Assembly: GCA_963727625.1 (NCBI GenBank)
Contig: CAVSHR010000006.1
Location: forward strand, 224,001 to 288,000
DNA: 64,000 bases
Direction: 5' to 3'
Origin: an uncultured delta proteobacterium
Lineage (GTDB): Bacteria; Desulfobacterota; Binatia; UBA9968
Shown: in pieces, positions 1 to 64,000 of the stretch
Position numbering within the stretch: the stretch's first letter is position 1
Layout of the letters: every line of letters begins with the position of its first letter
The notes under the pieces: model-generated
Seen by the model: the letters and a program-made list of their open reading frames with translations, nothing else
Told to the model about the DNA's origin: nothing
Databases searched by the model: none
Position numbers and translations under genes: made by a program

Positions 1-1
1 G

Positions 2-2038
2 AAAGGCCGGATCCAAGTCCAGGCGTCGCGCCTGCGCACCGTGCTGCCCGACGCCAGAAAGGATCTTTCCGGCTCGGAACCGTTCAAACAAGCGCGCGAG
101 GGAAAGTCCTATTTCGGCCGGGTCTACTTCGTGCGCGGCTCCGAGCCCTATATGACGATCGCGGTCCCGATCGAGCGCTTCGCCGGCGACGTCATCGGCG
201 TGCTGCAAGCGGAAGTCAACCTTAAATACATCGGCGATGTCGTTTCGAGTATCACCATCGGCAAAGCGGGTTATGCCTACGCTGTGAGCCGATCCGGCGA
301 ACTGATCGCCCACCCCGACATCAGTTTGGTCTTGCAACGCCGCAACGTGCGCCAATTGGCTGCCGTCAAAGCCGCCTTCGAGAGCCAGCCCGGAGTGGCG
401 CCACTAGACGCACTCGTCACAAAAAATATTCAGGGAAAGGAAGTGCTGAGTTCGTTTGCGATCATTCCCGATTTCGGCTGGGCGGTGATCGTCGACCGGC
501 CCTTGGCCGAGGCCTACGAAGCGCTCTATGCCTCGATGCTGCGCACCGCCGCTCTGTTCCTGATCGGTCTCAGCATGGCGCTATTCGCCAGTTATTTTCT
601 CGCCCGCCGCGTCGTGCAACCGGTGCGGATACTGCGCGAAGGCGTGGAGCGCATCGGTACCGGCGATCTCGGCTATCGGTTGAATCTCAAGACCGGCGAC
701 GAAATAGAAGTGCTCGCCGATGAATTCAACAAAATGACTTCCCAGCTCGAGGAATCTTACGCCAACTTGGAGCAGAAGGTCGAAGACCGCACGAGGGAGC
801 TGACGGAGTCGCTGGAGCAGCAGACGGCGACCAGCGAAGTCCTGCGCGTCATCGCGGGATCGCCGAAAGATGTCCAACCGGTGCTTGACGTCGTGGCGGA
901 GCGGGCAGCAAAGCTCTGCGACGCCGAGGACGCGATCATCTTTCGCGCCTTTGGCGATTACCATCAGAGAGTCGCCAAGTTTGGCTCGATTCCAGCCCCG
1001 GATTTTCCGGTGTCGATCACGCGCGGTTTTCCCGGCGGCCGAGCCATTCTCGACCGGAAGACCGTTCACATCCATGATATCGAGGAGGTGCTCGAGACCG
1101 AATATACGGACGTCCGGTCGATTCAAAAAGAGATCGGGCAGCGCACCGTGCTCGCCACGCCACTCTTGCGCGAGGGCGTCGCGATCGGCGCCATCGTCAT
1201 TCGCCGCCTGCAAGTACGGCCGTTTACCGACAAGCAGATTGCGCTGCTCAAAACCTTCGCCGATCAGGCCGTGATCGCCATCGAAAACGTCCGTCTGTTC
1301 CAGGAGATTCAGGAGAAGAACGAACAGCTCGAGGCTGCCAGCCGACACAAATCTCAATTTCTCGCCAACGTCAGCCACGAGCTGCGCACGCCGCTCAATT
1401 CGATCATCGGCTTTACAAGAATAGTTTTGCGCCGCACGGAGGGCAAGATCGAAAGCCTGCAAAAAGAAAATCTGAAAAAAGTTTTGATCAGCGCAGATCA
1501 TTTGCTGAGCCTGATCAACGAGCTGCTCGACCTGGCAAAGATCGAGGCGGGGCGGATGGAAGCCTACGCGGAAACGTTTAAAGTCGACGAGATCATCCGC
1601 ATGGCCATGTCCACGGTCGAACCGATGCTTAGGAACGGCCGGGTAAATCTGGTCACGGACATCGCTCCGGACATTCCGCCGCTGAAAACCGATCGAGACA
1701 AGCTCAAACAGTCCGTCCTCAATCTTCTCAGCAACGCCGTCAAGTTCACCGAGAGCGGCGAGATCAAGGTCACAGCGTGGCGAGACAATGGTTCTTTGAA
1801 GCTCACCGTATCCGATACCGGCATAGGCATGAACCCGGAAGCGCTCCGATACATCTTCGACGAGTTCCGCCAGGCTGACATGTCGAGCACGCGCAAATAC
1901 GGCGGCACGGGCCTTGGCTTGGCCATTGTGAAAAAGTTCATCAATCTTATGGGCGGCGATATCGTCGTCGCAAGCGAAGAAGGCAAAGGATCGACGTTCA
2001 CGATCACGATGCCGCTGGAACTGAAAATTCAAGGGTAA
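2..2038 (+). CDS. Sensor histidine kinase (Cache-type periplasmic domain, TM, HAMP, GAF, HisKA, HATPase); 5' end lies outside the window
   Basis: Frame open from the window start. HAMP (LKTGDEIEVLADEFNKM), GAF (RPFTDKQIALLKTFADQAVIAIEN), H-box (FLANVSHELRTPL), N-box (NLLSNAVKFT), G boxes (DTGIG, GGTGLGL). Confidence 0.93.
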   Translation, partial: KGRIQVQASRLRTVLPDARKDLSGSEPFKQAREGKSYFGRVYFVRGSEPYMTIAVPIERFAGDVIGVLQAEVNLKYIGDVVSSITIGKAGYAYAVSRSGELIAHPDISLVLQRRNVRQLAAVKAAFESQPGVAPLDALVTKNIQGKEVLSSFAIIPDFGWAVIVDRPLAEAYEALYASMLRTAALFLIGLSMALFASYFLARRVVQPVRILREGVERIGTGDLGYRLNLKTGDEIEVLADEFNKMTSQLEESYANLEQKVEDRTRELTESLEQQTATSEVLRVIAGSPKDVQPVLDVVAERAAKLCDAEDAIIFRAFGDYHQRVAKFGSIPAPDFPVSITRGFPGGRAILDRKTVHIHDIEEVLETEYTDVRSIQKEIGQRTVLATPLLREGVAIGAIVIRRLQVRPFTDKQIALLKTFADQAVIAIENVRLFQEIQEKNEQLEAASRHKSQFLANVSHELRTPLNSIIGFTRIVLRRTEGKIESLQKENLKKVLISADHLLSLINELLDLAKIEAGRMEAYAETFKVDEIIRMAMSTVEPMLRNGRVNLVTDIAPDIPPLKTDRDKLKQSVLNLLSNAVKFTESGEIKVTAWRDNGSLKLTVSDTGIGMNPEALRYIFDEFRQADMSSTRKYGGTGLGLAIVKKFINLMGGDIVVASEEGKGSTFTITMPLELKIQG

Positions 2039-2196
2039 GACGGCAAGAGTAAGAGACCGGGCGTAAGGCAAGTAATGCAGGATCTCTCGAGGAATTTAAT
2101 CCTGAGCCGATTCGACTTTGCGTCGGGTAAACTTCGCCGAAGGCCTCAAAAATGTTTTTGGCTTTGCCAGTGGAAGCACCCCGAAGGGAAAAAATA

Positions 2197-3171
2197 ATGC
2201 GACAGTGGTTCATCTTCTTCGTACTGCTCGCCGTTAGCGTTTCACGAACTTGCGATGTGATTGCAGCCGAGCGCGCCCTGCCGGTCAGGATCGGCGTGCT
2301 TACGGAGGGATTTGGGCCGACCACCGGTGCAGTAGGCCTGCGGGATGGGCTTAAGGGACTTGGTTACCGGGAGGATAAAGATTTCGTGATCGGCGTCCGA
2401 TTTACTCAGGGCGATGCCTTGGCGCTTCCCGAGGCGGTTAGGAAACTTATCCGGCAAGGAGTGGATATTCTGATCACAGAGGGACGGAGCGCAGCAAAGG
2501 CAGCTCAACTGGAAACCAAAGTATTGCCGATCGTCTTTGCCGGAGGTGGCGATCCGGTCGGGTTCGGTCTGATTCGGAGCTTTGCCCGTCCTGGAACTAA
2601 TATTACGGGTGTAAGCGATCTCGATATTGAGTTGGGCCCCAAGCGCCTTGAGATTTTTAAGGAGATGATCCCCGAGCTAAATCGTGTGTTATTCCCCTAC
2701 GATGCGACCGATGCCTACAGCGTTTCCGAGGCGAAGGCGTATCGCGATGCCGCGCGTCGGCTCAGAATCGCGCTGATTGAGAAAGAGCTGCGCACTGAGG
2801 ATGAGGCAAAATCGGTCCTGGGCAAGTTAAGAAAAGGCGACATCCACGGCATCCTGTCACCACGTCCGATGACAGCGAATATTCCTGGATACGTCCGCGA
2901 GGCGGGTTCCCGGTCTTCCATACCGACGATGTTTGCCGCGACTTTTTTTGCGGAGAATGGTGGCCTCGCAAGTTACACTCCCAATTCCTACGAATCCGGC
3001 CGAATGGCGGCGCGGCTGGTGGACAAGATTCTAAAAGGCGAGAGTCCCGGTAAAATCCCCGTGGAGGTGAACAACAAGATCGAACTGGTTATCAACCTGA
3101 AGGTTGCGAAGGCATTGGGGATCAAGATCGCCCCGCAGGCGTTGTATAAGGCAAACCGAGTCATCCGATGA
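2197..3171 (+). CDS. ABC-type substrate-binding protein (ABC_sub_bind-like), no cognate permease nearby
   Basis: Signal-peptide-like N-terminus; motifs DPVGFGLIRSFARPGTNITG and ELVINLKVAKALGI typical of this SBP family. Confidence 0.85.
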   Translation: MRQWFIFFVLLAVSVSRTCDVIAAERALPVRIGVLTEGFGPTTGAVGLRDGLKGLGYREDKDFVIGVRFTQGDALALPEAVRKLIRQGVDILITEGRSAAKAAQLETKVLPIVFAGGGDPVGFGLIRSFARPGTNITGVSDLDIELGPKRLEIFKEMIPELNRVLFPYDATDAYSVSEAKAYRDAARRLRIALIEKELRTEDEAKSVLGKLRKGDIHGILSPRPMTANIPGYVREAGSRSSIPTMFAATFFAENGGLASYTPNSYESGRMAARLVDKILKGESPGKIPVEVNNKIELVINLKVAKALGIKIAPQALYKANRVIR

Positions 3172-3237
3172 CTCACTGACATAGCGCAGAATGAAAATTG
3201 CAAAATGCAGACTGCCAAGCAGAGAGGAGACCAAGAG

Positions 3238-3795
3238 ATGAGTAATTCAATGGCGTATCGGAAGGTTTTGTTTTTCTTGATCCTGCTCCTGGCCGGCGGG
3301 CTAGGTATGGCCGGTGCCGCTTGGGCCATTGAGGTGGGCGACCGGGCGCCCGACTTCAAGCTGCCGGCGACCACCGGGGTGGATATTTCGCTGAGCGAGT
3401 TCCGAGGCAAGAAATGGGTGCTGGTCGAGTTCTATGGCGCGGATTTCCAGCCCACCTGAGCGGCGAACCTGACGGCCAGGAAGGCCGACTACAACCGGTT
3501 CCAGGCCCTGGGTGTCCAGAACCTTGGCATCAGCGCCAATGCGACCTTCTCGCAGCAGACCTTCGCCGACTCGCTAAAGCTGCCGTTTCCACTGCTCAGC
3601 GACTTTCAGGAGCGCAAGGTCATCCGCAGTTACGGTGTGCTTAACGACAAGCTTATGATCGCGAATAGGTCGTTTTTTCTTATCGACCCGCAAGGAATCA
3701 TCCGCAAGAAATGGATCATCAATAATCCAGCGGTGACGGTTGTCTATAGCCCCACTTTGCTCAAGGATATCGAGGAGATCGTCGGCAAGAAATAA
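3238..3795 (+). CDS. Exported AhpC/TSA (peroxiredoxin-like) protein, probable selenoprotein (in-frame TGA 3457-3459 = Sec)
   Basis: RBS AGGAGA before ATG 3238. VGDRAPDFKL...FYGADFQPT-TGA, then the same frame continues AANLTARKADYNRFQALGVQNLGIS...LPFPLLSD...RSFFLIDPQGIIR to TAA 3793-3795. TGA sits at the peroxidatic Cys position. Confidence 0.88.
3465..3501 (+). promoter_or_regulatory. Candidate bacterial SECIS element
   Basis: Just 3' of the UGA: lower stem GAACC/GGTTC, upper stem CGGCC/GGCCG, apical loop AGGAA starting 19 nt after UGA. Confidence 0.65.
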
Positions 3796-3887
3796 ATTGG
3801 CTCGCGGGCTATCGACGCGGGCTCGTCAGCACGTGCTGGCGCGTCCCTGGGATAGTGGGGCCCGATTCGACGATACGAAACGATAAA

Positions 3888-4451
3888 ATGAGCAATCGAA
3901 CGCGGCAGGAAATCGCAGGATTTCTAATTGTGATCGTGGCGATCCTCGGCACTCCGCCGGAGAATCACGCCGCGGCGCCGGATATGTTGGGGAAACTCCA
4001 TCTCTCCACCTACCCTCGCGTCACAAAACCGCCAAAGTTCAATGGCACCACTATCGATGGCCGGAAGGTATCTCTGGTTTCTCTGGTCGGCAAGGTTGTT
4101 GTCGTCAATTTCTGGGCGACCTGGTGCCAAGAATGCCGACTTGAGATGCCCATGTTCGAGCAGATGCACCGCGAGTTCGCGGTGCATGGACTCAGTGTTA
4201 TCGGGATCAATGCTCGCGAAGGGCCAGTGGCCATCCGTGCATACGCCAAAGAGCTCCGCTTAACTTTTCCCCTGTTGCTCGATCCAAAGGGAGAGATCAA
4301 TGCGGCTTACGGAGTCGTCGGTCTACCGGCTACTTTTCTCATTGGTCGCGACAGACGCGCGGTTGCGCGGGCCGTCGGACCGAGAGAGTGGACGAGCAAC
4401 CCCGCCATCGTCATTATCAGAACGCTCCTGAACGAGCCAATGGACCGATAA
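3888..4451 (+). CDS. TlpA/ResA-family thiol-disulfide oxidoreductase, exported
   Basis: VVNFWATWCQECRLEMP; YGVVGLPATFLI; hydrophobic N-terminus. Confidence 0.88.
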   Translation: MSNRTRQEIAGFLIVIVAILGTPPENHAAAPDMLGKLHLSTYPRVTKPPKFNGTTIDGRKVSLVSLVGKVVVVNFWATWCQECRLEMPMFEQMHREFAVHGLSVIGINAREGPVAIRAYAKELRLTFPLLLDPKGEINAAYGVVGLPATFLIGRDRRAVARAVGPREWTSNPAIVIIRTLLNEPMDR

Positions 4452-4478
4452 GAGCCACCCACTCTGGAGGTAACCAAC

Positions 4479-4844
4479 ATGGAAATGAAAAAAATTCTCG
4501 TGGTCGATGACACGGATTGGAACCGCGACCTGCTGGTTCAGCTTCTGGAGGAAGACTACGAGATACTTCAGGCCGTTGACGGTGCCGAAGGCGTGAGAAT
4601 AACGGAGCAGAGCAAGCCCGATCTGATCCTCATGGATCTCGGCATGCCGGTCATGGATGGATGGGAAGCGAGCCGGAGAATCAAAGCCGACCCCGGGCTC
4701 AAGCATATTCCGATTATCGCGGTTACGTCCCACGCCATGGTCGGCGACGAGATCGAGGCCCGCAAGGCCGGCTGCGACGATTACCTGCCCAAGCCGATCG
4801 ATGAAGATTTGCTGCTGCAAAAGATCAAAAAATTTCTCGAATAA
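4479..4844 (+). CDS. Single-domain response regulator (DivK/CheY-like)
   Basis: ILVVDD, PDLILMD, AVTSHAM, YLPKP; RBS GGAGG. Confidence 0.92.
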   Translation: MEMKKILVVDDTDWNRDLLVQLLEEDYEILQAVDGAEGVRITEQSKPDLILMDLGMPVMDGWEASRRIKADPGLKHIPIIAVTSHAMVGDEIEARKAGCDDYLPKPIDEDLLLQKIKKFLE

Positions 4845-4887
4845 ATCAACGATGGCTTATTCGAGTTCAATCGCGCAAAGGTGAGAT

Positions 4888-5970
4888 ATGTTAAACAAGA
4901 TCCTCATCGTCGACGATGAGCCGTTTAATCTCGACCTCCTCGAGCAAGAGCTGGGCGACTACGACTACGTGATTGAAAGAGCGACTGATGGCACCGAGGC
5001 GCTGGAGAAAACCGCTAGTTTCGAGCCCGATGTCATATTGCTCGATTACATGATGCCGCGCATGAACGGGCTCGAAGTCGTCAAACGGCTGCGCGAAAAC
5101 CCGCAGCATAAGGGCATCCCGGTTATTCTGCTCACGGCCAAGGCAACGCAGGAAGACAAAGTGCGCGGCCTCGACGCCGGCGCCGATGACTACGTGACCA
5201 AACCTTTCGACTCGATCGAGCTATTGGCGCGGGTGCGCGCCATGTTGCGGCTCAAGGAAATGCACGACCAACTTGAAGAATGGAACCGAACCCTCGCCGA
5301 AAAGGTGCAGGAACAGGTGCACGAGATCGAACGCATGGCCCGCCTCAAGCGCTATCTCTCGCCGCAAATCGCCGAGACCATCCTTGGCTCGGACGACTCG
5401 CTGTTCAAGACCCACCGGCGTGAAATTACCATCGTGTTTCTCGATCTCAGGGGATTTACCGCCTTCTCCGACAGCGCCGAGCCCGAAGAGGTCATGGAAT
5501 TTTTGCGCCATTACCACGCCGAGATGGGCCAGTTAGTCTTCAAGTTCGAGGGCACATTGGAACGTTTCGTGGGCGACGGGATTGTGATAATTTTCAATGA
5601 TCCGATTCCCTGCGAAAATTACGCCGAGAAGGCGGCGCGAATGGCGCTGGAGATGCGCGACCGGGTGAAGGAGCTGCGTGCCGCCTGGCGCAAAAAGGGA
5701 TATGACCTGGATTTGGGCGTCGGCCTGGCGTGCGGTTACGCAACCCTGGGGACCATGGGCTTCGAAGGACGCATGGACTACGGCACGGTGGGTAATCTGC
5801 CGAATCTGGCGGCGCGCCTATGCGCCGAGGCCAAAGGCGGACAGATCCTTACCGACCAGAAAACCATGAGTCGATTGGAAGACGGGTTTGCAGCGGAATC
5901 GATCCAGGAGCTAAATCTCAAAGGCATCAACCGCCCGGTTACGGCTTTCAATATCACGGGCGCCAAATAG
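4888..5970 (+). CDS. Response-regulator-fused class III nucleotide (adenylate/guanylate) cyclase
   Basis: N-terminal REC (ILIVDDE, ILLDYMMP, YVTKPF); cyclase motifs IVFLDLRGFT, RFVGDG, NLAARL. Confidence 0.92.
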   Translation: MLNKILIVDDEPFNLDLLEQELGDYDYVIERATDGTEALEKTASFEPDVILLDYMMPRMNGLEVVKRLRENPQHKGIPVILLTAKATQEDKVRGLDAGADDYVTKPFDSIELLARVRAMLRLKEMHDQLEEWNRTLAEKVQEQVHEIERMARLKRYLSPQIAETILGSDDSLFKTHRREITIVFLDLRGFTAFSDSAEPEEVMEFLRHYHAEMGQLVFKFEGTLERFVGDGIVIIFNDPIPCENYAEKAARMALEMRDRVKELRAAWRKKGYDLDLGVGLACGYATLGTMGFEGRMDYGTVGNLPNLAARLCAEAKGGQILTDQKTMSRLEDGFAAESIQELNLKGINRPVTAFNITGAK

Positions 5971-5979
5971 CAGGCAGCG

Positions 5980-6912
5980 ATGCGCGGAAAACTTCAACGC
6001 GAAGCGAAAAACAAGCGGCCCTTTCGGGTAAAATTCTGGGGCGTGCGGGGAAGCTATCCGACGGTCGATCCCGATACACTCGCGGTCGGCGGAAACACTT
6101 CCTGCGTCGAAGTCGAAGTCGACGGCCGCCGCTTGATCTTCGATGCCGGCACCGGGATCATCCCGCTCGGCAAAGAGCTGTGCGACGGCGCGGTCGCGCC
6201 GCCGACGGCTTATATTTTTTTGAGCCACACCCATATCGATCATGTCATGGGACTGTGTTTTTTCGAGCCGCTGCTGACCCCGAAGGCGCATTCTTTCATA
6301 CTCGGTCCCGGCAATACCCGCGGCGCTCTGACGCGCAGTTTGCGGCACTTGACTCACAGCCATCTGTTTCCGGTTTCGCTCGACGAGCTTAAAGGAAAGA
6401 AAGAAATCTTTTCCCTCGCCGGCGGCGAATCGATTCGCTTCGGCACGACCGCGCGTCGACCGAAAATCGAGTCGGCGAAATCAGCGACTGTCGCCAACGG
6501 CGACGAGCTCGTCATCACCACCTGCAAAAGTCCGGCGCATCCACTCAACGGCGTCATGCTGTATCGGGTTCACTACCGCAACAAGAGTTTCGTCTACGCC
6601 ACCGATATTGAACAGAAGGAGGGCGGCTATCGAGAGATCATCGAGTTCGTCCGCGGCACAGACCTGCTGGTTCACGATGCCCAATATCTTTCTGAAGAAT
6701 ATTCGGGACGCGCTAAACCGCGCAAAGGCTGGGGCCACAGCACCATCGAAATGGCTGCCGAGGTTGCCCGAAAGGCCAAGGTCAAACGGCTCTTGCTGTT
6801 CCACCACGAGCCAACCCACGACGACAAGACCATGAAGAAGATCGAAAAGCAGACAAAACTGCTCTTTCGCTCGACCGAGGTCGCCCATGAAGGTATGGAA
6901 ATCACTCTTTAG
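5980..6912 (+). CDS. MBL-fold metallohydrolase (possible cyclic-nucleotide phosphodiesterase)
   Basis: FWGVRGS, GGNTSCVEV, DAGTG, SHTHIDH (HxHxDH), GWGHS, LFHHEP. Confidence 0.85.
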   Translation: MRGKLQREAKNKRPFRVKFWGVRGSYPTVDPDTLAVGGNTSCVEVEVDGRRLIFDAGTGIIPLGKELCDGAVAPPTAYIFLSHTHIDHVMGLCFFEPLLTPKAHSFILGPGNTRGALTRSLRHLTHSHLFPVSLDELKGKKEIFSLAGGESIRFGTTARRPKIESAKSATVANGDELVITTCKSPAHPLNGVMLYRVHYRNKSFVYATDIEQKEGGYREIIEFVRGTDLLVHDAQYLSEEYSGRAKPRKGWGHSTIEMAAEVARKAKVKRLLLFHHEPTHDDKTMKKIEKQTKLLFRSTEVAHEGMEITL

Positions 6913-7948
6913 TCGAACTACAACCGCACCCGATCCGCACAATCAATCGTCCGCTACGGGCCCCAGCCGCCGCCTAGACGGGCGTCTGCTCGCCACATCG
7001 TTCATGGCACTGTTTCTTCTGCAGCCGCTGTGCACCTTCGCCCAGGCGCCGGCCCGCGTGGGGATTTTAGTTCGGGAACTGGGCCGTGCTCAGTTCCAGG
7101 CGATCAAGGGCCTGACGGAGGAACTCAAACGGCTGGGCTATATAAACCGGGAAAATCTCGTTTTGGAAACTCGTAACGTCAAGGGCAGCCGGGCCGCGTT
7201 GCAACCCGCGGCCGCCGAGTTAATCGGCCAAAAGGTCGATCTGATTTTCACCACGGGGACCAGCGCCACCCGCGCGGCCGTGACCGCGACCCGGGAGATT
7301 CCAGTTGTGTTTGTTCACCCAGGCGACCCGGTTGCTTCCGGCTTGTTCAAAAGCGCCGAACTGCGGTCGGCAAACTTGACGGGCGTCGCGGCTTACGCCG
7401 GTGAAACCACCGAAAAGAGATTGGCGCTTTTCAATGAAATCTTTCCTGGGCTCCGAAAGGTCGTGGTCTTCTTTGATGGTAACAATGCCTCTTCGCGCGA
7501 TAAGTACAAGATGGTCGAAAACTTAGCAAAAAAATCTCATCTCGAAGCGGCCGCCTTTGCGGTTAAATCCGCCGACGAGTTGCGTACCACCATCGCTAAC
7601 TTGCACCCTGGAAACGGAATGGGCGTGTTTCAAGTGGCCGATGAGTTGGTTGAGAGCGAAGCGGAGTTTCTTTTTCAAAACGCTCGGGTGAAGAAAATCG
7701 CTACGATGTTCAACGAAGAATCGTGGGCGATTAACGGAGCGCTTGCCGCTTATGGGCCCAATTACTTTGAAATGGGTCGTCAAGCGGGCGGCCTCGCCGC
7801 GAAGATTATCAAAGGGAAGCGCCCGTCCTCCTTGCCGATCGAGCACGCAACCCAATTCGATCTGACGCTCAATTATCGCACCAGTCGATTTATCGGCGTG
7901 CCGCTTCCCAGGAAGCTGATTAAAAAAGCAAACAAAGTCATTCGCTAG
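6887..7948 (+). CDS. ABC-type substrate-binding protein (ABC_sub_bind-like); true start may be ATG 7004
   Basis: GDPVASGL...NLTGV, YGPNYFEMGRQAG, ends ANKVIR like the paralogue at 2197. Confidence 0.82.
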   Translation: MKVWKSLFSRTTTAPDPHNQSSATGPSRRLDGRLLATSFMALFLLQPLCTFAQAPARVGILVRELGRAQFQAIKGLTEELKRLGYINRENLVLETRNVKGSRAALQPAAAELIGQKVDLIFTTGTSATRAAVTATREIPVVFVHPGDPVASGLFKSAELRSANLTGVAAYAGETTEKRLALFNEIFPGLRKVVVFFDGNNASSRDKYKMVENLAKKSHLEAAAFAVKSADELRTTIANLHPGNGMGVFQVADELVESEAEFLFQNARVKKIATMFNEESWAINGALAAYGPNYFEMGRQAGGLAAKIIKGKRPSSLPIEHATQFDLTLNYRTSRFIGVPLPRKLIKKANKVIR

Positions 7949-7951
7949 GCT

Positions 7952-10612
7952 ATGGAAACCCTCGCCGATATCATTCGCAGCATTCCGATATTTTCCGGCG
8001 TTTCGCGCGAAGATATCGCCAAAATCCTGGGCAAAATGGAAGAGGAATCGTTCGGCGCCGGAGAGACGATTTTTTCCCAAGGCGACCAGGGTGACGCATT
8101 TTATTTGATTCAATCCGGTGCGGTGCAAGTCATTCTAGAAAGCGGCGCCGGTAAATCGGATGTCGTCGCTATTCTTGGGCCGCGCGATTGGTTCGGGGAA
8201 ATGGCTTTGCTTTCGGGCGAGCCTCGCTCGGCAACAATTGACACGGTCAAGAAAACCGTTCTTTGGCGGCTCCGACGCGAGGATTGGGACGAATTGATCG
8301 AAAAGCACCCGACTTGGTTGCTGCAATTTTGCGCCACCCTGAGCAAAAGGCTTTCTTACGTTGATCGCCAATACTCGACCGGACGCGAGGCGTTCAACTC
8401 CTTGGCCGAGGAGTTTTACGCGGCGCGCTCGCCCGACGATCAAGCATTTTTTCGCCAAGCGTCCTTGCTGCGCGCCATCGACAGGAAAACTTTGGCCGAG
8501 CTGCTTTCCGTCGCGGCGCCTGCCAATCTCTTAACCGAGCTCGCCGCGAGCCAATTCCCGCTGATCCGTCGTTTGGAACAAGACCGTTACGAGCTGCATA
8601 GTTTTTTTCGCGAATTCCTCCACGAGAAATTGTTCGCCACCGACGGCGCCGAAGCAAAAGAACGGCTCCATCGTCAATTTGCCGACCGGTACGAAGCCAT
8701 TGGCGATTGGCAGGAGGCGGCTCATCATGCCCTGCAAGTTCAGGATTGGTCCAAAGCGAGCAAGCTGCTGACGGCGGCAGATGAGCAATCCCTGGCCGGC
8801 GCGGCGCTATTCGTTAAAAACACTTTGGACGATTTCCCTCAAGAGCAATTCTTGGCCGATCCCCGCCTGGTCAACCTCAAGAGCAACGCTTTGATTCAAC
8901 TGGGCGATAGGGTCGGCGCCTATCGGGCCTATCGCGAAATCCTGGCCCGCAAGACATCCGGCGCGGCGGACAACGACGGCATCGCCGGCTACCGCCGCAT
9001 GGCCGAAACCCTGGCGCAGCGCAAAGAATACGGGCAGGCGATCCATCACCTGCGCAGCGCGCTCAACCTGATCAGCCAGGAAGCGACGGCGTCGGACAGT
9101 TACCAAGAAACTCTCCCGGAAATGACGTGGCCCGGGATGGCCCTCCCGCCGCTATCGGATAGCGGCGGGAGGACGCTGCGAATCGGCCTGCGTTCATGGA
9201 GTCCTTGGCTCCGCTCTTCGTCATTGAGTAAATGGTTCGGCGCGCTTCTGGGACTAGCAGTCGGTGGTTTTCTGTGGTTCGGTCAACCGGATATCGGCTT
9301 GGATCCGTCCGCCACGAAGCTCCTGGGCTTGATTTCTGCAACGCTGACCTTTTGGGTCTTCAGGTCCCTGCCGGACTACGGCGTCGCCTTGGCGTTTGCC
9401 ATGATCATCATTCTCACGCGCTTGGAATCGCCGCAAACGGTGATGGGCGGTTTCGCCAGCACGACCTGGTTTATGACGCTGGGTGTCCTCGGACTTGGCG
9501 CGGCGATTACCGGCTGCGGCCTATTCTATCGCCTCTCGCTGCATCTCGTGCGTCTGTTTCCGTTGAGCTATTACTGGCAAATCGTTGCCACCGGCATCAT
9601 GGGCGTCGTTGTCATGGCGCTGATTCCGCAGCAAACCGCGCGCACGGTGATCACCAGCCAGATGCTGGTCAATCTTTCCGAAAGCCTAGGCTACAAGACA
9701 CCGTCCAGAGCATCCACCGGCCTATTCGTGGCAAGTTTTCTCGGTCTCGGCCAACTAGGATTTTTGTTTTTGACCGGCTCGACGACGAGCTTGATCGCCT
9801 GGGGTCTTTTGCCCGCCGACGTGCGCGCGCAATTTACTTGGGGCTTTTGGTTCCTCGCCGCTTTGCCCCCTACCCTCGTGGTAATCGTTATCATTCTGCT
9901 TTGCACGATCTTGCTCTACCGCCCGGAGTCGCGACCGAAGATTTCCTACACGATGGTGCAAACCCAGCTCAGTATTCTCGGACCCCTGTCTCATAAAGAA
10001 TGGATCAGCTTCGCCGTGCTGATTTTCACGGTGACAGGCTGGCTCACGGCGCCCTATCACGGCGTCGACGGCGCGTGGATTGCGATCATCGCCTTTGCCA
10101 TTCTAGTCAACACCGGTACTCTCGATTGGAACATGATGCGCAAGGGCATCGACTGGGAATTGTTGATTTACATGGGCGTGACTTTAAGCATACCGACGCT
10201 CTTAAGGCAGGCGAAGATCGACCAGTGGCTGGTCGAGGTGATTTCGCCTTTGATTCTGCCGTTCATCAACAGCCCGGCCTGGTTTTTCGTGGTGATCGCG
10301 CTTTTGACTTACGCGCTCAAGCTGATCTTTACGAGTTTTCTCACCGTGGTCACTCTATGCGTCGCATTGTTGCCGTTATCCATCGACGTCGGTATGAGCC
10401 CGTGGATCATCACCATGATTATCTTGATCGCTTCCGAGGTGTGGTTTTTCCCCTATCAGATCGACTGGCATATGCTCGCCTACTCCACCACCGACGGCAA
10501 AGGTTTCTCTTATCCACTTATGTGCCGTATCAATATTTTTTACGCCATCGCGTACTTGACCGCGTTGATCGTCGCGATTCCCTACTGGCGCTACTTGGGT
10601 TTGATCAATTAG
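7952..10612 (+). CDS. Fusion: cNMP-binding domain + winged-helix/TPR-like region + SLC13/DASS-family anion transporter
   Basis: N-terminal cNMP domain (IFSQGDQGDAFYLIQSG, FGEMALLSGEPRSAT); helical middle region (YELHSFFREFL, TPR-like AIHHLRSAL); C-terminal ~450 aa multi-TM with DASS-like segments (GFASTTW, FLTGSTTS, LGPLSHKE, IPYWRYLGL). Confidence 0.82.
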   Translation: METLADIIRSIPIFSGVSREDIAKILGKMEEESFGAGETIFSQGDQGDAFYLIQSGAVQVILESGAGKSDVVAILGPRDWFGEMALLSGEPRSATIDTVKKTVLWRLRREDWDELIEKHPTWLLQFCATLSKRLSYVDRQYSTGREAFNSLAEEFYAARSPDDQAFFRQASLLRAIDRKTLAELLSVAAPANLLTELAASQFPLIRRLEQDRYELHSFFREFLHEKLFATDGAEAKERLHRQFADRYEAIGDWQEAAHHALQVQDWSKASKLLTAADEQSLAGAALFVKNTLDDFPQEQFLADPRLVNLKSNALIQLGDRVGAYRAYREILARKTSGAADNDGIAGYRRMAETLAQRKEYGQAIHHLRSALNLISQEATASDSYQETLPEMTWPGMALPPLSDSGGRTLRIGLRSWSPWLRSSSLSKWFGALLGLAVGGFLWFGQPDIGLDPSATKLLGLISATLTFWVFRSLPDYGVALAFAMIIILTRLESPQTVMGGFASTTWFMTLGVLGLGAAITGCGLFYRLSLHLVRLFPLSYYWQIVATGIMGVVVMALIPQQTARTVITSQMLVNLSESLGYKTPSRASTGLFVASFLGLGQLGFLFLTGSTTSLIAWGLLPADVRAQFTWGFWFLAALPPTLVVIVIILLCTILLYRPESRPKISYTMVQTQLSILGPLSHKEWISFAVLIFTVTGWLTAPYHGVDGAWIAIIAFAILVNTGTLDWNMMRKGIDWELLIYMGVTLSIPTLLRQAKIDQWLVEVISPLILPFINSPAWFFVVIALLTYALKLIFTSFLTVVTLCVALLPLSIDVGMSPWIITMIILIASEVWFFPYQIDWHMLAYSTTDGKGFSYPLMCRINIFYAIAYLTALIVAIPYWRYLGLIN

Positions 10613-10619
10613 CTCGGCC

Positions 10620-11963
10620 ATGAGCCAAACTATTCTCATCGTCGACGACGAACCGCTCAATCTCGATCTCTTGGAACAGGAGCTGTCCGATCTCGGTTAT
10701 CCAGTCGATAAGGCAGACGGCGGCCGCGCGGCTTTGGCGCAACTGGCCGCGAAACCCGCCGATCTCGTTCTACTCGACTACCAGATGCCCGGCTTGAACG
10801 GCATCGAGGTATTAGGCGAGATTAAGAAAAGAGAGCCTGGCCTGCCGGTCATCATCATCACGGCCTACGGCACCATCGAACGCGCCGTCGAAGCGATTAA
10901 AGCCGGCGCGGACGATTTCATCACCAAGCCCTTTGACCCAGAGCATCTTGCGGTCGTCGTCAACAAAGCCCTGGAAAAAGCCCGGCTTCGCTCCGAAGTG
11001 GAATTGCTCACGCGCGAGCTCGCCGGCCGTTATTATCTGGTTGCGGGAAATAGCATCGCGATGGCGGCGGCGCTGGCCGACGCGAAGAAAGCGGCGCGCA
11101 GCACGACTACTGTGTTACTGCTTGGCGAGAGCGGCACCGGCAAAGAGATTTTCGCCCGCTCGATTCACGAATGGAGCGATCGAGCGGCCCGGCCTTTCGT
11201 CGCGATCAACTGCGCCGGACTTTCCAAGGAGTTACTCGAAAGCGAGCTGTTCGGCCACGAACGCGGCGCCTTCACCGGCGCGCACCAGGCGAAGAAAGGC
11301 AAGATGGAAACGGCCGACGGCGGCACGGTCTTTCTCGATGAGGTTGGCGATATCGCGCCCGAGCTGCAAACCAAGCTGCTGCGCTTTCTCCAAGAGCGCG
11401 AATTCGAGCGGGTTGGCGGCATCCAGCCCATCCGCGTCGATATCAAAATCATCGCCGCGACCAACAAGAATCTCGAGGAAACGGTGCAACGCGGTTCGTT
11501 CCGCGAAGACTTGTACCACCGGCTGAACGTCATCGCGATCGCACTGCCGCCGTTGCGCGATCGAAAAGATGACATCCCCGCCTTGGCGGACTATTTTTTG
11601 CGCCGCTTTGCATCGGAGACGAAAAAACCCTTCACCGGCTTGAGTGAAGACGCCTTGGCTCGGTTGTGCGCCTACGCTTGGCCCGGCAATGTGCGGGAAT
11701 TGGCCAACGTCATTGAGCGCGGCGTTGTCTTGGGCGACGGCCCTCGATTTGCCGCTGATCATTTGCCGGCGCGGATGATCGGCACCGCAGCCGCATCGCC
11801 ACCGGAGGCAAGACAATTTCACGACGCTGTGAATAGCCACCGCCGCGCGTTGATCGTCGACGCCCTCGCGCGCGCCCAGGGCAACCGCGCGGCGGCGGCA
11901 AAAACCCTCGGCCTGCACCGTACCCACCTGCTCAAGCTGATGAAGGCGCTCGGGATCACCTGA
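10620..11963 (+). CDS. Sigma54-dependent response regulator (NtrC/AtoC family)
   Basis: REC domain, GESGTGKE, ESELFGHERGAFTGA, FLDEVG, WPGNVREL, C-terminal Fis-type HTH. Confidence 0.95.
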   Translation: MSQTILIVDDEPLNLDLLEQELSDLGYPVDKADGGRAALAQLAAKPADLVLLDYQMPGLNGIEVLGEIKKREPGLPVIIITAYGTIERAVEAIKAGADDFITKPFDPEHLAVVVNKALEKARLRSEVELLTRELAGRYYLVAGNSIAMAAALADAKKAARSTTTVLLLGESGTGKEIFARSIHEWSDRAARPFVAINCAGLSKELLESELFGHERGAFTGAHQAKKGKMETADGGTVFLDEVGDIAPELQTKLLRFLQEREFERVGGIQPIRVDIKIIAATNKNLEETVQRGSFREDLYHRLNVIAIALPPLRDRKDDIPALADYFLRRFASETKKPFTGLSEDALARLCAYAWPGNVRELANVIERGVVLGDGPRFAADHLPARMIGTAAASPPEARQFHDAVNSHRRALIVDALARAQGNRAAAAKTLGLHRTHLLKLMKALGIT

Positions 11964-12488
11964 TCGCTAAAGCGGATTGGCCAACTGTTCTAGCGCGCTG
12001 CGACCCCACGGCTCTGCCGATTCCCTCCGTCAATCACCCAAGTTATAGCCTTTGGTTGGCGCTTTCGCCGTTAAAATGTTTCACCCTTAAGTCCGATGAA
12101 TCGAGTTCAGCCGCTCAATGACCTATCGGCGATAGTCGGCCGATTGGGTGGGAAAGGAAATTACTTTTGGTCTCGGCGCTCCCCCGCCAGAAAAATCAGC
12201 CGCGCCCGCTAGGTCTAAACCCGGCACCGCAGCGAATTTCGATCTGGCATGGCAAGGATTGAGCCGCGATCGGCGCAGCCTGCGCGATGGCGCGCCGATC
12301 AAAAAACCCCTCGTTAACGCCTATCGAAGCGTGATTTTCTCCCCGCACAGCGGATCTCCCCGAATAAAACAATCTATTGATACCGCGTCGCCTCAATTTG
12401 CCGTTGTTACTTCTCATAACGCCCCTAATCGGTCTCGCCAGCGGTAGACGATTTTCGAAAGAAAAATTTCTAAAATGATATTTTTTTC

Positions 12489-12517
12489 TTGACATACAAC
12501 TCCTTGTGCCTTAATGT
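12489..12517 (+). promoter_or_regulatory. Sigma70-type promoter with AT-rich UP-like region
   Basis: TTGACA (12489-12494), 17-nt spacer, TAATGT (12512-12517); A/T tracts at about 12451-12488. Confidence 0.7.
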
Positions 12518-12633
12518 TCGTATCACCTACAAAATATGGGAGGGTTTTTAGTAACTGTCCGTCTTCGCCTGAGTTATGTTTTTACACCTGTCAACTGAAA
12601 AGCCCACCCTTGGAATCCTAAAAGGAGGTGCTT

Positions 12634-12684
12634 ATGGCTGCTAAGAAAAAAGCCAAGAAGAAAGCCAAAAAGAAAAAGAAGTAA
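12634..12684 (+). CDS. 16-aa Lys/Ala-rich micropeptide MAAKKKAKKKAKKKKK
   Basis: Near-perfect Shine-Dalgarno AAAGGAGGTG at 12621-12630, ATG 12634, TAA 12682-12684; own promoter and terminator; mixed AAA/AAG codons. Confidence 0.7.
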   Translation: MAAKKKAKKKAKKKKK

Positions 12685-12767
12685 GCATGGAGTTGTGAGG
12701 TTGTGGTAGTGGTGGTTTGAACCCTCCTTACTCTCAGGCGACAAGGTAACCGTTCTGGTTGCCTAAT

Positions 12768-12811
12768 ACACAGAGCCCTCCGACATTACACTCGGGGGGC
12801 CTTGTGTTTTT
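12768..12811 (+). terminator. Intrinsic terminator
   Basis: ACACAGAGCCCTCCGA-loop-TCGGGGGGCCTTGTGT followed by a T run. Confidence 0.7.
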
Positions 12812-12969
12812 AGCCTCGCGTCATTCGAGTTAATCTCAAAATCGCATCTGCAGCATTACGGTGTTCGATAGGCTGGCGTAACTTTCATTAGGAACTTTTT
12901 AAAGTCCTAACACGTTAGCCAAATTGGGAGGGTTGCGTAGCCCTATCCGGTTGGCTACTGTTAAGTCTC

Positions 12970-13533
12970 ATGACGATCCGATTCCTTTACCGCCTCCGGT
13001 ATGTGATTGTGCTTACTGCGAGTCTGTTGACGCTTGATGTTGCGCCGCTGGGGAGTCAGTCGAGAGTCGATTACAAAGCGGTACCGATTCTGCAGCCGAT
13101 GAAGGACCGGTCCCCCACGCCGGATTTTAGTTTGACCACGCCTGAGGAAAAAAAAATTTCACTCAAGGATTTCCGCGGTAAAGTTGTTTTGCTGAATTTC
13201 TGGGCGAGCTGGTGCGTGCCCTGTCGCGAAGAAATGCCGGCAATGGAAAAACTCTATCAGGAGTATAAAGGAAGCAATTTTGTCGTCTTGGCCGTGGCCG
13301 TAAAGGACCGTAAACAAGACGCCGTCGATTTCGTCAAGGAGCTTAAAATTACTTATCCCATTGCGCTCGATCCCGACGCCCAAGTGGGCAATCTGTACGG
13401 CGCTTGGGGATTACCCGCGACCTATTTGATCGGCGCAAAAGGCGAAGGCTTGGCGCGCGGCTGGGGACCGGCGGAGTGGTACAGCCAGGCGGCGCGCAAA
13501 TTGATTAAAGATCTGGTCGACGGCAAACGATGA
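12970..13533 (+). CDS. TlpA/ResA-family thiol-disulfide oxidoreductase
   Basis: [17 protein letters not shown]; signal/anchor N-terminus; overlaps ccdA start. Confidence 0.9.
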
Positions 13534-14267
13534 CGGACATCAACGTTTTTGTCGCCTTTGCCGCGGGCGTTTTTTCGTTTCTCTCGCCCTGTGTTTTGCC
13601 GCTAATTCCCTCCTATCTTTCTTTCGTCTCGGGCGTGTCGCTGGATGAAATGCGCAACGATCAAGCCCGCTCTCGGGTGCGCTGGCGGGTGGTTTTAAAC
13701 TCCATCGCGTTCATCATTGGCTTTTCTCTGGTGTTCGTGTCTCTCGGCGCTTCGGCAAGTTTTCTCGGCGGGCTTTTTTTGGGCTACCGCAACGTCATTC
13801 GCATTTTCGGCGGCGTGTTCATACTGCTCGTCGGCCTCTACCTCGTCGGACTTTTCAAGATCGCGGCGCTCGATCGCTATTTGCAATTTAATTTGAAGGA
13901 TAAGCCGGCCGGCTATTTCGGTTCGATCCTGGTCGGCATAACCTTCGCCGTGGCCTGGACTCCCTGCGTCGGGCCGATCCTCGGAGCCACGCTGGCGCTC
14001 GCCAGTACGGCGGGTGAAGTGGGCCGCGGTACGCTGCTGTTGTCCAGCTACGCGGCAGGGTTGGCGCTGCCGTTTTTCTTGAGCGCCTTGGCAATTAATT
14101 CCTTCTTCCAATTTTCGCAGAAACTGCGCCGCTACGTTCAAGCCATCCACGTCGTCGGTGGTCTGCTCTTGATCATCGTCGGCATTCTTTTGATTACCGA
14201 CTACATGACGCTGCTCAATGCTTACGCCTTGCGCTTTACGCCGCAATGGTTGCTGCAACGGCTTTAA
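13530..14267 (+). CDS. ccdA: Cytochrome c biogenesis protein CcdA (DsbD-type membrane domain)
   Basis: SFLSPCVLPLIPSY and WTPCVGPILG motifs; multiple TM segments. Confidence 0.92.
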   Translation: MTDINVFVAFAAGVFSFLSPCVLPLIPSYLSFVSGVSLDEMRNDQARSRVRWRVVLNSIAFIIGFSLVFVSLGASASFLGGLFLGYRNVIRIFGGVFILLVGLYLVGLFKIAALDRYLQFNLKDKPAGYFGSILVGITFAVAWTPCVGPILGATLALASTAGEVGRGTLLLSSYAAGLALPFFLSALAINSFFQFSQKLRRYVQAIHVVGGLLLIIVGILLITDYMTLLNAYALRFTPQWLLQRL

Positions 14268-14392
14268 GCACGCCGGTATTTTTCCACTGGTTTGACCCGT
14301 TACAGGCTAAATGTTAATTTTTTGAGACCTTTCTGAAAGACTCGTTGACGTTCCCGAGCAAGCCCAAACGTCAACATCCCGACGGAGCAACG

Positions 14393-14941
14393 ATGGAAGA
14401 GCATATCCGCGAAATTCTCAAAGCCATGGGTGAAGACCCCGATCGCGAAGGCCTGTTAAGAACTCCCCAGCGAGTCGCCCAAGCGCTGTCTTTCTTGACT
14501 CGCGGCTATGACATGGACCCGGCCAAGGTGATCAACGATGCACTTTTCAGCGAAGACTACGAAGAGATGATCGTGCAGAAAGACATCGACTTTTACTCTC
14601 TGTGCGAGCATCACCTGCTGCCGTTTTTCGGCAAGGCTCACGTGGCCTATATCCCGCATCATAAAATTGTCGGCATCTCCAAGCTGGCTCGGCTGGTCGA
14701 CATCTATGCGCGGCGTTTGCAGGTGCAGGAACGGATGACCAATCAGATCGCGACGATCATTATGGAGAAACTCGACGCCCTCGGTGTCGCCGTGGTGATC
14801 GAGGCGGAGCATTTGTGCATGCGCATGCGCGGCGTCGAGAAGCAAAACTCCTACGTTATCACCAGCAGCTTGCTCGGCGCTTTTCGCACGCGCCAGGAGA
14901 CGCGCAATGAATTTATGACGCTGATCCGGCAAAGGATTTAA
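14393..14941 (+). CDS. folE: GTP cyclohydrolase I
   Basis: [45 protein letters not shown]. Confidence 0.97.
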
Positions 14942-14952
14942 GCGAGGACTAG

Positions 14953-16431
14953 ATGGAAGTACGATTTCGCGATACCAACGCCGAACGAATCAGAACCGAT
15001 CTTCTGGCGATCCCGGTCGGTGAAAAAAACTTGGACGCGCCCGTGATTCGGCAGTTGGATCGCCGGCTCAAGGGCGATTTGCGCCGGCGCATCGTAAAAA
15101 GTAAATTTACCGGCGCCGCGGGCAGCACTTTGCTCTATCCCACTATCGCCGGCTTGCCGGCGGTCCATGTGCTTTTGATCGGCCTGGGTGCTCTGAACGA
15201 GATCGGCAGCGACATTTGGCTGAGAACCGGCGCGCGTGTGTGTAAGGAAGCCGCGAGCTTGGGCGCAGCGGAGTGCGCTATTTATTTTACGCCCGATAAG
15301 GATGCGGAGATTGCCTCGGGGGCGTTAGTCGAGGGCGCCCTGCTTTCAGCCTACCAATTTAATAAATATCGCTCCAACGCCAAGCCGGCGAACGAAATCA
15401 AATTTCTCACTTTGTTCCGGCCGGGGCTTAAGCCATCGGTGGCTTTGCAAAAGTCCGTGCAGACGGCGCAAGCGATTATCCCGGGAGTTTTTCTCGCGCG
15501 CGATCTGGTCAATGAGCCGCCCTCGGTCGCAAACGCGCGCTTCTTGGGCAACCAGGCGATGCGCTTTTGCCGCGGTCGCGGTCTCACCGTTGAAGTTTGG
15601 GGCAAAAACAAAATCGAAGCAATGAAATTGGCCGGACTTTTGGCCGTCAACCGCGGCAGCCATGAAGAGCCGCGCTTCATCAAGATTCATTACAAACCGG
15701 CCGGTAAGGCTAGAACAAAAGTAACGTTGATCGGCAAGGGCATCACTTTCGATTCCGGCGGCCTATCGCTCAAGCCGTCGAAGTCCATGGAAACCATGAA
15801 GCTCGACATGGCTGGCGGCGCCGCCGTGATCGCCGCCATGAGTTGCCTGCCCAAGCTTGGGCTCGATGTCGACGTGACCGGCTACGTCCCGACGACGGAC
15901 AATCTGCCCGGGCACAACGCTCAGAAACCCGGCGATGTGATTCGTTATTTGAACGGCAAGACCATTGAGGTGCTCAATACCGACGCCGAGGGCCGGCTGA
16001 TTTTAGCCGACGCCCTCGCCCTCGCGGCACAGCAAAAGCCGGACTGCATGATTAACCTAGCGACACTCACCGGCGCCTGCATGGTCGCCCTCGGCAATCA
16101 AGTCGCGGGGCTGTTCAGCAACCATCAACCCCTGGCGGAAAGCCTGTTGCACTGCTCGCAGGAAGCCGGCGAAAAACTTTGGCAGCTGCCGCTGGTCAAA
16201 GAATACAAGGAAATGATCAAGAGCAGCGTCGCCGACATGAAAAACATCGGCGGCGCCCACGCCGGCGCGATTACCGCGGCGTTGATCTTGCAGGAGTTCG
16301 TAGGCGAAGTTTCGTGGGCCCATCTCGACATCGCCGGGCCGGCGTTTGCCGAAAGCGACACCCCGCTTTGCCCCAAAGGCGGGACTGGATTCGGCGTGCG
16401 CACTCTGCTTAAATTTCTTTCGACACTATAA
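14953..16431 (+). CDS. pepA: Leucyl aminopeptidase (M17)
   Basis: GKGITFDSGG, MKLDMAG, NTDAEGRL, HLDIAG. Confidence 0.95.
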   Translation: MEVRFRDTNAERIRTDLLAIPVGEKNLDAPVIRQLDRRLKGDLRRRIVKSKFTGAAGSTLLYPTIAGLPAVHVLLIGLGALNEIGSDIWLRTGARVCKEAASLGAAECAIYFTPDKDAEIASGALVEGALLSAYQFNKYRSNAKPANEIKFLTLFRPGLKPSVALQKSVQTAQAIIPGVFLARDLVNEPPSVANARFLGNQAMRFCRGRGLTVEVWGKNKIEAMKLAGLLAVNRGSHEEPRFIKIHYKPAGKARTKVTLIGKGITFDSGGLSLKPSKSMETMKLDMAGGAAVIAAMSCLPKLGLDVDVTGYVPTTDNLPGHNAQKPGDVIRYLNGKTIEVLNTDAEGRLILADALALAAQQKPDCMINLATLTGACMVALGNQVAGLFSNHQPLAESLLHCSQEAGEKLWQLPLVKEYKEMIKSSVADMKNIGGAHAGAITAALILQEFVGEVSWAHLDIAGPAFAESDTPLCPKGGTGFGVRTLLKFLSTL

Positions 16432-16444
16432 GGAGGAAGCTCTA

Positions 16445-16771
16445 ATGGGCAAGATTACCGAGGTTGGAGACAACAATTTCGATGCCGAAGTATTAAAGTC
16501 GTCGGTGCCGGTGCTGGTCGATTTCTGGGCGCCCTGGTGCGGCCCGTGCAAATCCATCGCGCCGATCGTCGAAGAGATCGCCGGCGAATACGAAGGCAAG
16601 CTCAAAGTGACGAAGCTGAACGTCGACGATCACCCGGCCACCGCGTCGCGCTACGGCATCCGTGGCATTCCCAATTTGATTATTCTCAAAGGCGGCGCGG
16701 TCAAAGAGCAGATCGTCGGCGCCGTGGCGAAGGCGAAACTCGTCAGCGCCATCGAAAAAGCTTTGCAGTAA
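16445..16771 (+). CDS. trxA: Thioredoxin
   Basis: DFWAPWCGPCK; RBS AAGGAGG. Confidence 0.96.
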   Translation: MGKITEVGDNNFDAEVLKSSVPVLVDFWAPWCGPCKSIAPIVEEIAGEYEGKLKVTKLNVDDHPATASRYGIRGIPNLIILKGGAVKEQIVGAVAKAKLVSAIEKALQ

Positions 16772-17277
16772 ACCGTTCTCATCACCCGTCAAATCAAATC
16801 GGTCGCACGTATCGGCTGCGCTGGAGCTGAATCCCCGGTACCCGAAGCGGTGGCCGTTGTTTTTCCGGGTTCTTTAAGAGAGGCCCGCACGTTTATACTG
16901 TTCGATATGGGCATCAACAATAAACTTGTGACTCAGGTCAGGCTCGGTTCTGGAGCTCAAGTAATTCTGGCCCTGCTCATTCCGTTTCCCGCTTCTCCCT
17001 TTACTCATCCGCAGCATTCTACTCCAACGAATTGAGACGCGAATTTCTAGTGGCCTTCTAACGTCACCGCCGTACGGTTATGGATACCTGAGCCGGTTAC
17101 TTTGTACCTGGCCACGGAGATTTCGTCGATTTCAAATGTCCAACCCTGCATTTCAGACAATTCGAGCATCTTGATCTTAACGAGACACGGCGGGACTTAG
17201 TTAGCCTTGATTAATCCACGTCGAATCGTTGATGATTCATCGCTTGGACCAATGGGTCGAAACTCGATCAATAAAGT

Positions 17278-18381
17278 TCAGAACACGTACCGCCGCATGC
17301 TGACGTTCATGATCACGCCGACGGCAAACATCATCGAGGCAAGCGCGGAGCCGCCGTAGCTGACCATCGGCAGCGGCACACCGACCACGGGCATCAGGCC
17401 GGCGACCATGGCGATATTGATAAACACATGCCAGAAGACGATCGCGACCATGCCGAAGACCAGCAGGGCGCCGAAGCGGTCCTTGGCGCGCTGGACCAGG
17501 CCCAGGCAGTAAACGATCATGATGAAGTAAAGTAGCAGCAAGATCGCGCAGCCGACAAAGCCCCATTCCTCGGAGAAAACTGCGAAGATAAAGTCGGTGT
17601 GCTGCGCCGGCAGGAAGTCGAGCCGGTTCTGGGTGCCGTGCAGAAAACCTTTGCCGAACAGCCGCCCGGAGCCGATGGCAATTTGCGACTGAATCACGTG
17701 ATAGCCGGCGCCGAGGGGATCGCGGTCGGGATCGAGGAAAGTCAAAATGCGATTGCGCTGGTAGGATTTTAGAAAATGCCAACCGATTGGCAGGAATGCC
17801 ATGCCGGCGCCGACCAGGCAAGCAAGGGAGCGAATCCTGAGCCCGCCCATCAAAATCATGCTGATGAAAACGATACCGAGAATGATCGCGGTGCCGAGAT
17901 CAGGCTGGATGAGCGTCAGAATCACCAGCGGCGCGACGATTAAGAACGGCACCCATAGATCGCGCAGATAGTAGCCGCGCGCCGGTTCGTCGCTCTGAAA
18001 ATATTTTGCCATCACCAGCACGACGGCGAGCTTGGCCGGCTCTGACGGCTGGAGGCGGAATAAACCGAGATTGATCCAGCGCTGTGAGCCGCCGCCTGAA
18101 TGACCGACGACTATAACCAAGACCAGCAGTAAGACCATTGCGCCGTAGAACGGATAAGCGAGCCGGTCAATATAATGGTAGTCGAAGCTCAAAGCGACGA
18201 ACATGGCGATCAAACCGAGTCCGAACCAGGTGACTTGGCGTATCGGCAAAACGCCGGCATGCCCGGTCACGAGATCGAAGTTGGCGCTGTAGATTGTCGC
18301 TACTCCGACCGCGACAAACGCCAAAACGAGCAGCAACAAGGTCCAGTCAAAGTGGGAAATCAGGCGCCGGTCAATTTGCAC
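17278..18381 (-). CDS. rodA: Rod shape-determining protein RodA (SEDS family)
   Basis: QPSEPAK, QPDLGT, GYHVIQSQIAIGSG, HTDFIF; downstream of mrdA; GTG start inferred. Confidence 0.95.
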   Translation of the reverse strand: MQIDRRLISHFDWTLLLLVLAFVAVGVATIYSANFDLVTGHAGVLPIRQVTWFGLGLIAMFVALSFDYHYIDRLAYPFYGAMVLLLVLVIVVGHSGGGSQRWINLGLFRLQPSEPAKLAVVLVMAKYFQSDEPARGYYLRDLWVPFLIVAPLVILTLIQPDLGTAIILGIVFISMILMGGLRIRSLACLVGAGMAFLPIGWHFLKSYQRNRILTFLDPDRDPLGAGYHVIQSQIAIGSGRLFGKGFLHGTQNRLDFLPAQHTDFIFAVFSEEWGFVGCAILLLLYFIMIVYCLGLVQRAKDRFGALLVFGMVAIVFWHVFINIAMVAGLMPVVGVPLPMVSYGGSALASMMFAVGVIMNVSMRRYVF

Positions 18382-20251
18382 GGGCCTCTCCCTCCAAGCG
18401 TACTTGCTGACTGCCCGCCGGCTGGTTCTGCAACTCGATATATTTCTCGAACACCTTTTTTGCCATCGGCGCGGCGGCGTCGCCGCCATGGCCGCCATGC
18501 TCGACCAGCACGGCGATGGCGACTTGCGGATTGCCTGCCGGCGCGTAAGAAACGAACCAAGCATGGTCGCGATTGAAATAAGCGAGCTGTTCGGTTTTTA
18601 GGTAGGCGCCTTTCATTTCAACAACCTGCGCCGTACCGGTCTTGCCGGCGATGGCGACGATCGGCGATCTGGCGGCGCCGCCGGTGCCGTGGGCGGCGCT
18701 CACGACGTCAGCCAAGGCTTTGTGCATGCGCTCCAAAGTATCCGGCTTGAGTGCGATAGTGCGAATCAGTTCGGGGCCATATTCGCGCACGGTGGTTCCG
18801 TCCACCGACTCCACCTTGCTTACCAAGTAGGGACGATAAAGTTTACCGCCGTTGGCCACCGCGGCCATCATGTTGGCGACTTGCAACGGCGTCACGGTCA
18901 CGTAACCCTGGCCAATCGCCACCGAAACCGTCTCGCCGGGGAACCACGGTTGGTGGTATCTTTTTCTTTTCCACTCGGTGTCGGGAATAACGCCGCTTCT
19001 TTCATCGTCCAGGCCCACGCCGGTTTTCTCGCCCAAGCCGAAAGCCCGGGCCCACTTGGCGATGCGGTCCACGCCCAGCTTTGGCCCCAGTTGATAGAAG
19101 TAAGTATCGCACGACTCGACGATCGCCTTGTACAGGTTCACCGAACCATGACCGCCTCTTTTCCAGTCGCGAAAGTTGCGCTTGCCGAAAGGGAAAAAAC
19201 CCGGATCTTGAATGAAACTGTCGGGCTGAATGACCCCTTCCTCCAGCCCGGCGATCGCCATAATGATTTTGAACGTGGAGCCCGGCGGATATTGCCCTTG
19301 GGTAGCGCGATTATTGAGCGGTCGCAGCCGATCTTTGATCAAGCTGCTCCATTCGTCGGTCTTGATGCCGCGGGCAAAAACATTGGGGTCGAAAGCCGGC
19401 GTGCTGGCCATCGCCAGGATCGCGCCACTGTTGACGTCGAGCGCGACGATGGTGCCTTGTTTGCCCTTGAGCGCTTCGTAAGCGGTTTCCTGGAGCTGGC
19501 GATCCAAGGTGAGATACATCGTGTGACCGGGGACGTCGTTGACCTCGTGGAGCACGCGAACCCGCCGGCCCAGAGCATCGACTTCCACCTGTTGGCCACC
19601 GCTTTGGCCGCGCAGCAGCTCTTCCCAACGCCGCTCCAGGCCGTATTGGCCGAGCTCGTCGCCGATCACGTACCCTTGCGTTTTGAGCAAGTTCAGTTGC
19701 TTCTGGTTGATCTCGCCCAGGTAGCCCAAGACGTGCGCCGCCACTGGCCCGTCCGCGTAGCTGCGCCGTGGCCGCGCGCGCAAGCTGATGCCCGGCAAAT
19801 CGATCTGGTGCGTTTCCACCGCCACCACCGTCGGCCAATCGACGTCTCGGCCTAAAATCATCTCGTCGAAGGCGGTGCGGTTTTTACCCTCTTCAAAGAT
19901 CGTCAGGAATTCTTTTTCATCTTGCTTTAGATATCGCGCCAACTGACGCAGTGTTTGCTCGGGGGCTGCGGAGTCTTCCGGAACAAAAATAAGATCGAAG
20001 GAGGGCCGGCTGTCGACGAGCAACTGGCCCCGACGGTCGAAGATCATGCCGCGACTCCCCGCCACCCGTTTGATGCGGATGCGGTTGTTCTCGGACAAAT
20101 ACGTATATCGCTCGCCGGAGATAATTTGCAGAAAGACCAGCCGGCTGACTAGCCCCAGGAATGCGATGGCGAGAACGAGGTAGAGCAGCGACGCGCGCCG
20201 GCGCAGCTCCGGAGCCCCGTCTTGTTTATTGATCTCTCCGAGTGCGGCCAT
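18371..20251 (-). CDS. mrdA: Penicillin-binding protein 2
   Basis: PPGSTFK (SxxK), SCD, GKTGTAQ; in mre operon. Confidence 0.95.
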   Translation of the reverse strand: MAALGEINKQDGAPELRRRASLLYLVLAIAFLGLVSRLVFLQIISGERYTYLSENNRIRIKRVAGSRGMIFDRRGQLLVDSRPSFDLIFVPEDSAAPEQTLRQLARYLKQDEKEFLTIFEEGKNRTAFDEMILGRDVDWPTVVAVETHQIDLPGISLRARPRRSYADGPVAAHVLGYLGEINQKQLNLLKTQGYVIGDELGQYGLERRWEELLRGQSGGQQVEVDALGRRVRVLHEVNDVPGHTMYLTLDRQLQETAYEALKGKQGTIVALDVNSGAILAMASTPAFDPNVFARGIKTDEWSSLIKDRLRPLNNRATQGQYPPGSTFKIIMAIAGLEEGVIQPDSFIQDPGFFPFGKRNFRDWKRGGHGSVNLYKAIVESCDTYFYQLGPKLGVDRIAKWARAFGLGEKTGVGLDDERSGVIPDTEWKRKRYHQPWFPGETVSVAIGQGYVTVTPLQVANMMAAVANGGKLYRPYLVSKVESVDGTTVREYGPELIRTIALKPDTLERMHKALADVVSAAHGTGGAARSPIVAIAGKTGTAQVVEMKGAYLKTEQLAYFNRDHAWFVSYAPAGNPQVAIAVLVEHGGHGGDAAAPMAKKVFEKYIELQNQPAGSQQVRLEGEARAN

Positions 20252-20256
20252 AACCT

Positions 20257-20760
20257 TTATACCGTAACACTCAATTTCTTTACGTAATTTTCGCCGCGCC
20301 GCAAAAGCGCGAATAGCAACGGTGCAAGCGCAGCCGCCAGGAGCGCTTCGCTTATTATATACCGAGCGGCACCCAACCAAAATCTATCCAGGCTGAGAAA
20401 CACTGCCCAAACCAAGACCAACGCCGCTCCTTTGACCAAGGCGGCGAGCAATACGATAAATGAGCTCACTAGCGGGTTTTGGAGCCATATGGCACGCGAA
20501 CTGAAATAAACCGCCAAAAATACCAGGGTCATGGCGAAAGCGTTGAGGCCCAGCAGCCGGCTCGACATCACGTCGACGGAATAACCCAGAAGAAACGAAC
20601 CGACCGCGGCGCCCACCGTGGGATGATGCAAGCCCAGGTAAACGCACAGCACCAGCACGAGATCCGGCACGACCGGACCGAGCGGGAGCAGGTGCAGCAA
20701 CGTGGATTGCAGCAAAAGGAAAAATATCCCGACAAGAAAATATAGCAAGAAAAGCCTCAT
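20257..20760 (-). CDS. mreD: Rod shape-determining protein MreD
   Basis: Hydrophobic, PDLVLV motif, between mreC and mrdA. Confidence 0.85.
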   Translation of the reverse strand: MRLFLLYFLVGIFFLLLQSTLLHLLPLGPVVPDLVLVLCVYLGLHHPTVGAAVGSFLLGYSVDVMSSRLLGLNAFAMTLVFLAVYFSSRAIWLQNPLVSSFIVLLAALVKGAALVLVWAVFLSLDRFWLGAARYIISEALLAAALAPLLFALLRRGENYVKKLSVTV

Positions 20761-20792
20761 GGAAAAATTGCCGGCGGTTGCGGCCTTCGGGA

Positions 20793-21626
20793 TCACCGTT
20801 TTTCTGCGTTGCCCTCGGCAGCGACGACCAAGACCTCCTCGACGCGCGAGGACTGGACCGCGGGAAGGACTTCGATGAATTGAAACAAACCGAGATGCTG
20901 CTTGTGCACCTTGATCACCGTGCCGACCATCAAGCCCTTGGGAAACACCCCGTCGATGCCGGAGGTGATCAGCCGGTCGCCCTCTTGAATATCCTCGCTG
21001 CGTTTGACGTACTTGAGCACCGTGCCGCTGTCCAGTGATCCGGAAACGATGCCGCGCGCGCGGGTGCGCTGTACAAAGACGTCGAGGCCGCTATTGGGAT
21101 CGGTCAGCAACAAGACTTTGGCCGTGCGCGGCGTCACCGCGACCACTTGGCCGACCACGCCCAAGGGAGTCACCACTGCCATTCCTTTGCGCACACCGTC
21201 GGCGCTGCCCTTGTCGAGCAGGCAGCTTTGAAACCAACTGCTGGCGCTATTGGCGATGATCGAAGCGGTCACCGCAGCGCCGGATAAATGACTGCGAAAA
21301 TCGAGCAATTGTTTGAGCTGGAGGTTGGTGGCTTGGGCTTCTAGAAGTTTTTGTCTCTCCACCTCGAGGTTTTGAATGCGCTTTCTCAATCGTTCATTCT
21401 CGCTGCGGAAACCTGCCAGGGTATCGTAGTTATCTTGCAGGCTCTTGATCCAATTGGCGGTTCCCTGCGAGGCGATTTGCAAGGGTCGCATGAGCCACAT
21501 CAACAAAGTGCCCAGCGGTTCGTTTTTCAGTTGGCCGCGGGCGGAGACAGTGAGGATGTAAACCGATAGTAAGAGACAAAAAAAACAGCTTAACGGAACC
21601 TGATTCTTACGCAGAAAAGCGAGCAT
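20793..21626 (-). CDS. mreC: Rod shape-determining protein MreC
   Basis: TM + coiled coil, LDKGSADGV, ITSGIDGVFPKG. Confidence 0.93.
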   Translation of the reverse strand: MLAFLRKNQVPLSCFFCLLLSVYILTVSARGQLKNEPLGTLLMWLMRPLQIASQGTANWIKSLQDNYDTLAGFRSENERLRKRIQNLEVERQKLLEAQATNLQLKQLLDFRSHLSGAAVTASIIANSASSWFQSCLLDKGSADGVRKGMAVVTPLGVVGQVVAVTPRTAKVLLLTDPNSGLDVFVQRTRARGIVSGSLDSGTVLKYVKRSEDIQEGDRLITSGIDGVFPKGLMVGTVIKVHKQHLGLFQFIEVLPAVQSSRVEEVLVVAAEGNAEKR

Positions 21627-21673
21627 GAAAGGCTCGATTGGCTCCAACCATCAGGATGGATGCGGACCTCGGC

Positions 21674-22852
<1,179 letters not shown>

Positions 22853-22904
22853 TTATCATGAGAGGGCGGTTTTCAGCGTTTCCTACCGAAAGGTTTCGTC
22901 GCCA

Positions 22905-24818
22905 ATGCTCGATTTTTTGCGAAAAAGGAAGAGAAATTGGAGTATCACTATCCTCCTCGGTATTATCATCCTGGTCTTTATCGCGTTTTACGGTGGCAGC
23001 AACATCACGAACACAAGTTCCACCAATGATGTGGTTGAAGTTAACGGAGAGCCGGTCACCCAGCGCGAATTCGCGTTACAGTACGAGCGCGAAGTGCAGC
23101 GTTACCGCGATATTTTGAAAGGCTCTTTCACTCAGGAGATGCTCAAAGGCCTCAACATCAAGGGCAACCTGGTCGAAGCGTTGATTCAGAAAAAACTGGT
23201 GGTCCAAGAAGCGCGCAGGCTCGGTCTTACCGCGAGCGATGACGATCTCGCCCGCCACCTTGCCACAGCGCCTGAATTTCAACTTGGCGGGCGATTCAGC
23301 AAGGACCACTATCTGCGAGTTCTCGAGGCCAACCGAATTGTGCCGGTGCAGTTCGAGGAAGAACAACGCGACCAGCTGACGGTACAGAGGCTTTACAGCC
23401 TGATTCTCGATGCCGTGCATGTGACCGACGCCGAGGTGCGTGAACGCTATCGCATCGATCAGGAAAAAATAGATCTCTATTTTATCAAGCTGCCGATCAA
23501 CGATTTTGTCCCAGAGGTCAAGCTCACCGAGGCCGAAATCAAGTCATACTATGCGCGCAACAAGGAATCCCTCAAAGAGCCTTTGAAAATTCAAGTCGAG
23601 TATCTGTCCTATCCATACGATCGGTTCACCGGTTCGGTCCAAGTGAGTGAAAAGGAAATTGAAGAGTACTATACGGTCAATCTCAACAGCCAGTTTCGCA
23701 AACCCAAAGAAGTCAAAATTCGCTATATTTCGATCGCTGTCCCGCCCGGCGCCGACGCCGCGCAGAAGAAAGCTGTTCAGGACCATGCTGAAGCGGTCGT
23801 CAGAGAAGCCCGCGCCGGCAAAGACTTCGCTCAGTTAGCCAAAAAGGAATCCGGCGACGCCACGGCCGCCAAAGGCGGTGAAATCGGCTGGATCGCCGCA
23901 GGACAGATGCCGCCGCCGGTGGAAAAGGTCCTTTTTAATCTGGCCAAGGGCGCGGTCAGCGACGCGATTGAAACACCGGCGGGATTTCAAATCTTCAAAG
24001 TCGAAGACATCAAGGAAGCAAAGACCCTGACGCTCAAAGAAGCCAGCGCGGAAATCGCCAAGAATTTAAAAACCGAAAAAGCCAAACGCGATGCCGCCAA
24101 GGTCGCCGACCGGGACCGCGAGAAAGCGCTCTCCGGCGCCGGCTTCAACAAGCTGGCCCAAGAGAGCGGCGTCACGCTCAAAACTACGGGCTGGATCACC
24201 AACGGCCAAGTGGTGCCGGAAATCGGCGAAAATCAGGAATTTTACAAAAATGCATTTTCTTTAAGCGCTAAAGATATCGGTCCCATCGTCGAGGGCAAAG
24301 GGGCATACTATCTGATGCGCCTCAAGCAGCGCCAAGAACCCACCGTGCCGCCGCTCGAGAGCGTAAGCGGTCAGATCGAGAGGAATCTCAAAGAATCCAA
24401 AGCTTACGAGCTGGCCTTGCAGCGCGGTCATAGCCTGCTCGAGCAACTCAAAAAAGATAAGGACATGGTGAAACTGGCGCAGGCAAATCATTTAAAGCTC
24501 GACGAGACCGGCTGGTTCCTGCGCAGCGCGCCGCAGCTGCCGAAAATCGGCGAGCTGGCGGAAATGAAGGCGGGATCGCTTGCTTTAACGGCGCAGAAGC
24601 CGATCCCGGACCGCCTCTATACTCAAAAAGATGCCCTCTACGTCATCGCATTTAAAGATAGCCAGGGCGCCGATATGGAGCGGTTCGAGAAAGAAAAAGA
24701 GATGATCAAGAAACAAGCGCTGGCGGAAAGCCGCCAGCGCGCGCTGATAAAATTTATGGAAGGTCTGAAAAGCAAAGCGAAGATCAAGGTCAACACCGCT
24801 TTCCTTGAAGAGAGTTAA
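22905..24818 (+). CDS. ppiD: PpiD/SurA-type periplasmic chaperone, parvulin PPIase
   Basis: N-terminal TM, VNGEPVT SurA-like domain, DFAQLAKKES...KGGEIGW rotamase; divergent from mreB. Confidence 0.85.
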   Translation: MLDFLRKRKRNWSITILLGIIILVFIAFYGGSNITNTSSTNDVVEVNGEPVTQREFALQYEREVQRYRDILKGSFTQEMLKGLNIKGNLVEALIQKKLVVQEARRLGLTASDDDLARHLATAPEFQLGGRFSKDHYLRVLEANRIVPVQFEEEQRDQLTVQRLYSLILDAVHVTDAEVRERYRIDQEKIDLYFIKLPINDFVPEVKLTEAEIKSYYARNKESLKEPLKIQVEYLSYPYDRFTGSVQVSEKEIEEYYTVNLNSQFRKPKEVKIRYISIAVPPGADAAQKKAVQDHAEAVVREARAGKDFAQLAKKESGDATAAKGGEIGWIAAGQMPPPVEKVLFNLAKGAVSDAIETPAGFQIFKVEDIKEAKTLTLKEASAEIAKNLKTEKAKRDAAKVADRDREKALSGAGFNKLAQESGVTLKTTGWITNGQVVPEIGENQEFYKNAFSLSAKDIGPIVEGKGAYYLMRLKQRQEPTVPPLESVSGQIERNLKESKAYELALQRGHSLLEQLKKDKDMVKLAQANHLKLDETGWFLRSAPQLPKIGELAEMKAGSLALTAQKPIPDRLYTQKDALYVIAFKDSQGADMERFEKEKEMIKKQALAESRQRALIKFMEGLKSKAKIKVNTAFLEES

Positions 24819-24847
24819 ATTTAACCGCCGGTTAGTAAAAAATGCCG

Positions 24848-24865
24848 GGCGGGCTTCGGCCCGCC
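24848..24865 (+). other. Stable GC hairpin with C(UUCG)G loop after ppiD (possible terminator or stabiliser)
   Basis: GGCGGGC-TTCG-GCCCGCC; no clear U tract immediately downstream. Confidence 0.45.
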
Positions 24866-24922
24866 AGTGCGCCAAAACCTGCCCGATTTTTCAAATGACT
24901 GTTTGCTCGTGAGAACTCGCCA

Positions 24923-25555
24923 GTGCAGATCGTTTTAGTGCGCCACGGCGCCACCGATTGGAATTTGCAGGGCCGCTGCCAGGGATCGACGGATCGTGAT
25001 CTCAGCGAGGTTGGCCTGCATCAAGCCGCACAAACCGCGGCACTACTCCGCAGGGAACAAATCCAGGCAATCTATTCGAGCAATCTGCGGCGCGCGCGCC
25101 AAACCGCCGAGGTCATCAGCCAGCCGCACAACTTGTCGGTCATGATCGAAGACGGAGTTCGCGAACTGGATCACGGCGAGCTCGAAGGACTGACCTTTAA
25201 TGAAATCAAAGACAACTACGCGGATTTTCTAACCCGTTGGCGCAGCGAACCCGCCGATATCCGGGTTCCAGGCGGCGAACGGCTCGCCGATGTCGCCGAG
25301 CGCGCGTGGAACGGCTTGAACGAAATCGTCCGGCGCCACCGTGAAGCGCCGGGTATTTTGGTGGTAAGCCACAACTTTCCAATTCTCGGAATCGTTTGCC
25401 GGATCACCGGCACGCCGCTCAACAACTACCGCACTTTTCACCTCGATCCGTGCAGCGTGACGCGCTTGAGCCATGACGGCGGTTGCGGCTGGCAAGTCAC
25501 CCATGTCAACAACCGCGAGTATTCCACCGAGCAAGCGACAACAGCGCGGCCGTAA
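24923..25555 (+). CDS. Histidine phosphatase (phosphoglycerate mutase family)
   Basis: LVRHGATDWN, SSNLRRARQTA, RELDHGELEG, VVSH. Confidence 0.9.
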   Translation: MQIVLVRHGATDWNLQGRCQGSTDRDLSEVGLHQAAQTAALLRREQIQAIYSSNLRRARQTAEVISQPHNLSVMIEDGVRELDHGELEGLTFNEIKDNYADFLTRWRSEPADIRVPGGERLADVAERAWNGLNEIVRRHREAPGILVVSHNFPILGIVCRITGTPLNNYRTFHLDPCSVTRLSHDGGCGWQVTHVNNREYSTEQATTARP

Positions 25556-25574
25556 GCGGCCACAGCAACGCTCT

Positions 25575-27122
<1,548 letters not shown>

Positions 27123-27244
27123 GAACTGGAAATACTCCGGGGAATTTCCGCCGAATGTAGCTGCCGGGGCGCTTTGCTGTCAAACAGTCCGTCGGAGTCT
27201 TCCGACTTGAATCGCTTGGCAATGGGCGATAGAAAATAGCCGGC

Positions 27245-27943
27245 ATGTTGCGTTACCAAAATCTCGGCCGAATGGAATATCCCGCCGCATGCGCATTGCA
27301 GGAAAAGCTCGTCGCACTCAAGCAGGACGAAACCGCCGATGACTTCCTGCTCTTCGTCGAGCATCCCCATGTCTTCACGCTGGGGCGCGGCGGCAAGGAG
27401 ACAAACGTGCTCGCGGCGCAGAACGTTCCGGTCATTCGCACCGGCCGCGGCGGCGACGTGACCTATCATGGGCCGGGCCAGTTGGTGGTCTATCCGATCA
27501 TCGATCTAAGATCGAAGCTGCGCAAAGATGTGCATCGCTACGTGAGGAATCTCGAATTATCCGCTGTTCGCACCCTGAAAGACTTCGGCCTCAGCGGTAT
27601 CCGCCGTCCGCCGTTCACGGGAATCTGGATCGGCGACCGAAAAATCGCCGCCATCGGAGTCGCCGTGCGCCGATGCATTACCTTTCACGGCTTGGCGCTC
27701 AACGTGAACACAGAGCTGAGCTATTTCAAGCGCATCGTCCCCTGCGGCCTTGCATGGGCTGATGTCACCTCGATGGCCAACGAACTTGGCAAAGTGCAAA
27801 GCGCAGAGCGGGTTCGAGACCGCTTTCTTCATAATTTCGCCGAGACTTTCGATTATGATGACCTCAAAGAAGGTATCGAAGCGCACGATTGGCATGCCAG
27901 GTCGACAAACTCTCCGACGGTTGGAACGACTGGAACGTTTTGA
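27245..27943 (+). CDS. lipB: Lipoyl(octanoyl) transferase
   Basis: EHPHVFTLG, RGGDVTYHGPGQLV, KIAAIG, HGLALNV, IVPCG. Confidence 0.96.
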   Translation: MLRYQNLGRMEYPAACALQEKLVALKQDETADDFLLFVEHPHVFTLGRGGKETNVLAAQNVPVIRTGRGGDVTYHGPGQLVVYPIIDLRSKLRKDVHRYVRNLELSAVRTLKDFGLSGIRRPPFTGIWIGDRKIAAIGVAVRRCITFHGLALNVNTELSYFKRIVPCGLAWADVTSMANELGKVQSAERVRDRFLHNFAETFDYDDLKEGIEAHDWHARSTNSPTVGTTGTF

Positions 27944-27955
27944 ACGACTGGAACC
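27921..27955. repeat. 9-nt tandem repeat (TGGAACGAC-like)
   Basis: TTGGAACGAC TGGAACGTT TTGAACGAC TGGAACC at the lipB/lipA junction. Confidence 0.7.
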
Positions 27956-27957
27956 CC

Positions 27958-28806
27958 ATGGGTCGAAGACACCCCGACTGGATTAAAGTCAAAGCTCCCG
28001 GTAACCCGAACTATCTGCGCCTAAAGCGCATCCTGAGGGAGAAGAACCTGCACACGGTGTGTGAGGAGGCGCGCTGTCCGAACATCGGCGAGTGCTGGGG
28101 CAACAAAACCGCGACGTTTCTTATTCTCGGTGACACCTGCACGCGCGGCTGCCGCTTTTGCGCCATCGACAAAGGCAAACCGCTGGCGCTCGATCCCGCC
28201 GAGCCGCGTAATGTCGCGCTGGTCGTCAAAGATTTAGGCTTGGATCATATCGTTGTGACCTCGGTCAATCGCGACGATCTTCCTGACGGCGGCGCCGCGC
28301 ATTTCGCCAACACGGTGTTCTGGATCAAGAGTATGAACCCTGGAATCCGAGTCGAGTTGTTGATTCCCGATTTCGAGGGCGACTTGCAAGCAGTGGAGAC
28401 CGTCGTCAACTCGGGCATCGAGATTCTAAACCACAATATCGAAACCGTGCCGCGCCTCTACGGTAAGGTTCGCCCCGGCCACAGCTACGAATGCTCTTTG
28501 AATATTTTAAAAGAAGCGAAGAAACTGCGCGCAGACATGCTCACAAAGTCGGGCTTCATGCTCGGCGTCGGGGAGACCGGTGAGGAAGTGATGGCCACGC
28601 TCAACGACTTGCGCGAGAGGGACGTCGACATCGTCACCATCGGCCAGTACCTACAGCCCTCGAACCGCCAGTTGAAAGTCGAGCGCTACGTCGCCCCCGA
28701 AGAATTTAACGAATTCAAACTAGAGGCCGAAAAGCTCGGCTTTCGCCATGTCGAGTCGGGGCCGCTCGTGCGCAGCTCCTATCACGCCTGGAGCCATGTC
28801 GCTTGA
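27958..28806 (+). CDS. lipA: Lipoyl synthase
   Basis: CEEARCPNIGEC, CTRGCRFC, RSSYHA. Confidence 0.97.
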   Translation: MGRRHPDWIKVKAPGNPNYLRLKRILREKNLHTVCEEARCPNIGECWGNKTATFLILGDTCTRGCRFCAIDKGKPLALDPAEPRNVALVVKDLGLDHIVVTSVNRDDLPDGGAAHFANTVFWIKSMNPGIRVELLIPDFEGDLQAVETVVNSGIEILNHNIETVPRLYGKVRPGHSYECSLNILKEAKKLRADMLTKSGFMLGVGETGEEVMATLNDLRERDVDIVTIGQYLQPSNRQLKVERYVAPEEFNEFKLEAEKLGFRHVESGPLVRSSYHAWSHVA

Positions 28807-28899
28807 GAGCGTGATCTCGCTCTCCGTTTCTACCGGTCTCCGTTCGACCGAATCACGATGCGGTTAGAGTCATATTTTTGAAATTGACTTCGTATTGGC

Positions 28900-29648
28900 T
28901 TGGCCCAGGAGCTCGAAACGGCGATGGCCATACGCACCGTAACGTACGCCTTCGGCGCCAGCGTGCAGGATGCCAACGCCTGTTTAGTGTTAAATTCCAA
29001 GAACACGCTCGAGGCGGTGAAGTTTATTAAGGCGCTGTTATCAAGAAGCCATGACGCCGGAAGTATTTACCTGGGACCCATCCTCGAACAATTGAGCCAT
29101 GCTCGCCGGCACGATCTCACTGGCGCTTAATGCGATTTCCATCACGCGAACCGGCGAAAAGGATAATCCGACGTTCACCGAAAAAATTCACCTTGCCAAA
29201 GCAGCCGCGGGCCCGGCGCGGCGCATCGGCGTCGAGCATGTGATGGGTGTCTGCGTCATCTGGAAATTCGCCGAAAACACCACCGGCGCGAAGAAATTTC
29301 TGGTCGACTACGTGGGCAATTTTCGCCAGGTATTCATCAATGGCGAATTTTATGATTTTCCGACCTTCCAACGCACCGGATCGGACTTGAACCACCTGCT
29401 CACCCAAGACGCTAAAGCCAAACCGGCTGACAAATACAAGGTTCTGGAGGACGTGCTGAACCGGGCCACCAACGTCGGCCGCCCCGGTTACGCCAACGAG
29501 GCTATCGACGAAGCCTACCAAAAATGGATCATCAACGCCATGTTGGCCAAAGTCGCGCAAGGAGTGCTAAGCCCCGAGGACGCAGTCAAAGAAGGAAATG
29601 GAATGCAAGCGCATCTGGGAGAAGTGGCGCGAGCGCAAGCTGCTTTAA
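28900..29648 (+). pseudogene. Fragment of an extracellular solute-binding protein (carbohydrate ABC type)
   Basis: N-terminal part missing; apparent frameshift near 29037, in-frame TGA 29093-29095, second frameshift near 29595 before ...CKRIWEKWRERKLL*. Confidence 0.75.
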
Positions 29649-29688
29649 ATCGGCAATCGAGCGCGATCACGTCATTCGCCGCCGCGCC

Positions 29689-29766
29689 AGCGTGCCGATC
29701 GCGATTCTGTAGAATTTTTTCGTCGATCGGTTTATCGCCGGCTTCACCCTGGGCGCGGTCAAGTAG
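29689..29766 (+). pseudogene. C-terminal relic of a carbohydrate ABC permease (MalG-like)
   Basis: Reads SVPIAIL*NFFVDRFIAGFTLGAVK* with an internal TAG at 29710-29712. Confidence 0.65.
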
Positions 29767-30041
29767 TCGCCAATGCCCGGAGCCGCGCAACCCGGCAATG
29801 CGAGGTGGGTATGAAAGCATTACGACTGCGTTTATCGAACTTTCACGCGGAAAATTTAACGGCCATAACACGATTCTATCAACTCGTTGCGCTGCCGGCA
29901 CAGCGTTATCGCGGTGACTTGGCGCCTGCAATCCTAGCCGATACTGGCCACACTCAAGCGTTTTTACAATTCGAACGCCAATCCATTGCCAATCACGCTT
30001 TTGATTGACACCGGCTTCGTCGCTCAGTTACGCTCTTCATT

Positions 30042-31478
30042 ATGCAGAAAAGAGAGTTCATTCGCGGACTACGCGGCGTCCTCGGCGGCCCTTACGTGCT
30101 TGTCGAGAAAGAAGACGTCATCGTCTACGAACAGGATGGCTCGATCTTTCAAGTCATGCCGGAGATCGTCGTTTTGCCGGGCAATGTGGAGGAAATCGCC
30201 GCAGTCGTCAAGCTCGCCAAGCAGGCCGATGTCCCGATCGTGCCGCGCGGTTCGGGAACCGGACTCGCCGGAGGCGCGGTGCCCGCCGAGGGCGGCATCG
30301 TCCTATCACTGGCGCGGCTCAATCGCATCTTGAAAATCGATCTCGAAAACCAAATCGCCATCGTCGAGCCCGGAGTCATCAATATCGACATCTCCAAAGC
30401 AGTCGCCAAAGACGGTTTCTTTTATGCGCCGGACCCGAGCAGCCAAGCGGCTTGTTCGATCGGTGGCAACGTGGCGAACAATTCCGGCGGACCGCACACG
30501 CTGGCCTACGGCGTCACGACCAATCACGTCCTCGGCGTCGAGGTCGTGCTTGATGACGGTCAGATCGTTTGGCTCGGCGGCGAAACGCCCGATGCGCCCG
30601 GCTACGATCTCTGCGGCGTCTTCGTCGGCTCGGAAGGCACACTGGGTATCGTCACCAAAGTCATCGTGCGGCTGATGCGCGCGCGCGAGTCGGTGCGCAC
30701 GCTGCTGGCGATCTTCGACCAAATGGACAGCGCCACTCAAACCGTCGTCGACATCACCGCCGCGGGCATCATTCCAGCGGCGTTAGAAATGATGGACCGC
30801 ACGACGATCGAAGCCGTCGAGCGGGGCGCGCCGGCAGGCTTCCCGCGCGACGCCGAAGCGGTGCTGCTCGTCGAAGTCGAGGGATTAAACGAGCACACCG
30901 AGCGCTCCATTGTGTTGGCCGGAGCAATCTGCCGGCGCAACGGCGCGCGCGAAGTGAAACTCGCCAAGGATGAAGCCGAGCGCCAGCGCCTCTGGAAAGG
31001 CCGCAAAGGCGCCTTCGGCGCCATGGGCACTCTGGCGCCCAACTATTACGTCCAGGACGGCGTAGTGCCGCGCAGCCAATTGCCGGAAATGATGCGCCGT
31101 GTCGCCGCCATCAGTAAGCAATTCGATCTGCGCATCGCCAATGTATTTCACGCTGGCGACGGCAACCTGCATCCCAATATTTTGTTCGACATGCGCACAC
31201 CCGGCGAGCTCGATCGTGTCATCGAAGCCGGCGCCGCCACGTTGCGCGCCTGCATCGAGCTCGGCGGCAGCATCACCGGCGAGCACGGCGTCGGCCTGGA
31301 GAAAAAAGCGTACATCGGCTTGCAGTTCAATGCGGCCGATCTGGATGCGATGGCGCGGGTGCGGCGCGCGTTGGATCCCGACGGGCGCTTTAATCCGGCC
31401 AAGCTCTTTCCAACCCCGGTAGGCTGCGGCGAAATACGCTTGCAGCCGGCGGCAATCCCGGCGGGGTTGTGGGTCTAA
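30042..31478 (+). CDS. glcD: Glycolate oxidase FAD subunit GlcD-like
   Basis: PRGSGTGLAGG, APDPSSQ, GSEGTLG, HAGDGNLHP, GEHGVG. Confidence 0.9.
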   Translation: MQKREFIRGLRGVLGGPYVLVEKEDVIVYEQDGSIFQVMPEIVVLPGNVEEIAAVVKLAKQADVPIVPRGSGTGLAGGAVPAEGGIVLSLARLNRILKIDLENQIAIVEPGVINIDISKAVAKDGFFYAPDPSSQAACSIGGNVANNSGGPHTLAYGVTTNHVLGVEVVLDDGQIVWLGGETPDAPGYDLCGVFVGSEGTLGIVTKVIVRLMRARESVRTLLAIFDQMDSATQTVVDITAAGIIPAALEMMDRTTIEAVERGAPAGFPRDAEAVLLVEVEGLNEHTERSIVLAGAICRRNGAREVKLAKDEAERQRLWKGRKGAFGAMGTLAPNYYVQDGVVPRSQLPEMMRRVAAISKQFDLRIANVFHAGDGNLHPNILFDMRTPGELDRVIEAGAATLRACIELGGSITGEHGVGLEKKAYIGLQFNAADLDAMARVRRALDPDGRFNPAKLFPTPVGCGEIRLQPAAIPAGLWV

Positions 31479-31489
31479 AATACAGTTGC

Positions 31490-31566
31490 GAGTTTTGCGT
31501 CTCACGTCTTGCGTTCAATTTGAATCTCAATCCTCAAACTCCAACCCGAGACTCTGGACTCTAGAC
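31490..31566. repeat. Intergenic element made of 7-mer units
   Basis: GAGTTTTGCGTCTCACGTCTTG...GAGACTCTGGACTCTAGAC; reverse complement resembles 36711-36779. Confidence 0.55.
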
Positions 31567-31584
31567 AAGATAGGCTAAAATCCG

Positions 31585-32877
31585 GTGCATGCAGAGAACG
31601 ACCAAGAAAACGTGACACGACAGGAACCGGCGGCCCTCGATCTTCCCGAGCTCTACCAGTGCGTGCACTGCGGTCTCTGTTTAAATCAGTGTCCGACCTA
31701 TCGCGCCACGCGCCTCGAACCGGAGTCACCGCGCGGCCGGATCCATCTGGTCAAGGCTGTCGCCGACGGGCGGATCGAGCTCAACGAACGTTTCAAGGAG
31801 CACCTTTATCTCTGTCTTCTCTGCCGCGCCTGCGAGAGCGCTTGCCCGTCCGGCGTGCAGTACGGTCGCATCGCCGAGGCGGCGCGCGAGCAGCTCGGCC
31901 CGCCGGGCACGGAATTCGGCCGCGCGGTTTTGAGTTTCGTTTTTACCCAACTGCTTCCCTACCGGCGCCGCTTGCACTTTATCTTCGCGCTCCTGCGGGT
32001 CTACCAGCGAACCGGCCTGCAGCGCGCCTTGCGCCGGATGCTGCCCGAGAAACTACGCGACATGGACGCGCTCCTGCCGGTAATTCCAAGGCGCTTTTTC
32101 ACGCCGAGGACGCCGGTCCCGCCGGCCATCGGCGAGCAGCGCGCCAAAGTCGCCATGCTCGACGGTTGCGTCATGCCGCTATTGTTCGGCGATGTGAACG
32201 ATGCGACCGTGCGCGTGCTGCAGCGCAACGGCTGCGAAGTAATTTTTCCCGAAAAACAAACTTGCTGCGGCGCGCTCAACCTGCACAACGGCGAGACCGC
32301 CGCGGCCAAACGGATGGCGCAGCGTAACATCGACGCATTTCTCGAGTCCGACGCGGACGCGATCATCGTCAACGCCGCCGGCTGCGGCGCGGCCATGAAG
32401 GAATATGGCCACCTGCTGCGCGACGACCCGAAATATTCCGACAAGGCGGTGCGCTTCAGCGGGCGAGTTAAAGACGCCGGCGAATTTCTCGCCGATCTCG
32501 GTCTCATCGGCAAACTCGGTTCCGTCGAGATGACCGTGACCTACCAGGATCCCTGTCATCTCGCCCACGGGCAGCGCATTCGCAGCCAGCCGCGCCAATT
32601 GTTGCAGGCAATACCCGGCCTAAAGCTGGTAGAGATGGAGGGCGCCGATCGCTGCTGCGGCAGCGCGGGCATTTACAACCTGACTCATTCGGCCATGTCG
32701 CAACACTTACTCGACGAAAAAATGCACACGATCGGCGCCACCTACGCCAGCGCCGTCGTTGCGCCCAACCCCGGCTGCATGCTGCAACTTCGCGCCGGCG
32801 CGCGCCGTTCTGGCAATGAGCTGGAAGTTTATCATCTCATGGACCTGCTCGAGCGGGCCTACCGCGCCGCCGACTAG
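31585..32877 (+). CDS. glcF: Glycolate oxidase Fe-S subunit GlcF-like
   Basis: CVHCGLCLNQCPT, CLLCRACESACPS, two CCG domains. Confidence 0.9.
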   Translation: MHAENDQENVTRQEPAALDLPELYQCVHCGLCLNQCPTYRATRLEPESPRGRIHLVKAVADGRIELNERFKEHLYLCLLCRACESACPSGVQYGRIAEAAREQLGPPGTEFGRAVLSFVFTQLLPYRRRLHFIFALLRVYQRTGLQRALRRMLPEKLRDMDALLPVIPRRFFTPRTPVPPAIGEQRAKVAMLDGCVMPLLFGDVNDATVRVLQRNGCEVIFPEKQTCCGALNLHNGETAAAKRMAQRNIDAFLESDADAIIVNAAGCGAAMKEYGHLLRDDPKYSDKAVRFSGRVKDAGEFLADLGLIGKLGSVEMTVTYQDPCHLAHGQRIRSQPRQLLQAIPGLKLVEMEGADRCCGSAGIYNLTHSAMSQHLLDEKMHTIGATYASAVVAPNPGCMLQLRAGARRSGNELEVYHLMDLLERAYRAAD

Positions 32878-32887
32878 CTACGAGGCG

Positions 32888-34162
32888 ATGAAATCGATTG
32901 TCGATCAGTTAAAGCAAAAGCTCGAGTCGGCTTTGGCCGCCGGTGCAGTGGCCAATGAAGCCAACGCTCTCAAAAAATTTCAGGTAGACGGCAGGGAACC
33001 GGCGCTGGTGGTGACGCCTCAGTCTGTCGCAGAGATCGCGGCCGCACTGCGCATCTGCGCCGAAGCGCAAGCCGTTGTGATTCCTTGGGGCGGCGGCACC
33101 GCGATGGCGATCGGCAACCCGCCGCACCGCGCCGATGTCGTCATCGAGTTAAATAAATTCAACCGGCTGATCGAGCATGATGCCGCCAACCTCACGGTAA
33201 CCGTGCAAAGCGGCGCTGTTCTCAGCTCCGCGCAAACTGCGCTTGAAGGGCAAAGGCAGTTCGTCCCTTTCGACCCACCCTTTGCCGACCGGGCAACGTT
33301 CGGCTCCATCGTTGCTGCCAACTTGAACGGTCCAAGGCGCAGCAGCTACGGCAGCGTGCGCGATTTGGTCATCGGCATGAAGGTCATTCTTGCGACCGGC
33401 GAAGAGATCAAGGCCGGCGGCAAGGTCGTTAAAAACGTCGCCGGCTACGATCTGTGCAAGCTCTTCGTCGGTTCCTTGGGCACTCTCGGAATCATCACCG
33501 AAGTGACCCTCCGACTGGCGCCGATTCCCGAGAGCGCCACGACGCTGATCGCCACCGGCGACCTGGCTCAGGCCGAGCGCTTCGCCGTCGAGCTGTTCCG
33601 CTCGCCCCTGCTGCCGGCGGCGGTTTTTCTTTTCAGTGAGGACAGCGGCAAACGCTGGCGCGTCGCGGTGCGCTGGGAAGGCTTCGAAGAAACCGTAGCG
33701 CGCCGGCTGCGCGATTCGGGAGCCTTGGCGACGGACACCGGTATGAACGAAGAAATTTTACGCACTGCAGAACAGAGCGCGCTATGGCGCCGGCTGTGCG
33801 ATCTTCCGCTCCAGACCGAATCTCTGGTTTACCGCGTCACCTTGCCCCGCGCTGCGGTCTTTGGTTTGTTGCAGCACGCCCGGCATTGGCCGGTTCTAGA
33901 AACCGCCGGCGACGTGGCAACGGGAACAGTGTGGATTGCCTGCGCGCCCAAGCCGGTTTCTCTCGAGCTATTTTCCCAGCTGACTGAATTGGCTCAAGCT
34001 CAGCGCGGCCATGCGGTCATTTTCGCCGCCCCCGCCGCATTGAAATCCGCTATTAACGTCTGGGGAACCTCGCCATCGACGATTTCGCTGATGCGCGAAA
34101 TCAAGCGCCAGTTCGACCCGAAAGGATTGCTCAATCCCGGCCGCTATGTCGGTGGCCTGTGA
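32888..34162 (+). CDS. glcE: Glycolate oxidase FAD subunit GlcE-like
   Basis: GGKVVKNVAGYDL, GSLGTLG, FDPKGLLNPGR. Confidence 0.88.
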   Translation: MKSIVDQLKQKLESALAAGAVANEANALKKFQVDGREPALVVTPQSVAEIAAALRICAEAQAVVIPWGGGTAMAIGNPPHRADVVIELNKFNRLIEHDAANLTVTVQSGAVLSSAQTALEGQRQFVPFDPPFADRATFGSIVAANLNGPRRSSYGSVRDLVIGMKVILATGEEIKAGGKVVKNVAGYDLCKLFVGSLGTLGIITEVTLRLAPIPESATTLIATGDLAQAERFAVELFRSPLLPAAVFLFSEDSGKRWRVAVRWEGFEETVARRLRDSGALATDTGMNEEILRTAEQSALWRRLCDLPLQTESLVYRVTLPRAAVFGLLQHARHWPVLETAGDVATGTVWIACAPKPVSLELFSQLTELAQAQRGHAVIFAAPAALKSAINVWGTSPSTISLMREIKRQFDPKGLLNPGRYVGGL

Positions 34163-34207
34163 ATTTCCTTGCTGAAGACTCAGGACCCAGTCCCTAGCGT
34201 CCGAAAC

Positions 34208-34711
34208 CTAAAAAAACCGAATCACCCAAGAACTGAACCAGTTGTCAAAGCCGAATCCGGCACTGCCGCGGAGCGCAAAGTAGACCGCAGCAGCGAGAAA
34301 TACCAGATTGTCGCGCAGGCCGACTTCGTGAGCGTGATAGGATTGCCGATCGAAAGAGCGAAAATAAATTTGCGCCTTCTCTTCCTTGATGGCATTTTTC
34401 ACCACCGGCGCCATGGCCGGCAAAACTTTTAGCCAATGCCAGTGGAGCGCGAAGGTGGGAATTAAGAAGATGACGATCATCAGCGCGGTGATCGGCGTCT
34501 GAATCCCGGCGGCCACGCCGAAGCCGCCGACGACCATCAGAAAGGTTGCGACGAAGCCGAAATAGACCGCGCCTTGGGGAAATAAAAGACTCGCGGTATT
34601 GACCGGATTGGGCCAGCGCCGAACGTTGCTCAGGCCGCTGATCAACATGCGCCAACCAAGAATAACTCGCAACGTCGCTTCGGCCAGCAGTACCAGTATT
34701 GTCTGTTCCAA
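34208..34711 (-). CDS. DoxX-family membrane protein (TTG start inferred)
   Basis: LRVILG...; IPTFALH; DNLVFLAAAVYFALRGSAGFGFD. Confidence 0.65.
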   Translation of the reverse strand: MEQTILVLLAEATLRVILGWRMLISGLSNVRRWPNPVNTASLLFPQGAVYFGFVATFLMVVGGFGVAAGIQTPITALMIVIFLIPTFALHWHWLKVLPAMAPVVKNAIKEEKAQIYFRSFDRQSYHAHEVGLRDNLVFLAAAVYFALRGSAGFGFDNWFSSWVIRFF

Positions 34712-34950
34712 TGGGGAATTCCTTCCGTCATGTTGCCGCGCTACATACCGCCGTAATATATCCACCGGTAGGAAGATGGTCAATTGCCGCACGCAATGGG
34801 ACAATTACGGTCCTCGCTCCAGCAGATTGGCAAACGGCCAACGACAGAACTCCGCTTCACCATTGGCTGATTTATCGCGAAAATTGCTAATTTTGATTGT
34901 TTCTGCCAAGAAAGTTCTTTACTATGCGGCTCACGGCGCCGATGAGAAAC

Positions 34951-34966
34951 TGGCACAGCGGTTGCT
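34951..34966 (+). promoter_or_regulatory. Sigma54 (-24/-12) promoter
   Basis: TGGCAC-AGCGG-TTGCT, an exact consensus match, 30 nt upstream of ATG 34996 with RBS GGAGG. Confidence 0.75.
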
Positions 34967-34995
34967 CTTACGTCCGCTGTGATTCGGAGGTGGTA

Positions 34996-36213
34996 ATGCG
35001 GAGCGCAAGACGATGGTTCATTTCACTTTGCTTGAGCTTCTTGGTGTGTTTACCCGCCAAGGCCACGGCTGAGAGTAATTCCTCGAACTCCAAGCCGTTT
35101 CCGGTCCCTGCCGGCCTCGAATCTTCGGTTGAGTTTTGGAAGAAAATTTTTACCGAATACAACCGTTCTCAAATGATTTTTTTCGATCCCCTCGATTTGA
35201 GCAAGATCTACGAGGTGATCGAAGTCGGCGAAGACAACCGCTCCAACGATTTTATCAACGCCGAGCGGAAGCGCGTTGCGGGAGAAAACGGTGTCGATAT
35301 TGAACGGGTCAAAACTCAGCGTGGCATAAAAGAACGCACCGCCGAAGGCATTACCCGATCGGGACGTTATCTCCAGCAAATAAAGAATATTTTTACCGAG
35401 CGCGGATTGCCGGCCGAGCTTGTTTATCTACCGATCGTAGAATCGTCGTATGACATAAATGCCCGATCCTCCGTCGGCGCCTTGGGCATCTGGCAGTTCA
35501 TGCCCCGAACCGGGCGGCAGTATCTCCGCATTAGCCGGGGTGTCGACGAAAGAAAAGATCCGCTGGAATCTTCCCGCGCGGCCGCCGCCTATCTCCAAGA
35601 AGCATACGAAACGCTCGGCAATTGGCCTCTGGCGATTACCTCTTATAATTTCGGACCAGCCGGCATGGCGCGCGCCGTGGCTGTGGTGGAGTCCGAAGAC
35701 CTCGTTGAATTAATTCAAAGCTATGAGCATCGCTACTGGGGATTTGCGCCGAAGAATTTTTACGCGGAATTTCTAGCGGCAGTCGAGATCGGCAGCAACG
35801 TGAGCCGGTATTTCCCCGGCCTCGAGGCCGATGCTCCGGTTGAGATCAAGGAAGTCGAAGTGAAACGCCGCACCAGAGTGGCGACGCTCGTCAAATCTTC
35901 GGGACTAAAGCATGAAGAGTTTCTCGGGTGGAACCCGGCGCTTAGCCGGGGTATCCGGGTCATCCCCGCAGGCTATCGCGTTAAACTTCCCGCCGATAAG
36001 GCCGCCGAGCCGCTCGTCGTCGCGGCGCAAAATCGAAACTCCGAGTCGAATGCCCAACCGCAAGTCGTGCATCACCGCGTAAAACGCGGCGAGACGCTTT
36101 ATGAGATTGCGCGCCGCTATGGCGCGTCAGTGGAGAGGATCATCCAGGCAAACAACATCCGCCACGCGCGTCTCTTGAGAGTCGGCACGACGCTGCGAAT
36201 CCCGCGAATATAA
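34996..36213 (+). CDS. Lytic transglycosylase (MltD-like) with C-terminal LysM
   Basis: LPIVESSY, GALGIWQFMP, LAITSYNFG; HRVKRGETLYEIARRYG LysM. Confidence 0.9.
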   Translation: MRSARRWFISLCLSFLVCLPAKATAESNSSNSKPFPVPAGLESSVEFWKKIFTEYNRSQMIFFDPLDLSKIYEVIEVGEDNRSNDFINAERKRVAGENGVDIERVKTQRGIKERTAEGITRSGRYLQQIKNIFTERGLPAELVYLPIVESSYDINARSSVGALGIWQFMPRTGRQYLRISRGVDERKDPLESSRAAAAYLQEAYETLGNWPLAITSYNFGPAGMARAVAVVESEDLVELIQSYEHRYWGFAPKNFYAEFLAAVEIGSNVSRYFPGLEADAPVEIKEVEVKRRTRVATLVKSSGLKHEEFLGWNPALSRGIRVIPAGYRVKLPADKAAEPLVVAAQNRNSESNAQPQVVHHRVKRGETLYEIARRYGASVERIIQANNIRHARLLRVGTTLRIPRI

Positions 36214-36354
36214 AATTCCCGCCAATTAAACCGGCGTTAAGTCTGACGGCCGGGGCGATGAATGTCGCCCAGGCCTCACTTTCTCTAACTCATTTTTTTA
36301 TCTCAGCAAGAGCTGCCGGTCTGTCACCGGCGCGGCTTGTTCGGCGCGCGCGCG

Positions 36355-36384
36355 TTGACAAATTTTCCGCGGGCCGGATATAGT
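36355..36384 (+). promoter_or_regulatory. Sigma70-type promoter
   Basis: TTGACA, 18-nt spacer, TATAGT. Confidence 0.55.
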
Positions 36385-36504
36385 TGACGGCATGGCAGCC
36401 CAAGCGCTTGTCAAAGGAATCGGCCTGCGAAAAATTCGCAAAAGCATTCTTGCATGCCTTTTGTCTCAAGGAGAAAACTTGGGTGGTGAATTACATCCAA
36501 GATC

Positions 36505-36700
36505 GCTGGAATATGGAACAAAGACCGCTGAGACGGTGTACGACCAGTGGTTGTCGATTCTGACGGCGGACGGTAAGAACAGCATCAAGGACATGCAGGA
36601 ATATTTCGATTTCGTTCACGCCCAAAAGCAAATCACGGCGCCGATCAATGTCGCCGCGGTGACGGATTACTCGTTGGTCGATCAGGTGATGGCGGGGAAA
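36505..36700 (+). pseudogene. C-terminal relic of a NitT/TauT-type solute-binding protein
   Basis: TAETVYDQW...TADG...INVAAVTDYSLVDQVMAGK resembles SBP C-termini; rest of the gene absent. Confidence 0.5.
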
Positions 36701-36710
36701 TTGGCAATGG

Positions 36711-36779
36711 GAGTCTCGTGGTCTAGGGTCCAGGATCTAGAGTTAATCCTAGACGCGAGGCGCGAAACTCTAGACTTGA
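36711..36779. repeat. Intergenic-type element made of 7-mer units
   Basis: GTCTAGG GTCCAGG ATCTAGA...CTAGACG CGAGGCG CGAAACT CTAGACT. Confidence 0.55.
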
Positions 36780-36799
36780 ATAACGTGAAGGAGTTCAAC

Positions 36800-37468
36800 A
36801 TGGACGGTAAAGCACTAGTTGATTCAGTCAAGAAAGAAGTCATCGAGCCCGGCATTAAGCGCTTGATGGATACGCAATATTTCACCGAATTGCGCCAGGG
36901 CAAGTTGTCGGTCAAACGGCTTCAAGGTTGGGCGATGCAACATTATCTTCACAATAAAGCGATTCTCAAATCGTTTGCTCTAGGCATGGTCAAAAACGCC
37001 CAGGATCAGACGATGATCGATTACTTCACCTATCAGATGAACGAAGAGCAATCGCATCCCGATTTGGCGAAACGTTTTGGCTTGGCCCTGGGACTGAAGG
37101 AGGAAGACTTCGCCGAAGCGACGCAGATTTTCGAGTGTCAAATCCACTCGGCCCGCACGGTGTACAACACGCTGACGGGGATTGCGCCGCAAAATCGCGC
37201 TTCGGCGATGACCAGCGAAAGCATGGTGTGCCGCTACTCCGAAGAGTTTTTGAACGCCGGGCGCAAACATTACGGGCTCAGCGATCATGATTTAGTTTTC
37301 TTCACCACTCACATGGTAGCGGATATCGAACACACCGCGCAGTCGGCCGACCTGATCGCGCGCATGGTGAAGACACCGCGCGAGGAGCGGCTGGTGCGCG
37401 AAAGCGCGCAGTATATGGTACGTATCAAATTGGGCAAATTCGACGGTATCTACCGCGAATACGCTTAA
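36800..37468 (+). CDS. Heme-oxygenase-like (TenA/PqqC/CADD) superfamily protein
   Basis: RBS AAGGAG; NEEQSH and FFTTHMVADIEH candidate di-metal motifs. Confidence 0.75.
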   Translation: MDGKALVDSVKKEVIEPGIKRLMDTQYFTELRQGKLSVKRLQGWAMQHYLHNKAILKSFALGMVKNAQDQTMIDYFTYQMNEEQSHPDLAKRFGLALGLKEEDFAEATQIFECQIHSARTVYNTLTGIAPQNRASAMTSESMVCRYSEEFLNAGRKHYGLSDHDLVFFTTHMVADIEHTAQSADLIARMVKTPREERLVRESAQYMVRIKLGKFDGIYREYA

Positions 37469-37473
37469 GGACA

Positions 37474-37543
37474 GTTTAAGGTTTGAGGTTCAAAGTTTGG
37501 CCTGATTCCTTGAATCCGGACCCTTGAACTTTGAACCTTGAAC
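37474..37543. repeat. Inverted heptamer-repeat array between convergent genes
   Basis: GTTTAAG GTTTGAG GTTCAAA ... CTTGAAC TTTGAAC CTTGAAC. Confidence 0.7.
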
Positions 37544-37544
37544 G

Positions 37545-38231
37545 CTACAAGTTTCTCAGTGCGGTCGCTTCGATCTCCAGTAAATATTTCTCGCCGGCGA
37601 AGCCGTCGACAAAGCCATATTCGATCTCCGAATCGGTTAACCTGCCGGAACTTGCCAGGACTCCCCGGACGGTTTCGAGATCGTGCCCCCGCTGCAGAAG
37701 CACCGATAGCTTCATCACCGTGGACCAGTCGGTCCGAGCGCGAGCCAAGACATCATCAAGCGTGGTGAGAATTTCCCTGACCTGCTTCCGTAATGTCGGC
37801 GCCTCAGATGTAAAGCCCGAGAAAAATACAACAGAGTCGTACTCCAAATAACAAAGATAATTTCGCACCGGATCGAAATCCACCGGCCGGCGCTCGGCGC
37901 CGCTGATGGTCGGCTTCATGGCCATTAGCTCCAAACCAGCTGTTGCATCCGACTCGAACCACTCTTGCGAAATAAAGCTGGAACTTGCGACACGGCGGTT
38001 GCCCGCAAGAATTCTCGAGCGCGCCGCGGCGGCCCGCGTGCGCCCATCCTTGTCGCGCCCCCAGACCCGGACGCGTACTGCATCGTTCAATGAAAAACCG
38101 CGAGCCTCAAGTGTCGCCGTGAACCGGTCGAATAATTCTTCAGTTGCCGTGTCTGTCGCGATTCCGGATTTTCCTTCGCCGGAAACCTCGATGAATTCCC
38201 GACCGAGCCAATTAAACAATCTGACTTGCAT
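37545..38231 (-). CDS. RidA/YjgF-like fold protein, apparently two tandem domains
   Basis: Two units: GFSLNDAVRVRVW...GLELMA and TDWSTVMKLSVLL...LLEIEATA. Confidence 0.6.
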   Translation of the reverse strand: MQVRLFNWLGREFIEVSGEGKSGIATDTATEELFDRFTATLEARGFSLNDAVRVRVWGRDKDGRTRAAAARSRILAGNRRVASSSFISQEWFESDATAGLELMAMKPTISGAERRPVDFDPVRNYLCYLEYDSVVFFSGFTSEAPTLRKQVREILTTLDDVLARARTDWSTVMKLSVLLQRGHDLETVRGVLASSGRLTDSEIEYGFVDGFAGEKYLLEIEATALRNL

Positions 38232-38379
38232 AGTGGCGCCACTCTACTGCAAAGTAAGGCCCCGTCAAAGAACCATGTAAGGGTAGTCCCTGTGCCCGCC
38301 CTCTTGGATCGGGACCGTTGAGAGTCACCTGCCTAATCCATTTGGATTGGACGCAAAACGAAAGGACCACAGTCGCCCG

Positions 38380-38787
38380 ATGTTCGCCCGTCTGATCAGT
38401 GCCGAAGGTCAAAGCCGCTCAGCAAAGACGGTGGAAGTATTCGGTTGGCTGATTCTGCTCGAAGGAACCCTTGCCTTGTTTGCACCGAACTTTTTAGTTT
38501 CGGTGCTGGGGACCGAAACCCTCACGCCCCAAGCCGCAAACTATTTTCGGCTGGTTGGCCTGCTGGTGTGCGGACTCGGCATGCTCTATATCGCCAGCGG
38601 CCGGTTGAACTCCGAAGGTTTTATTTTCGCTTCGATGCTCGACCGGCCGTTGGTTCCCTTTGCGATGGCGATTCTTTGGCATTTAGACATTCTCCCGGGA
38701 CCGCTCGCGCTGATCTTCTCGATCCAGGACTTCGGTGGCTTTCTTTGGACGCTATTCACATGGCGCGCGGAACACGAATCACGATAG
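38380..38787 (+). CDS. Hypothetical membrane protein (about 4 TM)
   Basis: Hydrophobic ORF directly upstream of the reductase gene. Confidence 0.65.
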   Translation: MFARLISAEGQSRSAKTVEVFGWLILLEGTLALFAPNFLVSVLGTETLTPQAANYFRLVGLLVCGLGMLYIASGRLNSEGFIFASMLDRPLVPFAMAILWHLDILPGPLALIFSIQDFGGFLWTLFTWRAEHESR

Positions 38788-38796
38788 GTTGGAGAA

Positions 38797-39696
38797 ATGG
38801 ATATGAGCAACGCTGTCATCGGTTTCATCGGTCTCGGCATCATGGGCAAGCCCATGGCGCGGAATTTGGTAAAGGCTGGCTACCCTCTAGTCGTACACAA
38901 CCGCAGCCGCGGCGCGGTCGACGAGCTCAGCAAGGAAGGAGCGCAACCGGCGACCAGCTCGAAAGAAGTTGCCGCGCGCAGCGAAATCATCATTACCATG
39001 TTGCCCGACTCACCGGATGTCGAACTCGTGTACGCAGGCGAAGAGGGAATTTTTTCCGGCGTGAAACCCGGCAAGCTGCTCGTCGACATGTCGAGCATCT
39101 CACCCGTCGTCGCGCGCAAGCTCGCTGGCCTGGCTGAGAAGCGCGGCTGCGACATGCTCGACGCGCCGGTAAGCGGAGGTGAAGCCGGCGCGATCAGCGC
39201 GAATTTATCGATCATGATCGGCGGCAAAGTCTCCGCGGTCGAACTCGCGATGCCGATCTTTCAGGCCCTTGGCAAGAACATCGTCCACGTCGGCGACGCC
39301 GGCGCCGGACAGGTGACCAAAGCGGCGAATCAAATGGTGGTCGGTACCACCATCGCCATCGTCGGCGAAGCTCTGGTGCTCGCCGCCAAGGCCGGCGTCG
39401 ATCCGGCGAAGGTCAGGCAAGCGCTGCTCGGCGGCTTCGCCCAGTCGAAAATCCTCGAAGCCCATGGTCAGAAGATGCTCGACCGCAATTTCAAGCCCGG
39501 CTTTCGTATTGTCCTGCACGAGAAAGACATGAAGATCGCGCTCGCAACCGGATCAGAATACGGTGTGCCGCTCATGGTCACCGGCGTCGTCGGCCAGATG
39601 ATGACCGCGATGAAAGGCATGGGCAACGGCGATCTGGATCACTCGGGGTTAGTGAAGTTCGTCGAAGAACTCGCGAAGCAACAGCTGCGTCGCTAG
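38797..39696 (+). CDS. garR: 2-hydroxy-3-oxopropionate (tartronate semialdehyde) reductase, GarR/GlxR family
   Basis: IGFIGLGIMGKPM, DAPVSGG, GAGQVTKAANQ, FKPGFRI. Confidence 0.85.
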   Translation: MDMSNAVIGFIGLGIMGKPMARNLVKAGYPLVVHNRSRGAVDELSKEGAQPATSSKEVAARSEIIITMLPDSPDVELVYAGEEGIFSGVKPGKLLVDMSSISPVVARKLAGLAEKRGCDMLDAPVSGGEAGAISANLSIMIGGKVSAVELAMPIFQALGKNIVHVGDAGAGQVTKAANQMVVGTTIAIVGEALVLAAKAGVDPAKVRQALLGGFAQSKILEAHGQKMLDRNFKPGFRIVLHEKDMKIALATGSEYGVPLMVTGVVGQMMTAMKGMGNGDLDHSGLVKFVEELAKQQLRR

Positions 39697-39772
39697 CGCA
39701 TCAGCTGCCAGTGGCTTAGTACGGCGCGCTAACGCACCCCACCTGCAAAGAAAATTTGCCCAAACTCTCACC

Positions 39773-39816
39773 CTCGCTCAAACCCTCTCCCGCAAGCGGG
39801 AGAGGGTTTGAGCGAG
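39773..39816. repeat. Perfect 21-bp palindrome (REP-like CCCTCTCCC/GGGAGAGGG element)
   Basis: CTCGCTCAAACCCTCTCCCGC-AA-GCGGGAGAGGGTTTGAGCGAG between convergent genes. Confidence 0.85.
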
Positions 39817-39855
39817 AACTCCATGGCTCCGACAGTGGCGATTTCCGACGGACGG

Positions 39856-40950
39856 TTAATGCAACGGATAGAACTGCTTCGGATTCTCAAAGAAGATCTT
39901 GTCTGTGAGCGCCGCTGGGATATCTTCGCGCGCGCGCATGGTGGCGACCAACTGGCGCTCCTCGGACGGGTCCTGATGGCCGTAATCCGAGCCGATCAGA
40001 ATATGATCTTCGCCGGTGTATTGGGCGATATAGTGTACGTCTTCATCCGCTTCGCAGGCGACGAAAATGCGGTACTCGCGAAACATGTCTTGGTCTGAAG
40101 AGAACTTCCACTTCTCGCGAAATAATCTTTTGATGATATGCATCATGAACGGAACCCATCCCGCCGAGGCCTCGATGAAGCCGAACTTGAGGCGCGGGAA
40201 CTGCTCGGGGATTTTGTTGGCGATAATGTCGCGGAAGGCCAACAGCGGCTGGACCCGGCTGTGGCCGAAGGTGTGATTGCGCTCGACGTCGAAAAGATTC
40301 AAAAACAGCGGGCAGCCGGCGCCGGTATGTATGCAGATCGGCAAGTCGAGATCGTTGGCCGCCTGGTAGATCGGGTAGAAGTAAGGGTTGTCCAGCGTGC
40401 GTTGGCCCTCGATGCCACGGAAGAACACGCCCACCGCCCCATTCTCCTTGCCCCATTTGATTTCTTTCACTGATTCTTCCACCGAGTGCAGCGGCGGCAC
40501 CACCACCCAGCGCATGCGCCCATGGGACCCGGCGCAGGCCTGGGCGAGAAAGCGATTGTAGGCGCGCGCCATGGCGACATCGAGACCGACATCGTCGGTG
40601 ATGTAAATGAGAAACAGCGTCGGAAAAACCACCTGGGTGTCGACGCCGAGCCGGTCCATGTCCTTCAAGCGGCTGGGAATATCGGTCATCTCCCGGCAGG
40701 CAAGATGAATGTCGCCTCGCGAGGTTTCCAACTTCGACGCCGACGGTGTAATCAAGCGAAAGCTCCCCTTGCCGTTGGGCTTGGGAAAAATGTTGCCGTC
40801 GATCAGCCAAAAGGCGTTGCGCGGCCCGTACAGCGTGTCCTCCGGTCCTTTGAGCAGCACTGGCCGGCGTTGAACCATCTCCTTGTCTATCATCGCCCAC
40901 ATCGATTCGCCTTCCGAAATATGCGTGTCCGCATCGATTATCCCTGCCAT
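39856..40950 (-). CDS. Amidohydrolase_2-family metallo-hydrolase/decarboxylase
   Basis: IIDADTH, DMDRLGVDTQVVFPT, PICIH, IEASAGW, GSDYGH. Confidence 0.88.
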   Translation of the reverse strand: MAGIIDADTHISEGESMWAMIDKEMVQRRPVLLKGPEDTLYGPRNAFWLIDGNIFPKPNGKGSFRLITPSASKLETSRGDIHLACREMTDIPSRLKDMDRLGVDTQVVFPTLFLIYITDDVGLDVAMARAYNRFLAQACAGSHGRMRWVVVPPLHSVEESVKEIKWGKENGAVGVFFRGIEGQRTLDNPYFYPIYQAANDLDLPICIHTGAGCPLFLNLFDVERNHTFGHSRVQPLLAFRDIIANKIPEQFPRLKFGFIEASAGWVPFMMHIIKRLFREKWKFSSDQDMFREYRIFVACEADEDVHYIAQYTGEDHILIGSDYGHQDPSEERQLVATMRAREDIPAALTDKIFFENPKQFYPLH

Positions 40951-41067
40951 GGCATTCCTCCTAGTCTATTGAAACTGCCTGATTTCGCCGTTCGTCAACC
41001 ACGCTCTTCCTGCCACCGTTCACAGAGCTATAGCAAGACTCCACGCTGCTCCGCCAGCAATGGCAAA

Positions 41068-41967
41068 CTAAGCTTTCACTGCCCCAGCGATGATCCACTC
41101 TGACGCGATTTGACGCGCATCGCGCGCTTGTTCCGGGGCGATTTGAGCCAGCAGCTTTTCGAATTGCTTGAAGTCGACCTTCAACGTTTCGTCCATGCAG
41201 GCGATATATTCGTTGAAGGTTTTTTCCGCCAACGCCGGCGCGTGGCCAAAATGCTTTTCCAGAATGCGCAGCGCCTCGGCACGATGCGACTTGAAGTATT
41301 GAATCCCCTCGCTGTACGCGGCGAGGAAAGTTGTCAGATCTTTCTCCCTCTCGCGCCATCGCTTCTCGGTGGTCTCGATGGTTATCGGCAGCGGGTCGTC
41401 GACCACCTCCGGCCATTCACTGAGGCGCTTGAATCCTCTCGCCTCGGCGATAAAACCAAAAGGCCGCGGCAAGAGCGCCGCCTGCGCCTGGCCGTCGATC
41501 AGCCAATTGAAAGCGTCTTGATCGCCGCTCGCTAACCGCAGCGTCAGATCGGTCCCCACGCGGAGCATTGCTAATTGATGAAATGATTCCGCGATCGGCG
41601 CGTTGCGCGATGGGCCTTCCCGGCAAGCCACGATTTTGCCCCTGAGATCGGCGAGCGCGCCGATCCCCGGCGTCGCGATCAAATAATAGGGACAATGATT
41701 CATCGCGCAACCGAGAATCCGCGTCGATTTCGACGCGAGGAAATGCTGCAACGACGCCCGTCCGACCACCAGCGATATTTGCGCCGAATCGTCCGCCAGC
41801 CTGCGATAGCGTTCTTCGGTGCCCTGCACATGCTGCCAGGACACCTCCAGACCATGCTTCTGAAAAATTCCCGTCTCAATGGACAAATAGCCGCTCGGAT
41901 CGCGCGCGAAGTCGCCGCCCGCGCCTTCGAGGTGACCGTACATGACGTTGAGAGTCGTTAAGCTCAT
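41068..41967 (-). CDS. NMT1/TauA-type substrate-binding-fold protein without signal peptide
   Basis: GIFQKHGLEV, ADLRGKIVA, FLAAYSEGIQY; no hydrophobic leader. Confidence 0.75.
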   Translation of the reverse strand: MSLTTLNVMYGHLEGAGGDFARDPSGYLSIETGIFQKHGLEVSWQHVQGTEERYRRLADDSAQISLVVGRASLQHFLASKSTRILGCAMNHCPYYLIATPGIGALADLRGKIVACREGPSRNAPIAESFHQLAMLRVGTDLTLRLASGDQDAFNWLIDGQAQAALLPRPFGFIAEARGFKRLSEWPEVVDDPLPITIETTEKRWREREKDLTTFLAAYSEGIQYFKSHRAEALRILEKHFGHAPALAEKTFNEYIACMDETLKVDFKQFEKLLAQIAPEQARDARQIASEWIIAGAVKA

Positions 41968-42058
41968 GGCTCGTCTCCATTCCTCGCCTGCCGCCCTCCT
42001 CTATATTACGGCTTGCTCTAGCAAACAAACCATTCCCGACACGAACGAGCAAGAATTC

Positions 42059-42088
42059 TTGACAGCCGATTGCCTTCGGGAATAAAGT
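42059..42088 (+). promoter_or_regulatory. Sigma70-type promoter for the cupin gene
   Basis: TTGACA, 18-nt spacer, TAAAGT; RBS GGGAGG before ATG 42139. Confidence 0.5.
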
Positions 42089-42138
42089 CCGGTCATACCT
42101 TGGGGTAGAGTTACTATCATTAATAAAGGGAGGTCGTC

Positions 42139-42564
42139 ATGCAACTATTAAATATTTCCGAAAAGGCCACAGAGCGTAAAAAAGGTCAGCGACGCATCGA
42201 CCTTTTCCGCCGCGAAAACCTCGAAACGTGGATTCTTATCTTTCCGCCGGGGGATGTGCAGAGAATGCACAACCATCCGTCGGATCGGACCTATTATGTC
42301 CTCACCGGCAAGGGTATTATGAAGGGCCTCAACGAATCGCACGAGGTTTCAGCCGGCCAGATTCTAAGCATACCGGCCCACGAGTTTTACGAGGGCTCGA
42401 ATCCCTACGATGAGCCGATGATTCTATTGGGCAACAGCCACAAGGCAACGCCAGAAGACGTCGCCAAAGCCGGCGGCCAGCGCAACGAGATCGATGAAAA
42501 GACCGGCAAGCGCATCATTTACCAGCACGGCGGAGGTCAGGACATGGGAGTATTGGCGGACTAG
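42139..42564 (+). CDS. Cupin-domain protein
   Basis: PPGDVQRMHNHP, YYVLTGKG, AGQILSIPA. Confidence 0.8.
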   Translation: MQLLNISEKATERKKGQRRIDLFRRENLETWILIFPPGDVQRMHNHPSDRTYYVLTGKGIMKGLNESHEVSAGQILSIPAHEFYEGSNPYDEPMILLGNSHKATPEDVAKAGGQRNEIDEKTGKRIIYQHGGGQDMGVLAD

Positions 42565-42587
42565 TCGAGCCTAGCTCAAAGGTCTTC

Positions 42588-43165
42588 TCAAAGCCCGGCC
42601 GGCGCGGCGATCGGTGACTTGGCGTAGCCGATCGGCACAAGATGGTAGATTCGCAGCGGCTGGGGAATTTTCAACAACACTTTCAGCATGGTTTCCATTT
42701 AGGGCGAATTGGCATCGTTGACGTACTGGGACGCCAGGCCGAGCGCCGTCGCCGCCAGATGGATCAGAAGCGTCGCGTTGGCCAGGCCGGTAATGAAGCG
42801 CGACTCGGCATTTTCCAGTTGGGTGCGGATAGGATAGGATTGCTTCACCCTCGGGTCACCGACAATCACGATGTGGAGTGGCGCGTGGCGAAAGCCCTCG
42901 CCGGTCATCTTCGCCGTACCGCGCACGGCTAAATCCATCTCGCGCTTTGGTTCCATCTGCTTGAGATAATAGTCGGCGATTTTGTAGCGAGTGGCTTGAT
43001 CGCGCACGACGATAAACTCCCAAGGCTGTCCGTTGCCACCCGACGGTGCCCAGCGGGCGCAGTCAAGAACCTTTCGCACCATCGCTCGGAGATCTCCCGG
43101 CGTTCGTCGTAGCCGCGAATGCGGTGGCGCTGCTCCGCCAAGCTGAGTCAGTCATCGATATTCAT
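42588..43165 (-). pseudogene. Nitroreductase-family pseudogene
   Basis: MNIDD*LSLAEQRHRIRGY, frameshift near 43083, ARWAPSGGNGQPWEFIVV, premature TAA 42699-42701, then ...HLVPIGY. Confidence 0.85.
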
Positions 43166-43372
43166 GCTTGCCCCCCTGCCGGCAAATACCCTTGAACTCT
43201 TTTGCAACAAAGCAAGGTTTTAGACAACCGGTGCCCAGTTGCGCAAATCACGGCGCCGAATTGGCGTCAGCTATCATTCCGTCGCTGCCGCTCGAAGCCG
43301 TGCCAAAAGTTAGGCTCGACAATTTGTTTCTTAGTGTTTCCGCGAAACTGTGGTATCCTTTTCACACTTCCG

Positions 43373-46300
43373 ATGAACGGGAAAACCCTACCGTCCGAAC
43401 TCACCCGTGCGCCATCGGTCGCCTCTCGGTTCTTTTCGTTCGTCAATGGGCCGCTGCTCAAGCGCTGGCTCTGGCGCTTGAGTGCTTGTCTGCTGCTGTT
43501 GCTCTGCCTCTTCATCGAAATCCAGACTTCGCTCCTACAGTCATGGATTTTCACCAGCACCAACGAGCGCCTGTTCTTCAACCTGCAGGAAGGTCCGAGT
43601 GCGGAAATCTTCTTTCCGCGTGCCGCGCCCTTCGACGACCGGCGCGGCTATTCCAAATTGCCGCGGTTTCAATCCCGACTGCAAGAACAGGGATACCGCA
43701 TAACCCGGCAAGCGCGCCAATCGGAAACCATGCTGACGCTATTAGCGCAAGGTATTTCCCCACCCTACGGCGAACGAGCCGCCGCCGGTCTCGATATCCG
43801 CGGTGCCGACGGCACGCCTCTGTTTCGCTACGGTCAAGCGGAATTTTTGTTCGAAAAAATTGACACGATCCCGCCGCTGGTGGTCAAAGCACTGCTGTTT
43901 CTTGAAAACCGCGATCTCGATCGTCCGGCGACGCCGTGGCAAAACCCGGTGATCGAGTGGGGCCGCATCCTCAAAGCCGGGCTGATGTATATCGGGTCCA
44001 AGCTTCATCTGCCAGTCCCGGTGCAGGGCGGCAGCACACTCGCTGTCCAACTGGAGAAATTTCGCCACTCCCCCAACGGCCGTACCGACACGCCGATGGA
44101 AAAATTGCGCCAGATCATCGGCGCAAGTCTGAAAGCTTATCGCGAGGGCGCGAACACGCGCGCCTGGCGTGAGCGCATCGTCGTCGATTATCTCAACTCC
44201 GTACCGCTGGCCGCCGCGCCCGGTTACGGCGAGATCCATGGACTTGGCGAAGCGCTCTACGCCTGGTTCGGCATGCGCCTCGACGACGTCGTTGCGGCGT
44301 TGAATTCTCCCGGCCCGTCGCCGGCGAAAGTGCGCGCTTTCAAACATGTTTTGACGCTGCTCATTTCGGTGCGCGCGCCGTCGGTGTATCTGGTCGACGA
44401 GCGGGCTTCTTTGGAGGACAAAGTCAACCAGTTCACCCGCCTGATGGCGCGCAACGGCATCATCGATTGGGAGTTTGCCGCGGAGTTGCAGGAAACCCCG
44501 ATCCGTTTCCTCCTCGCCGCGCCGCTGCCGCCGCAGCCCTCGTCGAGTAAAAATAAAGCGGCCAATGCCATTCGCACCAACATGATGGAGGCGCTCGGCA
44601 TCGCCAACGTTTACGAATTGGACCGTCTGCACCTGCAGGTTCGCAGCTCTTTCGATGTCGCCCTGCAAAAAAAAGTAACCGAATTTCTCCATCGCCTCGC
44701 CAATCCGCAATTCGTCAGTGCCCATGGACTGAGTGGCGAGCGGCTGCTGGAGGACGCCGATCCCGCCAAGGTGATTTATTCATTTCTGTTGGTCGAAGCC
44801 GCGCCGGCCGGCAATTTCATCCGCGTGCAGGCGGATAATTTTGCCGCGCCCTTCGACTTCAATAAAAGCGTCAAATTGGAACTGGGCAGCACCGCCAAGT
44901 TGCGCACCCTGACCCATTACTTGGAAGTGATGGCCGAGCTCCACGCCGAGTTCGCGGGATTGAACGACGAAGAGTTGGCGCGGAGAGCCAAAACCGCGGG
45001 CGATCCGTTGACTCGGTGGGCCATTGAAACGGCGCAGACTGAAAAAAACCTGTCGTTGCAGGCTTTCCTCGAACAGGCGATGGAGCGGCGCTACTCGGCG
45101 AGCCCTAATGAAGAATTCTTTACCGGCGGCGGCCTGCTCCGCTTCGAGAACTTCGACAAAAAAGACGACCACCGCGCCGTGGCGCTCAACGATGCCTTTC
45201 GCAATTCGATCAACCTGGTGTTTATTCGCCTGATGCGCGATCTGGTGAGCTATCATCGAGCCCGGCTCCCTTACAACACCAACGACGTGCTGGCGAACCC
45301 GGCCAACCCGAAGCGGCAGAAAATGCTTGGAGAAATCGCCGAAGAGGAATCCCGCCAGGCGCTGCGCCGGGCGCACCAGAACTACGCCAAGCAGGGTCCG
45401 GACGAAATCGTCGCCCGTCTGCTCGGCAGCAAGGGAAACATCGCGCGCCGTTTGACGATGTTATTTTTTGCCTGGCGCATCGGCGCCGGCATGAGCGATC
45501 TCGAGGCGTGGTTCGAAAAGAATCAAGTTCCAACCGAAGGCGTCGACATGGTGAAACTGTTTCACGCCTATAACAATCCGCGCTTGACACTGGCGGACTA
45601 CGCCTATCTGCTCGGCGTGCATCCGCTGAGTCTTTGGTGCGCCGGCGAGTTTTATAAAACTCCTGATCTTTCCTGGGAGAAGCTCTACGCGGCCGGCGGC
45701 GAAGCGCGCCGGCTGAGCTCGGCATGGTTACTGAGCGGCCGCAACCGCCGCGCTCAAGATCTGCGCCTGCGCATCCGCTTTGAAAAAGATGCGTTCAACC
45801 GCATGACGCCCTATTGGCAAAAGCTCGGCTTTCCGTTCAAGACGCTGGTGCCGAGCTTCGCTACGGCCCTCGGCAGCTCATCGGATCGACCGATAGCGCT
45901 CGCCGAATTGGTCGGCATCCTGGTGAACGACGGCATGCGCCGGCCGTCGGTGAGCCTCACCGAAGTTCATTTTGCCGAAGGCACCCCTTATGAAACCGTT
46001 CTCGAAAGGCCGGCGCCGCCGGGCGAACGAGTGCTCGCGCCGGAAATCGCCCGGACCATGCGTCGAGCCATGGCCGAAGTGGTCAAGCAAGGTACGGCGC
46101 GCCGCTTGAACGGCGTGTTTAAATTGTCCAACGGCGAAGTGCTAACCGTCGGCGGCAAGACCGGTTCTGGCGACAACCGCTTCGAGACCTTCAGCCGCTC
46201 CGGCGCCGTGACCAGCTCGCGCGCGACCAATCGCACCGCGACTTTTGTCTTTTACATCGGAGCGCGCTACCTCGGCGTCATCACGGCCTTCGTGCAAGGG

Positions 46301-46435
46301 CGCGAGGCGGAGAACTACCACTTTACCAGCGGCTTGCCGGTGTCAGTGCTGAAACTCCTGGCCCCGACGATCATCACCCGGATGGAAAATCAATCCATCG
46401 ACCAACCCACCTCAACTGTAAACCGGGCCCGTTGA
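43373..46435 (+). CDS. Large class A PBP-like protein (transglycosylase + transpeptidase-like domains with insertions)
   Basis: TM anchor; LENR and QGGSTLAVQLEK (GT51-like); GSTAK (SxxK), SIN (SxN), GKTG. Confidence 0.8.
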   Translation: MNGKTLPSELTRAPSVASRFFSFVNGPLLKRWLWRLSACLLLLLCLFIEIQTSLLQSWIFTSTNERLFFNLQEGPSAEIFFPRAAPFDDRRGYSKLPRFQSRLQEQGYRITRQARQSETMLTLLAQGISPPYGERAAAGLDIRGADGTPLFRYGQAEFLFEKIDTIPPLVVKALLFLENRDLDRPATPWQNPVIEWGRILKAGLMYIGSKLHLPVPVQGGSTLAVQLEKFRHSPNGRTDTPMEKLRQIIGASLKAYREGANTRAWRERIVVDYLNSVPLAAAPGYGEIHGLGEALYAWFGMRLDDVVAALNSPGPSPAKVRAFKHVLTLLISVRAPSVYLVDERASLEDKVNQFTRLMARNGIIDWEFAAELQETPIRFLLAAPLPPQPSSSKNKAANAIRTNMMEALGIANVYELDRLHLQVRSSFDVALQKKVTEFLHRLANPQFVSAHGLSGERLLEDADPAKVIYSFLLVEAAPAGNFIRVQADNFAAPFDFNKSVKLELGSTAKLRTLTHYLEVMAELHAEFAGLNDEELARRAKTAGDPLTRWAIETAQTEKNLSLQAFLEQAMERRYSASPNEEFFTGGGLLRFENFDKKDDHRAVALNDAFRNSINLVFIRLMRDLVSYHRARLPYNTNDVLANPANPKRQKMLGEIAEEESRQALRRAHQNYAKQGPDEIVARLLGSKGNIARRLTMLFFAWRIGAGMSDLEAWFEKNQVPTEGVDMVKLFHAYNNPRLTLADYAYLLGVHPLSLWCAGEFYKTPDLSWEKLYAAGGEARRLSSAWLLSGRNRRAQDLRLRIRFEKDAFNRMTPYWQKLGFPFKTLVPSFATALGSSSDRPIALAELVGILVNDGMRRPSVSLTEVHFAEGTPYETVLERPAPPGERVLAPEIARTMRRAMAEVVKQGTARRLNGVFKLSNGEVLTVGGKTGSGDNRFETFSRSGAVTSSRATNRTATFVFYIGARYLGVITAFVQGREAENYHFTSGLPVSVLKLLAPTIITRMENQSIDQPTSTVNRAR

Positions 46436-46498
46436 TTTACGGGGCGAGCATTCTTGCAATCGGCAATTTGTCGTCTGGAATTCCGAGCGAAGCGAGGA

Positions 46499-47185
46499 CT
46501 AGGTGCCGCGCCGGTTGCCGAACAATTCGATGTGCAAGCGCGGCGTGTAGCCGAAGCCGTAACGCAAACAGTCGCCGACGATCCAGCGCGCTTTGGCAGC
46601 CAGTTGTTTTTTGCTGGTGCCCTGCGCCATGATCATGACGCGGGCCGAGTCGACGTTGTTCAGTCGATCGAGCAGCGCGCGAATCTCGGCAAAATCTTTC
46701 CTGCTCTCGACGACAAACTTTAATTGGTAGTCATAACTGTCGAGGTACCTTTGCAAAACCGGCAAATTCAGCCGGCGCTCCTCATGCATGCGCGCAAACT
46801 TGCCTCTTTCCCTGCGCCGAGGGGTAGAATTCGCCAGCTTCGGACTGAGCGAAATCAGATCGCAGTACACCGGTTTGAATATCGTGCCGGCGGTCTCGAT
46901 GGTGATATGTTTTTTTCGGCGTTTGAGCTCCTGCGTCAGCACTTCGATTGCGCCGGTCAACAGCGGCTCTCCGCCGGTAATGACCACGTGACGAGTCGGC
47001 TGTTTTTCGACTAGACGGAGAATCTTCTCGATCGGCCACGACGAGCCCTCCGGCCGCCAGGAAGTGTAAGGGGTGTCGCACCAGACGCAGCGCAGATTGC
47101 AGCCGGAGGTCCGGATGAAGACCGAAGGGGTGCCAGCCAGGCGCCCTTCGCCTTGAATCGAATAGAAGATTTCGCTGATGCGCAT
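46499..47185 (-). CDS. queE: 7-carboxy-7-deazaguanine synthase (radical SAM)
   Basis: EIFYSIQGEG, GCNLRCVWCDT, TGGEP, SLSPK, PRLH. Confidence 0.92.
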   Translation of the reverse strand: MRISEIFYSIQGEGRLAGTPSVFIRTSGCNLRCVWCDTPYTSWRPEGSSWPIEKILRLVEKQPTRHVVITGGEPLLTGAIEVLTQELKRRKKHITIETAGTIFKPVYCDLISLSPKLANSTPRRRERGKFARMHEERRLNLPVLQRYLDSYDYQLKFVVESRKDFAEIRALLDRLNNVDSARVMIMAQGTSKKQLAAKARWIVGDCLRYGFGYTPRLHIELFGNRRGT

Positions 47186-47323
47186 GGCTTCAATTTAGCA
47201 AAGCACCCGCGCCGCTTGAAGAGAAGCGGGAAACTTGCATCGAGCGCGCCTTGTGGTAGAGGTTAAAGGTTGGCGCCCGAGCAAAAGGCGCCGCCCCTCG
47301 GCGGCATGAATTGGGACAATCGG

Positions 47324-47566
47324 ATGACGGCAGATCAGGAAGCTTTAGTGGCCGAAGAGCGCAAGGTTCGCCGGCTGTGCTGCGCCATGGACGTTGCCGT
47401 GGCTCTGCTCTGGCGGGTCGATCTGACCCTCGAAGAGGCGCAAGACGTGGTCGGCCACGCCAAACGCATGGCACTGCAACTTTTTCCCGACAAAGAAGAA
47501 ACCTTTGATCTGATCTACGGGTCGCGCTTTCGCCGCATCCTGACGGAAAAATATCGCTTGCAATGA
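47324..47566 (+). CDS. Small hypothetical protein (start 47306 or 47324)
   Basis: Protein-like ORF (LFPDKEETFDLIYGSRFRRIL) upstream of uvrA. Confidence 0.65.
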   Translation: MTADQEALVAEERKVRRLCCAMDVAVALLWRVDLTLEEAQDVVGHAKRMALQLFPDKEETFDLIYGSRFRRILTEKYRLQ

Positions 47567-47622
47567 ATTCTTTACACGGTCACTTCGACCCCGCTGGACT
47601 CAACATCGAGTAAGAATCCGTC

Positions 47623-53298
<5,676 letters not shown>

Positions 53299-53320
53299 CT
53301 TGGCTGCCAGACTTTTCAAG

Positions 53321-53692
53321 ATGCTCCGCTCCGGCATCCGGCTGCGCTGCCCGCGCTGCGCCACCGGCCGGTTGTACGCGAAACCGTTTAAAATGTTCGC
53401 CCATTGCCCGCACTGTAATCTAAAATTCGAGCGCGAGCCCGGTTATTTCGTCGGCGCGATGTATATTAACTACGCGGCGACAGTGGCCATCGCCATCCCG
53501 GGATTCTTTCTCCTGGACCTGTCCGCCGGCCTGACGATCAACCAACAACTCGCCATCTGGGTGCCCTTCGCCGTGATTTTCCCGCTGCTCTTCTTCCACC
53601 ACGCCAGAAGCCTCTGGCTGGTACTCGATCATTTCTTTAATCCCACCCAGAGCATCTACAGCGTGCCACCGAAACAAAAAACAGACCGCTGA
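53321..53692 (+). CDS. DUF983-like zinc-finger membrane protein
   Basis: CPRC...CPHC, EPGYFVGAMYINY, two TM segments. Confidence 0.7.
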   Translation: MLRSGIRLRCPRCATGRLYAKPFKMFAHCPHCNLKFEREPGYFVGAMYINYAATVAIAIPGFFLLDLSAGLTINQQLAIWVPFAVIFPLLFFHHARSLWLVLDHFFNPTQSIYSVPPKQKTDR

Positions 53693-53703
53693 TTGCAGCC
53701 AGC

Positions 53704-54126
53704 CTATGGAAAGTTTTTTTGCTGCGGCTGCTTGGGAAACTTCGGCAAATCCGGGTTCATATGATCCCAGGGCTGGGCGCTGGAGGTGAAAAAATCCATT
53801 GTTGGTTTGAAGCGGCTCGGATCGTCGAGGCTTCCCGCGGTGATCAAGATGAACTGCGGGAAACCGGAGGTCTTGCCGAAGACTCTGCCGCCGCAATTCG
53901 GACAGAATCCACGACTGAAGGTATTACCGCTGTCGGCGCGGCTCTCGTAGTATTGAACCTCGCCGGTAATCTTTACCGAACCCACCGGCACGGCGAATGC
54001 CGGCACGTAAGCGCCGCCGGTTGCTTTCTGACAATCTCGGCAGTGGCAATTGCCGCTGAACAACGGCTCCGAGGCGCATTCGTAGCGCAGCGCGCCGCAC
54101 TGGCAACCGCCGGTAAGAGTGCTCAT
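53704..54126 (-). CDS. GFA / CENP-V family protein
   Basis: GGCQCGALRY, CHCRDCQK, FCPNCG. Confidence 0.9.
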   Translation of the reverse strand: MSTLTGGCQCGALRYECASEPLFSGNCHCRDCQKATGGAYVPAFAVPVGSVKITGEVQYYESRADSGNTFSRGFCPNCGGRVFGKTSGFPQFILITAGSLDDPSRFKPTMDFFTSSAQPWDHMNPDLPKFPKQPQQKNFP

Positions 54127-54467
54127 ATTTTCCTCCCCATAGATTGTGCTGAGGTTTGGCAACCGATCGCCTTTATCGCCCAGACGCGCAGTCGATCGCG
54201 GTCTTCGATGATGTCGACCGGGACTTGATAATAGCTTCTGAGCGTTTGCTTGGCGTTGGGCCGAAACGGTTTCATCTTGCGCCTGCGATACTCGCCGACG
54301 CTCGCATCATCGATCTTGAAATACAGCCGGCCTTTATGAAGGATAGCGAAAAACGTTTCTTCCCGGTACAGACCGAAGCCACCGAACATACGCCGCGCCT
54401 CGACACCCTCCAACTCCTGCAGCTGGTCGAGCACAAAATCCTTAAACGACTCATCCTTCTTATTCAT
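54123..54467 (-). CDS. TfoX N-terminal domain protein
   Basis: RRMFGGFGLY, LYFK, SYYQVPVDIIED. Confidence 0.85.
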   Translation of the reverse strand: MNKKDESFKDFVLDQLQELEGVEARRMFGGFGLYREETFFAILHKGRLYFKIDDASVGEYRRRKMKPFRPNAKQTLRSYYQVPVDIIEDRDRLRVWAIKAIGCQTSAQSMGRKI

Positions 54468-54484
54468 CGCACTCCGAACACGTC

Positions 54485-54519
54485 TTGAACGATTTGAACG
54501 GCTTGAACTTTTTGAACCC
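54485..54519. repeat. 9-nt tandem repeat (TTGAACNNN)
   Basis: TTGAACGAT TTGAACGGC TTGAACTTT TTGAACCC. Confidence 0.75.
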
Positions 54520-54526
54520 ATTCAGT

Positions 54527-55387
54527 CTAACCCACCGCCAACCCCACCACACCCAAAACCATCGCGCAGGCCCCGGCCAAACGCCGCGGCGCATCGCCTT
54601 CGCCGAGCAACCGCACGCCCATCGCCGTGCCGATCAGAACACTGATCTCGCGCGCCGGCGCGACATAGCTCACCGGGGTAAAGCTCATCGCCGTGAGCAC
54701 CAAGATATAAGCCAGCGGGATCAAGATCGCGCAGGAAATTGCCTCGTATTTATGCTCGCGCCACTCGGCCACCGCCTGATCGGAATATTTCAACGCGACG
54801 GGAGTGAGAAAGATCGCCCGGCCGACGTTGGCGCCCCAATCCAAAACCAGCGGCGCGACCCCGAAACGACTCACGGCCTGTTTATCCCACAACGTGTAAG
54901 CGGCGATGAATAATCCGGTGATCGCGGCGTAGAGCACCGCGTCGTGAGCACCGCTTTGACGCAGGCGGGAGAGATTCGTGGTCAAGAAAACCGCGCCGGC
55001 GATGATCAAAAGCGCGCCGGCGACGGCGACCAGCGAGGGGCGTTCGCCGAGAAATAGAATCGCCCCGACGCTCGACAGCAACGGCCCGGTGCTGCGCGCC
55101 ATCGGATAGACCAATGAAAGATCGCCGACGCGATAGCCCTGATTGAGCAGTACGAAATAAGCCGTGTGCAGCGCGGCGCTGCCGGCCATGATACCGACGG
55201 TCAGCCAGCCGATCTTGATTTGCCAGACGCCGATCACCGTGATCGTGGCCGGCGCGTAAAACAACGCTGAAAGCAATGCGACCAGCCAGGTAAACGTCGC
55301 ATGGCCGCTCGCCCGTTTATTGAGAAGATTCCAGGTGGCGTGGGTTAGCGCAGCTGCTAAAATAAGTGTGAGGGCCCAACCGGTCAT
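54527..55387 (-). CDS. EamA/DMT-family transporter
   Basis: HATWNLL, GDLSLVYPMAR, AAYTLWDK, PAREIS. Confidence 0.88.
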   Translation of the reverse strand: MTGWALTLILAAALTHATWNLLNKRASGHATFTWLVALLSALFYAPATITVIGVWQIKIGWLTVGIMAGSAALHTAYFVLLNQGYRVGDLSLVYPMARSTGPLLSSVGAILFLGERPSLVAVAGALLIIAGAVFLTTNLSRLRQSGAHDAVLYAAITGLFIAAYTLWDKQAVSRFGVAPLVLDWGANVGRAIFLTPVALKYSDQAVAEWREHKYEAISCAILIPLAYILVLTAMSFTPVSYVAPAREISVLIGTAMGVRLLGEGDAPRRLAGACAMVLGVVGLAVG

Positions 55388-55407
55388 TTCAAGCTGATGC
55401 GCATTCC

Positions 55408-55887
55408 CTATCGATGATCGTCGATCGCGGCGATGGAGTCGCCGGCGCAAATCGTTCCGCCGGTCAGGATCTCGGCCCGAAGCCCGCCGCGATGAATCAA
55501 ACCGCGCCGGGCGCCGTGGACGGTCAGTTTTCCCAGGTGGGTGCAGGGCTCGCAAAGGCGCATACCGCGCAACCGCGCTTCGCCGACGGAAAATTTCCGT
55601 CCGACGAGATGGTTCAACGCTACCCCGCGGGTGACGATGTTACGCCGCGCTTGACCGGGCTCAATTTCCACGGTGTATTCTCTCTTCAAGGCCTCGATCG
55701 CTTCTAACTCAATCAAAGTAACGTGGCGACCCGTACCGGGATTCTTTGAATACGTACCCAGGCCGGTGAAGTAACGATCGCCCTCCAAACCGTGCCCGGC
55801 AACCGCGCGCGCGAAGGAAACCCTTTGCATCGCCGCCGCGCCGGTCGGCGCGATATGCAGCGAGACCACGGAGCCCAGAGCATCCAT
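55408..55887 (-). CDS. MOSC-domain protein
   Basis: GLEGDRY, RRNIVTRG, CEPC, GGLRAEIL. Confidence 0.88.
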   Translation of the reverse strand: MDALGSVVSLHIAPTGAAAMQRVSFARAVAGHGLEGDRYFTGLGTYSKNPGTGRHVTLIELEAIEALKREYTVEIEPGQARRNIVTRGVALNHLVGRKFSVGEARLRGMRLCEPCTHLGKLTVHGARRGLIHRGGLRAEILTGGTICAGDSIAAIDDHR

Positions 55888-55895
55888 CGGCGAAC

Positions 55896-56768
55896 TTACT
55901 TTTTTCGTGCCACCAACGCCGCGATTTCCGGAGTTTGTAGTGCGTCTTTGAGCGCGGTCACCGTGCCGTTTCCTTGCAATTCCAACGCTAAGCGTCGCAC
56001 CGCGCCGATGGCGGCCTTGAGAAACGAAGAACCGTAGCTCACCCGCGCCACGCCGAGATCTTGCAACTCCCGGACGCTCGGCGATTGCGCGCCGGCGAGA
56101 ATGCTGATCGGCGCCTTAACCTCTTTGGCGATGCGCCCGATGATTTCGGCCGAGTGCAGGAACAAGTAAAAGATGCAGTCGCCTCCCGCCTCGGCGTAGG
56201 CGTTGCCGCGGCCGATCGCTTCGGCGAGCGCTTTTTTCGGATCGTCGGTGATGACGTGAAAAGCATCCACGCGCGCGTTTAAAAAAAAGTCGCTGCCGAT
56301 TTCGCGCTTGGTGTCCATGACGGCCTTGATCTTGCGCAGCTGTTCAGAAACTTCTACTAATCCGCCACGCCCCTTCACCGCGCCGTCTTCGAGGTTCATT
56401 CCGGCCACGCCGCGCGCCACCAGCGCGCGCACGGTTTCTCGAACGCCCTGCTCGTCGCCGTAGCCTCGTTCACCATCGGCGTTGAACGGCACGGTCACGG
56501 CGCCAGCGAAGGCGCCGCTGATTTCGATGAACTGCTCCCGGCTCATCACCTCGCCGTCGGGCAAACCCAACGATGCGGCGATGCCGCCGCTGGTGCCCTG
56601 AATCGCCTTGAACCCCAATTGCTCGAACAGCAGCGCGCTCAAGACATCATAAGCGCCGGGCATGACGAGAATCTCCGGCGCGCGGACGAGTTCTCTAAGC
56701 TTTCTGCTTTTCTGATTGGTAGCCGCGAGCACCGCGGCAGGAACAGGCTCCATCATGACCTCCGTCAC
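55896..56768 (-). CDS. Isocitrate lyase / PEP mutase family enzyme
   Basis: MPGAYDVLSA, DGERGYG, NLEDG, NARVD, AYAEAGGDCIF. Confidence 0.88.
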   Translation of the reverse strand: MTEVMMEPVPAAVLAATNQKSRKLRELVRAPEILVMPGAYDVLSALLFEQLGFKAIQGTSGGIAASLGLPDGEVMSREQFIEISGAFAGAVTVPFNADGERGYGDEQGVRETVRALVARGVAGMNLEDGAVKGRGGLVEVSEQLRKIKAVMDTKREIGSDFFLNARVDAFHVITDDPKKALAEAIGRGNAYAEAGGDCIFYLFLHSAEIIGRIAKEVKAPISILAGAQSPSVRELQDLGVARVSYGSSFLKAAIGAVRRLALELQGNGTVTALKDALQTPEIAALVARKK

Positions 56769-56874
56769 AATTTTCTGAGTTCAGGAATCGCGCTTATGGT
56801 AAAGCTTAAACGTGGCGGTAAGCAAGGGTAGTAAAGATGTGCTTATGCATGAGTCGTGTGGTTCCGCCAAGCGA

Positions 56875-57303
56875 TCAACGCAGAACCATTTTTTTGTGCG
56901 CAATGCCCGCTTCGTCGAAAACCGCGCCGACGGAGCGAAAGCCCATGGATTCATAAAAGCCGATCACCGGGACTTGAGCATGGAGATAAATTTTTCTGGC
57001 GCCGAGTTTCTTAGCCGTCGTAATTGAGCGTTTGAGCAATCTCGTCCCGACGCCTTTGCGCCGATAAGTTTTTAGCACGGCCATGCGTCCGATCTTGGCG
57101 CTGCCGCGGCGCAGGACGATCCGCGCAGTGCCCACTGCCCGACCCGCGGTGATCGCCAAAAAATGAATCGCGCTTGCGTCGTCGCCATCGAGCTCGATCT
57201 CGGCGGGCACATGCTGCTCGCGCACGAACACGCGTATGCGTATGGCAAAGGCTTTTTTCAAATGTTGTGAAGAGGAAACTCGCCTGATTTGTACTGCCGC
57301 CAA
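56875..57303 (-). CDS. GNAT acetyltransferase (ElaA/YjcF-like)
   Basis: IRIRVFVREQ, KIGRMAV, RRKGVG, LHAQ, FDEAGIAH. Confidence 0.88.
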   Translation of the reverse strand: MAAVQIRRVSSSQHLKKAFAIRIRVFVREQHVPAEIELDGDDASAIHFLAITAGRAVGTARIVLRRGSAKIGRMAVLKTYRRKGVGTRLLKRSITTAKKLGARKIYLHAQVPVIGFYESMGFRSVGAVFDEAGIAHKKMVLR

Positions 57304-57357
57304 ATTCGTAGGGTCCTTGCCGATTGCCTGGTGATGAACTTGGATTTATCGTGGCGC

Positions 57358-58128
57358 CTATTCCCACAGTCCTTCGGGCAACGGCAGGCCTGCGAGATCG
57401 TCGGCGCTTAGCCGGCCGGCCGGTTCGATGCCGAAGCGTTCGAGCACGGCGATCAGTTGGCGCGTATGCTGCGCCGAGTGCCAGGTCGAGCGCTCGAAGA
57501 GCTGGTGCAACGGCGGCGCGCCGTAAAATGTCTTGACCTTTTGCCGGCAGGATTTGTCGTTGAGCCGGTCCCACCAGGTTTCGACTCGCGCGATCGTTTC
57601 TTCGCCATAAGCGGCGATCTCCGCGCCGGTCAAGCAGGTCCCGTCCTCAGGCGGAATGTTGGCGTTGTTGACTCGATACTCAACCTCGTCGATGGCGGTT
57701 TGGAGAAACGCTTCGGCGATTCGAAAAATATGGTGGCTCATGAGCCGGATCGAACGGTCGCGATTATCGATCACCCGCTCCACTAGCCGTTCATCGGGTA
57801 TCTGCCGGATATAACGTCGCGCAGCGCGTAAGACCTCCACCCATTTCGTTAAAATAATTTCCGGCGGCAGGGGCGTCTGCCCCGTCCCTTGCACGCCGAC
57901 GAACTCGGCAACATCTTCGAGATTCTGGCAAAAGACATACTGCCCGTCTCGCGCCAGCACCGGTACGGTGCGCACCCCAAGCTTGTGAAGTTGCTCTTGC
58001 CCGGCGGGATCGTTTAATACGTCGACGGCGCTGAATTCAATGCCTTTCCTCGAAAGAAACTCTTTCGTTCTAAGGCAACTGCTTCAGCCCGGCTGCGTGT
58101 ACAGAACGAGCGGCTCGGCGTTCTCCAT
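57358..58128 (-). CDS. Glutaredoxin(NrdH-like)-DinB fusion, probable selenoprotein (UxxC; TGA 58084-58086)
   Basis: MENAEPLVLYTQPG-TGA-SSCLRTKEFLSRKGIEFSAVDV...GVRTVPV continues in frame into the listed 205-aa ORF with DinB-type His motifs (MSHH, WHSAQH). Confidence 0.87.
58041..58077 (-). promoter_or_regulatory. Candidate bacterial SECIS element
   Basis: After UGA: lower stem TGCCTT/AAGGCA, upper stem CGAAAGA/TCTTTCG, apical loop GTT. Confidence 0.7.
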
Positions 58129-58228
58129 AATTTTTACAATCCGTGGACCGCGTTCTTGTCCGACACCTATCAACGACTCAAAAAGGTTTCAAGCGAGATC
58201 AACAACCCGACCTCATGGCTAAATTCAC

Positions 58229-59125
58229 CTAACTCAAAGACCGGGTCGCGTCGTCAAACAGCTCATCGACCTCTAACTTGCGCGGAATAAGCCGCTGCTG
58301 CACGGAGTAGTGAATGATCAGCTCCAGGCTGCGCCGTATATTCTCTACGCCGAACTGGATCGGGTCGAGCACTTTTTCCGCGGCCGGTGCGGCTTGTTTG
58401 CTCGCGCGCAACAACTGAAAAATTTCCTTAACGGCCGCGGGATTCGACTTTGTCAGCGATTCCTTGACGACCAGCATGTGGTTGATGGGCCGCACGCCGT
58501 AGCGGCGGCACCATGAGCGCGCCGCGTCGTCGGGATTCGCAATCACCGAGCGCAGCCGGGGGTCTTTAAGATCGCCGCCGCCGACCAGCCCGGCATCGAT
58601 CTCGCCATCGAAAAGCATCTGCACGAGCTGTTTGCCGTCGGGCGCGCGCTCCGCCGTCGGCGGATCTCGATACTCGGCGACATGCGGCTCTTCAAAGGTC
58701 ACCCACTTGATCGTGTCGAGGTCGACGCTGTGATCGTTCTGGAGAATGCCGCGCATCCACGCCGCGGTGGTCACCGAATAGGCGCGGATGCCGACGCGCT
58801 TGCCGCCAAGGTCGGACGGAGCCAGCCGGCCGCGCTCGGCGTTATAAGCGAGAAACGGATGCGGCAACGTGCCGACCACTACGGCAGGCAACAAGACTAA
58901 CGGCTTGCCATACGCTTTGGCCTGCAGGTAGGTCACGATGGCCAGCTCGGCAACGTCGTACTTCAGATGGCGCACGACTTCTTTAAAAGCCGTGTTCGGC
59001 ACTTTCACGTCGGCGAAGTCGAGTATGATGTTCGGCGCCCGCACTTCGCCGTTCTTTAATGCCAAGGTGTTGGGATAATCGCCCAGCAGCGTTCGCAGTG
59101 TGAGAGGCTCTGAAGCGTCGCTCAT
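58229..59125 (-). CDS. 4,5-dihydroxyphthalate decarboxylase-like protein (SBP fold)
   Basis: GDYPNTLALKNG, DVAELAIVTY, YSVTTAAWMRGIL, PINHMLV. Confidence 0.7.
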   Translation of the reverse strand: MSDASEPLTLRTLLGDYPNTLALKNGEVRAPNIILDFADVKVPNTAFKEVVRHLKYDVAELAIVTYLQAKAYGKPLVLLPAVVVGTLPHPFLAYNAERGRLAPSDLGGKRVGIRAYSVTTAAWMRGILQNDHSVDLDTIKWVTFEEPHVAEYRDPPTAERAPDGKQLVQMLFDGEIDAGLVGGGDLKDPRLRSVIANPDDAARSWCRRYGVRPINHMLVVKESLTKSNPAAVKEIFQLLRASKQAAPAAEKVLDPIQFGVENIRRSLELIIHYSVQQRLIPRKLEVDELFDDATRSLS

Positions 59126-59354
59126 TTCCCGCTACTCCTCATTGGACTCCATCCGAGATCTTCGGCTTGCCGCAAGCGATTTTACCGCGACAATCCAACT
59201 TCGCGGACGTCGTTTCTCGTACCACCATCGTGGTTTTGGGGCAATACGGGATCGATCGACGAGCCATACCGCAGCCGTCGTAGATTGACCGGGAATCAAC
59301 ATCTGCAATGTCCCGGCTCGAAACCGTAAGAAAGCTCTGCTACGATCGTCAGCA

Positions 59355-60152
59355 ATGAAATCCATTCGTAGAGTTTTGACCATCGCCGGCTCCGACTCGG
59401 GCGCGGGCGCCGGCATCCAGGCCGATCTGAAAACCTTTGCCGCGCTCGGCGTCTACGGCACTTCGGCAATCACCGCGATCACCGCGCAGAACACCGTTGG
59501 GGTAACCCAAGTCTTGGCGTTAAGTCCCAAGCTCGTCGCCGCGCAGATCGACGCGGTGATCGACGACATCGGCGCGCACGCGCTCAAGACCGGCATGTTA
59601 GCCAATCGGGTGATCATCGAAGTCGTCGCCAATAAAGTCCAGCAACATCGGCTAAGAAATCTCGTGGTCGACCCGGTGATGGTGGCGACCTCCGGCGATC
59701 TGCTGATCAAGAGAAATGCCGTGGCGGCGCTGCGCTCTCGACTCCTTCCGCTGGCAAGCGTAATTACGCCCAATCTTCCGGAAGCCGAAGAACTCACCGG
59801 CATGAAGCTACGCACTTGGGAAGAGATCGAGGCCGCGGCCCGGCAAATCGTCGCCATGGGTGCAAAGACGGTCATCATCAAGGGCGGCCATCGCAAAGGA
59901 CCGGCGGTTGACTTATTTTTCGACGGAAAGACGTTTCACGCTCTCGTCGCACCGCGCATTCGGACCAAGAATACCCATGGCACCGGCTGCACACTGTCGG
60001 CGGCGATCGCGGCTTACCTGGCCAAGGGCGAAAATATCGAGAGCGCCGTGCGCGCCGCCAAGAAATACGTCACCGCAGCGATCCGCGCCGGTTTTACCAT
60101 TGGCGCCGGCCACAGCCCGGTGCACCACTTTCACAGATTCTGGAAAACTTAA
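59355..60152 (+). CDS. thiD: Hydroxymethylpyrimidine/phosphomethylpyrimidine kinase
   Basis: TIAGSDSGAGAGIQADLK, DPVMVATSG, HGTGCTLS. Confidence 0.96.
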   Translation: MKSIRRVLTIAGSDSGAGAGIQADLKTFAALGVYGTSAITAITAQNTVGVTQVLALSPKLVAAQIDAVIDDIGAHALKTGMLANRVIIEVVANKVQQHRLRNLVVDPVMVATSGDLLIKRNAVAALRSRLLPLASVITPNLPEAEELTGMKLRTWEEIEAAARQIVAMGAKTVIIKGGHRKGPAVDLFFDGKTFHALVAPRIRTKNTHGTGCTLSAAIAAYLAKGENIESAVRAAKKYVTAAIRAGFTIGAGHSPVHHFHRFWKT

Positions 60153-60193
60153 AATCTTACGACGGGCGGATCGAGGGCCGCACGGCGGAACGC

Positions 60194-60949
60194 TTACTTG
60201 CCGCCCTGTTCCATGTCGACGATAATGGCGCGCGCGGCGCTGACCGGATCGCCGGATTCGAGGATCGGCCGGCCGACGACGATATAATCGACGCCCGCGC
60301 GCACCGCATCGAATGGCGTCATGACGCGCTGTTGGTCGTTGCGCTTGCTCTCAGCGGGGCGAATACCAGGGGTGACGATCACGAAACTCGGCCCGCACGC
60401 CGTGCGAATATCGGCGACCTCATGGGGCGAGGCGACGACACCGTCCATTCCCGCTTCCTTGGTCAAGAGCGCGAGGCGGACCACCTGATCGGCCACTTTA
60501 TGCTCGATGCCGACGCGCTGAAGATCATCCTGATTTAAGCTGGTCAATACCGTCACGCCCAACATAATCGGCCGGCGCAGCTTCTGCCGGCGGCAAACCC
60601 GTTCCACTTCTTTCACCGTCGTGCGCATCATTTCCAAACTGCCGGAGGCATGCACGTTGAACATCTTGACGCCTAATCGCGTCGCCTCGACGGCCGCCTT
60701 GGCGACCGTGTTGGGAATGTCGTGAAATTTTAGGTCCAAGAAAATTTCGCCGCCGAGTTCTTGAATCAACTGCACCGCTTGGGGCCCGGCGTGGGTGAAG
60801 AGTTGTTTGCCGACTTTGAACAAGCCGACTTCGCCGGCGAGCAGTTGCACGAACTCCTTGGCCTGCTTCAGCGTGTCGACGTCGAGAGCAACGATCAAAC
60901 GCTCGCGCATGGATCCCCGTCTACGCACCAGCTCGAGCTTGGATGCCAT
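60194..60949 (-). CDS. pyrF: Orotidine-5'-phosphate decarboxylase (start 60949 or 60910)
   Basis: IVALD, FLDLKFHDIPNT, VTPGIRP, VVGRPI. Confidence 0.97.
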   Translation of the reverse strand: MASKLELVRRRGSMRERLIVALDVDTLKQAKEFVQLLAGEVGLFKVGKQLFTHAGPQAVQLIQELGGEIFLDLKFHDIPNTVAKAAVEATRLGVKMFNVHASGSLEMMRTTVKEVERVCRRQKLRRPIMLGVTVLTSLNQDDLQRVGIEHKVADQVVRLALLTKEAGMDGVVASPHEVADIRTACGPSFVIVTPGIRPAESKRNDQQRVMTPFDAVRAGVDYIVVGRPILESGDPVSAARAIIVDMEQGGK

Positions 60950-60951
60950 GG

Positions 60952-62679
60952 CTATGTTTGCACCGTCTGGTTTAGGAAGGCTTGCAATTTTTTGATGCTC
61001 TCGGCCAAGGGAATTTCTTCGGTCTGACCGTCCTGCCGGCGGCGCAGCTCGATAGAGCCTTTTTCCAAGCCTTTGGCGCCGATGGTCACGCGCAGAGGAA
61101 TTCCGACCAAGTCGGCGTCTTTGAACTTGACACCCGGCCGTTCGTCGCGGTCGTCGAGCAGGACCTCGACGCCGTTTTGTTGCAGCGCTTGATAGAGTCT
61201 GTCGGCGACGTCGCGGATCGCTTTGTCGTTGTAATTGATCGGCAGGAGCAGAATCTGGAACGGTGCGATGGAAAACGGCCAGATGATGCCGTTGACGTCG
61301 TGGTTCTGCTCGATCGCGGCGGCCACCATACGACTGATACCGATGCCGTAGCAGCCCATCTCGATGGGCCGTTCGCGCCCCTCGGCGTCGAGGTAGGTAG
61401 CGCCCATCGCTTCGCTGTACTTGGTGCCGAGATAAAAGACCTGCCCCACTTCGATGCCGCGGTGGGTTTCGAGCGTCCCCTGCTCACAGCGCGGGCAAGG
61501 GTCGCCGGTCACGGCGAGGCGCAAATCGGCGAACGCCGGGGGGGTAAAATCGCGCTCCTGATCGACTTCGATGAAATGAGCGTCCGGCTCGTTGGCGCCG
61601 GTCACCGCGCCACGCAGGCCGTGGATGCCCAGGTCGGCGATGGTTCGAAGCTTCAAACCGATCGGCCCGAGAAATCCCGGTACCACACCCGCGGCCACCG
61701 CCACCGCCGCTTCATCGGCCAAAGTCAGCTCTTTGCATTTCAACACTGCGCGCAGTTTGAGCTCGTTGATCTCGTGATCGCCGCGCACCAAGGCAGCGAC
61801 CAGCTCGTCACCGTCGGTTTTGTAAACCAGCGTCTTGATAAATTTGTCGGCCGGCAGTTTGAGAAATGCCGCGACCTCGGCGACGCTTTTTTTGCCGGGC
61901 GTCGAGACCTTTTCGAGCTTTGGCGATTCTTCTGTGATGTCGCGCCCGGCGGCCCGGCGCGCTTTGATTTCGGCCTTTTCCCTGTTGGCCGCGTAGTCGC
62001 AGCTGTTGCAGCTGACTATGGCGTCTTCGCCGGACTCGGCGAGCACCTGGAATTCATGCGACTGGCTGCCGCCGATAGCGCCGGTGTCGGCCTCGACAGG
62101 GCGAAACCTCAAACCGCAGCGGCTGAAAATCCGCTTATAGGTTTCATACATGTTGTCGTATTCGCGCCGGCAGTCGTCAACGTCGGTGTGAAAGCTGTAG
62201 GCGTCTTTCATAATGAACTCGCGGCCGCGCATCAAACCGAAGCGCGGCCTGACTTCGTCGCGGAATTTGGTCTGAATCTGGTAGAGATTGAACGGCAGCT
62301 CGCGATAGGAGCGCACCGAACGGCGCACCAGATCGGTGATGATCTCCTCGTGCGTCGGCCCGAGACAAAAATCCCGATCATGGCGGTCTTTGAAACGCAA
62401 AAGCTCCTTGCCGTACATTTCCCAGCGCCCGCTTTCCTTCCACAACTCGGCGGGGGCGCAGATCGGCATCAAGAGTTCCTGGGCCCCGGCCCGGTCCATT
62501 TCCTCGCGCACGATCCGTTCGATCTTGCGGATGACTCGCAGAGCCAAAGGGAAATAGTCGTAAACGCCGCGGCTGATCTGTCGGATGTAGCCGGCGCGCA
62601 CGAGCAGCTTATGGCTGATCACTTCGGCATCGGCTGGATCTTCTTTGAGGGTCGGGATGAGGGTCTTGCTCCAACGCAT
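60952..62679 (-). CDS. proS: Proline--tRNA ligase with editing insertion
   Basis: LGPTHEE, FRDEVRPRFGLMRGREF, MGCYGIG. Confidence 0.98.
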   Translation of the reverse strand: MRWSKTLIPTLKEDPADAEVISHKLLVRAGYIRQISRGVYDYFPLALRVIRKIERIVREEMDRAGAQELLMPICAPAELWKESGRWEMYGKELLRFKDRHDRDFCLGPTHEEIITDLVRRSVRSYRELPFNLYQIQTKFRDEVRPRFGLMRGREFIMKDAYSFHTDVDDCRREYDNMYETYKRIFSRCGLRFRPVEADTGAIGGSQSHEFQVLAESGEDAIVSCNSCDYAANREKAEIKARRAAGRDITEESPKLEKVSTPGKKSVAEVAAFLKLPADKFIKTLVYKTDGDELVAALVRGDHEINELKLRAVLKCKELTLADEAAVAVAAGVVPGFLGPIGLKLRTIADLGIHGLRGAVTGANEPDAHFIEVDQERDFTPPAFADLRLAVTGDPCPRCEQGTLETHRGIEVGQVFYLGTKYSEAMGATYLDAEGRERPIEMGCYGIGISRMVAAAIEQNHDVNGIIWPFSIAPFQILLLPINYNDKAIRDVADRLYQALQQNGVEVLLDDRDERPGVKFKDADLVGIPLRVTIGAKGLEKGSIELRRRQDGQTEEIPLAESIKKLQAFLNQTVQT

Positions 62680-62973
62680 AAATTGGTCCGAGTATCGCTA
62701 ATCTTGTTATCGCAACTCCTGCAAATTTTCCGGCGCGCTAGCCGTACTGTGTGATTCGATAAAATTCCTATCGCACCATGAGGGACATGAAAATCACGAA
62801 GTTTAAGAGTTTATTCATTCCAAAACTCCGCACCTGCTCGGTGAATCCGGTACTTGCTCCTTTGGAAGCCGCTCGGTTGCACAAGATTCGTTGCGGTCAA
62901 GTCTCTAGCCTTCTTTGACCATGGTGTAGCCGCGCCGGATCAAGCTAGCCTACTGAAATGGGGGAGAGGAAAA

Positions 62974-64000
62974 TTACGCTTCCGCGGCGGTTGTGACCCG
63001 TTCGGCGTCCTTCTCGGCGGCAAATTGTTTGACTTCTTCCATTAAGGCGTCGACGATCTCGGCCTCCGGGACCTTGCGAATAATTTCGCCTCGCTTGAAA
63101 ATCAAGCCGATGCCTTTGCCGCCGGCAACGCCGAGGTCCGCCGCCCGGGCTTCTCCCGGGCCGTTGACTTCGCAGCCCATAACCGCCACGTGAATATTGA
63201 GATTGCTATAGGGCAACATTCGCTCTTCCACCGCTTTGGCCAAGGCAACGAGATCGACGTCGGCCCGGCCGCAGGATGGACAGGCGACGAAGCTCAGCCC
63301 CTCTTTTCTAAGTTGCAGCGCCTTGAGAATCTCGGTGCCGACGCGCACCTCTTCGACCGGATCGGCGGCCAACGAGACGCGAATCGTGTCGCCGATGCCC
63401 TCGGCAAGCAACGTGCCCAAACCGATGGCGGACTTGATCGTGCCCACCGTCGGCGTGCCCGCCTCGGTCACACCGAGATGAAACGGATAATCGACCTGGT
63501 CGGCGAGCATGCGGTAGGCTTCGATCATCATCACAGGGTCGGAAGCTTTGAGCGAAATTTTGATTTCCCGATAGCCCAATTCTTCGAGGATATGAATATG
63601 GCGCAGGCCGCTTTCCACCATTCCCTGGGCCGTCGGTCCGTCGTATTTTTGCAGCAGGTCTTTTTCCAACGAGCCGGCGTTGACTCCGATGCGTATCGGA
63701 ATCTTGCGCTCAGAGGCGGCTTTGACTACTTCGTCGACGTACTTGCGCGCGCCGATATTGCCCGGGTTCAAGCGCAAACCGTCCACACCCTGCTCGATAG
63801 CGATCAACGCCAACTTATAATTGAAGTGGATATCGGCAACTAGCGGAATGCGAATTCGTTTCTTGATTTCGCGCAGTTGTTCCGCCGCTTCGCGCACCGG
63901 CACGGCGCACCGTACGATCTCGCAGCCGGCCGCTTCGAGGTCCCAGATTTGCTGCACGGTGGCGCGCACGTCGCGGGTGTCGGTTTTGGTCATCGACTGC
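62974..64000 (-). CDS. ispG: (E)-4-hydroxy-3-methylbut-2-enyl-diphosphate synthase; start lies beyond the window end
   Basis: [36 protein letters not shown]. Confidence 0.97.

Follow-up and report, generated by a model that had tools for sequence, protein, structure and literature searches.

The window analysed here is a stretch of 64,000 nucleotides corresponding to positions 224001-288000 of contig 6 of genome G000. Within it, on the + strand, lies a gene (3238..3795) that we interpret, from homology, alignments and a structural model, as encoding an exported 1-selenocysteine (1-Sec) protein of 185 amino acids with an AhpC/TSA fold. Under genetic code table 11, the open reading frame ends at an in-frame TGA at 3457-3459. 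The same frame runs on past this TGA for exactly 111 sense codons (3460-3792), and is closed by a TAA stop at 3793-3795. When TGA is read as Sec, translation of 3238-3795 yields 185 residues with a single Sec (U74) and no Cys, and the Pfam AhpC-TSA model matches residues 33-157, spanning the TGA (119.1 bits, E = 1.4e-34). An earlier note on this DNA had described an ORF that stops at TGA 3457 in a frame that continues for 111 codons of AhpC/TSA-like sequence, and both the translation and the Pfam match agree with that description. A Shine-Dalgarno-like AGGAG, read from the sequence, is located at 3224..3228 on the + strand, 9 nt before ATG 3238; because of this element, we prefer ATG 3238 as the start codon over an upstream ATG at 3205. 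A DNA contig from a relative (run X8) covers positions 3331-3494, a partial span of the gene, with no difference listed at 3457-3459.

Residues 1-30 (3238..3327, + strand) resemble a signal peptide. As judged by inspection, R8-K9 is followed by a hydrophobic stretch and then by the predicted cleavage site, between A-W-A and I-E-V-G-D; by eye, we found neither a lipobox Cys nor a twin-Arg motif in this leader. An HMMER alignment places the same 30 residues as an N-terminal extension relative to solved cytoplasmic peroxiredoxins. We also inspected the N-termini of proteins from the query's own group of homologues (group 1, described below). All 15 have Ala at position -1 and Ala, Ser, Val, Cys or Leu at -3, and the cleavage-like site directly precedes the conserved (I/L/V)-x-(V/I)-G that begins the domain. 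These observations bear out the earlier description of a signal-peptide-like leader on a protein devoid of Cys. From the appearance of the leaders, we consider it probable that a Sec-type signal peptide directs the product to the periplasm.

An AlphaFold2 model built on a 96-row family alignment had a mean pLDDT of 89.0 and a pTM of 0.81, with values below 50 only at residues 1-3 and 11-27. The top Foldseek matches to this model were Bcp4 (3hjp; rmsd 1.6 Å), AhpE (5c04; rmsd 1.5 Å) and Prx1-type enzymes. Alignment, model and Foldseek all place the nucleophile, U74, at the start of helix 2 of an AhpC/TSA thioredoxin-type fold. We positioned the active-site loop, G67-A-D-F-Q71-P-T-U74 (3436..3459, + strand; in full, F65-Y-G67-A-D-F-Q71-P-T-U74), by alignment to 2ywn, 5enu and 2cx3. 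In the HMMER alignment to the Bcp protein 2ywn (FYPAAFTQVC), U74 coincides with the peroxidatic Cys, G67 with the Pro and Q71 with the Thr, so that the loop lacks both the Pro and the Thr/Ser, as had been read from the sequence GADFQPT-U. The conserved active-site Arg of peroxiredoxins is R144 (codon 3667..3669, + strand), which aligns with the Arg of 2ywn (AKRAVFVID) and of 2cx3, and is conserved in at least 90% of the family alignment. Y66, N77, L78, R81, Q106 and W159 are invariant in that alignment, with N77 and R81 located on the helix after the Sec.

The unusual loop extends to the whole of group 1. Across 96 group-1 rows (query included), the Pro column holds Gly in 72, Ala in 11, Met in eight, Ile in four and His in one, and never Pro. 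The Thr column is more varied: Ala (28), Ser (22), Val (19), Asp (8) and Met (7) are the commonest residues, and the remaining rows have Ile (5), Gln (3), Phe (2), Thr (1) or Gly (1), such that Thr or Ser is found in only 23 of 96. The Gln is characteristic of the window's own sub-lineage (GADFQPTU). After residue 30, there is one Cys in 72 rows, none in 23 and two in a single row; since 95 of 96 rows have at most one Cys in this region, we conclude that the proteins lack a resolving Cys. Together with the leaders, as judged by inspection, and the fold match, these counts support the earlier proposal of a secreted thioredoxin-fold protein with one Sec. Members of the group with Cys in place of Sec share the loss of Pro and Thr, and we therefore regard this loss as a trait of the subfamily rather than as a consequence of Sec.

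Across the related genomes, we distinguished three groups of exported, TGA-containing paralogues. The loop consensus of group 1, to which the query belongs, is EFYG(A/S/G)(D/A)FxP(T/V/A)U; that of group 2 is FYVLDFTPTU and that of group 3 is NFYVLDFSPTU. Thus, Pro has been lost in all three groups, and Thr or Ser has been kept in groups 2 and 3 and is gone from group 1. Canonical forms (FYPLDWTPTU and FYPKDDTPGU) and a UxxC form were found alongside these groups. We also scanned 1.84 billion cluster representatives, obtaining 9331 matches at E ≤ 0.001, six of them at E ≤ 1e-30. Among the best 150 of the 9331, 136 representatives align over the motif and 94 of these have the canonical P...T/S...C; the non-canonical motif is limited to the top few clusters. 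Strong matches are few and the motif is confined to the top clusters, which makes this a small subfamily with clear boundaries. No NCBIfam model matched at its cut-off. The highest score, 84.8 bits for PrxU (NF040737), falls short of the cut-off of 270, and we rejected membership in PrxU on this ground. The alignments indicate that the group-1 proteins form a compact subfamily: the peroxidatic position holds either Cys or Sec, Pro and Thr are missing, and the Arg is kept.

The TGA at 3457..3459 (+ strand) is the putative Sec codon for U74, an assignment based on homologues with TGA or Cys at this column and on the Sec machinery of the genome. The earlier note had named the sel genes as something to look for. 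In G000, selA (607.5 bits), selB (397.5 bits) and selD (377 bits; itself containing one TGA) are neighbours on contig 5, and a tRNA-Sec scores 76.7 bits and is called by ARAGORN as tRNA-SeC with anticodon TCA; all four score above the curated cut-offs. We then compared the Sec column across homologues, which the same note had expected to have Cys or TGA. Of 61 related genomes searched in all six frames, 60 contained a match. Exactly one TGA is present in 45 of the best 46 rows (E ≤ 2.2e-25); the one row without it comes from G003, the closest relative at 72% identity, which has no stop and a Cys at the column. We translated 37 loci, of which 31 belong to groups 1-3, and these have U (30) or C (one, from G003) at the same position. 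In loci from named metagenome-assembled genomes (MAGs), TGA occupies the column in seven of seven; their labels are Candidatus Eisenbacteria (three loci), Syntrophobacteraceae, a "Betaproteobacteria" RIFCSP bin, Candidatus Rokuibacteriota and one uncultured bacterium.

Public protein databases present the same column in distorted form. The best 120 homologues comprise 95 full-length proteins and 25 C-terminal fragments, and all eight of the 25 fragments that we inspected start 1-6 residues past the Sec column. The full-length proteins have Cys (69), Trp (24), Ser (1) or Gly (1) at the position of U74. We attribute the 24 Trp residues to gene callers reading TGA as Trp, which leaves an alternation between Cys and TGA that is a signature of Sec. 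Immediately upstream, a binding-protein gene (2152-3171) ends in TGA (3169-3171) and has a Pfam match that extends to residue 337 of its 339; hence, TGA serves as a normal stop codon in G000.

We next considered the sequence downstream of the TGA in indel-free relatives (L066, L027 and L067 were left out because of indels). Differences between the query and L061 number 11, 3 and 44 at codon positions 1, 2 and 3, respectively; 40 of the codon changes are synonymous and 12 are non-synonymous. The equivalent counts are 6, 7 and 31 for L062, and 23, 13 and 43 for the Cys form L023. Decay of the downstream frame in close relatives had been named as grounds for doubt; the frame is instead conserved, and the differences are concentrated at third positions. 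This pattern indicates that the 111 codons past the TGA are under purifying selection. All three of the refuting observations named in the note have thereby been looked for, and none was borne out.

The UGA is followed by a SECIS-like hairpin at 3471..3489 (+ strand), in which five G-C pairs (3473-3477 with 3483-3487) enclose the loop AGGAA. There is one extra pair beyond an A-A mismatch, and the spacer from the UGA is 11 nt. The hairpin has a predicted ΔG of -9.3 kcal/mol and a z-score of -4.29, and none of 200 shuffled sequences folds as well. A two-stem hairpin had been suggested previously at this place. A conserved hairpin is indeed present, but it is a single stem-loop: the two-stem minimum free energy (MFE) fold of 3457-3500 has a z-score of only -1.41, is equalled by 20 of 200 shuffles and is absent in relatives, and we did not keep it. 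The 64 nt past the UGA, folded in one piece, were uninformative (z = -0.18).

Comparison of Sec genes supports the single stem-loop. Counting from the U of the UGA, the conserved stem joins nt 15-21 with nt 27-33 around a 5-nt loop. Our pair counts used 20 Sec genes from two paralogue groups (18 distinct rows). Two rows from unpublished genomes, L036 (G005) and L029 (G035), were left out of these counts and of the named-MAG results, though both are among the translated loci; a 15-row alignment that includes both gave the same covariation result. In the 20 genes, 94.4% of stem cells pair, compared with 9.5-54.8% when the partners are slid. Compensatory changes, with both sides altered, occur in three of the seven stem pairs, and none of 500 shuffles matches the observed covariation or pairing. 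The stem sits within coding sequence, and to a large extent the covariation separates one paralogue group from another. Columns 18 and 30 both fall on the third base of a codon (Ser TCG/TCA and Asp GAC/GAT), and three genes show a joint switch there from G-C to A-U; protein constraint is therefore a poor explanation for this pair. RNAalifold recovered the inner five pairs when no structure was supplied. At the equivalent site, the hairpin of the Cys orthologue is weaker, at -3.6 kcal/mol, a comparison that involves a single Cys-form DNA, and group 3 paralogues have a near-invariant GUCCG-GUU-CGGAC at the equivalent place. The limits used for bSECIS elements, as quoted in PMC13188914, are a loop of 3-9 nt, a stem of 4-16 bp, a G among the first two nucleotides of the loop, a UGA-to-loop distance of 16-37 nt and an MFE of at most -7.5. 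The hairpin lies within all of them, with a 5-nt loop, a G at loop position 2 followed by another G, and 18 nt from UGA to loop. An Rfam scan of 3000-4600 at E ≤ 10 gave no match to the hairpin; it returned only a chance snoRNA match on the other strand.

We weighed two other explanations for the TGA. In the first, translation would really end at this codon and yield a 73-residue peptide, with the rest untranslated, as in a pseudogene or split gene. Such a reading is in keeping with the end of the table 11 frame and with public gene callers, which mostly yield fragments. It would nevertheless have to accommodate one TGA at one column in dozens of genes from MAGs with several different phylum-level labels, the Cys at that column in 69 homologues, the third-position excess in the 111 downstream codons, and a conserved, covarying hairpin directly after the TGA; hence, we consider it extremely improbable. 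Alternatively, a different genetic code or SelB-independent read-through could place another residue (Trp, Gly or Cys) at the UGA. The Trp printed at the column in 24 database homologues would fit, and some pipelines used a code in which TGA is Trp. Against this stand the full Sec machinery in the genome, the alternation of the column with Cys, and a hairpin at SECIS distance, and we judge another amino acid to be very unlikely. An alternative genetic code, specifically, was rejected because the adjacent binding-protein gene terminates in TGA. We are highly confident in the prediction that this is a true selenoprotein gene, in which the UGA at 3457-3459 is decoded as Sec by SelB and tRNA-Sec, with the 5-7 bp hairpin at 3471-3489 directing insertion; this confidence applies to the codon and the hairpin jointly.

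The next gene on the + strand (3888..4451) encodes a TlpA/ResA/DsbE-like thiol:disulfide oxidoreductase with an N-terminal membrane anchor and a W-C91-Q-E-C94 motif; the Cys residues are numbered from GTG 3855, and ATG 3888 is the likelier start. Its product scores below every curated cut-off. Among the TlpA-like neighbours, the FWA(T/S)WCxxCRxEMP motif and the cis-Pro region are invariant. We found no terminator-like site on the + strand between the peroxiredoxin-like and TlpA-like genes. Of 13 loci, 12, including the Cys-form locus, have a TlpA-like gene after the peroxiredoxin-like gene. Such a gene comes next in all six group-1 loci of the 61-genome set with sequence available on that side (L028 and L036 stop at a contig edge and are outside this count), and in six of seven named-MAG loci. 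In L061 (82% identity), the 2.7 kb that follow contain no TlpA-like gene. Further along the window, also on the + strand, a gene for a second TlpA-like CxxC protein (12970..13533; WCVPC) overlaps the start of a gene for a CcdA-like membrane electron transporter of 245 aa (13530..14267; DsbD_TM, 60.4 bits). This was the single DsbD_TM match found in G000, 10 kb downstream of the selenoprotein gene. A cytoplasmic thioredoxin (WCGPC) is encoded at 16445..16771 (+ strand), and is mentioned as context only.

Peroxiredoxins with Sec are well known. In the GOS table of a selenoproteome survey, "Prx, PF00578, TxxU" is among the commonest bacterial selenoprotein families, and a 2026 review describes PxxxTxxU as highly conserved. 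The query shares with these proteins, such as PrxU of Eubacterium acidaminophilum (NF040737), the AhpC/TSA fold, a UGA-encoded peroxidatic Sec and a hairpin after the UGA, and in both cases Sec and Cys forms coexist. In contrast, the described family is defined by TxxU or PxxxTxxU, whereas the query has GxxxQxxU and its subfamily never has the Pro; the query protein also differs from the PrxU/TxxU family in carrying a signal peptide and in lacking a second Cys. In both sequence and fold, it is best matched by structures of BCP/PrxQ and AhpE (2ywn/4g2e, 3hjp, 3drn and 1xvw/5c04), with 2ywn at E = 8e-20. AhpE is likewise a 1-Cys enzyme. However, the BCP/PrxQ and AhpE proteins are cytoplasmic, Cys-based and canonical (PxxxTxxC), and are just 26-34% identical to the query.

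Exported relatives provide a second point of comparison. In Caulobacter crescentus, according to PMC3322552, electrons pass from ScsB to TlpA and then to the exported peroxiredoxin PprX. The same paper lists four residues as absolutely conserved in peroxiredoxins, the Pro and the Thr among them, and describes PrxL, an exported peroxiredoxin-like protein without those residues, as having no detectable peroxidase activity. The query locus resembles the pathway of PprX (which is BCP/PrxQ-like) in its signal peptide, the adjacent TlpA-like gene and a DsbD-family, CcdA-like gene in the window. As described there, PprX differs in having the canonical PXXXTXXC and two Cys, whereas the query has Sec and lacks the Pro, the Thr and a resolving residue. 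The transporter is also different, being a short CcdA-like protein (245 aa) here and ScsB in Caulobacter. PrxL and the "Prx-like thiol:disulfide oxidoreductase" proteins (PF00578, UxxC) are, like the query, of the exported AhpC/TSA-fold type without the peroxiredoxin signature, and UxxC forms are present in the same related genomes (L056; neighbour of L033). However, the UxxC/CxxC proteins have a dithiol-type motif, whereas the query has a single peroxidatic redox residue and retains the peroxiredoxin Arg.

Candidate exported-peroxiredoxin, TlpA-type and DsbD-family components are all encoded in the window, and gene order suggests a partnership between them. Because this set matches the logic of ScsB-TlpA-PprX in Caulobacter, we propose a peroxidase/TlpA-like/CcdA cycle. 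In the periplasm, an oxidant, most likely a hydroperoxide, would convert the selenolate of U74 into a selenenic acid. Attack on this acid by the first Cys of the WCxxC motif in the membrane-anchored TlpA-like protein would give a selenenyl-sulfide, which the second Cys of that motif would resolve. The CcdA-like transporter would then re-reduce the TlpA-like protein with electrons from cytoplasmic thioredoxin. Gene context and analogy make a periplasmic 1-Sec peroxidase recycled in this way somewhat more plausible than not. Taking all of the evidence together, we regard an exported selenoprotein acting in a peroxidase/TlpA cycle as the best overall explanation, with a probability of about 0.6.

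Since Pro and Thr are missing, in the Cys forms too, fast peroxide reduction is not assured. The earlier note had already suggested that the chemistry may depart from that of canonical peroxiredoxins. The same exported selenoprotein could instead be a selenol/thiol-disulfide oxidoreductase or redox relay acting on a specific envelope substrate, or a reducer of a non-peroxide oxidant, with the TlpA-like protein as its electron donor or acceptor. This is a possibility that we take seriously but hold to be rather unlikely. It would account for the complete absence of Pro at its column in 96 rows and the presence of Thr or Ser in just 23. Similarly, the contrast with the 94 canonical sequences among the 136 motif-aligned representatives of the best 150, where only a few top clusters are non-canonical, and the family-specific invariant residues N77 and R81 on the helix past the Sec would fit a different function. 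The lack of detectable peroxidase activity in Caulobacter PrxL, as given in PMC3322552, points the same way, and the group-1 subfamily may therefore do other redox work. On the other hand, the protein matches peroxiredoxins in its fold, in where its nucleophile sits and in its Arg, and the conserved neighbourhood encodes no candidate alternative substrate. Groups 2 and 3 retain Thr or Ser at the Thr column, which suggests that a peroxidase lineage has drifted gradually. It is also conceivable, though doubtful, that the subfamily is a separate catalytic class on the peroxiredoxin fold: a periplasmic 1-Sec/1-Cys enzyme without the Pro-Thr network, using the Arg with N77 and R81 on an oxidant or substrate other than the usual hydroperoxide and served by a dedicated TlpA-like module. 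In glutathione peroxidases, a catalytic Gln hydrogen-bonds the selenolate. By analogy, Q71 of the query could hydrogen-bond the selenolate of U74.

Sec peroxiredoxins are known, as are exported peroxiredoxins with a TlpA reductant; at this locus, the two are combined. A literature search within a limited library found no account of an exported 1-Sec/1-Cys subfamily that lacks Pro and Thr and is paired with a TlpA-like gene. Such proteins are easily missed or misread in public databases, where the best 120 homologues include 25 fragments and 24 sequences with Trp at the Sec codon. On our preferred reading, which we infer from sequence comparison, the query protein would work like a Sec peroxiredoxin yet fails to match two of the four defining residues. 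The subfamily thus breaks the rule that the Pro-Thr pair is "absolutely conserved", while retaining Cys/Sec exchange at the catalytic position. It is a naturally occurring case in which to ask how far a selenolate nucleophile still depends on the peroxiredoxin activation network. For the uncultured soil and groundwater bacteria in which it is found, our analysis points to a periplasmic selenium-dependent redox module, running from CcdA through a TlpA-like protein to a Sec protein.

Mis-annotation of the family of the exported, 1-Sec AhpC/TSA-fold protein is systematic in public protein collections. Among the 120 best public protein matches, 95 are full length, and Trp is printed at the Sec codon in 24 of these 95. 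A further 25 of the 120 are C-terminal fragments; in all eight fragments that we examined, the annotated protein starts just past the Sec codon.

The periplasmic/thioredoxin-fold selenoproteome of the source genome is large. Six of its nine peroxiredoxin-like matches, including the exported 1-Sec gene, carry one in-frame TGA, and the motifs of the TGA-containing matches extend from canonical PxxxTxxU through to UxxC. Besides the exported gene, these matches lie on contig 6 (220823-221326, ~2.7 kb ahead of the window start), contig 4 (84896-85318 and 922179-922580), contig 9 (339039-339449) and contig 12 (539579-540049). An additional, weak peroxiredoxin-like match has two TGA codons and one TAG. 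selD, positioned immediately after selA-selB (contig 5, 718540-719466), is a selenoprotein gene too, with one TGA.

The window also includes a second TlpA-like CxxC gene that overlaps the start of a CcdA/DsbD_TM gene (together 12970-14267, + strand), the latter being the only such gene found in the genome. Further downstream, 16445-16771 encodes a thioredoxin.

In the related genome G021, contig 177 carries a tandem pair of paralogues that each contain TGA (1032-1526 and 1709-2158). At a locus of another relative, G041, that encodes a paralogue of a second exported, TGA-containing group (L033, 866-1387, + strand), the adjoining TlpA-like gene also encodes a selenoprotein, with the UxxC motif FWATW-U-PDC. 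In some genomes, therefore, both members of the pair contain Sec.

Follow-up and report, generated by a model that had tools for sequence, protein, structure and literature searches.

In a Binatia genome, six neighbouring genes encode, among others, a class III nucleotidyl cyclase, an MBL-fold hydrolase, a secreted substrate-binding protein (SBP), as well as a membrane carrier with a cyclic-nucleotide-binding (cNMP) domain. This arrangement raises the question of whether a cyclic nucleotide made by the products of this locus acts on transport. The initial annotation had read the genes as a self-contained circuit under phosphorelay control, in which the cyclase writes, the hydrolase erases and the carrier reads a second messenger. 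We analyzed the surrounding stretch of 64,000 nucleotides (the window), and Table 1 sets out its relevant features.

Table 1. Features of the cyclase–carrier locus, with positions in the window.
Feature	Position	Strand	Evidence and remarks
Sensor histidine kinase	2..2038	+	Pfam: dCache-HAMP-GAF-HisKA-HATPase; periplasmic dCache; 5' end cut by window start
SBP1, PF04392 binding-protein paralogue	2152..3171	+	Pfam; last-but-one member of tandem PF04392 array
Further gene between kinase and REC gene	~3238-3795
TlpA-like redoxin	3855-4451		Between kinase and REC gene
Single-domain response regulator (REC)	4479..4844	+	Pfam Response_reg 99.4 bits
REC - coiled coil - class III nucleotidyl cyclase	4888..5970	+	Pfam Response_reg 114.8 bits, Guanylate_cyc 75.4 bits
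MBL-fold hydrolase (PF12706), candidate atypical class-II cyclic-nucleotide phosphodiesterase	5980..6912	+	Lactamase_B_2 68.9 bits
SBP2, secreted PF04392 substrate-binding protein	6887..7948	+	Pfam ABC_sub_bind 172.5 bits
Carrier, cNMP-binding domain, residues 1-118	7952..8305	+	Pfam cNMP_binding 85.3 bits; phosphate-binding cassette FGEMALLSGEPRSAT
Carrier, helical arm, residues 120-380	8309..9091	+	NCBIfam MalT, weak TPR_2, AF2 model
Carrier, DASS-fold membrane domain, residues 424-886, exchanger-like	9221..10612	+	Pfam Na_sulph_symp/CitMHS 121.1 bits
NtrC-type sigma54-dependent response regulator	10620..11963	+	Pfam Response_reg + Sigma54_activat + AAA_lid_14 + HTH_8; NCBIfam

The six ORFs, of which the carrier ORF spans 7952-10612, are co-oriented on the + strand and separated by 43, 9, -26, 3 and 7 nt, the negative value being an overlap in the ORF listing. 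This listing, together with the Pfam and NCBIfam matches, bore out the description of six tightly packed, co-oriented genes with the domains that had been named. As the signal peptide of SBP2 ends at residue 54 of the listed ORF, between FAQA and PARVG, the true start of this gene probably lies downstream of 6887. Three genes separate the kinase from the REC gene in the window, SBP1 and the TlpA-like redoxin among them. Of five relatives' loci that could be evaluated, four (L006, L008, L009 and L019) have a kinase orthologue directly 5' of the REC gene, and a single-domain REC gene was found upstream of the REC-cyclase gene in 7 of 9 evaluable close-clade loci. This order of kinase, REC and REC-cyclase supports the proposed phosphorelay control. 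A scan of the window for sigma54 -24/-12 elements returned 18 matches against 28.9 expected, none preceding any operon gene; the four inside the operon (4043, 4943, 5495 and 7005) carry 2 mismatches and lie within coding sequence. Scans for sigma70 promoters and terminators did no better than shuffles.

The cyclase domain matches PF00211 with 75.4 bits (cut-off 21.9), which places it in class III, and its closest solved relative is CyaB (3r5g, E 1.3e-35). When the protein was aligned to the solved cyclases 3r5g, 2w01, 6fht and 1wc0, its motifs FLDLRGFT, VGDG and NLAARL lined up with the same residues of 3r5g, 2w01 and 1wc0. Both Asp residues that bind metal, as well as the Asn and Arg that act in the transition state, are kept in all 11 REC-cyclase orthologues. 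The pair of residues that specifies the base is Arg/Gly, the Arg being present in 11 of 11 orthologues and the second position being Gly in 9 and Ser in 2. This differs from the pair of adenylate cyclases (Lys with Asp or Thr), as Arg replaces the Lys and Gly the Thr of CyaB/CyaC. Of the guanylate cyclase pair (Glu with Cys, Gly or Ser) it shows one half: 2w01, a guanylate cyclase, likewise has Gly at the second position, and the first is Arg instead of Glu. Judged from this alignment, the specificity pair is non-canonical, a point absent from the initial annotation, and the product of the cyclase can therefore not be named. A literature search for Arg at the specificity position of class III cyclases found nothing among the papers listed, and an Arg/Gly enzyme could enlarge the catalogue of class III base-specificity solutions.

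The candidate reader of this product is the carrier. Its cNMP domain matches PF00027 with 85.3 bits (cut-off 27.5), has a fold matching that of CRP/GlxR, and contains the Glu and Arg of the cassette FGEMALLSGEPRSAT. The two cyclase-linked clades retain both residues in every one of their 37 aligned sequences, counting that of the window, and the genome's own carrier paralogue (L023), which has no cyclase or SBP gene nearby, has lost them. Between the cNMP and membrane domains lie about 290 extra residues, where NCBIfam reports a MalT match (residues 149-311) and Pfam a weak TPR_2 match. AF2 modelled this arm as a long helix, a small winged-helix-like unit and a TPR-like solenoid, followed by a disordered tether (residues 380-422), in a carrier model of moderate confidence (pLDDT 77, pTM 0.58).

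Within the carrier, conservation is highest in the membrane domain. This domain matches PF00939 with 121.1 bits over profile positions 3-471 of 472, which assigns it to DASS/SLC13; its match to the stricter TIGR00785 stays below the cut-off (122.1 vs 198.6 bits). Its fold matches DiT, LaINDY, NaS1, NaDC and VcINDY. Among solved proteins, the best sequence matches are plant chloroplast DiT1/DiT2.1 (9mcr/9mcu, E ~1e-13) and the best fold matches are DiT and LaINDY (9mcu, 9mcr and 6wtw, TM 0.73-0.75 on target), all of the DASS-E type. The Na1 site of LaINDY is occupied by an Arg, a mark of exchangers, and DASS-E is characterized by Arg at Na1 and His at Na2, according to the excerpted text of PMC7553777. 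In our carrier, R564 is invariant in the first hairpin (PQQTARTV), where DiT1/DiT2.1 have their hairpin Arg in the alignment; H840 is nearly invariant and stands two residues off the aligned His of DiT2.1, and its placement as the second Na-site His is tentative. The carrier is probably of an exchanger-like type, close to DiT and LaINDY, which the initial annotation had not recorded. It differs from known DASS-E proteins by its 420-residue cytoplasmic N-terminal arm, which comprises the cNMP domain and the MalT/TPR-like helices, and by a constant binding-protein partner gene.

The link between cyclase and carrier was examined in the gene neighbourhoods of relatives. The homologues listed for the carrier and for the MBL protein were close orthologues only (at least 72% identity), and architectural diversity was taken from representative and genome searches. 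Within the close clade, the order REC-cyclase, MBL, SBP and cNMP-DASS is kept in 9 of 9 evaluable loci, so that a class III cyclase adjoins the SBP and cNMP-DASS pair in each of them. This order could, however, be inherited synteny, as the downstream TlpA-like, DsbD, FolE and PepA genes are conserved in the same order as well, and we counted it against functional coupling. Taken further, the genes might merely be neighbours: the carrier would answer a general cNMP pool, the MBL protein would be an RNA or phosphodiester hydrolase or act on an imported compound, and the SBP would serve an ABC importer encoded elsewhere. The conserved housekeeping genes downstream fit this explanation, yet we consider it unlikely in view of what happens outside the close clade. 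In a distant clade (56-60% identity) the surrounding genes have changed, and SBP and cNMP-DASS still stand side by side. Of 20 evaluable related loci, 19 have a PF04392 SBP gene directly upstream of the gene for cNMP-DASS, and in 13 of 17 loci no more than 17 nt separate the SBP stop and the carrier start; L022 shows no SBP in the 454 nt of upstream sequence present. Moreover, different types of cyclase have been recruited beside this pair. Four of 5 evaluable distant-clade loci carry a class III cyclase within ~1.2 kb, in the form of a CHASE2-cyclase (L012, L015), a Zn-ribbon-cyclase-AAA16-TPR protein (L021) or a REC-cyclase (L020), while L016 has none within ~6 kb. Cyclase genes are rare, and since the window's genome holds only 8 PF00211 matches in 6.6 Mb, adjacency by chance is expected at well under 1% per locus. 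In a third clade of cNMP-DASS proteins (~800 residues), a CHASE2-cyclase gene lies directly upstream in 1 of 8 loci (L032); the other 7 are without a cyclase and, among the scanned ORFs, without an SBP. The invariant core is formed by the binding protein and the carrier, which the initial annotation had not pointed out. With a neighbourhood that is both conserved and re-invented, and an intact cassette in the cyclase-linked clades, the proposed link from cyclase to cNMP-domain transporter is well supported.

From its sequence, the MBL protein is a plausible eraser of the signal. Atypical class-II cyclic-nucleotide phosphodiesterases, with Rv1339, C. glutamicum CpdA and B. subtilis YfhI/YhfI as members, were defined by a signature in Thomson et al. 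2022 (PMC9293780, in excerpt). This signature, [T/S]HXHXDH, is present as SHTHIDH at residues 82-88, inside a PF12706 match of 68.9 bits (cut-off 27), and 81 relatives show no substitution at H83, H85, D87, H88, H187, D209, D233, H253 or H275. Foldseek with the AF2 model (pLDDT 94.4) placed 1zkp, 1y44 and 6kns/6knt (YhfI) at ranks 1-10, with TM 0.74-0.81 on target, and 7u2r, the Apyc1 entry, at rank 40; the RNase Z fold scores equal to YhfI, so that fold alone does not single out the atypical class-II enzymes. The Apyc1 profile (NF041851) gave 33 bits on the C-terminal part only (cut-off 400), and the RNase Z profile (TIGR02651) 87.4 bits (cut-off 292.95). The protein thus shares PF12706, the signature, the full metal-ligand set and YhfI/RNase Z-like nearest folds with the atypical class-II enzymes, but is only 17-22% identical to the solved YhfI and 1zkp chains and carries a family-specific N-terminal WGxRGS motif. 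Its gene directly follows the cyclase gene, whereas its 20 sampled relatives are mostly stand-alone genes.

The wider MBL family offers points for a role outside signalling, as expected if the genes were mere neighbours. Across the phylum, 120 of the 301 genomes sampled have it, and IMG names its orthologues PhnP-like or RNase BN. Among 20 MBL loci sampled from other families, one contained a cyclase and a cNMP protein, two contained c-di-GMP enzymes and 17 contained neither; a general link of this family to cyclases was rejected on account of these 17 non-signalling contexts. In favour of a signalling role, however, fusions with signalling domains (REC, GAF-histidine kinase, STAS and, by weak matches, PilZ) account for eight of the 12 long members of the family. 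An independent locus (L045) speaks for it too: there, the gene for an MMPL-cNMP-domain fusion is followed after 6 nt by an MBL-family gene, with a class III cyclase 1.3 kb away.

The expectation that the circuit's genes are conserved together was borne out in the close clade, where cyclase, MBL, SBP and carrier genes all persist, but not for the MBL gene in the distant clade, where 0 of 6 loci carry one. Similarly, the sigma54 activator had been counted among the module's genes. Its matches (235.7, 116.1 and 28.2 bits) show the combination of REC, sigma54 AAA+ and HTH_8 of an NtrC-type regulator, and it scores below all NCBIfam equivalog cut-offs. Its gene is not conserved: it is adjacent only here and in L009, and lies 8.4 kb off in L001. 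It is a lineage-specific neighbour outside the conserved module. Self-containment is better taken as an interpretation than as a finding, because the role of the MBL protein is predicted and its gene inconstant, and because the activator gene is unconserved.

PF04392 proteins normally serve ABC importers, and those with solved structures have aromatic amino acids as ligands for ABC import. The nearest solved proteins of SBP2 are 3lkv, 6hni and 3lft. Eleven binding-protein genes make up the array in which the module lies; nine further PF04392 matches stand at G000:C6:211275-223606, and the tandem array runs up to the window start. A profile search detected no PF02653 ABC permease on the module's contig; one PF02653 permease set was found elsewhere in the genome, on contig C2 near other PF04392 genes, which favours the reading that the SBP serves an importer encoded elsewhere. 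A search for SBP-DASS fusions, which used SBP2 as query against longer proteins only and is weak evidence, gave 2 hits, none with DASS; one of them, a PF04392 protein with an ABC permease, was the sole fused form found.

It is unusual for a binding protein to be paired with a carrier of the exchanger type. The excerpted text of Jaques et al. 2025 (PMC12344293) lists TRAP, TTT and the proposed TAXI-GltS as binding-protein-dependent secondary transporters, notes that the membrane parts of TRAP systems have the DASS fold as well, and describes SBP use by elevator carriers as an emerging theme. What our module shares with these systems is only the tight coupling of a secreted binding-protein gene to an elevator-type carrier gene. 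In place of DctP, TAXI or TctC with a cognate membrane part, it has an SBP from the ABC-type family PF04392 and a probable DASS-E-type carrier with a cytoplasmic cNMP sensor. The periplasmic loop WFGQPDIGLD of the carrier is strictly conserved solely in the SBP-linked clade; we set it aside as evidence of docking, since it could be plain clade conservation.

In a rival reading, the carrier does not transport. As a transceptor, the DASS domain and SBP would form a ligand-sensing unit without flux, the arm would recruit a kinase or regulator, and the nucleotide would tune the output. The arm resembles the winged-helix and TPR part of MalT-type switch proteins, which mediates protein-protein contacts. 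The genome's carrier paralogue lies inside a signalling cluster (TonB receptor, YfiR-like protein, hybrid kinase, REC and ParA), and the binding-protein array shares its contig with no ABC permease, both of which would suit a sensing role. We nevertheless think a transceptor quite improbable, as the strong conservation of the membrane domain, its full DASS fold and its exchanger-type hairpin Arg are expected of a working carrier. In addition, no fused output domain and no constant cytoplasmic partner gene were seen across clades.

We lean towards a two-component-controlled cyclic-nucleotide switch that acts on a binding-protein-associated anion carrier. Domain content, catalytic and ligand-binding residues, folds and gene neighbourhoods were observed directly, and every functional step that follows is one that we infer. 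The dCache kinase, as a periplasmic sensor of an external ligand, would phosphorylate the REC domain of the cyclase, with the free REC protein acting as a sink or relay. The activated cyclase dimer would produce a cyclic nucleotide, the base of which is not predictable from the Arg/Gly pair, and this nucleotide would bind the N-terminal cNMP domain of the carrier. The MalT/TPR-like arm on its flexible linker may then relay the change to the DASS-fold elevator domain, which is predicted to be of the Na+-independent exchanger type, and thereby open or block anion exchange. The secreted SBP2, encoded 3 nt upstream of the carrier, would be the periplasmic partner that delivers or reports the substrate. 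In the clade that has it, the MBL enzyme would hydrolyze the nucleotide and reset the switch.

A bolder version of this switch, which we find doubtful, would have the PF04392 SBP dock on the periplasmic face of the DASS domain. The pair would then be a further class of binding-protein-dependent secondary transporter, the first on a DASS exchanger, gated from inside by a cyclic nucleotide from the phosphorelay-controlled cyclase. The Arg/Gly messenger would be other than ordinary cAMP and form a private circuit, and the array of SBP paralogues would supply interchangeable substrate adaptors for one gated carrier. If the SBP really serves the DASS domain, the short list of TRAP, TTT and the proposed TAXI-GltS (PMC12344293, in excerpt) would be extended, and the idea that elevator-type carriers are predisposed to binding proteins could be tested.

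The pairing of a class III-like cyclase with a membrane protein bearing a cNMP-binding domain is also found in Pycsar anti-phage systems, in which the cyclase would sense infection and the membrane protein kill or arrest the cell. In PADLOC, the cyclase matches PycC (best E 1.4e-16) and the cNMP domain Pycsar-effector models (best E 2.6e-14), and Apyc1-type MBL enzymes degrade such signals. However, these matches are limited to generic cyclase and cNMP domains, and PADLOC gave none for the MBL protein. Where Pycsar has a small toxic effector, this module has a DASS carrier of full size and high conservation, accompanied by a binding protein, and the cyclase is under REC control and preceded by a sensor kinase. 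Full-length orthologues were found in 48 of 63 sampled genomes of the window's family, at one syntenic place beside housekeeping genes, suggesting vertical inheritance rather than the patchy distribution of a two-gene defence-island cassette. We therefore rejected this reading as extremely improbable; the generic PADLOC matches and the 48 of 63 genomes support the earlier view of environmental signalling instead of phage defence.

That second messengers act post-translationally on bacterial transporters is known from c-di-AMP and a small number of other cases. In keeping with the initial annotation, which did not recognize the locus as a described system, no description of a cNMP-DASS system was found in the literature covered, namely CC-licensed papers, bioRxiv supplements aside. 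The cyclase-next-to-receptor signalling pair XC_0250/XC_0249 of Xanthomonas (PMC3770947, in excerpt) likewise consists of a class III cyclase encoded beside the protein that reads its product. Fusions of cNMP domains to MFS transporters, in which a regulatory cNMP domain is likewise joined to a transporter, are named as uncharacterised in a 2023 review (PMC10710835), the accessible part of which does not mention DASS fusions. Unlike in both of these precedents, as far as the excerpts describe them, a DASS carrier accompanied by a binding protein forms the output here. With a sensor kinase, a cyclase, a probable phosphodiesterase, a receptor and an output encoded together, the module is a compact test case. 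Switching of transport by a second messenger via cNMP-DASS would be an unstudied way of control in these uncultured soil bacteria. This type of module occurs widely within the window's family of Binatia, a soil lineage that is abundant but uncultured.

The six co-oriented genes that the initial annotation had read as a cyclic-nucleotide circuit are all present on the plus strand in the ORF listing, at the coordinates it had reported, and their Pfam matches agree with the domains it had described. In order, they are separated by 43, 9, -26, 3 and 7 nt. Three further genes lie between the upstream kinase gene and the REC gene in the window genome; for the one missing from the table, at about 3238-3795, no ORF of at least 80 residues was listed except a short one at 3205-3459.

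Module genes, carrier domains and related features. Positions refer to the window unless stated otherwise (L, fetched loci of relatives; G, genomes, of which G000 is that of the window; C, contigs).
Feature	Location	Strand	Basis or remark
Nine-gene PF04392 array	G000:C6:211275-223606		ends just before the window
dCache-HAMP-GAF histidine kinase	2-2038		upstream of module; cut by window start
SBP1, second PF04392 gene	2152-3171		between kinase and REC gene
TlpA-like redoxin	3855-4451		between kinase and REC gene
REC	4479-4844	+	Pfam
REC + class III cyclase	4888-5970	+	Pfam
Lactamase_B_2, MBL hydrolase	5980-6912	+	Pfam
ABC_sub_bind PF04392, binding protein SBP2	6887-7948	+	Pfam
cNMP_binding + Na_sulph_symp/CitMHS, transporter	7952-10612	+	Pfam
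REC + sigma54 AAA+ + HTH_8	10620-11963	+	Pfam
Carrier, cNMP domain	residues 1-118		AF2 model
Carrier, long helix	residues 120-157		AF2 model
Carrier, small winged-helix-like unit	residues 161-215		AF2 model
Carrier, helical solenoid	residues 217-380		AF2 model; weak matches to TPR models and MalT
Carrier, disordered tether	residues 380-422		AF2 model
Carrier, membrane domain	residues 424-886		AF2 model
HAMP-cyclase, Glu/Gly pair	L021:17728-19926	-	5 kb from cNMP-DASS gene
Carrier paralogue, 837 residues	G000:C9:407502-409985 (L023:9476-11989)		32% identity in membrane part
MMPL/RND-type membrane protein with C-terminal cNMP domain, and neighbouring genes	L045 (G083:C4:99800-110700), 2208-7763		MBL gene of the window family follows 6 nt on

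To compare gene neighbourhoods, 22 loci encoding relatives of the carrier were fetched, and the window proteins were mapped onto them by tblastn. Fifteen encode close relatives (65-82% identity), and seven belong to a distant clade (56-60%). The order REC-cyclase, MBL, SBP, carrier was kept in all nine evaluable close-clade loci; the MBL gene was present in 11 of 11, the single REC gene in seven of nine, and a kinase gene directly 5' of the module in four of five. The sigma54 regulator, previously counted as a member, is a local addition; it adjoins the module in L009 alone and is 8.4 kb distant in L001. At the other close-clade loci, the carrier gene is followed directly by genes for TlpA-like, DsbD, FolE and PepA proteins, which are also found 3' in the window. 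As these downstream genes are kept too, the close-clade gene order could be explained by simple inherited synteny. A scan of the window found no sigma54 -24/-12 site near the operon. The sole exact consensus match in the window (TGGCAC-N5-TTGCT) is at 34951-34966 on the plus strand, at the 5' end of an ORF (34897-36213) listed with a TTG start codon.

The distant-clade loci are more telling for this question, and the surroundings of these seven genes differ from those of the close clade. In L012, L015 and L016, a conserved divergent trio lies 5' of the SBP gene on the opposite strand, encoding a 5'-nucleotidase (Metallophos + 5_nucleotid_C), an ABC permease (BPD_transp_1) and a molybdopterin hydroxylase of the xanthine-dehydrogenase type, which may hint at nucleotide or purine metabolism. 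The SBP gene is still directly 5' of the carrier gene; it takes this place in 19 of 20 evaluable loci across both clades, the exception being L022, whose 454 nt of available upstream sequence is non-coding. A class III cyclase was found within about 1.2 kb in four of five evaluable distant loci, in differing architectures: a CHASE2-cyclase in L012 (convergent) and L015 (same strand), a Zn-ribbon-cyclase-AAA16-TPR protein in L021, and a REC-cyclase directly upstream in L020. No cyclase was present within about 6 kb in L016. As there are only eight PF00211 matches in the 6.6 Mb of the window genome, it is very unlikely that this adjacency recurred by chance. The proposed co-conservation with the cNMP-SLC13 gene is seen in both clades for the cyclase and in the close clade for the MBL gene, which was absent from all six evaluable distant-clade loci.

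The REC domain of the REC-cyclase, the putative writer, is PleD-like and is joined to the cyclase by a coiled coil. Among solved proteins, the catalytic domain is closest to CyaB of P. aeruginosa (3r5g, E 1.3e-35), and the metal-binding Asp pair and the transition-state Asn and Arg align with solved cyclases. Two further positions were compared, those of the base-specifying pair of class III cyclases; CyaB and CyaC are adenylate cyclases and 2w01 is a guanylate cyclase. At the first, the window protein has Arg, whereas CyaB and CyaC have Lys and 2w01 has Glu; at the second, it shares Gly with 2w01, whereas CyaB and CyaC have Thr. All 11 REC-cyclase orthologues compared share the Arg; nine of them have Gly and two Ser as the second residue. 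As this pair is unusual, the product cannot be named from sequence. Among the papers listed by a literature search, nothing was found on Arg at this position. The cyclases recruited in the distant clade carry pairs that are also non-canonical (Asp/Gly twice, Lys/Ala once), and Lys/Thr was found in only one of six other cyclases examined in the window genome. The HAMP-cyclase of L021, closely similar to 2w01 in the motif region, is a candidate guanylate cyclase.

The cNMP domain of the carrier, the predicted reader, has a canonical phosphate-binding cassette, FGEMALLSGEPRSAT, whose Glu and Arg are retained in every aligned member of both cyclase-linked clades. The paralogue at L023 has neither a cyclase nor an SBP gene at its locus, and its cassette position reads FGDMALIDDAAVAPT, which is degenerate and lacks the Arg. 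This correlation between cassette and cyclase is the best internal evidence that the cNMP domain would bind a nucleotide made nearby. An AF2 model of the carrier was built from a 38-sequence alignment (pLDDT 77.2, pTM 0.58). Sequence conservation along the carrier is highest in the membrane domain. By sequence and fold, this domain comes closest among solved proteins to LaINDY and the dicarboxylate translocators DiT1/DiT2.1 of plant plastids; the Na+-coupled SLC13 and VcINDY proteins rank behind them. According to Sauer et al. 2020 (PMC7553777), DASS exchangers of the LaINDY/DiT clade have Arg in the Na1 site and His in the Na2 site. The carrier has an invariant Arg, R564, within the hairpin PQQTARTV that lines up with the hairpin Arg of the DiT proteins, and the near-invariant H840 is two residues off the aligned DiT2.1 His. 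Given these residues and relatives, the carrier looks like a Na+-independent anion exchanger. It is labelled "SLC13 family permease" by NCBI and "anion transporter" by IMG.

The distribution of the carrier was assessed in 401 genomes of the class, the window's own included, 77 of which gave matches at E <= 1e-50. Among the 401, full-length orthologues occurred only in the window's family (48 of 63 genomes, including the unpublished G632 and G642) and a sister family (two of four). Candidatus Binatota is the commonest phylum in the carrier's Atlas cluster. A further cNMP-DASS clade, with proteins of ~800 residues and 34-39% identity over the membrane part, is spread over four other families and is commonest in Methylomirabilota in the Atlas. 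Eight of its loci were fetched, and no SBP was found among the 49 of 85 ORFs scanned, those nearest the gene; one locus (L032) has a CHASE2-cyclase directly 5' on the same strand. Two citrate synthase genes at L028 and an aconitase gene at L030 weakly hint at tricarboxylates as substrates of this shorter clade. The L023 paralogue is preceded by genes for a TonB-dependent receptor, a YfiR-like protein, a CHASE8 hybrid kinase, two REC proteins and a ParA-like ATPase.

SBP2 carries a signal peptide, as do its orthologues, and in 13 of 17 loci no more than 17 nt separate the SBP stop from the start of the carrier gene. About 18 full-length PF04392 genes were counted in the window genome, most of them belonging to two tandem arrays; with SBP1 and SBP2, the array before the window makes eleven such genes on one strand flanking the module. 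A PF02653 permease set lies near the other array, on contig C2, and none was found on the module's contig. Additional PF04392 genes lie beside the module in L001, L006, L010, L019 and L020. Solved PF04392 proteins (3lkv, 6hni, 3lft) serve ABC importers and, according to a survey (PMC10443332), bind aromatic amino acids. Jaques et al. 2025 (PMC12344293) state that among secondary carriers only TRAP and TTT systems were known to work with binding proteins, that the membrane parts of TRAP systems have the DASS fold, and that further classes may exist among elevator-type carriers, an expectation that an SBP-served DASS carrier would fit. That SBP2 serves the carrier is put forward as a hypothesis only, since a fusion search found no SBP-DASS fusion protein and it would be unusual for a binding protein to serve an exchanger.

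A phage-defence system was considered and rejected, in agreement with the earlier preference for signalling: PADLOC gave only generic cyclase and cNMP-domain matches, with none for the MBL protein, and the module is near-universal and syntenic within one family, unlike a defence island. The literature searched contained no description of a cNMP-DASS system, in line with the initial annotation, which had not recognised a described one; a 2023 review, in the text available, mentions only MFS-cNMP fusions, as uncharacterised (PMC10710835). The components and logic (cyclase, phosphodiesterase, cNMP receptor) are of known kinds. What is new is that they are combined with a DASS exchanger and a binding protein.

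The MBL protein, the putative eraser, belongs to PF12706 and carries the motif SHTHIDH; all metal ligands and an N-terminal WGxRGS motif are invariant across 81 relatives. It fits the definition of atypical class-II phosphodiesterases, PF12706 with the signature [T/S]HXHXDH, as given by Thomson et al. 2022 (PMC9293780), which lists Rv1339, C. glutamicum CpdA and B. subtilis YfhI as examples and remarks on their kinship to RNase Z. In a fold comparison of the AF2 model (pLDDT 94.4), the highest ranks went to 1zkp, RNase Z and YhfI (6kns/6knt), with Apyc1 (7u2r) at rank 40. Signalling-domain fusions occur in eight of 12 long family members (REC; GAF-HisKA-HATPase twice; HisKA-HATPase; STAS twice; weak PilZ matches twice). 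Against a phosphodiesterase role, the protein falls far below the curated Apyc1 and RNase Z models, the gene is missing from the distant clade, and the family is widespread, having been found in 120 of the 301 genomes sampled from the phylum. Of 20 loci sampled from other families, 17 have unrelated contexts, two (L039, L043) lie beside c-di-GMP enzymes, and only L045 is cyclase-linked. The chance that the MBL protein is a phosphodiesterase is put at about even, perhaps slightly better. L045, which comes from a different family of the phylum, offers an independent parallel to the window arrangement, with a TPR protein and a class III cyclase of short length encoded convergently 0.3-1.3 kb away (the cyclase at 1.3 kb). 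Here, another kind of cNMP-domain transporter is accompanied by a cyclase and an MBL enzyme of its own.

What the first reader, a model, noticed from the sequence alone, without database searches (positions are those of the whole stretch)
12451..12811. Stand-alone transcription unit for a 16-aa polylysine-like peptide
Seen: in a 1-kb gap with no credible long ORF there is an AT-rich tract, TTGACA-N17-TAATGT, an approximately 110-nt leader, SD AAAGGAGGTG, MAAKKKAKKKAKKKKK (11 Lys of 16) and an intrinsic terminator. These are among the strongest expression signals I saw in the window. Inference: an abundant unannotated polycationic microprotein (nucleoid-condensing, ribosome-associated, or polyphosphate/RNA-binding), or a translated regulatory RNA.
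Basis: partly seen in the sequence, partly recalled or inferred. Interest (0 to 1): 0.75.

Follow-up and report, generated by a model that had tools for sequence, protein, structure and literature searches.

The report
Conserved gene for a polylysine microprotein
A short stand-alone gene in this uncultured soil bacterium and its relatives encodes a peptide of 12 to 19 residues that is almost pure lysine, carried on a structured RNA, kept by selection, seen in environmental RNA data, and of no described family.

Summary
Window 12462-12813 holds a promoter, a leader of about 110 nt, a strong Shine-Dalgarno site, the ORF MAAKKKAKKKAKKKKK (12634-12684) and an intrinsic terminator.

- Conservation: this block, and not its flanks, is conserved in 81 of 123 genomes of the order. 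By family that is f1 75/89, f2 5/5 and f3 0/28.
- Coding: all 55 loci I examined keep an in-frame ORF of 12-19 aa. All 555 AAN codons are AAA or AAG. Variable sites fall at codon positions 1/2/3 as 1/0/9, and indels come in whole codons.
- Transcription: metatranscriptome contigs from four studies cover only 12524-12783 and none of the flanks.
- RNA structure: covariation supports a 3' hairpin, the terminator and a leader-to-3'UTR helix. An anti-SD-like box (CCCUCCUUA) can pair with a 5' GGGAGGG box.
- Databases: Rfam, Pfam, NCBIfam and seven paper searches gave nothing.
- Wider range: similar stand-alone polylysine ORFs with unrelated UTRs occur in Acidobacteriota (MATKKKAKKKKH) and elsewhere.

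Best reading: a translated polycationic microprotein that binds RNA, ribosomes or the nucleoid. Translation and function are inferred, not shown.

The parts
12462..12488 (+). A/T-rich stretch upstream of the -35 (UP-element-like); 5' edge of the conserved block
   Evidence: Conservation starts here. TAAAATGATATTTTTTTC is nearly the same in the 26 loci aligned.
12489..12517 (+). Promoter: -35 TTGACA (12489-12494), 17-nt spacer, -10 TAATGT (12512-12517)
   Evidence: The -35 is the same in the 26 loci that cover it. Relatives have TATAAT or TATACT at the -10. The consensus scan did not list it.
12524..12811 (+). Inferred transcript of about 290 nt; the start is inferred from the -10
   Evidence: RNA-library contigs of 221-262 nt from four studies lie within 12524-12783, with no cover on 12250-12509 or 12796-13000.
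12538..12546 (+). Box A, GGGAGGGUU: an SD-like box in the 5' leader, proposed partner of the anti-SD-like box A'
   Evidence: Nearly invariant. The A:A' duplex has a median of -17.9 kcal/mol and beats SD:A' in 53 of 53 sequences. 94.5% of cells are paired, with no double change counted on A3. L181 shows GGGAGGGC paired with GCCCUCCC.
12566..12573 (+). P2a, CGCCUGAG: 5' strand of the long-range helix that closes the ORF domain
   Evidence: 98.8% of cells are paired in 53 sequences. Two pairs show changes on both sides: CG to UA in 3 sequences, AU to GC in 1.
12601..12608 (+). C-rich box GCCCACCC; may mask the SD or pair with the GU-rich tract
   Evidence: Conserved. RNAalifold pairs it weakly with the SD. 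There is no cognate-pair signal with the GU-rich tract.
12621..12630 (+). Shine-Dalgarno site AAAGGAGGUG; the GGAGG core ends 5 nt before the AUG
   Evidence: AAGGAGG is invariant in 53 of 53 sequences. It is complementary to the genome's own 16S 3' end, GGATCACCTCCTTTCT.
12634..12684 (+). ORF of 16 codons plus stop: MAAKKKAKKKAKKKKK
   Evidence: Intact in 55 of 55 related loci at 12-19 aa. Shows third-position variation only.
12690..12719 (+). GU-rich tract of variable length (GGAGUUGUGAGGUUGUGGUAGUGGUGGUUUG)
   Evidence: Composition is conserved but sequence is not. Thermodynamic folds often pair it with A'.
12720..12730 (+). Box A', AACCCUCCUUA: anti-SD-like box in the 3' UTR
   Evidence: Conserved. 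It shares CCUCCUU with the 16S 3' tail. It can pair with box A or, by 7 bp, with the SD.
12733..12740 (+). P2b, CUCAGGCG: 3' strand of the long-range helix
   Evidence: as for P2a.
12745..12763 (+). Hairpin GGUAACC-GUUCU-GGUUGCC with a nearly invariant loop
   Evidence: 6 of its 7 pairs show changes on both sides in 53 sequences. The loop GUUCU is conserved.
12775..12811 (+). Intrinsic terminator: a 9-bp G+C-rich stem (extendable by ACAC/GUGU) followed by a U run
   Evidence: 5 of its 9 pairs show changes on both sides. Conservation ends here.

Best explanation
Window 12462-12813 is a monocistronic gene. A strong, conserved promoter makes a structured RNA of about 290 nt, which an intrinsic terminator ends. 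The RNA is translated from a near-perfect SD into a peptide of 16 residues, 11 of them Lys.

The product is selected for its composition, not for an exact sequence. Relatives have 12-19 residues made almost only of Lys with Ala spacers.

I infer that the free peptide acts as a small diffusible polycation on nucleic-acid polyanions, most likely rRNA or ribosomes or other RNA, possibly the nucleoid. I also infer that the conserved UTR pairings stabilise the mRNA and tune its translation. These pairings are the leader-to-3'UTR helix P2 and the anti-SD-like box A', which can pair with a 5' SD-like box or with the real SD.

Shown: the sequence anatomy, conservation, the coding-type substitution pattern, presence in RNA libraries, and covariation of three helices. 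Inferred: the transcription start, translation, the peptide's target, and the regulatory role of the SD-like and anti-SD-like boxes.

My odds:
- about 0.85 that it is a real transcription unit under selection for a Lys-coding frame;
- about 0.55 that the free peptide is the functional product;
- about 0.2 that it is specifically ribosome-bound.
For: 1. Block conservation. 81 of 123 genomes of the order and 25 of 27 genera have the block. It is absent from all 28 genomes of family f3. The flanks are not alignable.
2. Frame kept. 55 of 55 loci examined, out of the 81 genomes with a match, keep SD, ATG and an in-frame stop at 12-19 aa. There are 19 distinct peptides and 46 distinct DNAs.
3. Coding signature.
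   - In 21 loci of the genus, the variable sites in the first 15 codons fall at positions 1/2/3 as 1/0/9.
   - 555 of 555 AAN codons are AAA or AAG, never Asn codons.
   - The residues after Met are K 555, A 207, T 8, R 7, V 1, P 1.
   - ORF length changes are whole codons, while UTR indels are of any length.
   - Stop codons are TAA 45 and TAG 10.
4. Long A runs are avoided among synonymous Lys codons. 9 of 67 distinct ORFs have a run of 8 or more, against about 29 in shuffles, and 0 of 2000 shuffles were as low. The sequences are related, so this overstates the signal.
5. RNA evidence. Contigs from four metatranscriptome studies cover 12524-12783 at 95-99% identity. The flanks, including the start of the next gene, have zero cover.
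6. The same kind of tiny ORF sits in stand-alone units with unrelated UTRs in other phyla. This points to the peptide as the shared element.
   - Acidobacteriota carry MATKKKAKKKKH. 41 loci chosen by leader similarity all hold a 12-13 aa ORF, and codons 9-12 vary at third positions, plus one first-position change in a single locus.
   - Single cases occur in records labelled Verrucomicrobiota, Brevinema, Patescibacteria and others, each followed by a terminator.
7. No downstream cistron. The terminator is conserved, and there was no RNA cover beyond 12795.
Against: - There is no ribosome profiling, proteomics or mapped 5' end. Contigs cannot give strand, ends or level.
- A purine-only tract is open in all three frames, so openness by itself proves little. 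The case rests on codon-phase patterns.
- Several synonymous sites are invariant across two families (AAG AAA GCC AAA AAG AAA). There is therefore also selection at the RNA level, which may reflect A-run avoidance or RNA function.
- The elaborate, highly conserved UTRs are more than a simple mRNA needs and fit an RNA-level function.
- Peptide length and Ala spacing vary, which argues against a snug, specific ribosomal pocket.
- The distribution is patchy. It is absent from sister family f3 (0/28; 0/5 for any KKKAKKK-coding stretch). It is found in 2 of 401 genomes sampled across the phylum. So it is not a universal housekeeping part.
- No link with polyamine synthesis was seen: spermidine-synthase-like domains are present in f1, f2 and f3 alike.
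Confidence: 0.55

Rival explanations
1. RNA-centred reading. The functional product is the structured RNA of about 290 nt, acting as a dual-function or translated regulatory RNA. Its conserved single-stranded or switchable boxes would act on other molecules. Those boxes are CCCUCCUUA, GGGAGGG, the GUUCU loop and the purine triplets of the ORF. They could pair with SD regions of target mRNAs, or titrate an RNA-binding protein or 30S subunits. Translation of the polylysine ORF would then only gate or time that activity.
For: - UTR elements are as conserved as the ORF.
- The hairpin loop GUUCU is nearly invariant, while its stem covaries.
- The anti-SD-like box shares CCUCCUU with the 16S 3' end.
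- Some synonymous sites are frozen.
- The unit ends in a terminator with a U tail, like many sRNAs.
- Known dual-function RNAs exist: SgrS/SgrT, RNAIII/delta-haemolysin, SR1/SR1P. This is recalled, not from a call.
Against: - Selection acts on the amino-acid identity. 555 of 555 AAN codons are Lys codons, and the substitutions seen are only to A, T, R, V or P.
- Lineages with unrelated UTRs share only the ORF type.
- A' and box A are predicted to be paired to each other, which leaves little free seed.
- No target search was possible.
Confidence: 0.25
2. Leader peptide or attenuator. The Lys-rich ORF senses charged tRNA-Lys or ribosome speed, and the hairpin at 12775-12811 is an attenuator that controls the downstream thioredoxin-like (tlpA-type) and ccdA genes.
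For: - The order sORF, tlpA-like gene, ccdA on the same strand is kept in 21 loci for tlpA and 27 for ccdA. This includes family f2 for ccdA.
- The ORF is rich in a single amino acid, like classical leader peptides.
Against: - The 160 nt between the terminator and the next ATG are not conserved.
- No conserved antiterminator alternative was found.
- There is no RNA cover past 12795 in four RNA libraries.
- The downstream genes have nothing to do with lysine.
- In Acidobacteriota the analogous unit precedes a different gene, a MerR-type HTH protein of about 134 aa (the MerR name is my reading of the sequence, not tested).
- The ORF stop lies 90 nt before the terminator stem.
Confidence: 0.05
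3. cis-acting polybasic nascent chain. The short polylysine chain, still inside the exit tunnel at the stop codon, slows release. The paused ribosome then remodels or protects the RNA, and the released peptide has no role of its own.
For: - There is selection for Lys and against long A runs.
- At 12-19 residues the peptide is shorter than the ribosomal exit tunnel (established knowledge, recalled).
- The conserved C-terminal His in the acidobacterial type (CAC 25, CAT 3 among distinct ORFs) recalls arrest peptides, whose last residues matter.
Against: - No regulated downstream gene exists in the transcript.
- The region just after the stop codon is the least conserved part of the RNA.
- The length varies from 12 to 19 residues, and the last residue varies between K and R in this order.
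Confidence: 0.1
4. Chance ORF in a conserved non-coding RNA or promoter region; not translated.
For: - Purine tracts cannot contain stop codons.
- The peptide is too short for gene callers and databases (below the 20-aa minimum; six longer variants are not in the protein collection).
Against: - SD, ATG and in-frame stop are kept in 55 of 55 loci, with indels in whole codons.
- Variation is only at third positions.
Confidence: 0.05

Closest known systems
Very small basic ribosomal proteins found late by structure work (bS22 and bL37 of mycobacteria, Cutibacterium and Borrelia; bTHX of Thermus)
   Same: - Tiny, very basic and lineage-restricted.
- Long missed by annotation.
- Thought to fill rRNA pockets.

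I saw the papers only as search listings and abstract starts (PMC10618245, PMC10085706, 10.1101/2023.03.31.535098). The rest is recalled.
   Different: - Those proteins are about 24-33 aa with conserved, mixed sequences, not K/A homopolymer-like and variable in length.
- No sequence match was found. Pfam and NCBIfam gave nothing for 20-37 aa variants from other lineages.
- The 16-aa peptide itself is below every tool's minimum length.
- Ribosome binding has not been tested.
Dual-function small RNAs that also encode a peptide (SgrS/SgrT, RNAIII/hld, SR1/SR1P)
   Same: A stand-alone structured transcript of about 200-500 nt, with its own promoter and intrinsic terminator, that carries a tiny ORF.
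   Different: - In those cases the base-pairing function is demonstrated. Here no target is known.
- In the unrelated lineages the shared element is the ORF, not the RNA.
- There is no Rfam match at E up to 10, nor at gathering scores on 16 related loci.
Lys/Ala-rich histone-H1-like nucleoid proteins of bacteria (chlamydial Hc1/Hc2, AlgP-type AKKA repeats)
   Same: - The same K/A repeat chemistry.
- Longer proteins that start with the same MA(A/T)KKKAKK came up in the same scan (for example L033, L050, L118).
- The nearest Atlas cluster that has a Pfam family carries HC2, at a score of 0.84, which is a lead only.
   Different: - Those proteins are 50-250 aa or more. This peptide is 12-19 aa and sits in its own structured RNA.
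- No homology can be claimed between low-complexity sequences.
Amino-acid leader peptides of attenuators (hisL, pheL, thrL)
   Same: A short ORF dominated by one amino acid, followed by a terminator hairpin.
   Different: - There is no conserved alternative antiterminator pairing.
- There is no amino-acid biosynthesis operon downstream.
- The stop codon lies far from the terminator.
- No read-through was seen.
tmRNA
   Same: An RNA of about 300-360 nt whose 5' and 3' regions pair and which carries a short internal ORF.
   Different: - ARAGORN finds no tmRNA or tRNA-like domain here.
- The genome has a canonical tmRNA elsewhere, on contig C12, with the tag ADNFEYALAA.
- This ORF has its own SD and AUG.

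Membership tests
Intrinsically terminated stand-alone transcription unit | Own promoter upstream | tested here: inconclusive
   The -35 and the A/T-rich stretch before it are the same in the 26 loci that cover them. The -10 is TATAAT or TATACT in relatives. In this genome the -10 matches only 3 of 6 bases, and the consensus scan did not call it. No 5' end has been mapped.
Intrinsically terminated stand-alone transcription unit | G+C-rich hairpin plus U run at the 3' end, with no co-transcribed gene | tested here: met
   The terminator was called. 5 of its 9 stem pairs show changes on both sides. RNA contigs stop before 12796.
Protein-coding microprotein gene (sORF) | SD, start and in-frame stop preserved in relatives | tested here: met
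   Preserved in 55 of 55 loci from 55 genomes.
Protein-coding microprotein gene (sORF) | Substitutions concentrated at synonymous sites; indels in whole codons | tested here: met
   Variable sites fall at codon positions 1/2/3 as 1/0/9. 555 of 555 AAN codons are AAR. Length variants are 12-19 codons.
Protein-coding microprotein gene (sORF) | Ribosome occupancy or detected peptide | not testable with these tools
   No ribosome profiling or proteomics is at hand. Only RNA-library contigs were available.
Small basic ribosomal proteins (bS22, bL37, bTHX) | Sequence match to the family models | tested here: not met
   Ten polylysine ORFs of 20-37 aa from other lineages had no NCBIfam match and no relevant Pfam match at E up to 10. 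The 16-aa peptide is too short to scan.
Small basic ribosomal proteins (bS22, bL37, bTHX) | Stoichiometric presence in purified ribosomes | not testable with these tools
   This needs ribosome preparation with MS or cryo-EM from a carrier organism.
Leader-peptide attenuator | Mutually exclusive terminator and antiterminator pairings coupled to the ORF | tested here: not met
   No conserved alternative to the terminator appears in RNAalifold or in the per-sequence folds. The ORF stop lies 90 nt upstream of the stem.
Leader-peptide attenuator | Regulated operon for the sensed amino acid downstream | tested here: not met
   Downstream lie an AhpC/TSA-Redoxin (thioredoxin-like) protein (Pfam) and a gene I call ccdA (the name is my reading, not scanned).
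tmRNA | tRNA-like domain and a tag ORF without a start codon | tested here: not met
   ARAGORN finds nothing in the window. A canonical tmRNA lies elsewhere in the genome.
Any Rfam family | Covariance-model match | tested here: not met
   0 matches at E up to 10 on 11900-13100. Nothing at the sORF in 16 related loci at gathering scores.
Dual-function base-pairing sRNA | Demonstrated or predicted mRNA targets of a conserved accessible seed | not tested
   No target prediction was run. The candidate seed A' is predicted to be paired within the RNA.

The most novel reading that the evidence does not exclude
Bacteria of several phyla carry a so-far undescribed class of genes for genetically encoded oligolysine. 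These would be 11-19-residue Lys/Ala peptides made from dedicated, highly expressed, structured monocistronic RNAs, and among the shortest conserved protein-coding genes known.

In the lineage of this window (labelled Candidatus Binatia in most matching public records), the mRNA would regulate itself. An intramolecular copy of the SD/anti-SD duplex, formed by box A (GGGAGGG) and box A' (CCCUCCUUA), would be read by the peptide or by free 30S subunits. This would couple peptide supply to ribosome or RNA load. The peptide would act as a ribosome- or RNA-bound counter-ion, working like an encoded polyamine.
Probability: 0.2. Interest if true: 0.85.

Novelty: new variant of a known kind. Interest (0 to 1): 0.72.

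Why it matters
Genes of 12-19 codons are invisible to gene callers and to family databases. Every protein tool used here refuses peptides shorter than 20 residues. This case shows that such a gene can still be demonstrated from sequence alone, by its codon-phase substitution pattern across 55 genomes.

The unit is near-universal in two families of an uncultured, globally distributed soil and sediment lineage. Its RNA is assembled in environmental RNA libraries from four separate studies. Look-alike units with unrelated UTRs exist in Acidobacteriota and other phyla.

If the peptide binds ribosomes or the nucleoid, it adds a new component to core cell biology in these groups. If the RNA is the active part, it is a new structured RNA family with an unusual SD/anti-SD mimic. 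Either way it gives concrete material for experiments: a synthesisable 16-mer and a 290-nt RNA.

Tried and rejected
- **Rfam.** No match at E up to 10 on 11900-13100. Nothing at the sORF in 16 other loci at gathering scores; only two Acido-Lenti-1 hits elsewhere in L032.
- **tmRNA.** Rejected.
- **Promoter regulon.** A search of the genome for the promoter word with up to 3 mismatches gave 52 sites. None besides the unit itself had fewer than 2 mismatches, and none looked related. The rRNA promoter region is similar in style but not in sequence.
- **Mimicry of 16S helix 45.** ACAAGGTAACCGT matches the 16S at 12 of 13 bases, but E is 1.4 in a 1.5-kb search and the words are not kept in family f2. 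I judge it chance.
- **A third long-range helix (C-rich box with GU-rich tract).** Cognate pairs are no more stable than permuted pairs: -14.3 against -14.6 kcal/mol, with 1773 of 2000 permutations at or below the observed value. Not supported.
- **Single-sequence folds.** These disagree between relatives, and P2 is predicted with high probability in only about half. ViennaRNA cannot model the A:A' plus P2 pseudoknot.
- **Polyamine replacement.** Spermidine-synthase-like domains occur in 85 of 86 genomes of at least 90% completeness, in carrier families and in non-carrier f3 alike. No link.
- **Protein databases.**
  - The 16-aa peptide was too short for the listing of cluster members.
  - Six variants of 20-37 aa are not in the collection.
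  - The Atlas returned only nameless clusters of 22-37 aa.
- **Structure or complex prediction.** Not possible below 30 residues, so not attempted.
- **Runs not laid.** I draw nothing from them.
- **Papers.** Seven searches found no description of such peptides. I saw listings and abstract starts only and read no paper.
- **Limits of the wider scans.**
  - The N-terminal MA(A/T)KKKAK shared by those hits was imposed by my pattern.
  - The 2 of 401 and 4 of 101 tallies use that same strict pattern, so they miss variants such as MAKKAKK.
- **Unpublished genomes.**
  - G005 (loci L004 and L156) is one of the 26 rows of alignment A1, which feeds.
  - G005 is also one of the 27 loci and one of the 55 loci.
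  - The tallies include unpublished genomes as each call flagged them: G005; G582; G596; G579.
  - Alignment A3 excludes them. No conclusion depends on them alone.
Full report
**What is there.**
The 1-kb gap lies between a sigma-54-type response regulator gene (10620-11963) and a thioredoxin-like gene (12970-13533); Pfam names for both come. The following elements are read directly in the sequence:
- an A/T-rich stretch from 12462;
- TTGACA at 12489-12494, a 17-nt spacer, and TAATGT at 12512-12517;
- a leader;
- AAAGGAGGTG at 12621-12630;
- the ORF ATG GCT GCT AAG AAA AAA GCC AAG AAG AAA GCC AAA AAG AAA AAG AAG TAA at 12634-12684, which gives MAAKKKAKKKAKKKKK;
- a 3' UTR of about 90 nt;
- a terminator with its stem at 12775-12800 and a T run.

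The consensus promoter scan did not list the promoter, because the -10 matches only 3 of 6 bases. No tRNA or tmRNA lies in the window, and no Rfam family matches at E up to 10. The ORF is the only Lys-rich ORF of 10 or more residues in the whole 6.6-Mb genome.

**Conservation.**
A 501-nt query around the unit matched 27 of 41 relatives, and the alignments always spanned about 12462-12813 and not the flanks. Across all 123 genomes held for the order, 81 have the block:
- family f1, 75 of 89 besides the window's own genome;
- family f2, 5 of 5;
- family f3, 0 of 28;
- 25 of 27 genera.

Most misses in f1 are genomes of 60-92% completeness, but G598 (98%) and G619 (97%) also lack a match. Five high-quality f3 genomes hold no KKKAKKK-coding stretch at all. 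A strict N-terminal pattern found it in 2 of 401 genomes sampled across the phylum.

Named public records that carry the same unit are mostly titled 'Candidatus Binatia bacterium'. Some are titled delta proteobacterium, Chloroflexota or Syntrophobacter.

**Is the ORF under coding selection?**
I read the ORF in 55 loci from 55 of the 81 genomes. All of these loci were found by DNA similarity of the whole block, not by an ORF pattern. All 55 keep the SD, the ATG and an in-frame stop.
- Lengths are 12 to 19 residues: 12 aa in 2 loci, 13 in 9, 14 in 2, 15 in 16, 16 in 19, 17 in 6 and 19 in 1.
- There are 19 distinct peptides from 46 distinct DNA sequences.
- After the Met, the residues are K 555, A 207, T 8, R 7, V 1, P 1.
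- All 555 AAN codons are AAA or AAG. Not one is an Asn codon, although a third-position transversion would make one.
- In 21 loci of the genus, the first 15 codons have variable sites at codon positions 1/2/3 of 1/0/9.
- Length differences are whole codons, whereas UTR indels have any length.

A purine tract is open in every frame, so openness alone means nothing. The phase-specific pattern is what counts.

Some synonymous sites are nevertheless frozen: AAG AAA GCC AAA AAG AAA across both families. One plausible reason is avoidance of long A runs. 9 of 67 distinct ORFs have a run of 8 or more, against about 29 when Lys codons are shuffled, and 0 of 2000 shuffles were as low. The sequences are related, so this is indicative only.

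**Is it transcribed?**
The run search listed 24 runs, of which 20 hold part of the stretch, 14 of them on record as RNA; the 20 come from 10 studies. I laid four runs from four studies, on 12250-13000.
- Contigs of 221, 231 and 262 nt, with 3 to 5 differing letters and 2 gaps each, cover 12561-12783, 12546-12778 and 12524-12769.
- No contig touches 12250-12509 or 12796-13000, which includes the start of the next gene.
- These contigs come from close relatives (95-99% identity), not necessarily from this organism.
- Contigs cannot give strand, ends or level.
- Many further contigs match only the ORF and then run on unlike the window. Some have high depth (211 and 166 in X1). This is what other organisms' polylysine ORF transcripts would look like. 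I did not follow them up.

**RNA anatomy.**
On 53 sequences, with unpublished genomes excluded (alignment A3), pair counts give the following.

| Helix | Window coordinates | Pairs changed on both sides | Cells paired |
|---|---|---|---|
| 3' hairpin | 12745-12763 | 6 of 7 | 97.8% |
| Terminator | 12775-12800 | 5 of 9 | 95.2% |
| P2, CGCCUGAG with CUCAGGCG | 12566-12573 with 12733-12740 | 2 of 8 (CG to UA in 3 sequences, AU to GC in 1) | 98.8% |

The 3' hairpin keeps a nearly invariant GUUCU loop.

The 3' UTR box A' (AACCCUCCUUA, 12720-12730) shares CCUCCUU with the genome's own 16S 3' end, GGATCACCTCCTTTCT. It is complementary both to a 5' box A (GGGAGGGUU, 12538-12546) and, over 7 bp, to the real SD.
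- The A:A' duplex is the more stable in 53 of 53 sequences. The median is -17.9 against -11.5 kcal/mol.
- The most divergent genus shows GGGAGGGC paired with GCCCUCCC, a change on both sides (L181). This is a single event, and the automatic count on A3 does not register it, because that stretch is misaligned by one base.
- A:A' and P2 cross each other, so they form either a pseudoknot or alternative states. I cannot tell which.

In a more distant pair of loci (L031, L058) the ORF has 30 and 29 codons and the promoter is recognisably related. There the corresponding boxes are adjacent and form one nested leader-to-3'UTR helix in the minimum-energy fold.

So an ORF domain closed by leader-to-3'UTR pairing that involves a CCCUC box is the recurring theme. 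A proposed third helix got no support. A resemblance of the hairpin to 16S helix 45 is not significant and not conserved.

**Context.**
Downstream, on the same strand, the thioredoxin-like gene and ccdA follow in the genus, and ccdA follows in family f2 too. The upstream neighbour varies. The spacer after the terminator is not conserved, and no RNA contig crosses it. I therefore read the synteny as inherited gene order, not as an operon.

**Beyond this order.**
It yielded 122 matches.
- 107 loci hold an ORF of 20 residues or fewer.
- The remaining matches are ORFs of 21 to 56 residues and the starts of longer Lys/Ala-rich or other proteins.

The largest group is MATKKKAKKKKH, in records labelled Acidobacteriota or Terriglobia.
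- 41 loci picked by leader similarity all hold a 12-13 aa ORF. Codons 9-12, which my pattern did not constrain, vary at third positions, plus one first-position change in a single locus.
- These loci have their own conserved promoter, leader, 3' hairpin and terminator, with covariation.
- They show no sequence likeness to the UTRs of the window's order.
- They precede a different gene.

Four of 101 genomes sampled from that class match the strict pattern.

Single cases occur in records labelled Verrucomicrobiota, Brevinema, Patescibacteria, Gammaproteobacteria and others. Each is followed directly by a terminator-like hairpin.

Because the pattern fixed the first eight codons, the shared N-terminus is not evidence of common descent. 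The ORF type may have arisen more than once.

**What it most likely does.**
Selection keeps a Lys/Ala composition, tolerates changes in length and spacing, and excludes Asn, acidic and hydrophobic residues. That fits a product whose function is its charge. Lineages with unrelated RNAs share only the ORF type, which again points to the peptide.

I therefore favour a translated, freely acting oligocation that binds RNA, ribosomes or DNA. The UTR pairings would protect the mRNA ends and set the translation rate. The SD/anti-SD look-alike duplex is a candidate sensor of the peptide or of free 30S subunits.

These functional steps are inference. The variable length and the patchy distribution weigh against a fixed ribosomal pocket. 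The strongly conserved UTRs keep an RNA-centred role alive. No link to polyamine synthesis genes was seen.

**Comparison with known things.**
- It works like a microprotein gene embedded in an sRNA-like transcript.
- By chemistry it resembles H1-like K/A proteins and the tiny basic ribosomal proteins.
- It matches no model of either and no Rfam family.
- Seven full-text searches found no description.
- The ESM Atlas holds nameless clusters of similar proteins of 22-37 aa. Gene callers have therefore seen longer cousins, but nobody has named them.

**Verdict.**
This is a real, conserved and, by RNA-library contigs, probably transcribed unit, with clear selection for a polylysine-coding frame. 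It is undescribed as far as I could search, and its function is open.

Noticed in passing
L028-L147 (for example L036:6028-6341, L032:2673-2986): Records labelled Acidobacteriota or Terriglobia carry their own stand-alone unit for MATKKKAKKKKH (or ...KKKKKH). It has a conserved promoter (TTGACA, then CAATAT), a structured leader, a covarying 3' hairpin and a terminator. On the same strand it is followed by a protein of about 134 aa containing IPDKLYFRIGEVA, which I read as a MerR-type HTH (not scanned).
   Followed up: partly
L031:5300-5680 (- strand), L058:4160-4590: A 30- or 29-codon polylysine ORF (MAAKKKAKKGKKSKAKKKAPAKKK...) sits behind a promoter clearly related to the window's (TTTTCCAAAATGGTATTTCTTGGTTGACA). 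Here the GCCUG...GAGGGG and CCCUC...CAGGC boxes form one nested leader-to-3'UTR helix in the minimum-energy fold.
   Followed up: partly
L035, L045, L052 (3' of their ORFs): In single polylysine units of other phyla, the stop codon is followed at once by a U/C-rich stretch (such as UUUUUCUU) complementary to the Lys codons. The end of the ORF would therefore sit inside a hairpin.
   Followed up: no
window 12620-12690, runs X1, X2 and X6: Many RNA-library contigs match only the ORF and continue with unrelated flanks. Some have high depth (211 and 166 in X1). They may be polylysine ORF transcripts of other organisms.
   Followed up: no
G003:C26:27872-28218 and G003:C25:188361-188707; G442:C2:6060-6096 and G442:C53:133574-133610: Two genomes hold two copies of a polylysine unit. 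In G003 the two copies score identically, which may be an assembly duplicate. In G442 the two differ (MAA... and MAT...).
   Followed up: no
window 12970-14267 and loci L001-L027: The gene order polylysine unit, thioredoxin-like (AhpC/TSA-Redoxin) gene, ccdA is kept on one strand across the genus. For ccdA it is also kept in family f2. The upstream neighbour varies.
   Followed up: partly
window 11964-12461: About 500 nt between the regulator gene and the unit are not conserved in relatives. Two overlapping 99-aa ORFs on opposite strands (12148-12447 + and 12196-12495 -) have no Pfam match.
   Followed up: partly
window 12741-12753: ACAAGGTAACCGT matches the start of helix 45 of the genome's own 16S rRNA at 12 of 13 bases. 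E is 1.4 in that small search, and the words are not kept in family f2. I judge it chance.
   Followed up: yes
L032:7271-7316 (+) and L032:7454-7501 (-): Two Acido-Lenti-1 RNA matches (50.3 and 47.5 bits, gathering score 37) lie on opposite strands, about 4.5 kb from that locus's polylysine ORF.
   Followed up: no
relatives' promoters, for example L012, L016, L018 (columns 83-100): In many relatives the -10 (TATAAT or TATACT) is followed by a G+C-rich stretch (CGCGCCAG, CGGCGCAG). This recalls the discriminator of stringently controlled rRNA promoters (recalled knowledge). The window's own copy is less G+C-rich.
   Followed up: no

What the first reader, a model, noticed from the sequence alone, without database searches (positions are those of the whole stretch)
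57358..58128. Hidden selenoprotein: UxxC glutaredoxin fused to a DinB-superfamily domain
Seen: extending the listed 205-aa ORF upstream through one TGA gives a complete glutaredoxin/NrdH domain (LYTQPG-U-SSC...TKEFL...RTVPV) with ATG at 58128 and a strong hairpin behind the UGA. The C-terminal domain has DinB-type His residues (SHH, HSAQH). Established: UxxC replaces CxxC in selenoproteins, and the DinB superfamily includes bacillithiol and mycothiol S-transferases. Inference: a Sec-dependent redoxin coupled to a metal-dependent thiol-transferase fold, an architecture I do not recognise as characterised.
Basis: partly seen in the sequence, partly recalled or inferred. Interest (0 to 1): 0.85.

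Follow-up and report, generated by a model that had tools for sequence, protein, structure and literature searches.

The report
Unannotated glutaredoxin–DinB selenoprotein gene family
This gene encodes a real but mis-annotated selenoprotein, a selenocysteine-containing glutaredoxin-like domain fused to a DinB-type histidine-rich domain, and it belongs to a widespread bacterial family that current selenoprotein catalogues do not list.

Summary
Window 57358-58128 (- strand) reads through one TGA (codon 15) as a 256-aa protein. It has an N-terminal glutaredoxin/NrdH-like domain with a U-S-S-C active site and a C-terminal DinB-like domain with three invariant His.

The TGA is a Sec codon, not a lesion:
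- Of 80 homologous loci in public genomes, 57 have TGA at this column, 20 have TGC/TGT and 3 were unreadable. All 20 loci from relatives have TGA.
- An invariant 7-bp hairpin with loop GUU lies 23 nt after the UGA and meets all four published bacterial SECIS constraints.
- Its codons are the only ones in the gene with no synonymous variation in Sec forms. The same residues vary freely in Cys forms.
- A subfamily only about 30% identical carries the same 17-nt core.
- The genome has selA-selB-selD and tRNA-Sec.

Every close database homologue listed is an N-terminally truncated gene call. Cys forms are named only "glutaredoxin domain-containing protein".

Function is inferred: a Sec redoxin serving a His3-metal DinB site. 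In four Cys-form loci an extra thioredoxin reductase gene follows directly. In Burkholderiales MAGs the gene lies between mnmA and selAB.

No structure tool was available. I rate it a new variant of a known kind, interest about 0.6.

The parts
57358..58128 (-). Full coding sequence of the selenoprotein: 256 aa, ATG 58126-58128, in-frame UGA, TAG stop 57358-57360
   Evidence: Homologues align over residues 1-256 with exactly one TGA.
58084..58086 (-). Sec codon UGA (residue 15), first position of the U-S-S-C active site
   Evidence: Read directly from the sequence. TGA in 57, TGC in 13 and TGT in 7 of 80 loci, 3 unreadable. 20 of 20 loci from relatives have TGA.
58075..58077 (-). Resolving Cys18 codon (TGC) of the UxxC motif
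   Evidence: Invariant column C18 in 46 of 46 sequences.
58051..58067 (-). SECIS core: 7-bp stem CGAAAGA/UCUUUCG with apical loop GUU, at +20 to +36 from the U of UGA
   Evidence: The 17-mer is identical in 61 of 62 unique Sec sequences. One has an A>G change that keeps a G-U pair. None of 20 Cys sequences has it. Synonymous entropy is zero at codons 23-26 only. The same core occurs in 4 of 4 members of a subfamily about 30% identical. It meets the published bSECIS constraints.
58026..58091 (-). Extended stem-loop in this genome; the lower stem includes the UGA itself
   Evidence: -29.5 kcal/mol, z -3.29. The lower stem is not conserved across the family.
57934..58107 (-). Glutaredoxin/NrdH-like thioredoxin-fold domain (residues 8-65)
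   Evidence: Pfam PF00462 at E 1.1e-14, matched by 46 of 46 family members. The PDB profile hit 7c10 glutaredoxin scores E 1.1e-14, with the CxxC and VPV motifs aligned.
57454..57837 (-). DinB-like C-terminal domain (residues 98-225)
   Evidence: Pfam DinB_2 at E 1.8e-4, 22.4 bits, covering profile positions 4-128 of 128. 37 of 46 members match at E<=0.01, best 5.6e-7. For the C-terminal part alone, 39 of 46 match at E<=0.1.
57730..57732 (-). His133 codon, first candidate metal ligand
   Evidence: Invariant in 46 of 46.
57466..57480 (-). His217-Ser-Ala-Gln-His221 (HxxxH), candidate metal ligands inside the invariant block R213, W216-H221, R223, Q224
   Evidence: Invariant columns. hhalign places this HxxxH opposite the HxxxH of true DinB_2 domains, but with weak statistics.
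57358..57975 (-). The truncated 205-aa ORF (GTG start) that gene callers report in place of the real gene
   Evidence: The collection holds only this 205-aa form for the window (P0002).

Best explanation
Window 57358-58128 (-) is one gene for a 256-residue selenoprotein.

Steps shown:
- The ribosome reads UGA at codon 15 as selenocysteine. It is directed by a SECIS hairpin inside the coding sequence (7-bp stem, loop GUU, 23 nt after the UGA). The genome's own SelA, SelB, SelD and tRNA-Sec supply the machinery.
- The product has two domains. The first is an N-terminal glutaredoxin/NrdH-like thioredoxin fold with redox motif U15-S-S-C18. The second is a C-terminal DinB-superfamily-like domain with an invariant His133...His217-x3-His221 triad.

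Steps inferred:
- The three His hold a divalent metal, as in DinB/YfiT-type S-transferases, and form a site that binds or activates a thiol or an electrophilic or oxidised substrate.
- The tethered Sec/Cys pair attacks or reduces what is bound there and ends as a selenenylsulfide.
- That selenenylsulfide is re-reduced by a thioredoxin-reductase-type flavoprotein or by glutathione.

Odds: about 0.93 that this is a genuine Sec-decoded two-domain protein, and about 0.35 for the catalytic scheme as written.
For: Conserved Sec/Cys column:
- At the aligned column, 57 of 80 loci from the search for related loci read TGA, 13 TGC and 7 TGT. 3 were unreadable.
- 20 of 20 loci from relatives read TGA.
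- All 120 listed close database homologues are 202-238 aa and none reaches the U position. This fits gene callers stopping at the TGA.

SECIS element:
- The 17-nt core is identical in 61 of 62 unique Sec sequences. One has a G-U-compatible change. None of 20 Cys forms has it.
- Among 94 amino-acid-conserved codon columns in 59 unique Sec genes, only the TGA and codons 23-26 have zero synonymous entropy. K22 has 0.12 and all others are at least 0.43. The Cys forms vary at these codons.
- All four constraints of the published bSECIS model are met. I read that model in section 5 of PMC13188914. Here the loop is 3 nt and starts with GU, the upper stem is 7 bp, the spacing is 23 nt, and the MFE is -18.1 kcal/mol for 57 nt and -29.5 for 76 nt.
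- A second subfamily, 27-31% identical with motif U-F-T-C, has TGA at the same column and the identical 17-nt core in 4 of 4 fetched loci.

Machinery:
- selA 607.5 bits, selB 397.5 bits and selD 377 bits (itself with 1 TGA) lie side by side on contig C5.
- tRNA-Sec scores 76.7 bits and has anticodon TCA.
- selA was found in 56 of 61 relatives.
- TGA still ends genes. It stops 2 of 13 ORFs checked in the window. It also terminates many homologues at the conserved C-terminus.

Domains:
- Pfam Glutaredoxin matches 46 of 46 members and DinB_2 matches 37 of 46.
- Three His are invariant.
- Passages read in PMC10950700 describe the DinB fold as a four-helix bundle holding a metal by three conserved His.

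Re-reduction:
- A gene passing the thioredoxin-disulfide reductase equivalog cut-off lies 76-158 nt downstream on the same strand in Cys-form loci L096, L104 and L109. L098 is in the same blastp cluster.
- Those four genomes hold 2-3 such genes each, so the neighbour is an extra copy.
- The neighbour keeps the CATC redox motif.
- The window's own genome has gshB and trxB.
Against: - There is no protein-level or RNA evidence. No RNA run holding the stretch was listed.
- The SECIS stem never varies, so it offers no covariation. The support is synonymous-site constraint only.
- DinB_2 is below Pfam's cut-off for the window protein (22.4 against 24.8 bits). A PDB profile search with the C-terminal domain found no real relative.
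- hhalign against DinB_2 domains from related genomes gave only 21% probability, E 0.001.
- No fold could be predicted, so whether Sec15 can reach the His triad is unknown.
- Gene neighbourhoods differ between lineages. In the window itself they are uninformative: a GNAT, a PEP-mutase family gene, MOSC, and a 298-aa ORF with no family.
- The thioredoxin reductase neighbour occurs in only 4 of 20 Cys-form loci.
Confidence: 0.8

Rival explanations
1. The protein is a selenium-handling factor. It would reduce selenite or selenodiglutathione, or pass selenide to SelD or to the 2-selenouridine pathway. It would not be a general thiol transferase or reductase.
For: Of the 54 Sec-form loci analysed, 20 have mnmA (tRNA 2-thiouridine synthase) directly upstream on the same strand. 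All 20 are Burkholderiales-type by the record titles and by their place in the tree. In 13 of the 54, selA follows within the 3-kb flank, and selB follows it in 5. Five such genomes all carry a Sec-type selD, and only 2 of 5 have a Sec formate dehydrogenase over the cut-off. The 2026 review states that the in-vivo selenium donor for SelD is unresolved.
Against: Cys forms occur in genomes where selA was not found (2 of 5 searched). In the window's own lineage the gene is not near the sel genes, which lie on another contig. Selenoprotein genes may sit beside sel genes only because they travel together. This last point is my own inference and was not tested.
Confidence: 0.12
2. The C-terminal domain is not catalytic. 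It is a helical sensor or docking module, and the protein acts as an ordinary disulfide reductase for a partner such as an MmgE/PrpD-family enzyme.
For: One representative (P0176, 721 aa) is a natural MmgE/PrpD-glutaredoxin-DinB fusion. A PrpD-like gene lies beside the gene in 9 of 74 loci (8 Sec, 1 Cys); it is downstream in all nine and on the same strand in eight. E. coli Grx2-type proteins, a glutaredoxin plus a helical domain, give weak matches (3ir4, E 0.0037).
Against: The best-conserved block of the whole protein is R213, W216-H221, R223, Q224 together with H133. This is the pattern of an active site rather than a docking surface. The PrpD link is confined to part of the Binatia-type clade.
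Confidence: 0.08
3. The TGA is a nonsense mutation or a true stop. The functional product would then be the 205-aa ORF from GTG 57975, or nothing.
For: Gene callers report this form. One related genome (G017, loci L041/L077) has a copy with two in-frame TGA codons in the search. Its reading leaves the family's frame soon after the active site.
Against: TGA is conserved in 57 of 80 and 20 of 20 loci, across two phyla and two subfamilies about 30% identical. The 14 codons upstream stay open and homologous, with an ATG at a conserved distance. The 205-aa form would lack the first strand and the active site of the glutaredoxin fold (alignment).
Confidence: 0.02
4. UGA is read through, but as Trp, Cys or Gly, by near-cognate decoding or an altered genetic code rather than as Sec.
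For: Nothing specific. It is a formal possibility whenever an in-frame TGA is conserved.
Against: TGA ends ordinary genes in the window and ends homologues at the conserved C-terminus. A complete Sec system is present. The homologous residue is Cys, the standard counterpart of Sec. A SECIS-type hairpin under nucleotide-level selection follows the codon.
Confidence: 0.02

Closest known systems
Sec-containing glutaredoxin (Grx, PF00462, UxxC), listed as experimentally verified in Table 1 of PMC13188914 with reference to Clostridium oremlandii Grx
   Same: A thioredoxin-fold redoxin with Sec in the first position of the UxxC motif, a Cys counterpart in homologues, and a SECIS just after the UGA. 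The best PDB profile hit is a glutaredoxin (7c10, E 1.1e-14).
   Different: The known ones are small single-domain proteins. This one carries a C-terminal extension of about 170 residues, most of it a DinB-like domain. Its motif is U-S-S-C (or U-F-T-C) rather than the CPYC/CPHC type. It forms its own family with its own invariant SECIS core.
NrdH / YruB-family glutaredoxin-like redoxins (TIGR02194, TIGR02196)
   Same: These are the best NCBIfam matches to the N-terminal domain (44.8 and 39.7 bits). NrdH-type redoxins are reduced by thioredoxin reductase (recalled knowledge). That fits the thioredoxin reductase gene next to four Cys forms.
   Different: The scores are far below the family cut-offs (88.55 and 85.75 bits). 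No ribonucleotide reductase gene was found among the annotated neighbours. The protein has two domains.
DinB/YfiT-like (STL) superfamily S-transferases: bacillithiol transferase BstA/YfiT and mycothiol transferase MST
   Same: Pfam DinB_2 matches across the family. There is a conserved H...HxxxH triad like the three-His metal site described for the superfamily (PMC10950700 passages).
   Different: The YfiT model matches only 2 of 46 members (best E 0.0084) and the MST model 1 of 46 (E 0.079). Hosts are Binatia and Proteobacteria, and the window's genome makes glutathione (gshB). By recalled knowledge such bacteria use glutathione, not bacillithiol or mycothiol. A redoxin is fused in cis. No solved relative was found by sequence.
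UXX-star glutaredoxin-like selenoproteins (NF041212, NF041211, NF041114)
   Same: Glutaredoxin-like selenoproteins that are also present in this genome and its relatives: short matches with TGA, for example G000:C5:185638-185871.
   Different: The scores are below the cut-offs (41.3 against 66 bits). By their family name, recalled and not tested, those proteins have Sec three residues from the C-terminus. Here Sec is in the N-terminal active site and about 240 residues follow.
E. coli glutaredoxin 2 (GrxB) and canonical GSTs
   Same: The same logic of a thioredoxin-fold domain followed by an all-helical domain. Weak profile matches to Grx2 structures (3ir4, E 0.0037; 4kx4; 1g7o).
   Different: The match is confined to residues 7-123 for 3ir4, and is strongest over the redoxin domain. 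The helical domain here matches DinB_2, not GST_C.

Membership tests
Bacterial selenoprotein gene (Sec-decoded UGA) | In-frame UGA aligned with Cys in homologues (Sec/Cys pair) | tested here: met
   57 TGA, 13 TGC, 7 TGT and 3 unreadable among 80 loci. 20 of 20 relatives have TGA. L120 shows Cys by eye.
Bacterial selenoprotein gene (Sec-decoded UGA) | bSECIS after the UGA: 3-9 nt loop, 4-16 bp upper stem, G in the first two loop positions, 16-37 nt spacing, MFE <= -7.5 kcal/mol (PMC13188914 section 5) | tested here: met
   Loop GUU, 7-bp stem, 23-nt spacing, -18.1 and -29.5 kcal/mol. Nucleotide-level conservation.
Bacterial selenoprotein gene (Sec-decoded UGA) | Host has selA, selB, selD and tRNA-Sec | tested here: met
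   selA was found in 56 of 61 relatives. Of the 19 other relatives' genomes with a full-length match, two gave no selA hit: G009 (93% complete) and G030 (88% complete).
Bacterial selenoprotein gene (Sec-decoded UGA) | Selenium shown in the protein (75Se labelling or mass spectrometry) | not testable with these tools
Glutaredoxin family (Pfam PF00462) | Profile match above the gathering score | tested here: met
   54.8 bits against 22.9. 46 of 46 members match.
Glutaredoxin family (Pfam PF00462) | CxxC/UxxC active site and cis-Pro loop (T/S-V-P) in register with solved glutaredoxins | tested here: met
   In the profile alignment to 7c10, PGCssC lies over NTCPHC and VPV over VPV. P13, G14, U/C15, C18 and P56 are invariant.
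Glutaredoxin family (Pfam PF00462) | Glutathione-dependent disulfide reductase activity | not testable with these tools
   This needs an enzyme assay.
NrdH-redoxin (TIGR02194) | Score above the NCBIfam cut-off | tested here: not met
   39.7 bits against 85.75.
DinB superfamily (Pfam DinB_2 PF12867) | Profile match above the gathering score | tested here: inconclusive
   The window protein scores 22.4 bits against 24.8, over profile positions 4-128 of 128. 37 of 46 relatives match at E<=0.01, best 5.6e-7. For the C-terminal part alone, 39 of 46 match DinB_2, 5 DinB and 4 DUF1572 at E<=0.1. hhalign against local DinB_2 domains gave 21% probability.
DinB superfamily (Pfam DinB_2 PF12867) | Three conserved His forming the metal site | tested here: met
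   H133, H217 and H221 are invariant in 46 of 46. They are kept in the UFTC subfamily as CYHIL ... HTAHH. This shows conservation only; that they bind metal was not tested.
DinB superfamily (Pfam DinB_2 PF12867) | Four-helix-bundle fold | not testable with these tools
YfiT/BstA bacillithiol transferase (NF009807) and MST (NF047843) | Equivalog-level profile match | tested here: not met
   2 of 46 members at best E 0.0084, and 1 of 46 at E 0.079.
UXX-star glutaredoxin-like selenoproteins (NF041212) | Score above the cut-off | tested here: not met
   41.3 bits against 66.

The most novel reading that the evidence does not exclude
This is the founding example of a widespread, so far unannotated selenoprotein family. 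In it a tethered Sec redoxin works directly on a His3-metal DinB active site. That would be a new enzyme class joining the two known S-transferase solutions, the thioredoxin fold and the DinB bundle. In Burkholderiales it is the selenoprotein genetically tied to selA-selB and mnmA. It may therefore act in selenium or sulfur trafficking, and it may help maintain the Sec trait where formate dehydrogenase is absent.
Probability: 0.25. Interest if true: 0.8.

Novelty: new variant of a known kind. Interest (0 to 1): 0.6.

Why it matters
Thioredoxin-fold UxxC selenoproteins are a known kind, so the chemistry is not surprising. Three things make this case useful.

1. **A missing family.** The evidence for Sec decoding is unusually clean, yet the family is absent from the 119-family catalogue I read. 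NCBIfam has no model for it. Every close homologue listed is a truncated gene call. Selenoproteomes of soil and freshwater Binatia and Burkholderiales are therefore undercounted.

2. **A handle on function.** The DinB superfamily is large and mostly uncharacterised. A natural fusion to a redoxin, with a dedicated thioredoxin reductase next door in culturable Cupriavidus, Caballeronia, Pseudomonas and Mesorhizobium strains, gives a testable lead.

3. **A useful SECIS.** The same 17-nt core is kept across about 70% protein divergence. It is a compact, easily searchable signature and a good substrate for studies of SelB recognition.

Tried and rejected
**Structure.** At it was declared switched off. 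No model could be made. Complex prediction (redoxin domain of the Cys forms against the neighbouring thioredoxin reductase, alignments A4 and A5) was not available.

**Atlas.** I stopped that step and did not send the sequence, or a trimmed form of it, to that tool or any other tool afterwards.

**Remote homology of the C-terminal domain.**
- A PDB profile search gave only designed helical repeat proteins and chance matches.
- hhalign against 11 DinB_2 domains taken from related genomes gave at best 21% probability. I treat this as weak and not decisive.

**RNA.**
- An Rfam scan of 57300-58300 found nothing meaningful.
- fold_alignment found no covariation because the stem is invariant.
- No RNA holder was listed by the look-up of sequencing runs.
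- The promoter and terminator scan was uninformative.

**First motif script.** The script missed 42 of 100 loci because its regular expressions were too strict. A tblastn-anchored extraction replaced it. In one search the category 'fragment no HxxxH' (59 of 150) is likewise a product of a strict pattern, and I draw nothing from it.

**Tree.** The careful tree search did not finish, so the quick IQ-TREE tree was used. It puts 58 of 59 Sec rows on one side. One long-branch Sec row (L103) falls among the Cys forms without support, so one or two Sec/Cys switches cannot be told apart.

**Rows dropped.**
- L060 (cut at the locus end), L105 (frame broken upstream) and L120 (motif missed by my pattern, Cys by eye) count as 'unreadable'.
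- L060, L069, L094, L105, L118 and L120 are not in the 74-locus neighbourhood analysis.
- CDS under 240 codons (L041, L077) were left out.

**Literature.** Six full-text searches were run:
- selenoprotein + DinB + glutaredoxin
- selenocysteine + DinB
- selenoprotein families + bacteria + glutaredoxin + SECIS + metagenom
- DinB superfamily + glutaredoxin
- Binatota + selenocysteine
- glutaredoxin + DinB + fusion + domain architecture

None returned a paper on this architecture. For PMC13188914 I read sections 5 and 9 whole, parts 1 and 2 of section 7 (which hold Table 1), and keyword passages. For PMC9312934 and PMC10950700 I read keyword passages only. Supplementary tables are closed. Large selenoproteome surveys may count these genes under 'Grx' there, and I cannot exclude that.

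**Unpublished genomes.** G005 (locus L025) is one of the 20 relatives in the TGA tally, and it is a row. G035 appears only as rows and was not fetched. No conclusion depends on either.
Full report
**What is in the sequence.** On the minus strand, window 58128 to 57358 reads ATG, 13 codons, TGA, then 241 codons and TAG. With TGA read as U the product is 256 aa. The mechanical ORF list holds only the 205-aa piece that starts at GTG 57975. Residues 8-65 match Pfam Glutaredoxin at E 1.1e-14, 54.8 bits against a cut-off of 22.9. Residues 98-225 match DinB_2 over the whole profile (4-128 of 128), but at 22.4 bits, just under the cut-off of 24.8. No NCBIfam model reaches its cut-off. The nearest are YruB-type, UXX-star and NrdH-type glutaredoxin-like families. 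The 76 nt around the UGA fold at -29.5 kcal/mol, z -3.29 against shuffles, and 1 of 200 shuffles folded as well.

First, the machinery. The window's genome (G000, 98.45% complete) has selA, selB and selD side by side on contig C5. All three score over their cut-offs, and selD itself has one in-frame TGA. It also has a tRNA-Sec with anticodon TCA.

Second, the homologues. A word-indexed search found 4019 related proteins. All 120 listed (70-100% identical) are 202-238 aa, and none reaches the U column. The 238-aa ones begin at residue 19, one residue after the UxxC motif. That is the signature of gene callers stopping at a conserved TGA.

I then read the DNA directly. In 61 related genomes, 19 have a full-length match with exactly one TGA, the window's own genome among them. 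One further genome (G017) has a match with two TGA, and its reading leaves the family's frame soon after the active site. Of the 80 loci returned from one-genome-per-species contigs, the aligned codon is TGA in 57, TGC in 13 and TGT in 7. It is unreadable in 3: L060 is cut, L105 has a broken frame, and L120 was missed by my pattern but shows Cys by eye. The Sec forms come from Candidatus Binatia-type MAGs and from Burkholderiales-type MAGs. The Cys forms, at most 48% identical, come from Cupriavidus, Caballeronia, Burkholderia, Pseudomonas lini, Mesorhizobium, Bosea, Rhodospirillaceae and others.

On a quick maximum-likelihood tree, 58 of 59 Sec rows lie on one side of a branch. One long-branch Sec row sits among the Cys forms without support. 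The label needs two changes at the fewest, and well-supported branches force only one.

**The SECIS element.** After the UGA every Sec form has the 17-mer CGAAAGAGUUUCUUUCG at +20 to +36. This is a 7-bp stem with loop GUU.
- It is identical in 61 of 62 unique Sec sequences. The remaining one has an A>G change that keeps a G-U pair.
- None of 20 Cys forms has it, although they encode the same K-E-F-L.
- In a codon-wise test on 59 unique Sec genes, only the TGA and codons 23-26 (GAG TTT CTT TCG) have zero synonymous entropy among 94 columns with a conserved amino acid. K22 has 0.12 and every other column is at least 0.43. In the 20 Cys forms these codons vary.

This is selection on the RNA, not on the protein. 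The element meets all four constraints of the published bacterial SECIS model: a loop of 3-9 nt, an upper stem of 4-16 bp, G in the first two loop positions, and 16-37 nt between UGA and loop, with MFE at or below -7.5 kcal/mol (section 5 of PMC13188914). Here the spacing is 23 nt, and the MFE is -18.1 kcal/mol for 57 nt and -29.5 for 76 nt. Because the stem never varies, RNAalifold finds no covariation. The lower stem seen in the window is lineage-specific.

The strongest single result came last. Four genomes of other genera hold a second subfamily that is only 27-31% identical. I fetched all four. They read RPG-U-F-T-C-SSTKEFLS, keep the His pattern (CYHIL ... HTAHHLRQ), and carry the identical 17-nt core at the same distance from the TGA.

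Two further points exclude an altered genetic code. TGA ends ordinary ORFs in the window (GNAT and TfoX, 2 of 13 checked). It also terminates many homologues at the conserved C-terminus.

**Anatomy of the protein.** In a 46-sequence alignment (28 Sec, 18 Cys) the invariant columns are:
- P13, G14, U/C15, C18, K22, E23, L25, G51 and P56 (the cis-Pro loop);
- F76 and L87;
- H133;
- W185, W186 and G203;
- R213, W216-H217-S218-A219-Q220-H221, R223 and Q224;
- L248, P249 and P251.

The N-terminal domain aligns with solved glutaredoxins, with the CxxC and VPV motifs in register (7c10, E 1.1e-14). The C-terminal domain matches DinB_2 in 37 of 46 members at E<=0.01, best 5.6e-7. When scanned alone, 39 of 46 match DinB_2, 5 match DinB and 4 match DUF1572 at E<=0.1. 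YfiT and MST equivalogs match only 2 and 1 of 46, weakly. A PDB profile search with this domain found no true relative. Profile-profile comparison with DinB_2 domains from related genomes is weak, at 21% probability, though it places HxxxH opposite HxxxH.

Passages read in PMC10950700 describe the DinB/STL superfamily as a four-helix bundle holding a metal by three conserved His, with bacillithiol and mycothiol S-transferases as members. I therefore file the domain as DinB-superfamily-like. Membership by profile is borderline for this protein, the His triad is met, and the fold is untested because the structure tools were off.

**Context and likely mechanism.** In the window the neighbours say little. 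They are a 298-aa ORF with no Pfam or NCBIfam family upstream, then a GNAT, a PEP-mutase family gene, MOSC and EamA downstream. I analysed 74 related loci and found three recurring patterns.

1. **Thioredoxin reductase next to Cys forms.** In Cys-form loci L096, L098, L104 and L109 a thioredoxin-disulfide reductase follows 76-158 nt downstream on the same strand. L096, L104 and L109 were scanned, and they score 369-385 bits against the TIGR01292 cut-off of 343.45. L098 is in the same blastp cluster. The neighbour keeps the CATC motif. Those genomes have 2-3 such genes each, so this one is an additional copy. Sec-form L070 has a glutathione-reductase-like ORF 4 nt downstream, which scores below the cut-off.

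2. **mnmA and selAB in Burkholderiales-type Sec forms.** mnmA lies directly upstream in 20 loci. selA lies within the 3-kb flank downstream in 13, and selB follows in 5. All five such genomes that I searched have a Sec-type selD. Only two of the five have a Sec formate dehydrogenase over the cut-off.

3. **An MmgE/PrpD-family gene beside the Binatia-type genes.** It lies beside the gene in 9 loci. One database protein (P0176, 721 aa) is a natural PrpD-glutaredoxin-DinB fusion.

Cys forms occur in genomes with selA (3 of 5) and in genomes where selA was not found (2 of 5). The window's genome has both gshB and trxB.

My best reading is a two-domain redox enzyme. The His3 site, probably with a metal, binds the substrate. 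Sec15 attacks it and Cys18 resolves the intermediate. The resulting selenenylsulfide is then reduced by a thioredoxin-reductase-type flavoprotein or by glutathione. Only the first part is shown here: Sec decoding, the two domains and the conserved residues. The catalytic scheme is inferred, and I give it about 0.35. A selenium-trafficking role is the main rival, at about 0.12.

**What is known and what is new.** Sec-containing glutaredoxin is an experimentally verified family, and UxxC thioredoxin-fold selenoproteins are the commonest kind (Table 1 of PMC13188914). The new points are these.
- The fusion to a DinB-type domain.
- The family's own invariant SECIS core.
- Its breadth. The all-against-all profile search found 250 representatives of 50%-identity clusters at E<=1e-30. 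Among the best 150, my pattern found a Cys at the U column in 62. At least 26 look like N-terminally truncated calls.
- The fact that no resource I could consult names it. The 2022 and 2026 reviews never mention DinB. NCBIfam has no model. NCBI calls the Cys forms 'glutaredoxin domain-containing protein', 'NrdH-redoxin' or 'DinB family protein, partial', and holds the Sec forms as unnamed fragments.

Six full-text searches found nothing on the architecture. Supplementary tables are closed, so a survey may have counted these genes under 'Grx'.

**Verdict.** This is a genuine, mis-annotated selenoprotein gene and a new variant of a known kind. The odds are about 0.93 for Sec decoding and the two-domain architecture, with lower odds for the mechanism. 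Interest is 0.6. The find is well supported and useful for selenoproteome annotation and for DinB enzymology, but a selenoprotein specialist would not find its chemistry surprising.

Noticed in passing
L149-L152 (G045:C205, G036:C89, G034:C101, G032:C20): A second subfamily with the same architecture, 27-31% identical to the window protein. It has active site U-F-T-C and the identical 17-nt SECIS core at the same spacing, and it occurs in other genera of the same family and order.
   Followed up: partly
window 47623-53298 (+): A 1891-aa ORF with two sets of UvrA domains (UvrA_inter twice, UvrA_DNA-bind twice, ABC_tran). It is roughly double the usual UvrA length, which is my recollection and was not tested.
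   Followed up: no
G000:C5:185638-185871 (-), outside the window: A short glutaredoxin-like match with two in-frame TGA. Similar matches of about 80 aa with one or two TGA occur in nearly all 60 relatives. These are probably UXX-star-type small selenoproteins.
   Followed up: no
G000:C5:715112-719466, outside the window: selA, selB and selD lie head to tail, and selD has its own in-frame TGA. tRNA-Sec lies about 50 kb away at C5:768830-768920.
   Followed up: yes
P0176 (721 aa, metagenomic representative): A natural fusion of an MmgE/PrpD-family domain to the Cys form of the glutaredoxin-DinB protein. PrpD-like genes also lie beside the gene in 9 of 74 loci.
   Followed up: partly
L041 / L077 (G017:C35:13444-14199): One related genome carries a copy with two in-frame TGA codons in the search. 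Its reading leaves the family's frame soon after the active site. It is probably a decayed copy or an assembly error.
   Followed up: no
window 58229-59125 (-): The 298-aa ORF directly upstream of the selenoprotein gene matches no Pfam or NCBIfam family. An ORF of the same length sits upstream in L043, but homology was not checked.
   Followed up: no
window 53704-54162 (-): A GFA-family ORF (glutathione-dependent formaldehyde-activating enzyme family). Together with gshB elsewhere in the genome, it suggests that the organism uses glutathione.
   Followed up: no
L103 and L106 (contigs JACMMK010000256.1 and JACMMK010000356.1): One Burkholderiales MAG (ES-bin-91) holds two divergent Sec-form copies, 42-46% identical to the window protein. 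Both have the SECIS core, and one overlaps the start of selA.
   Followed up: no
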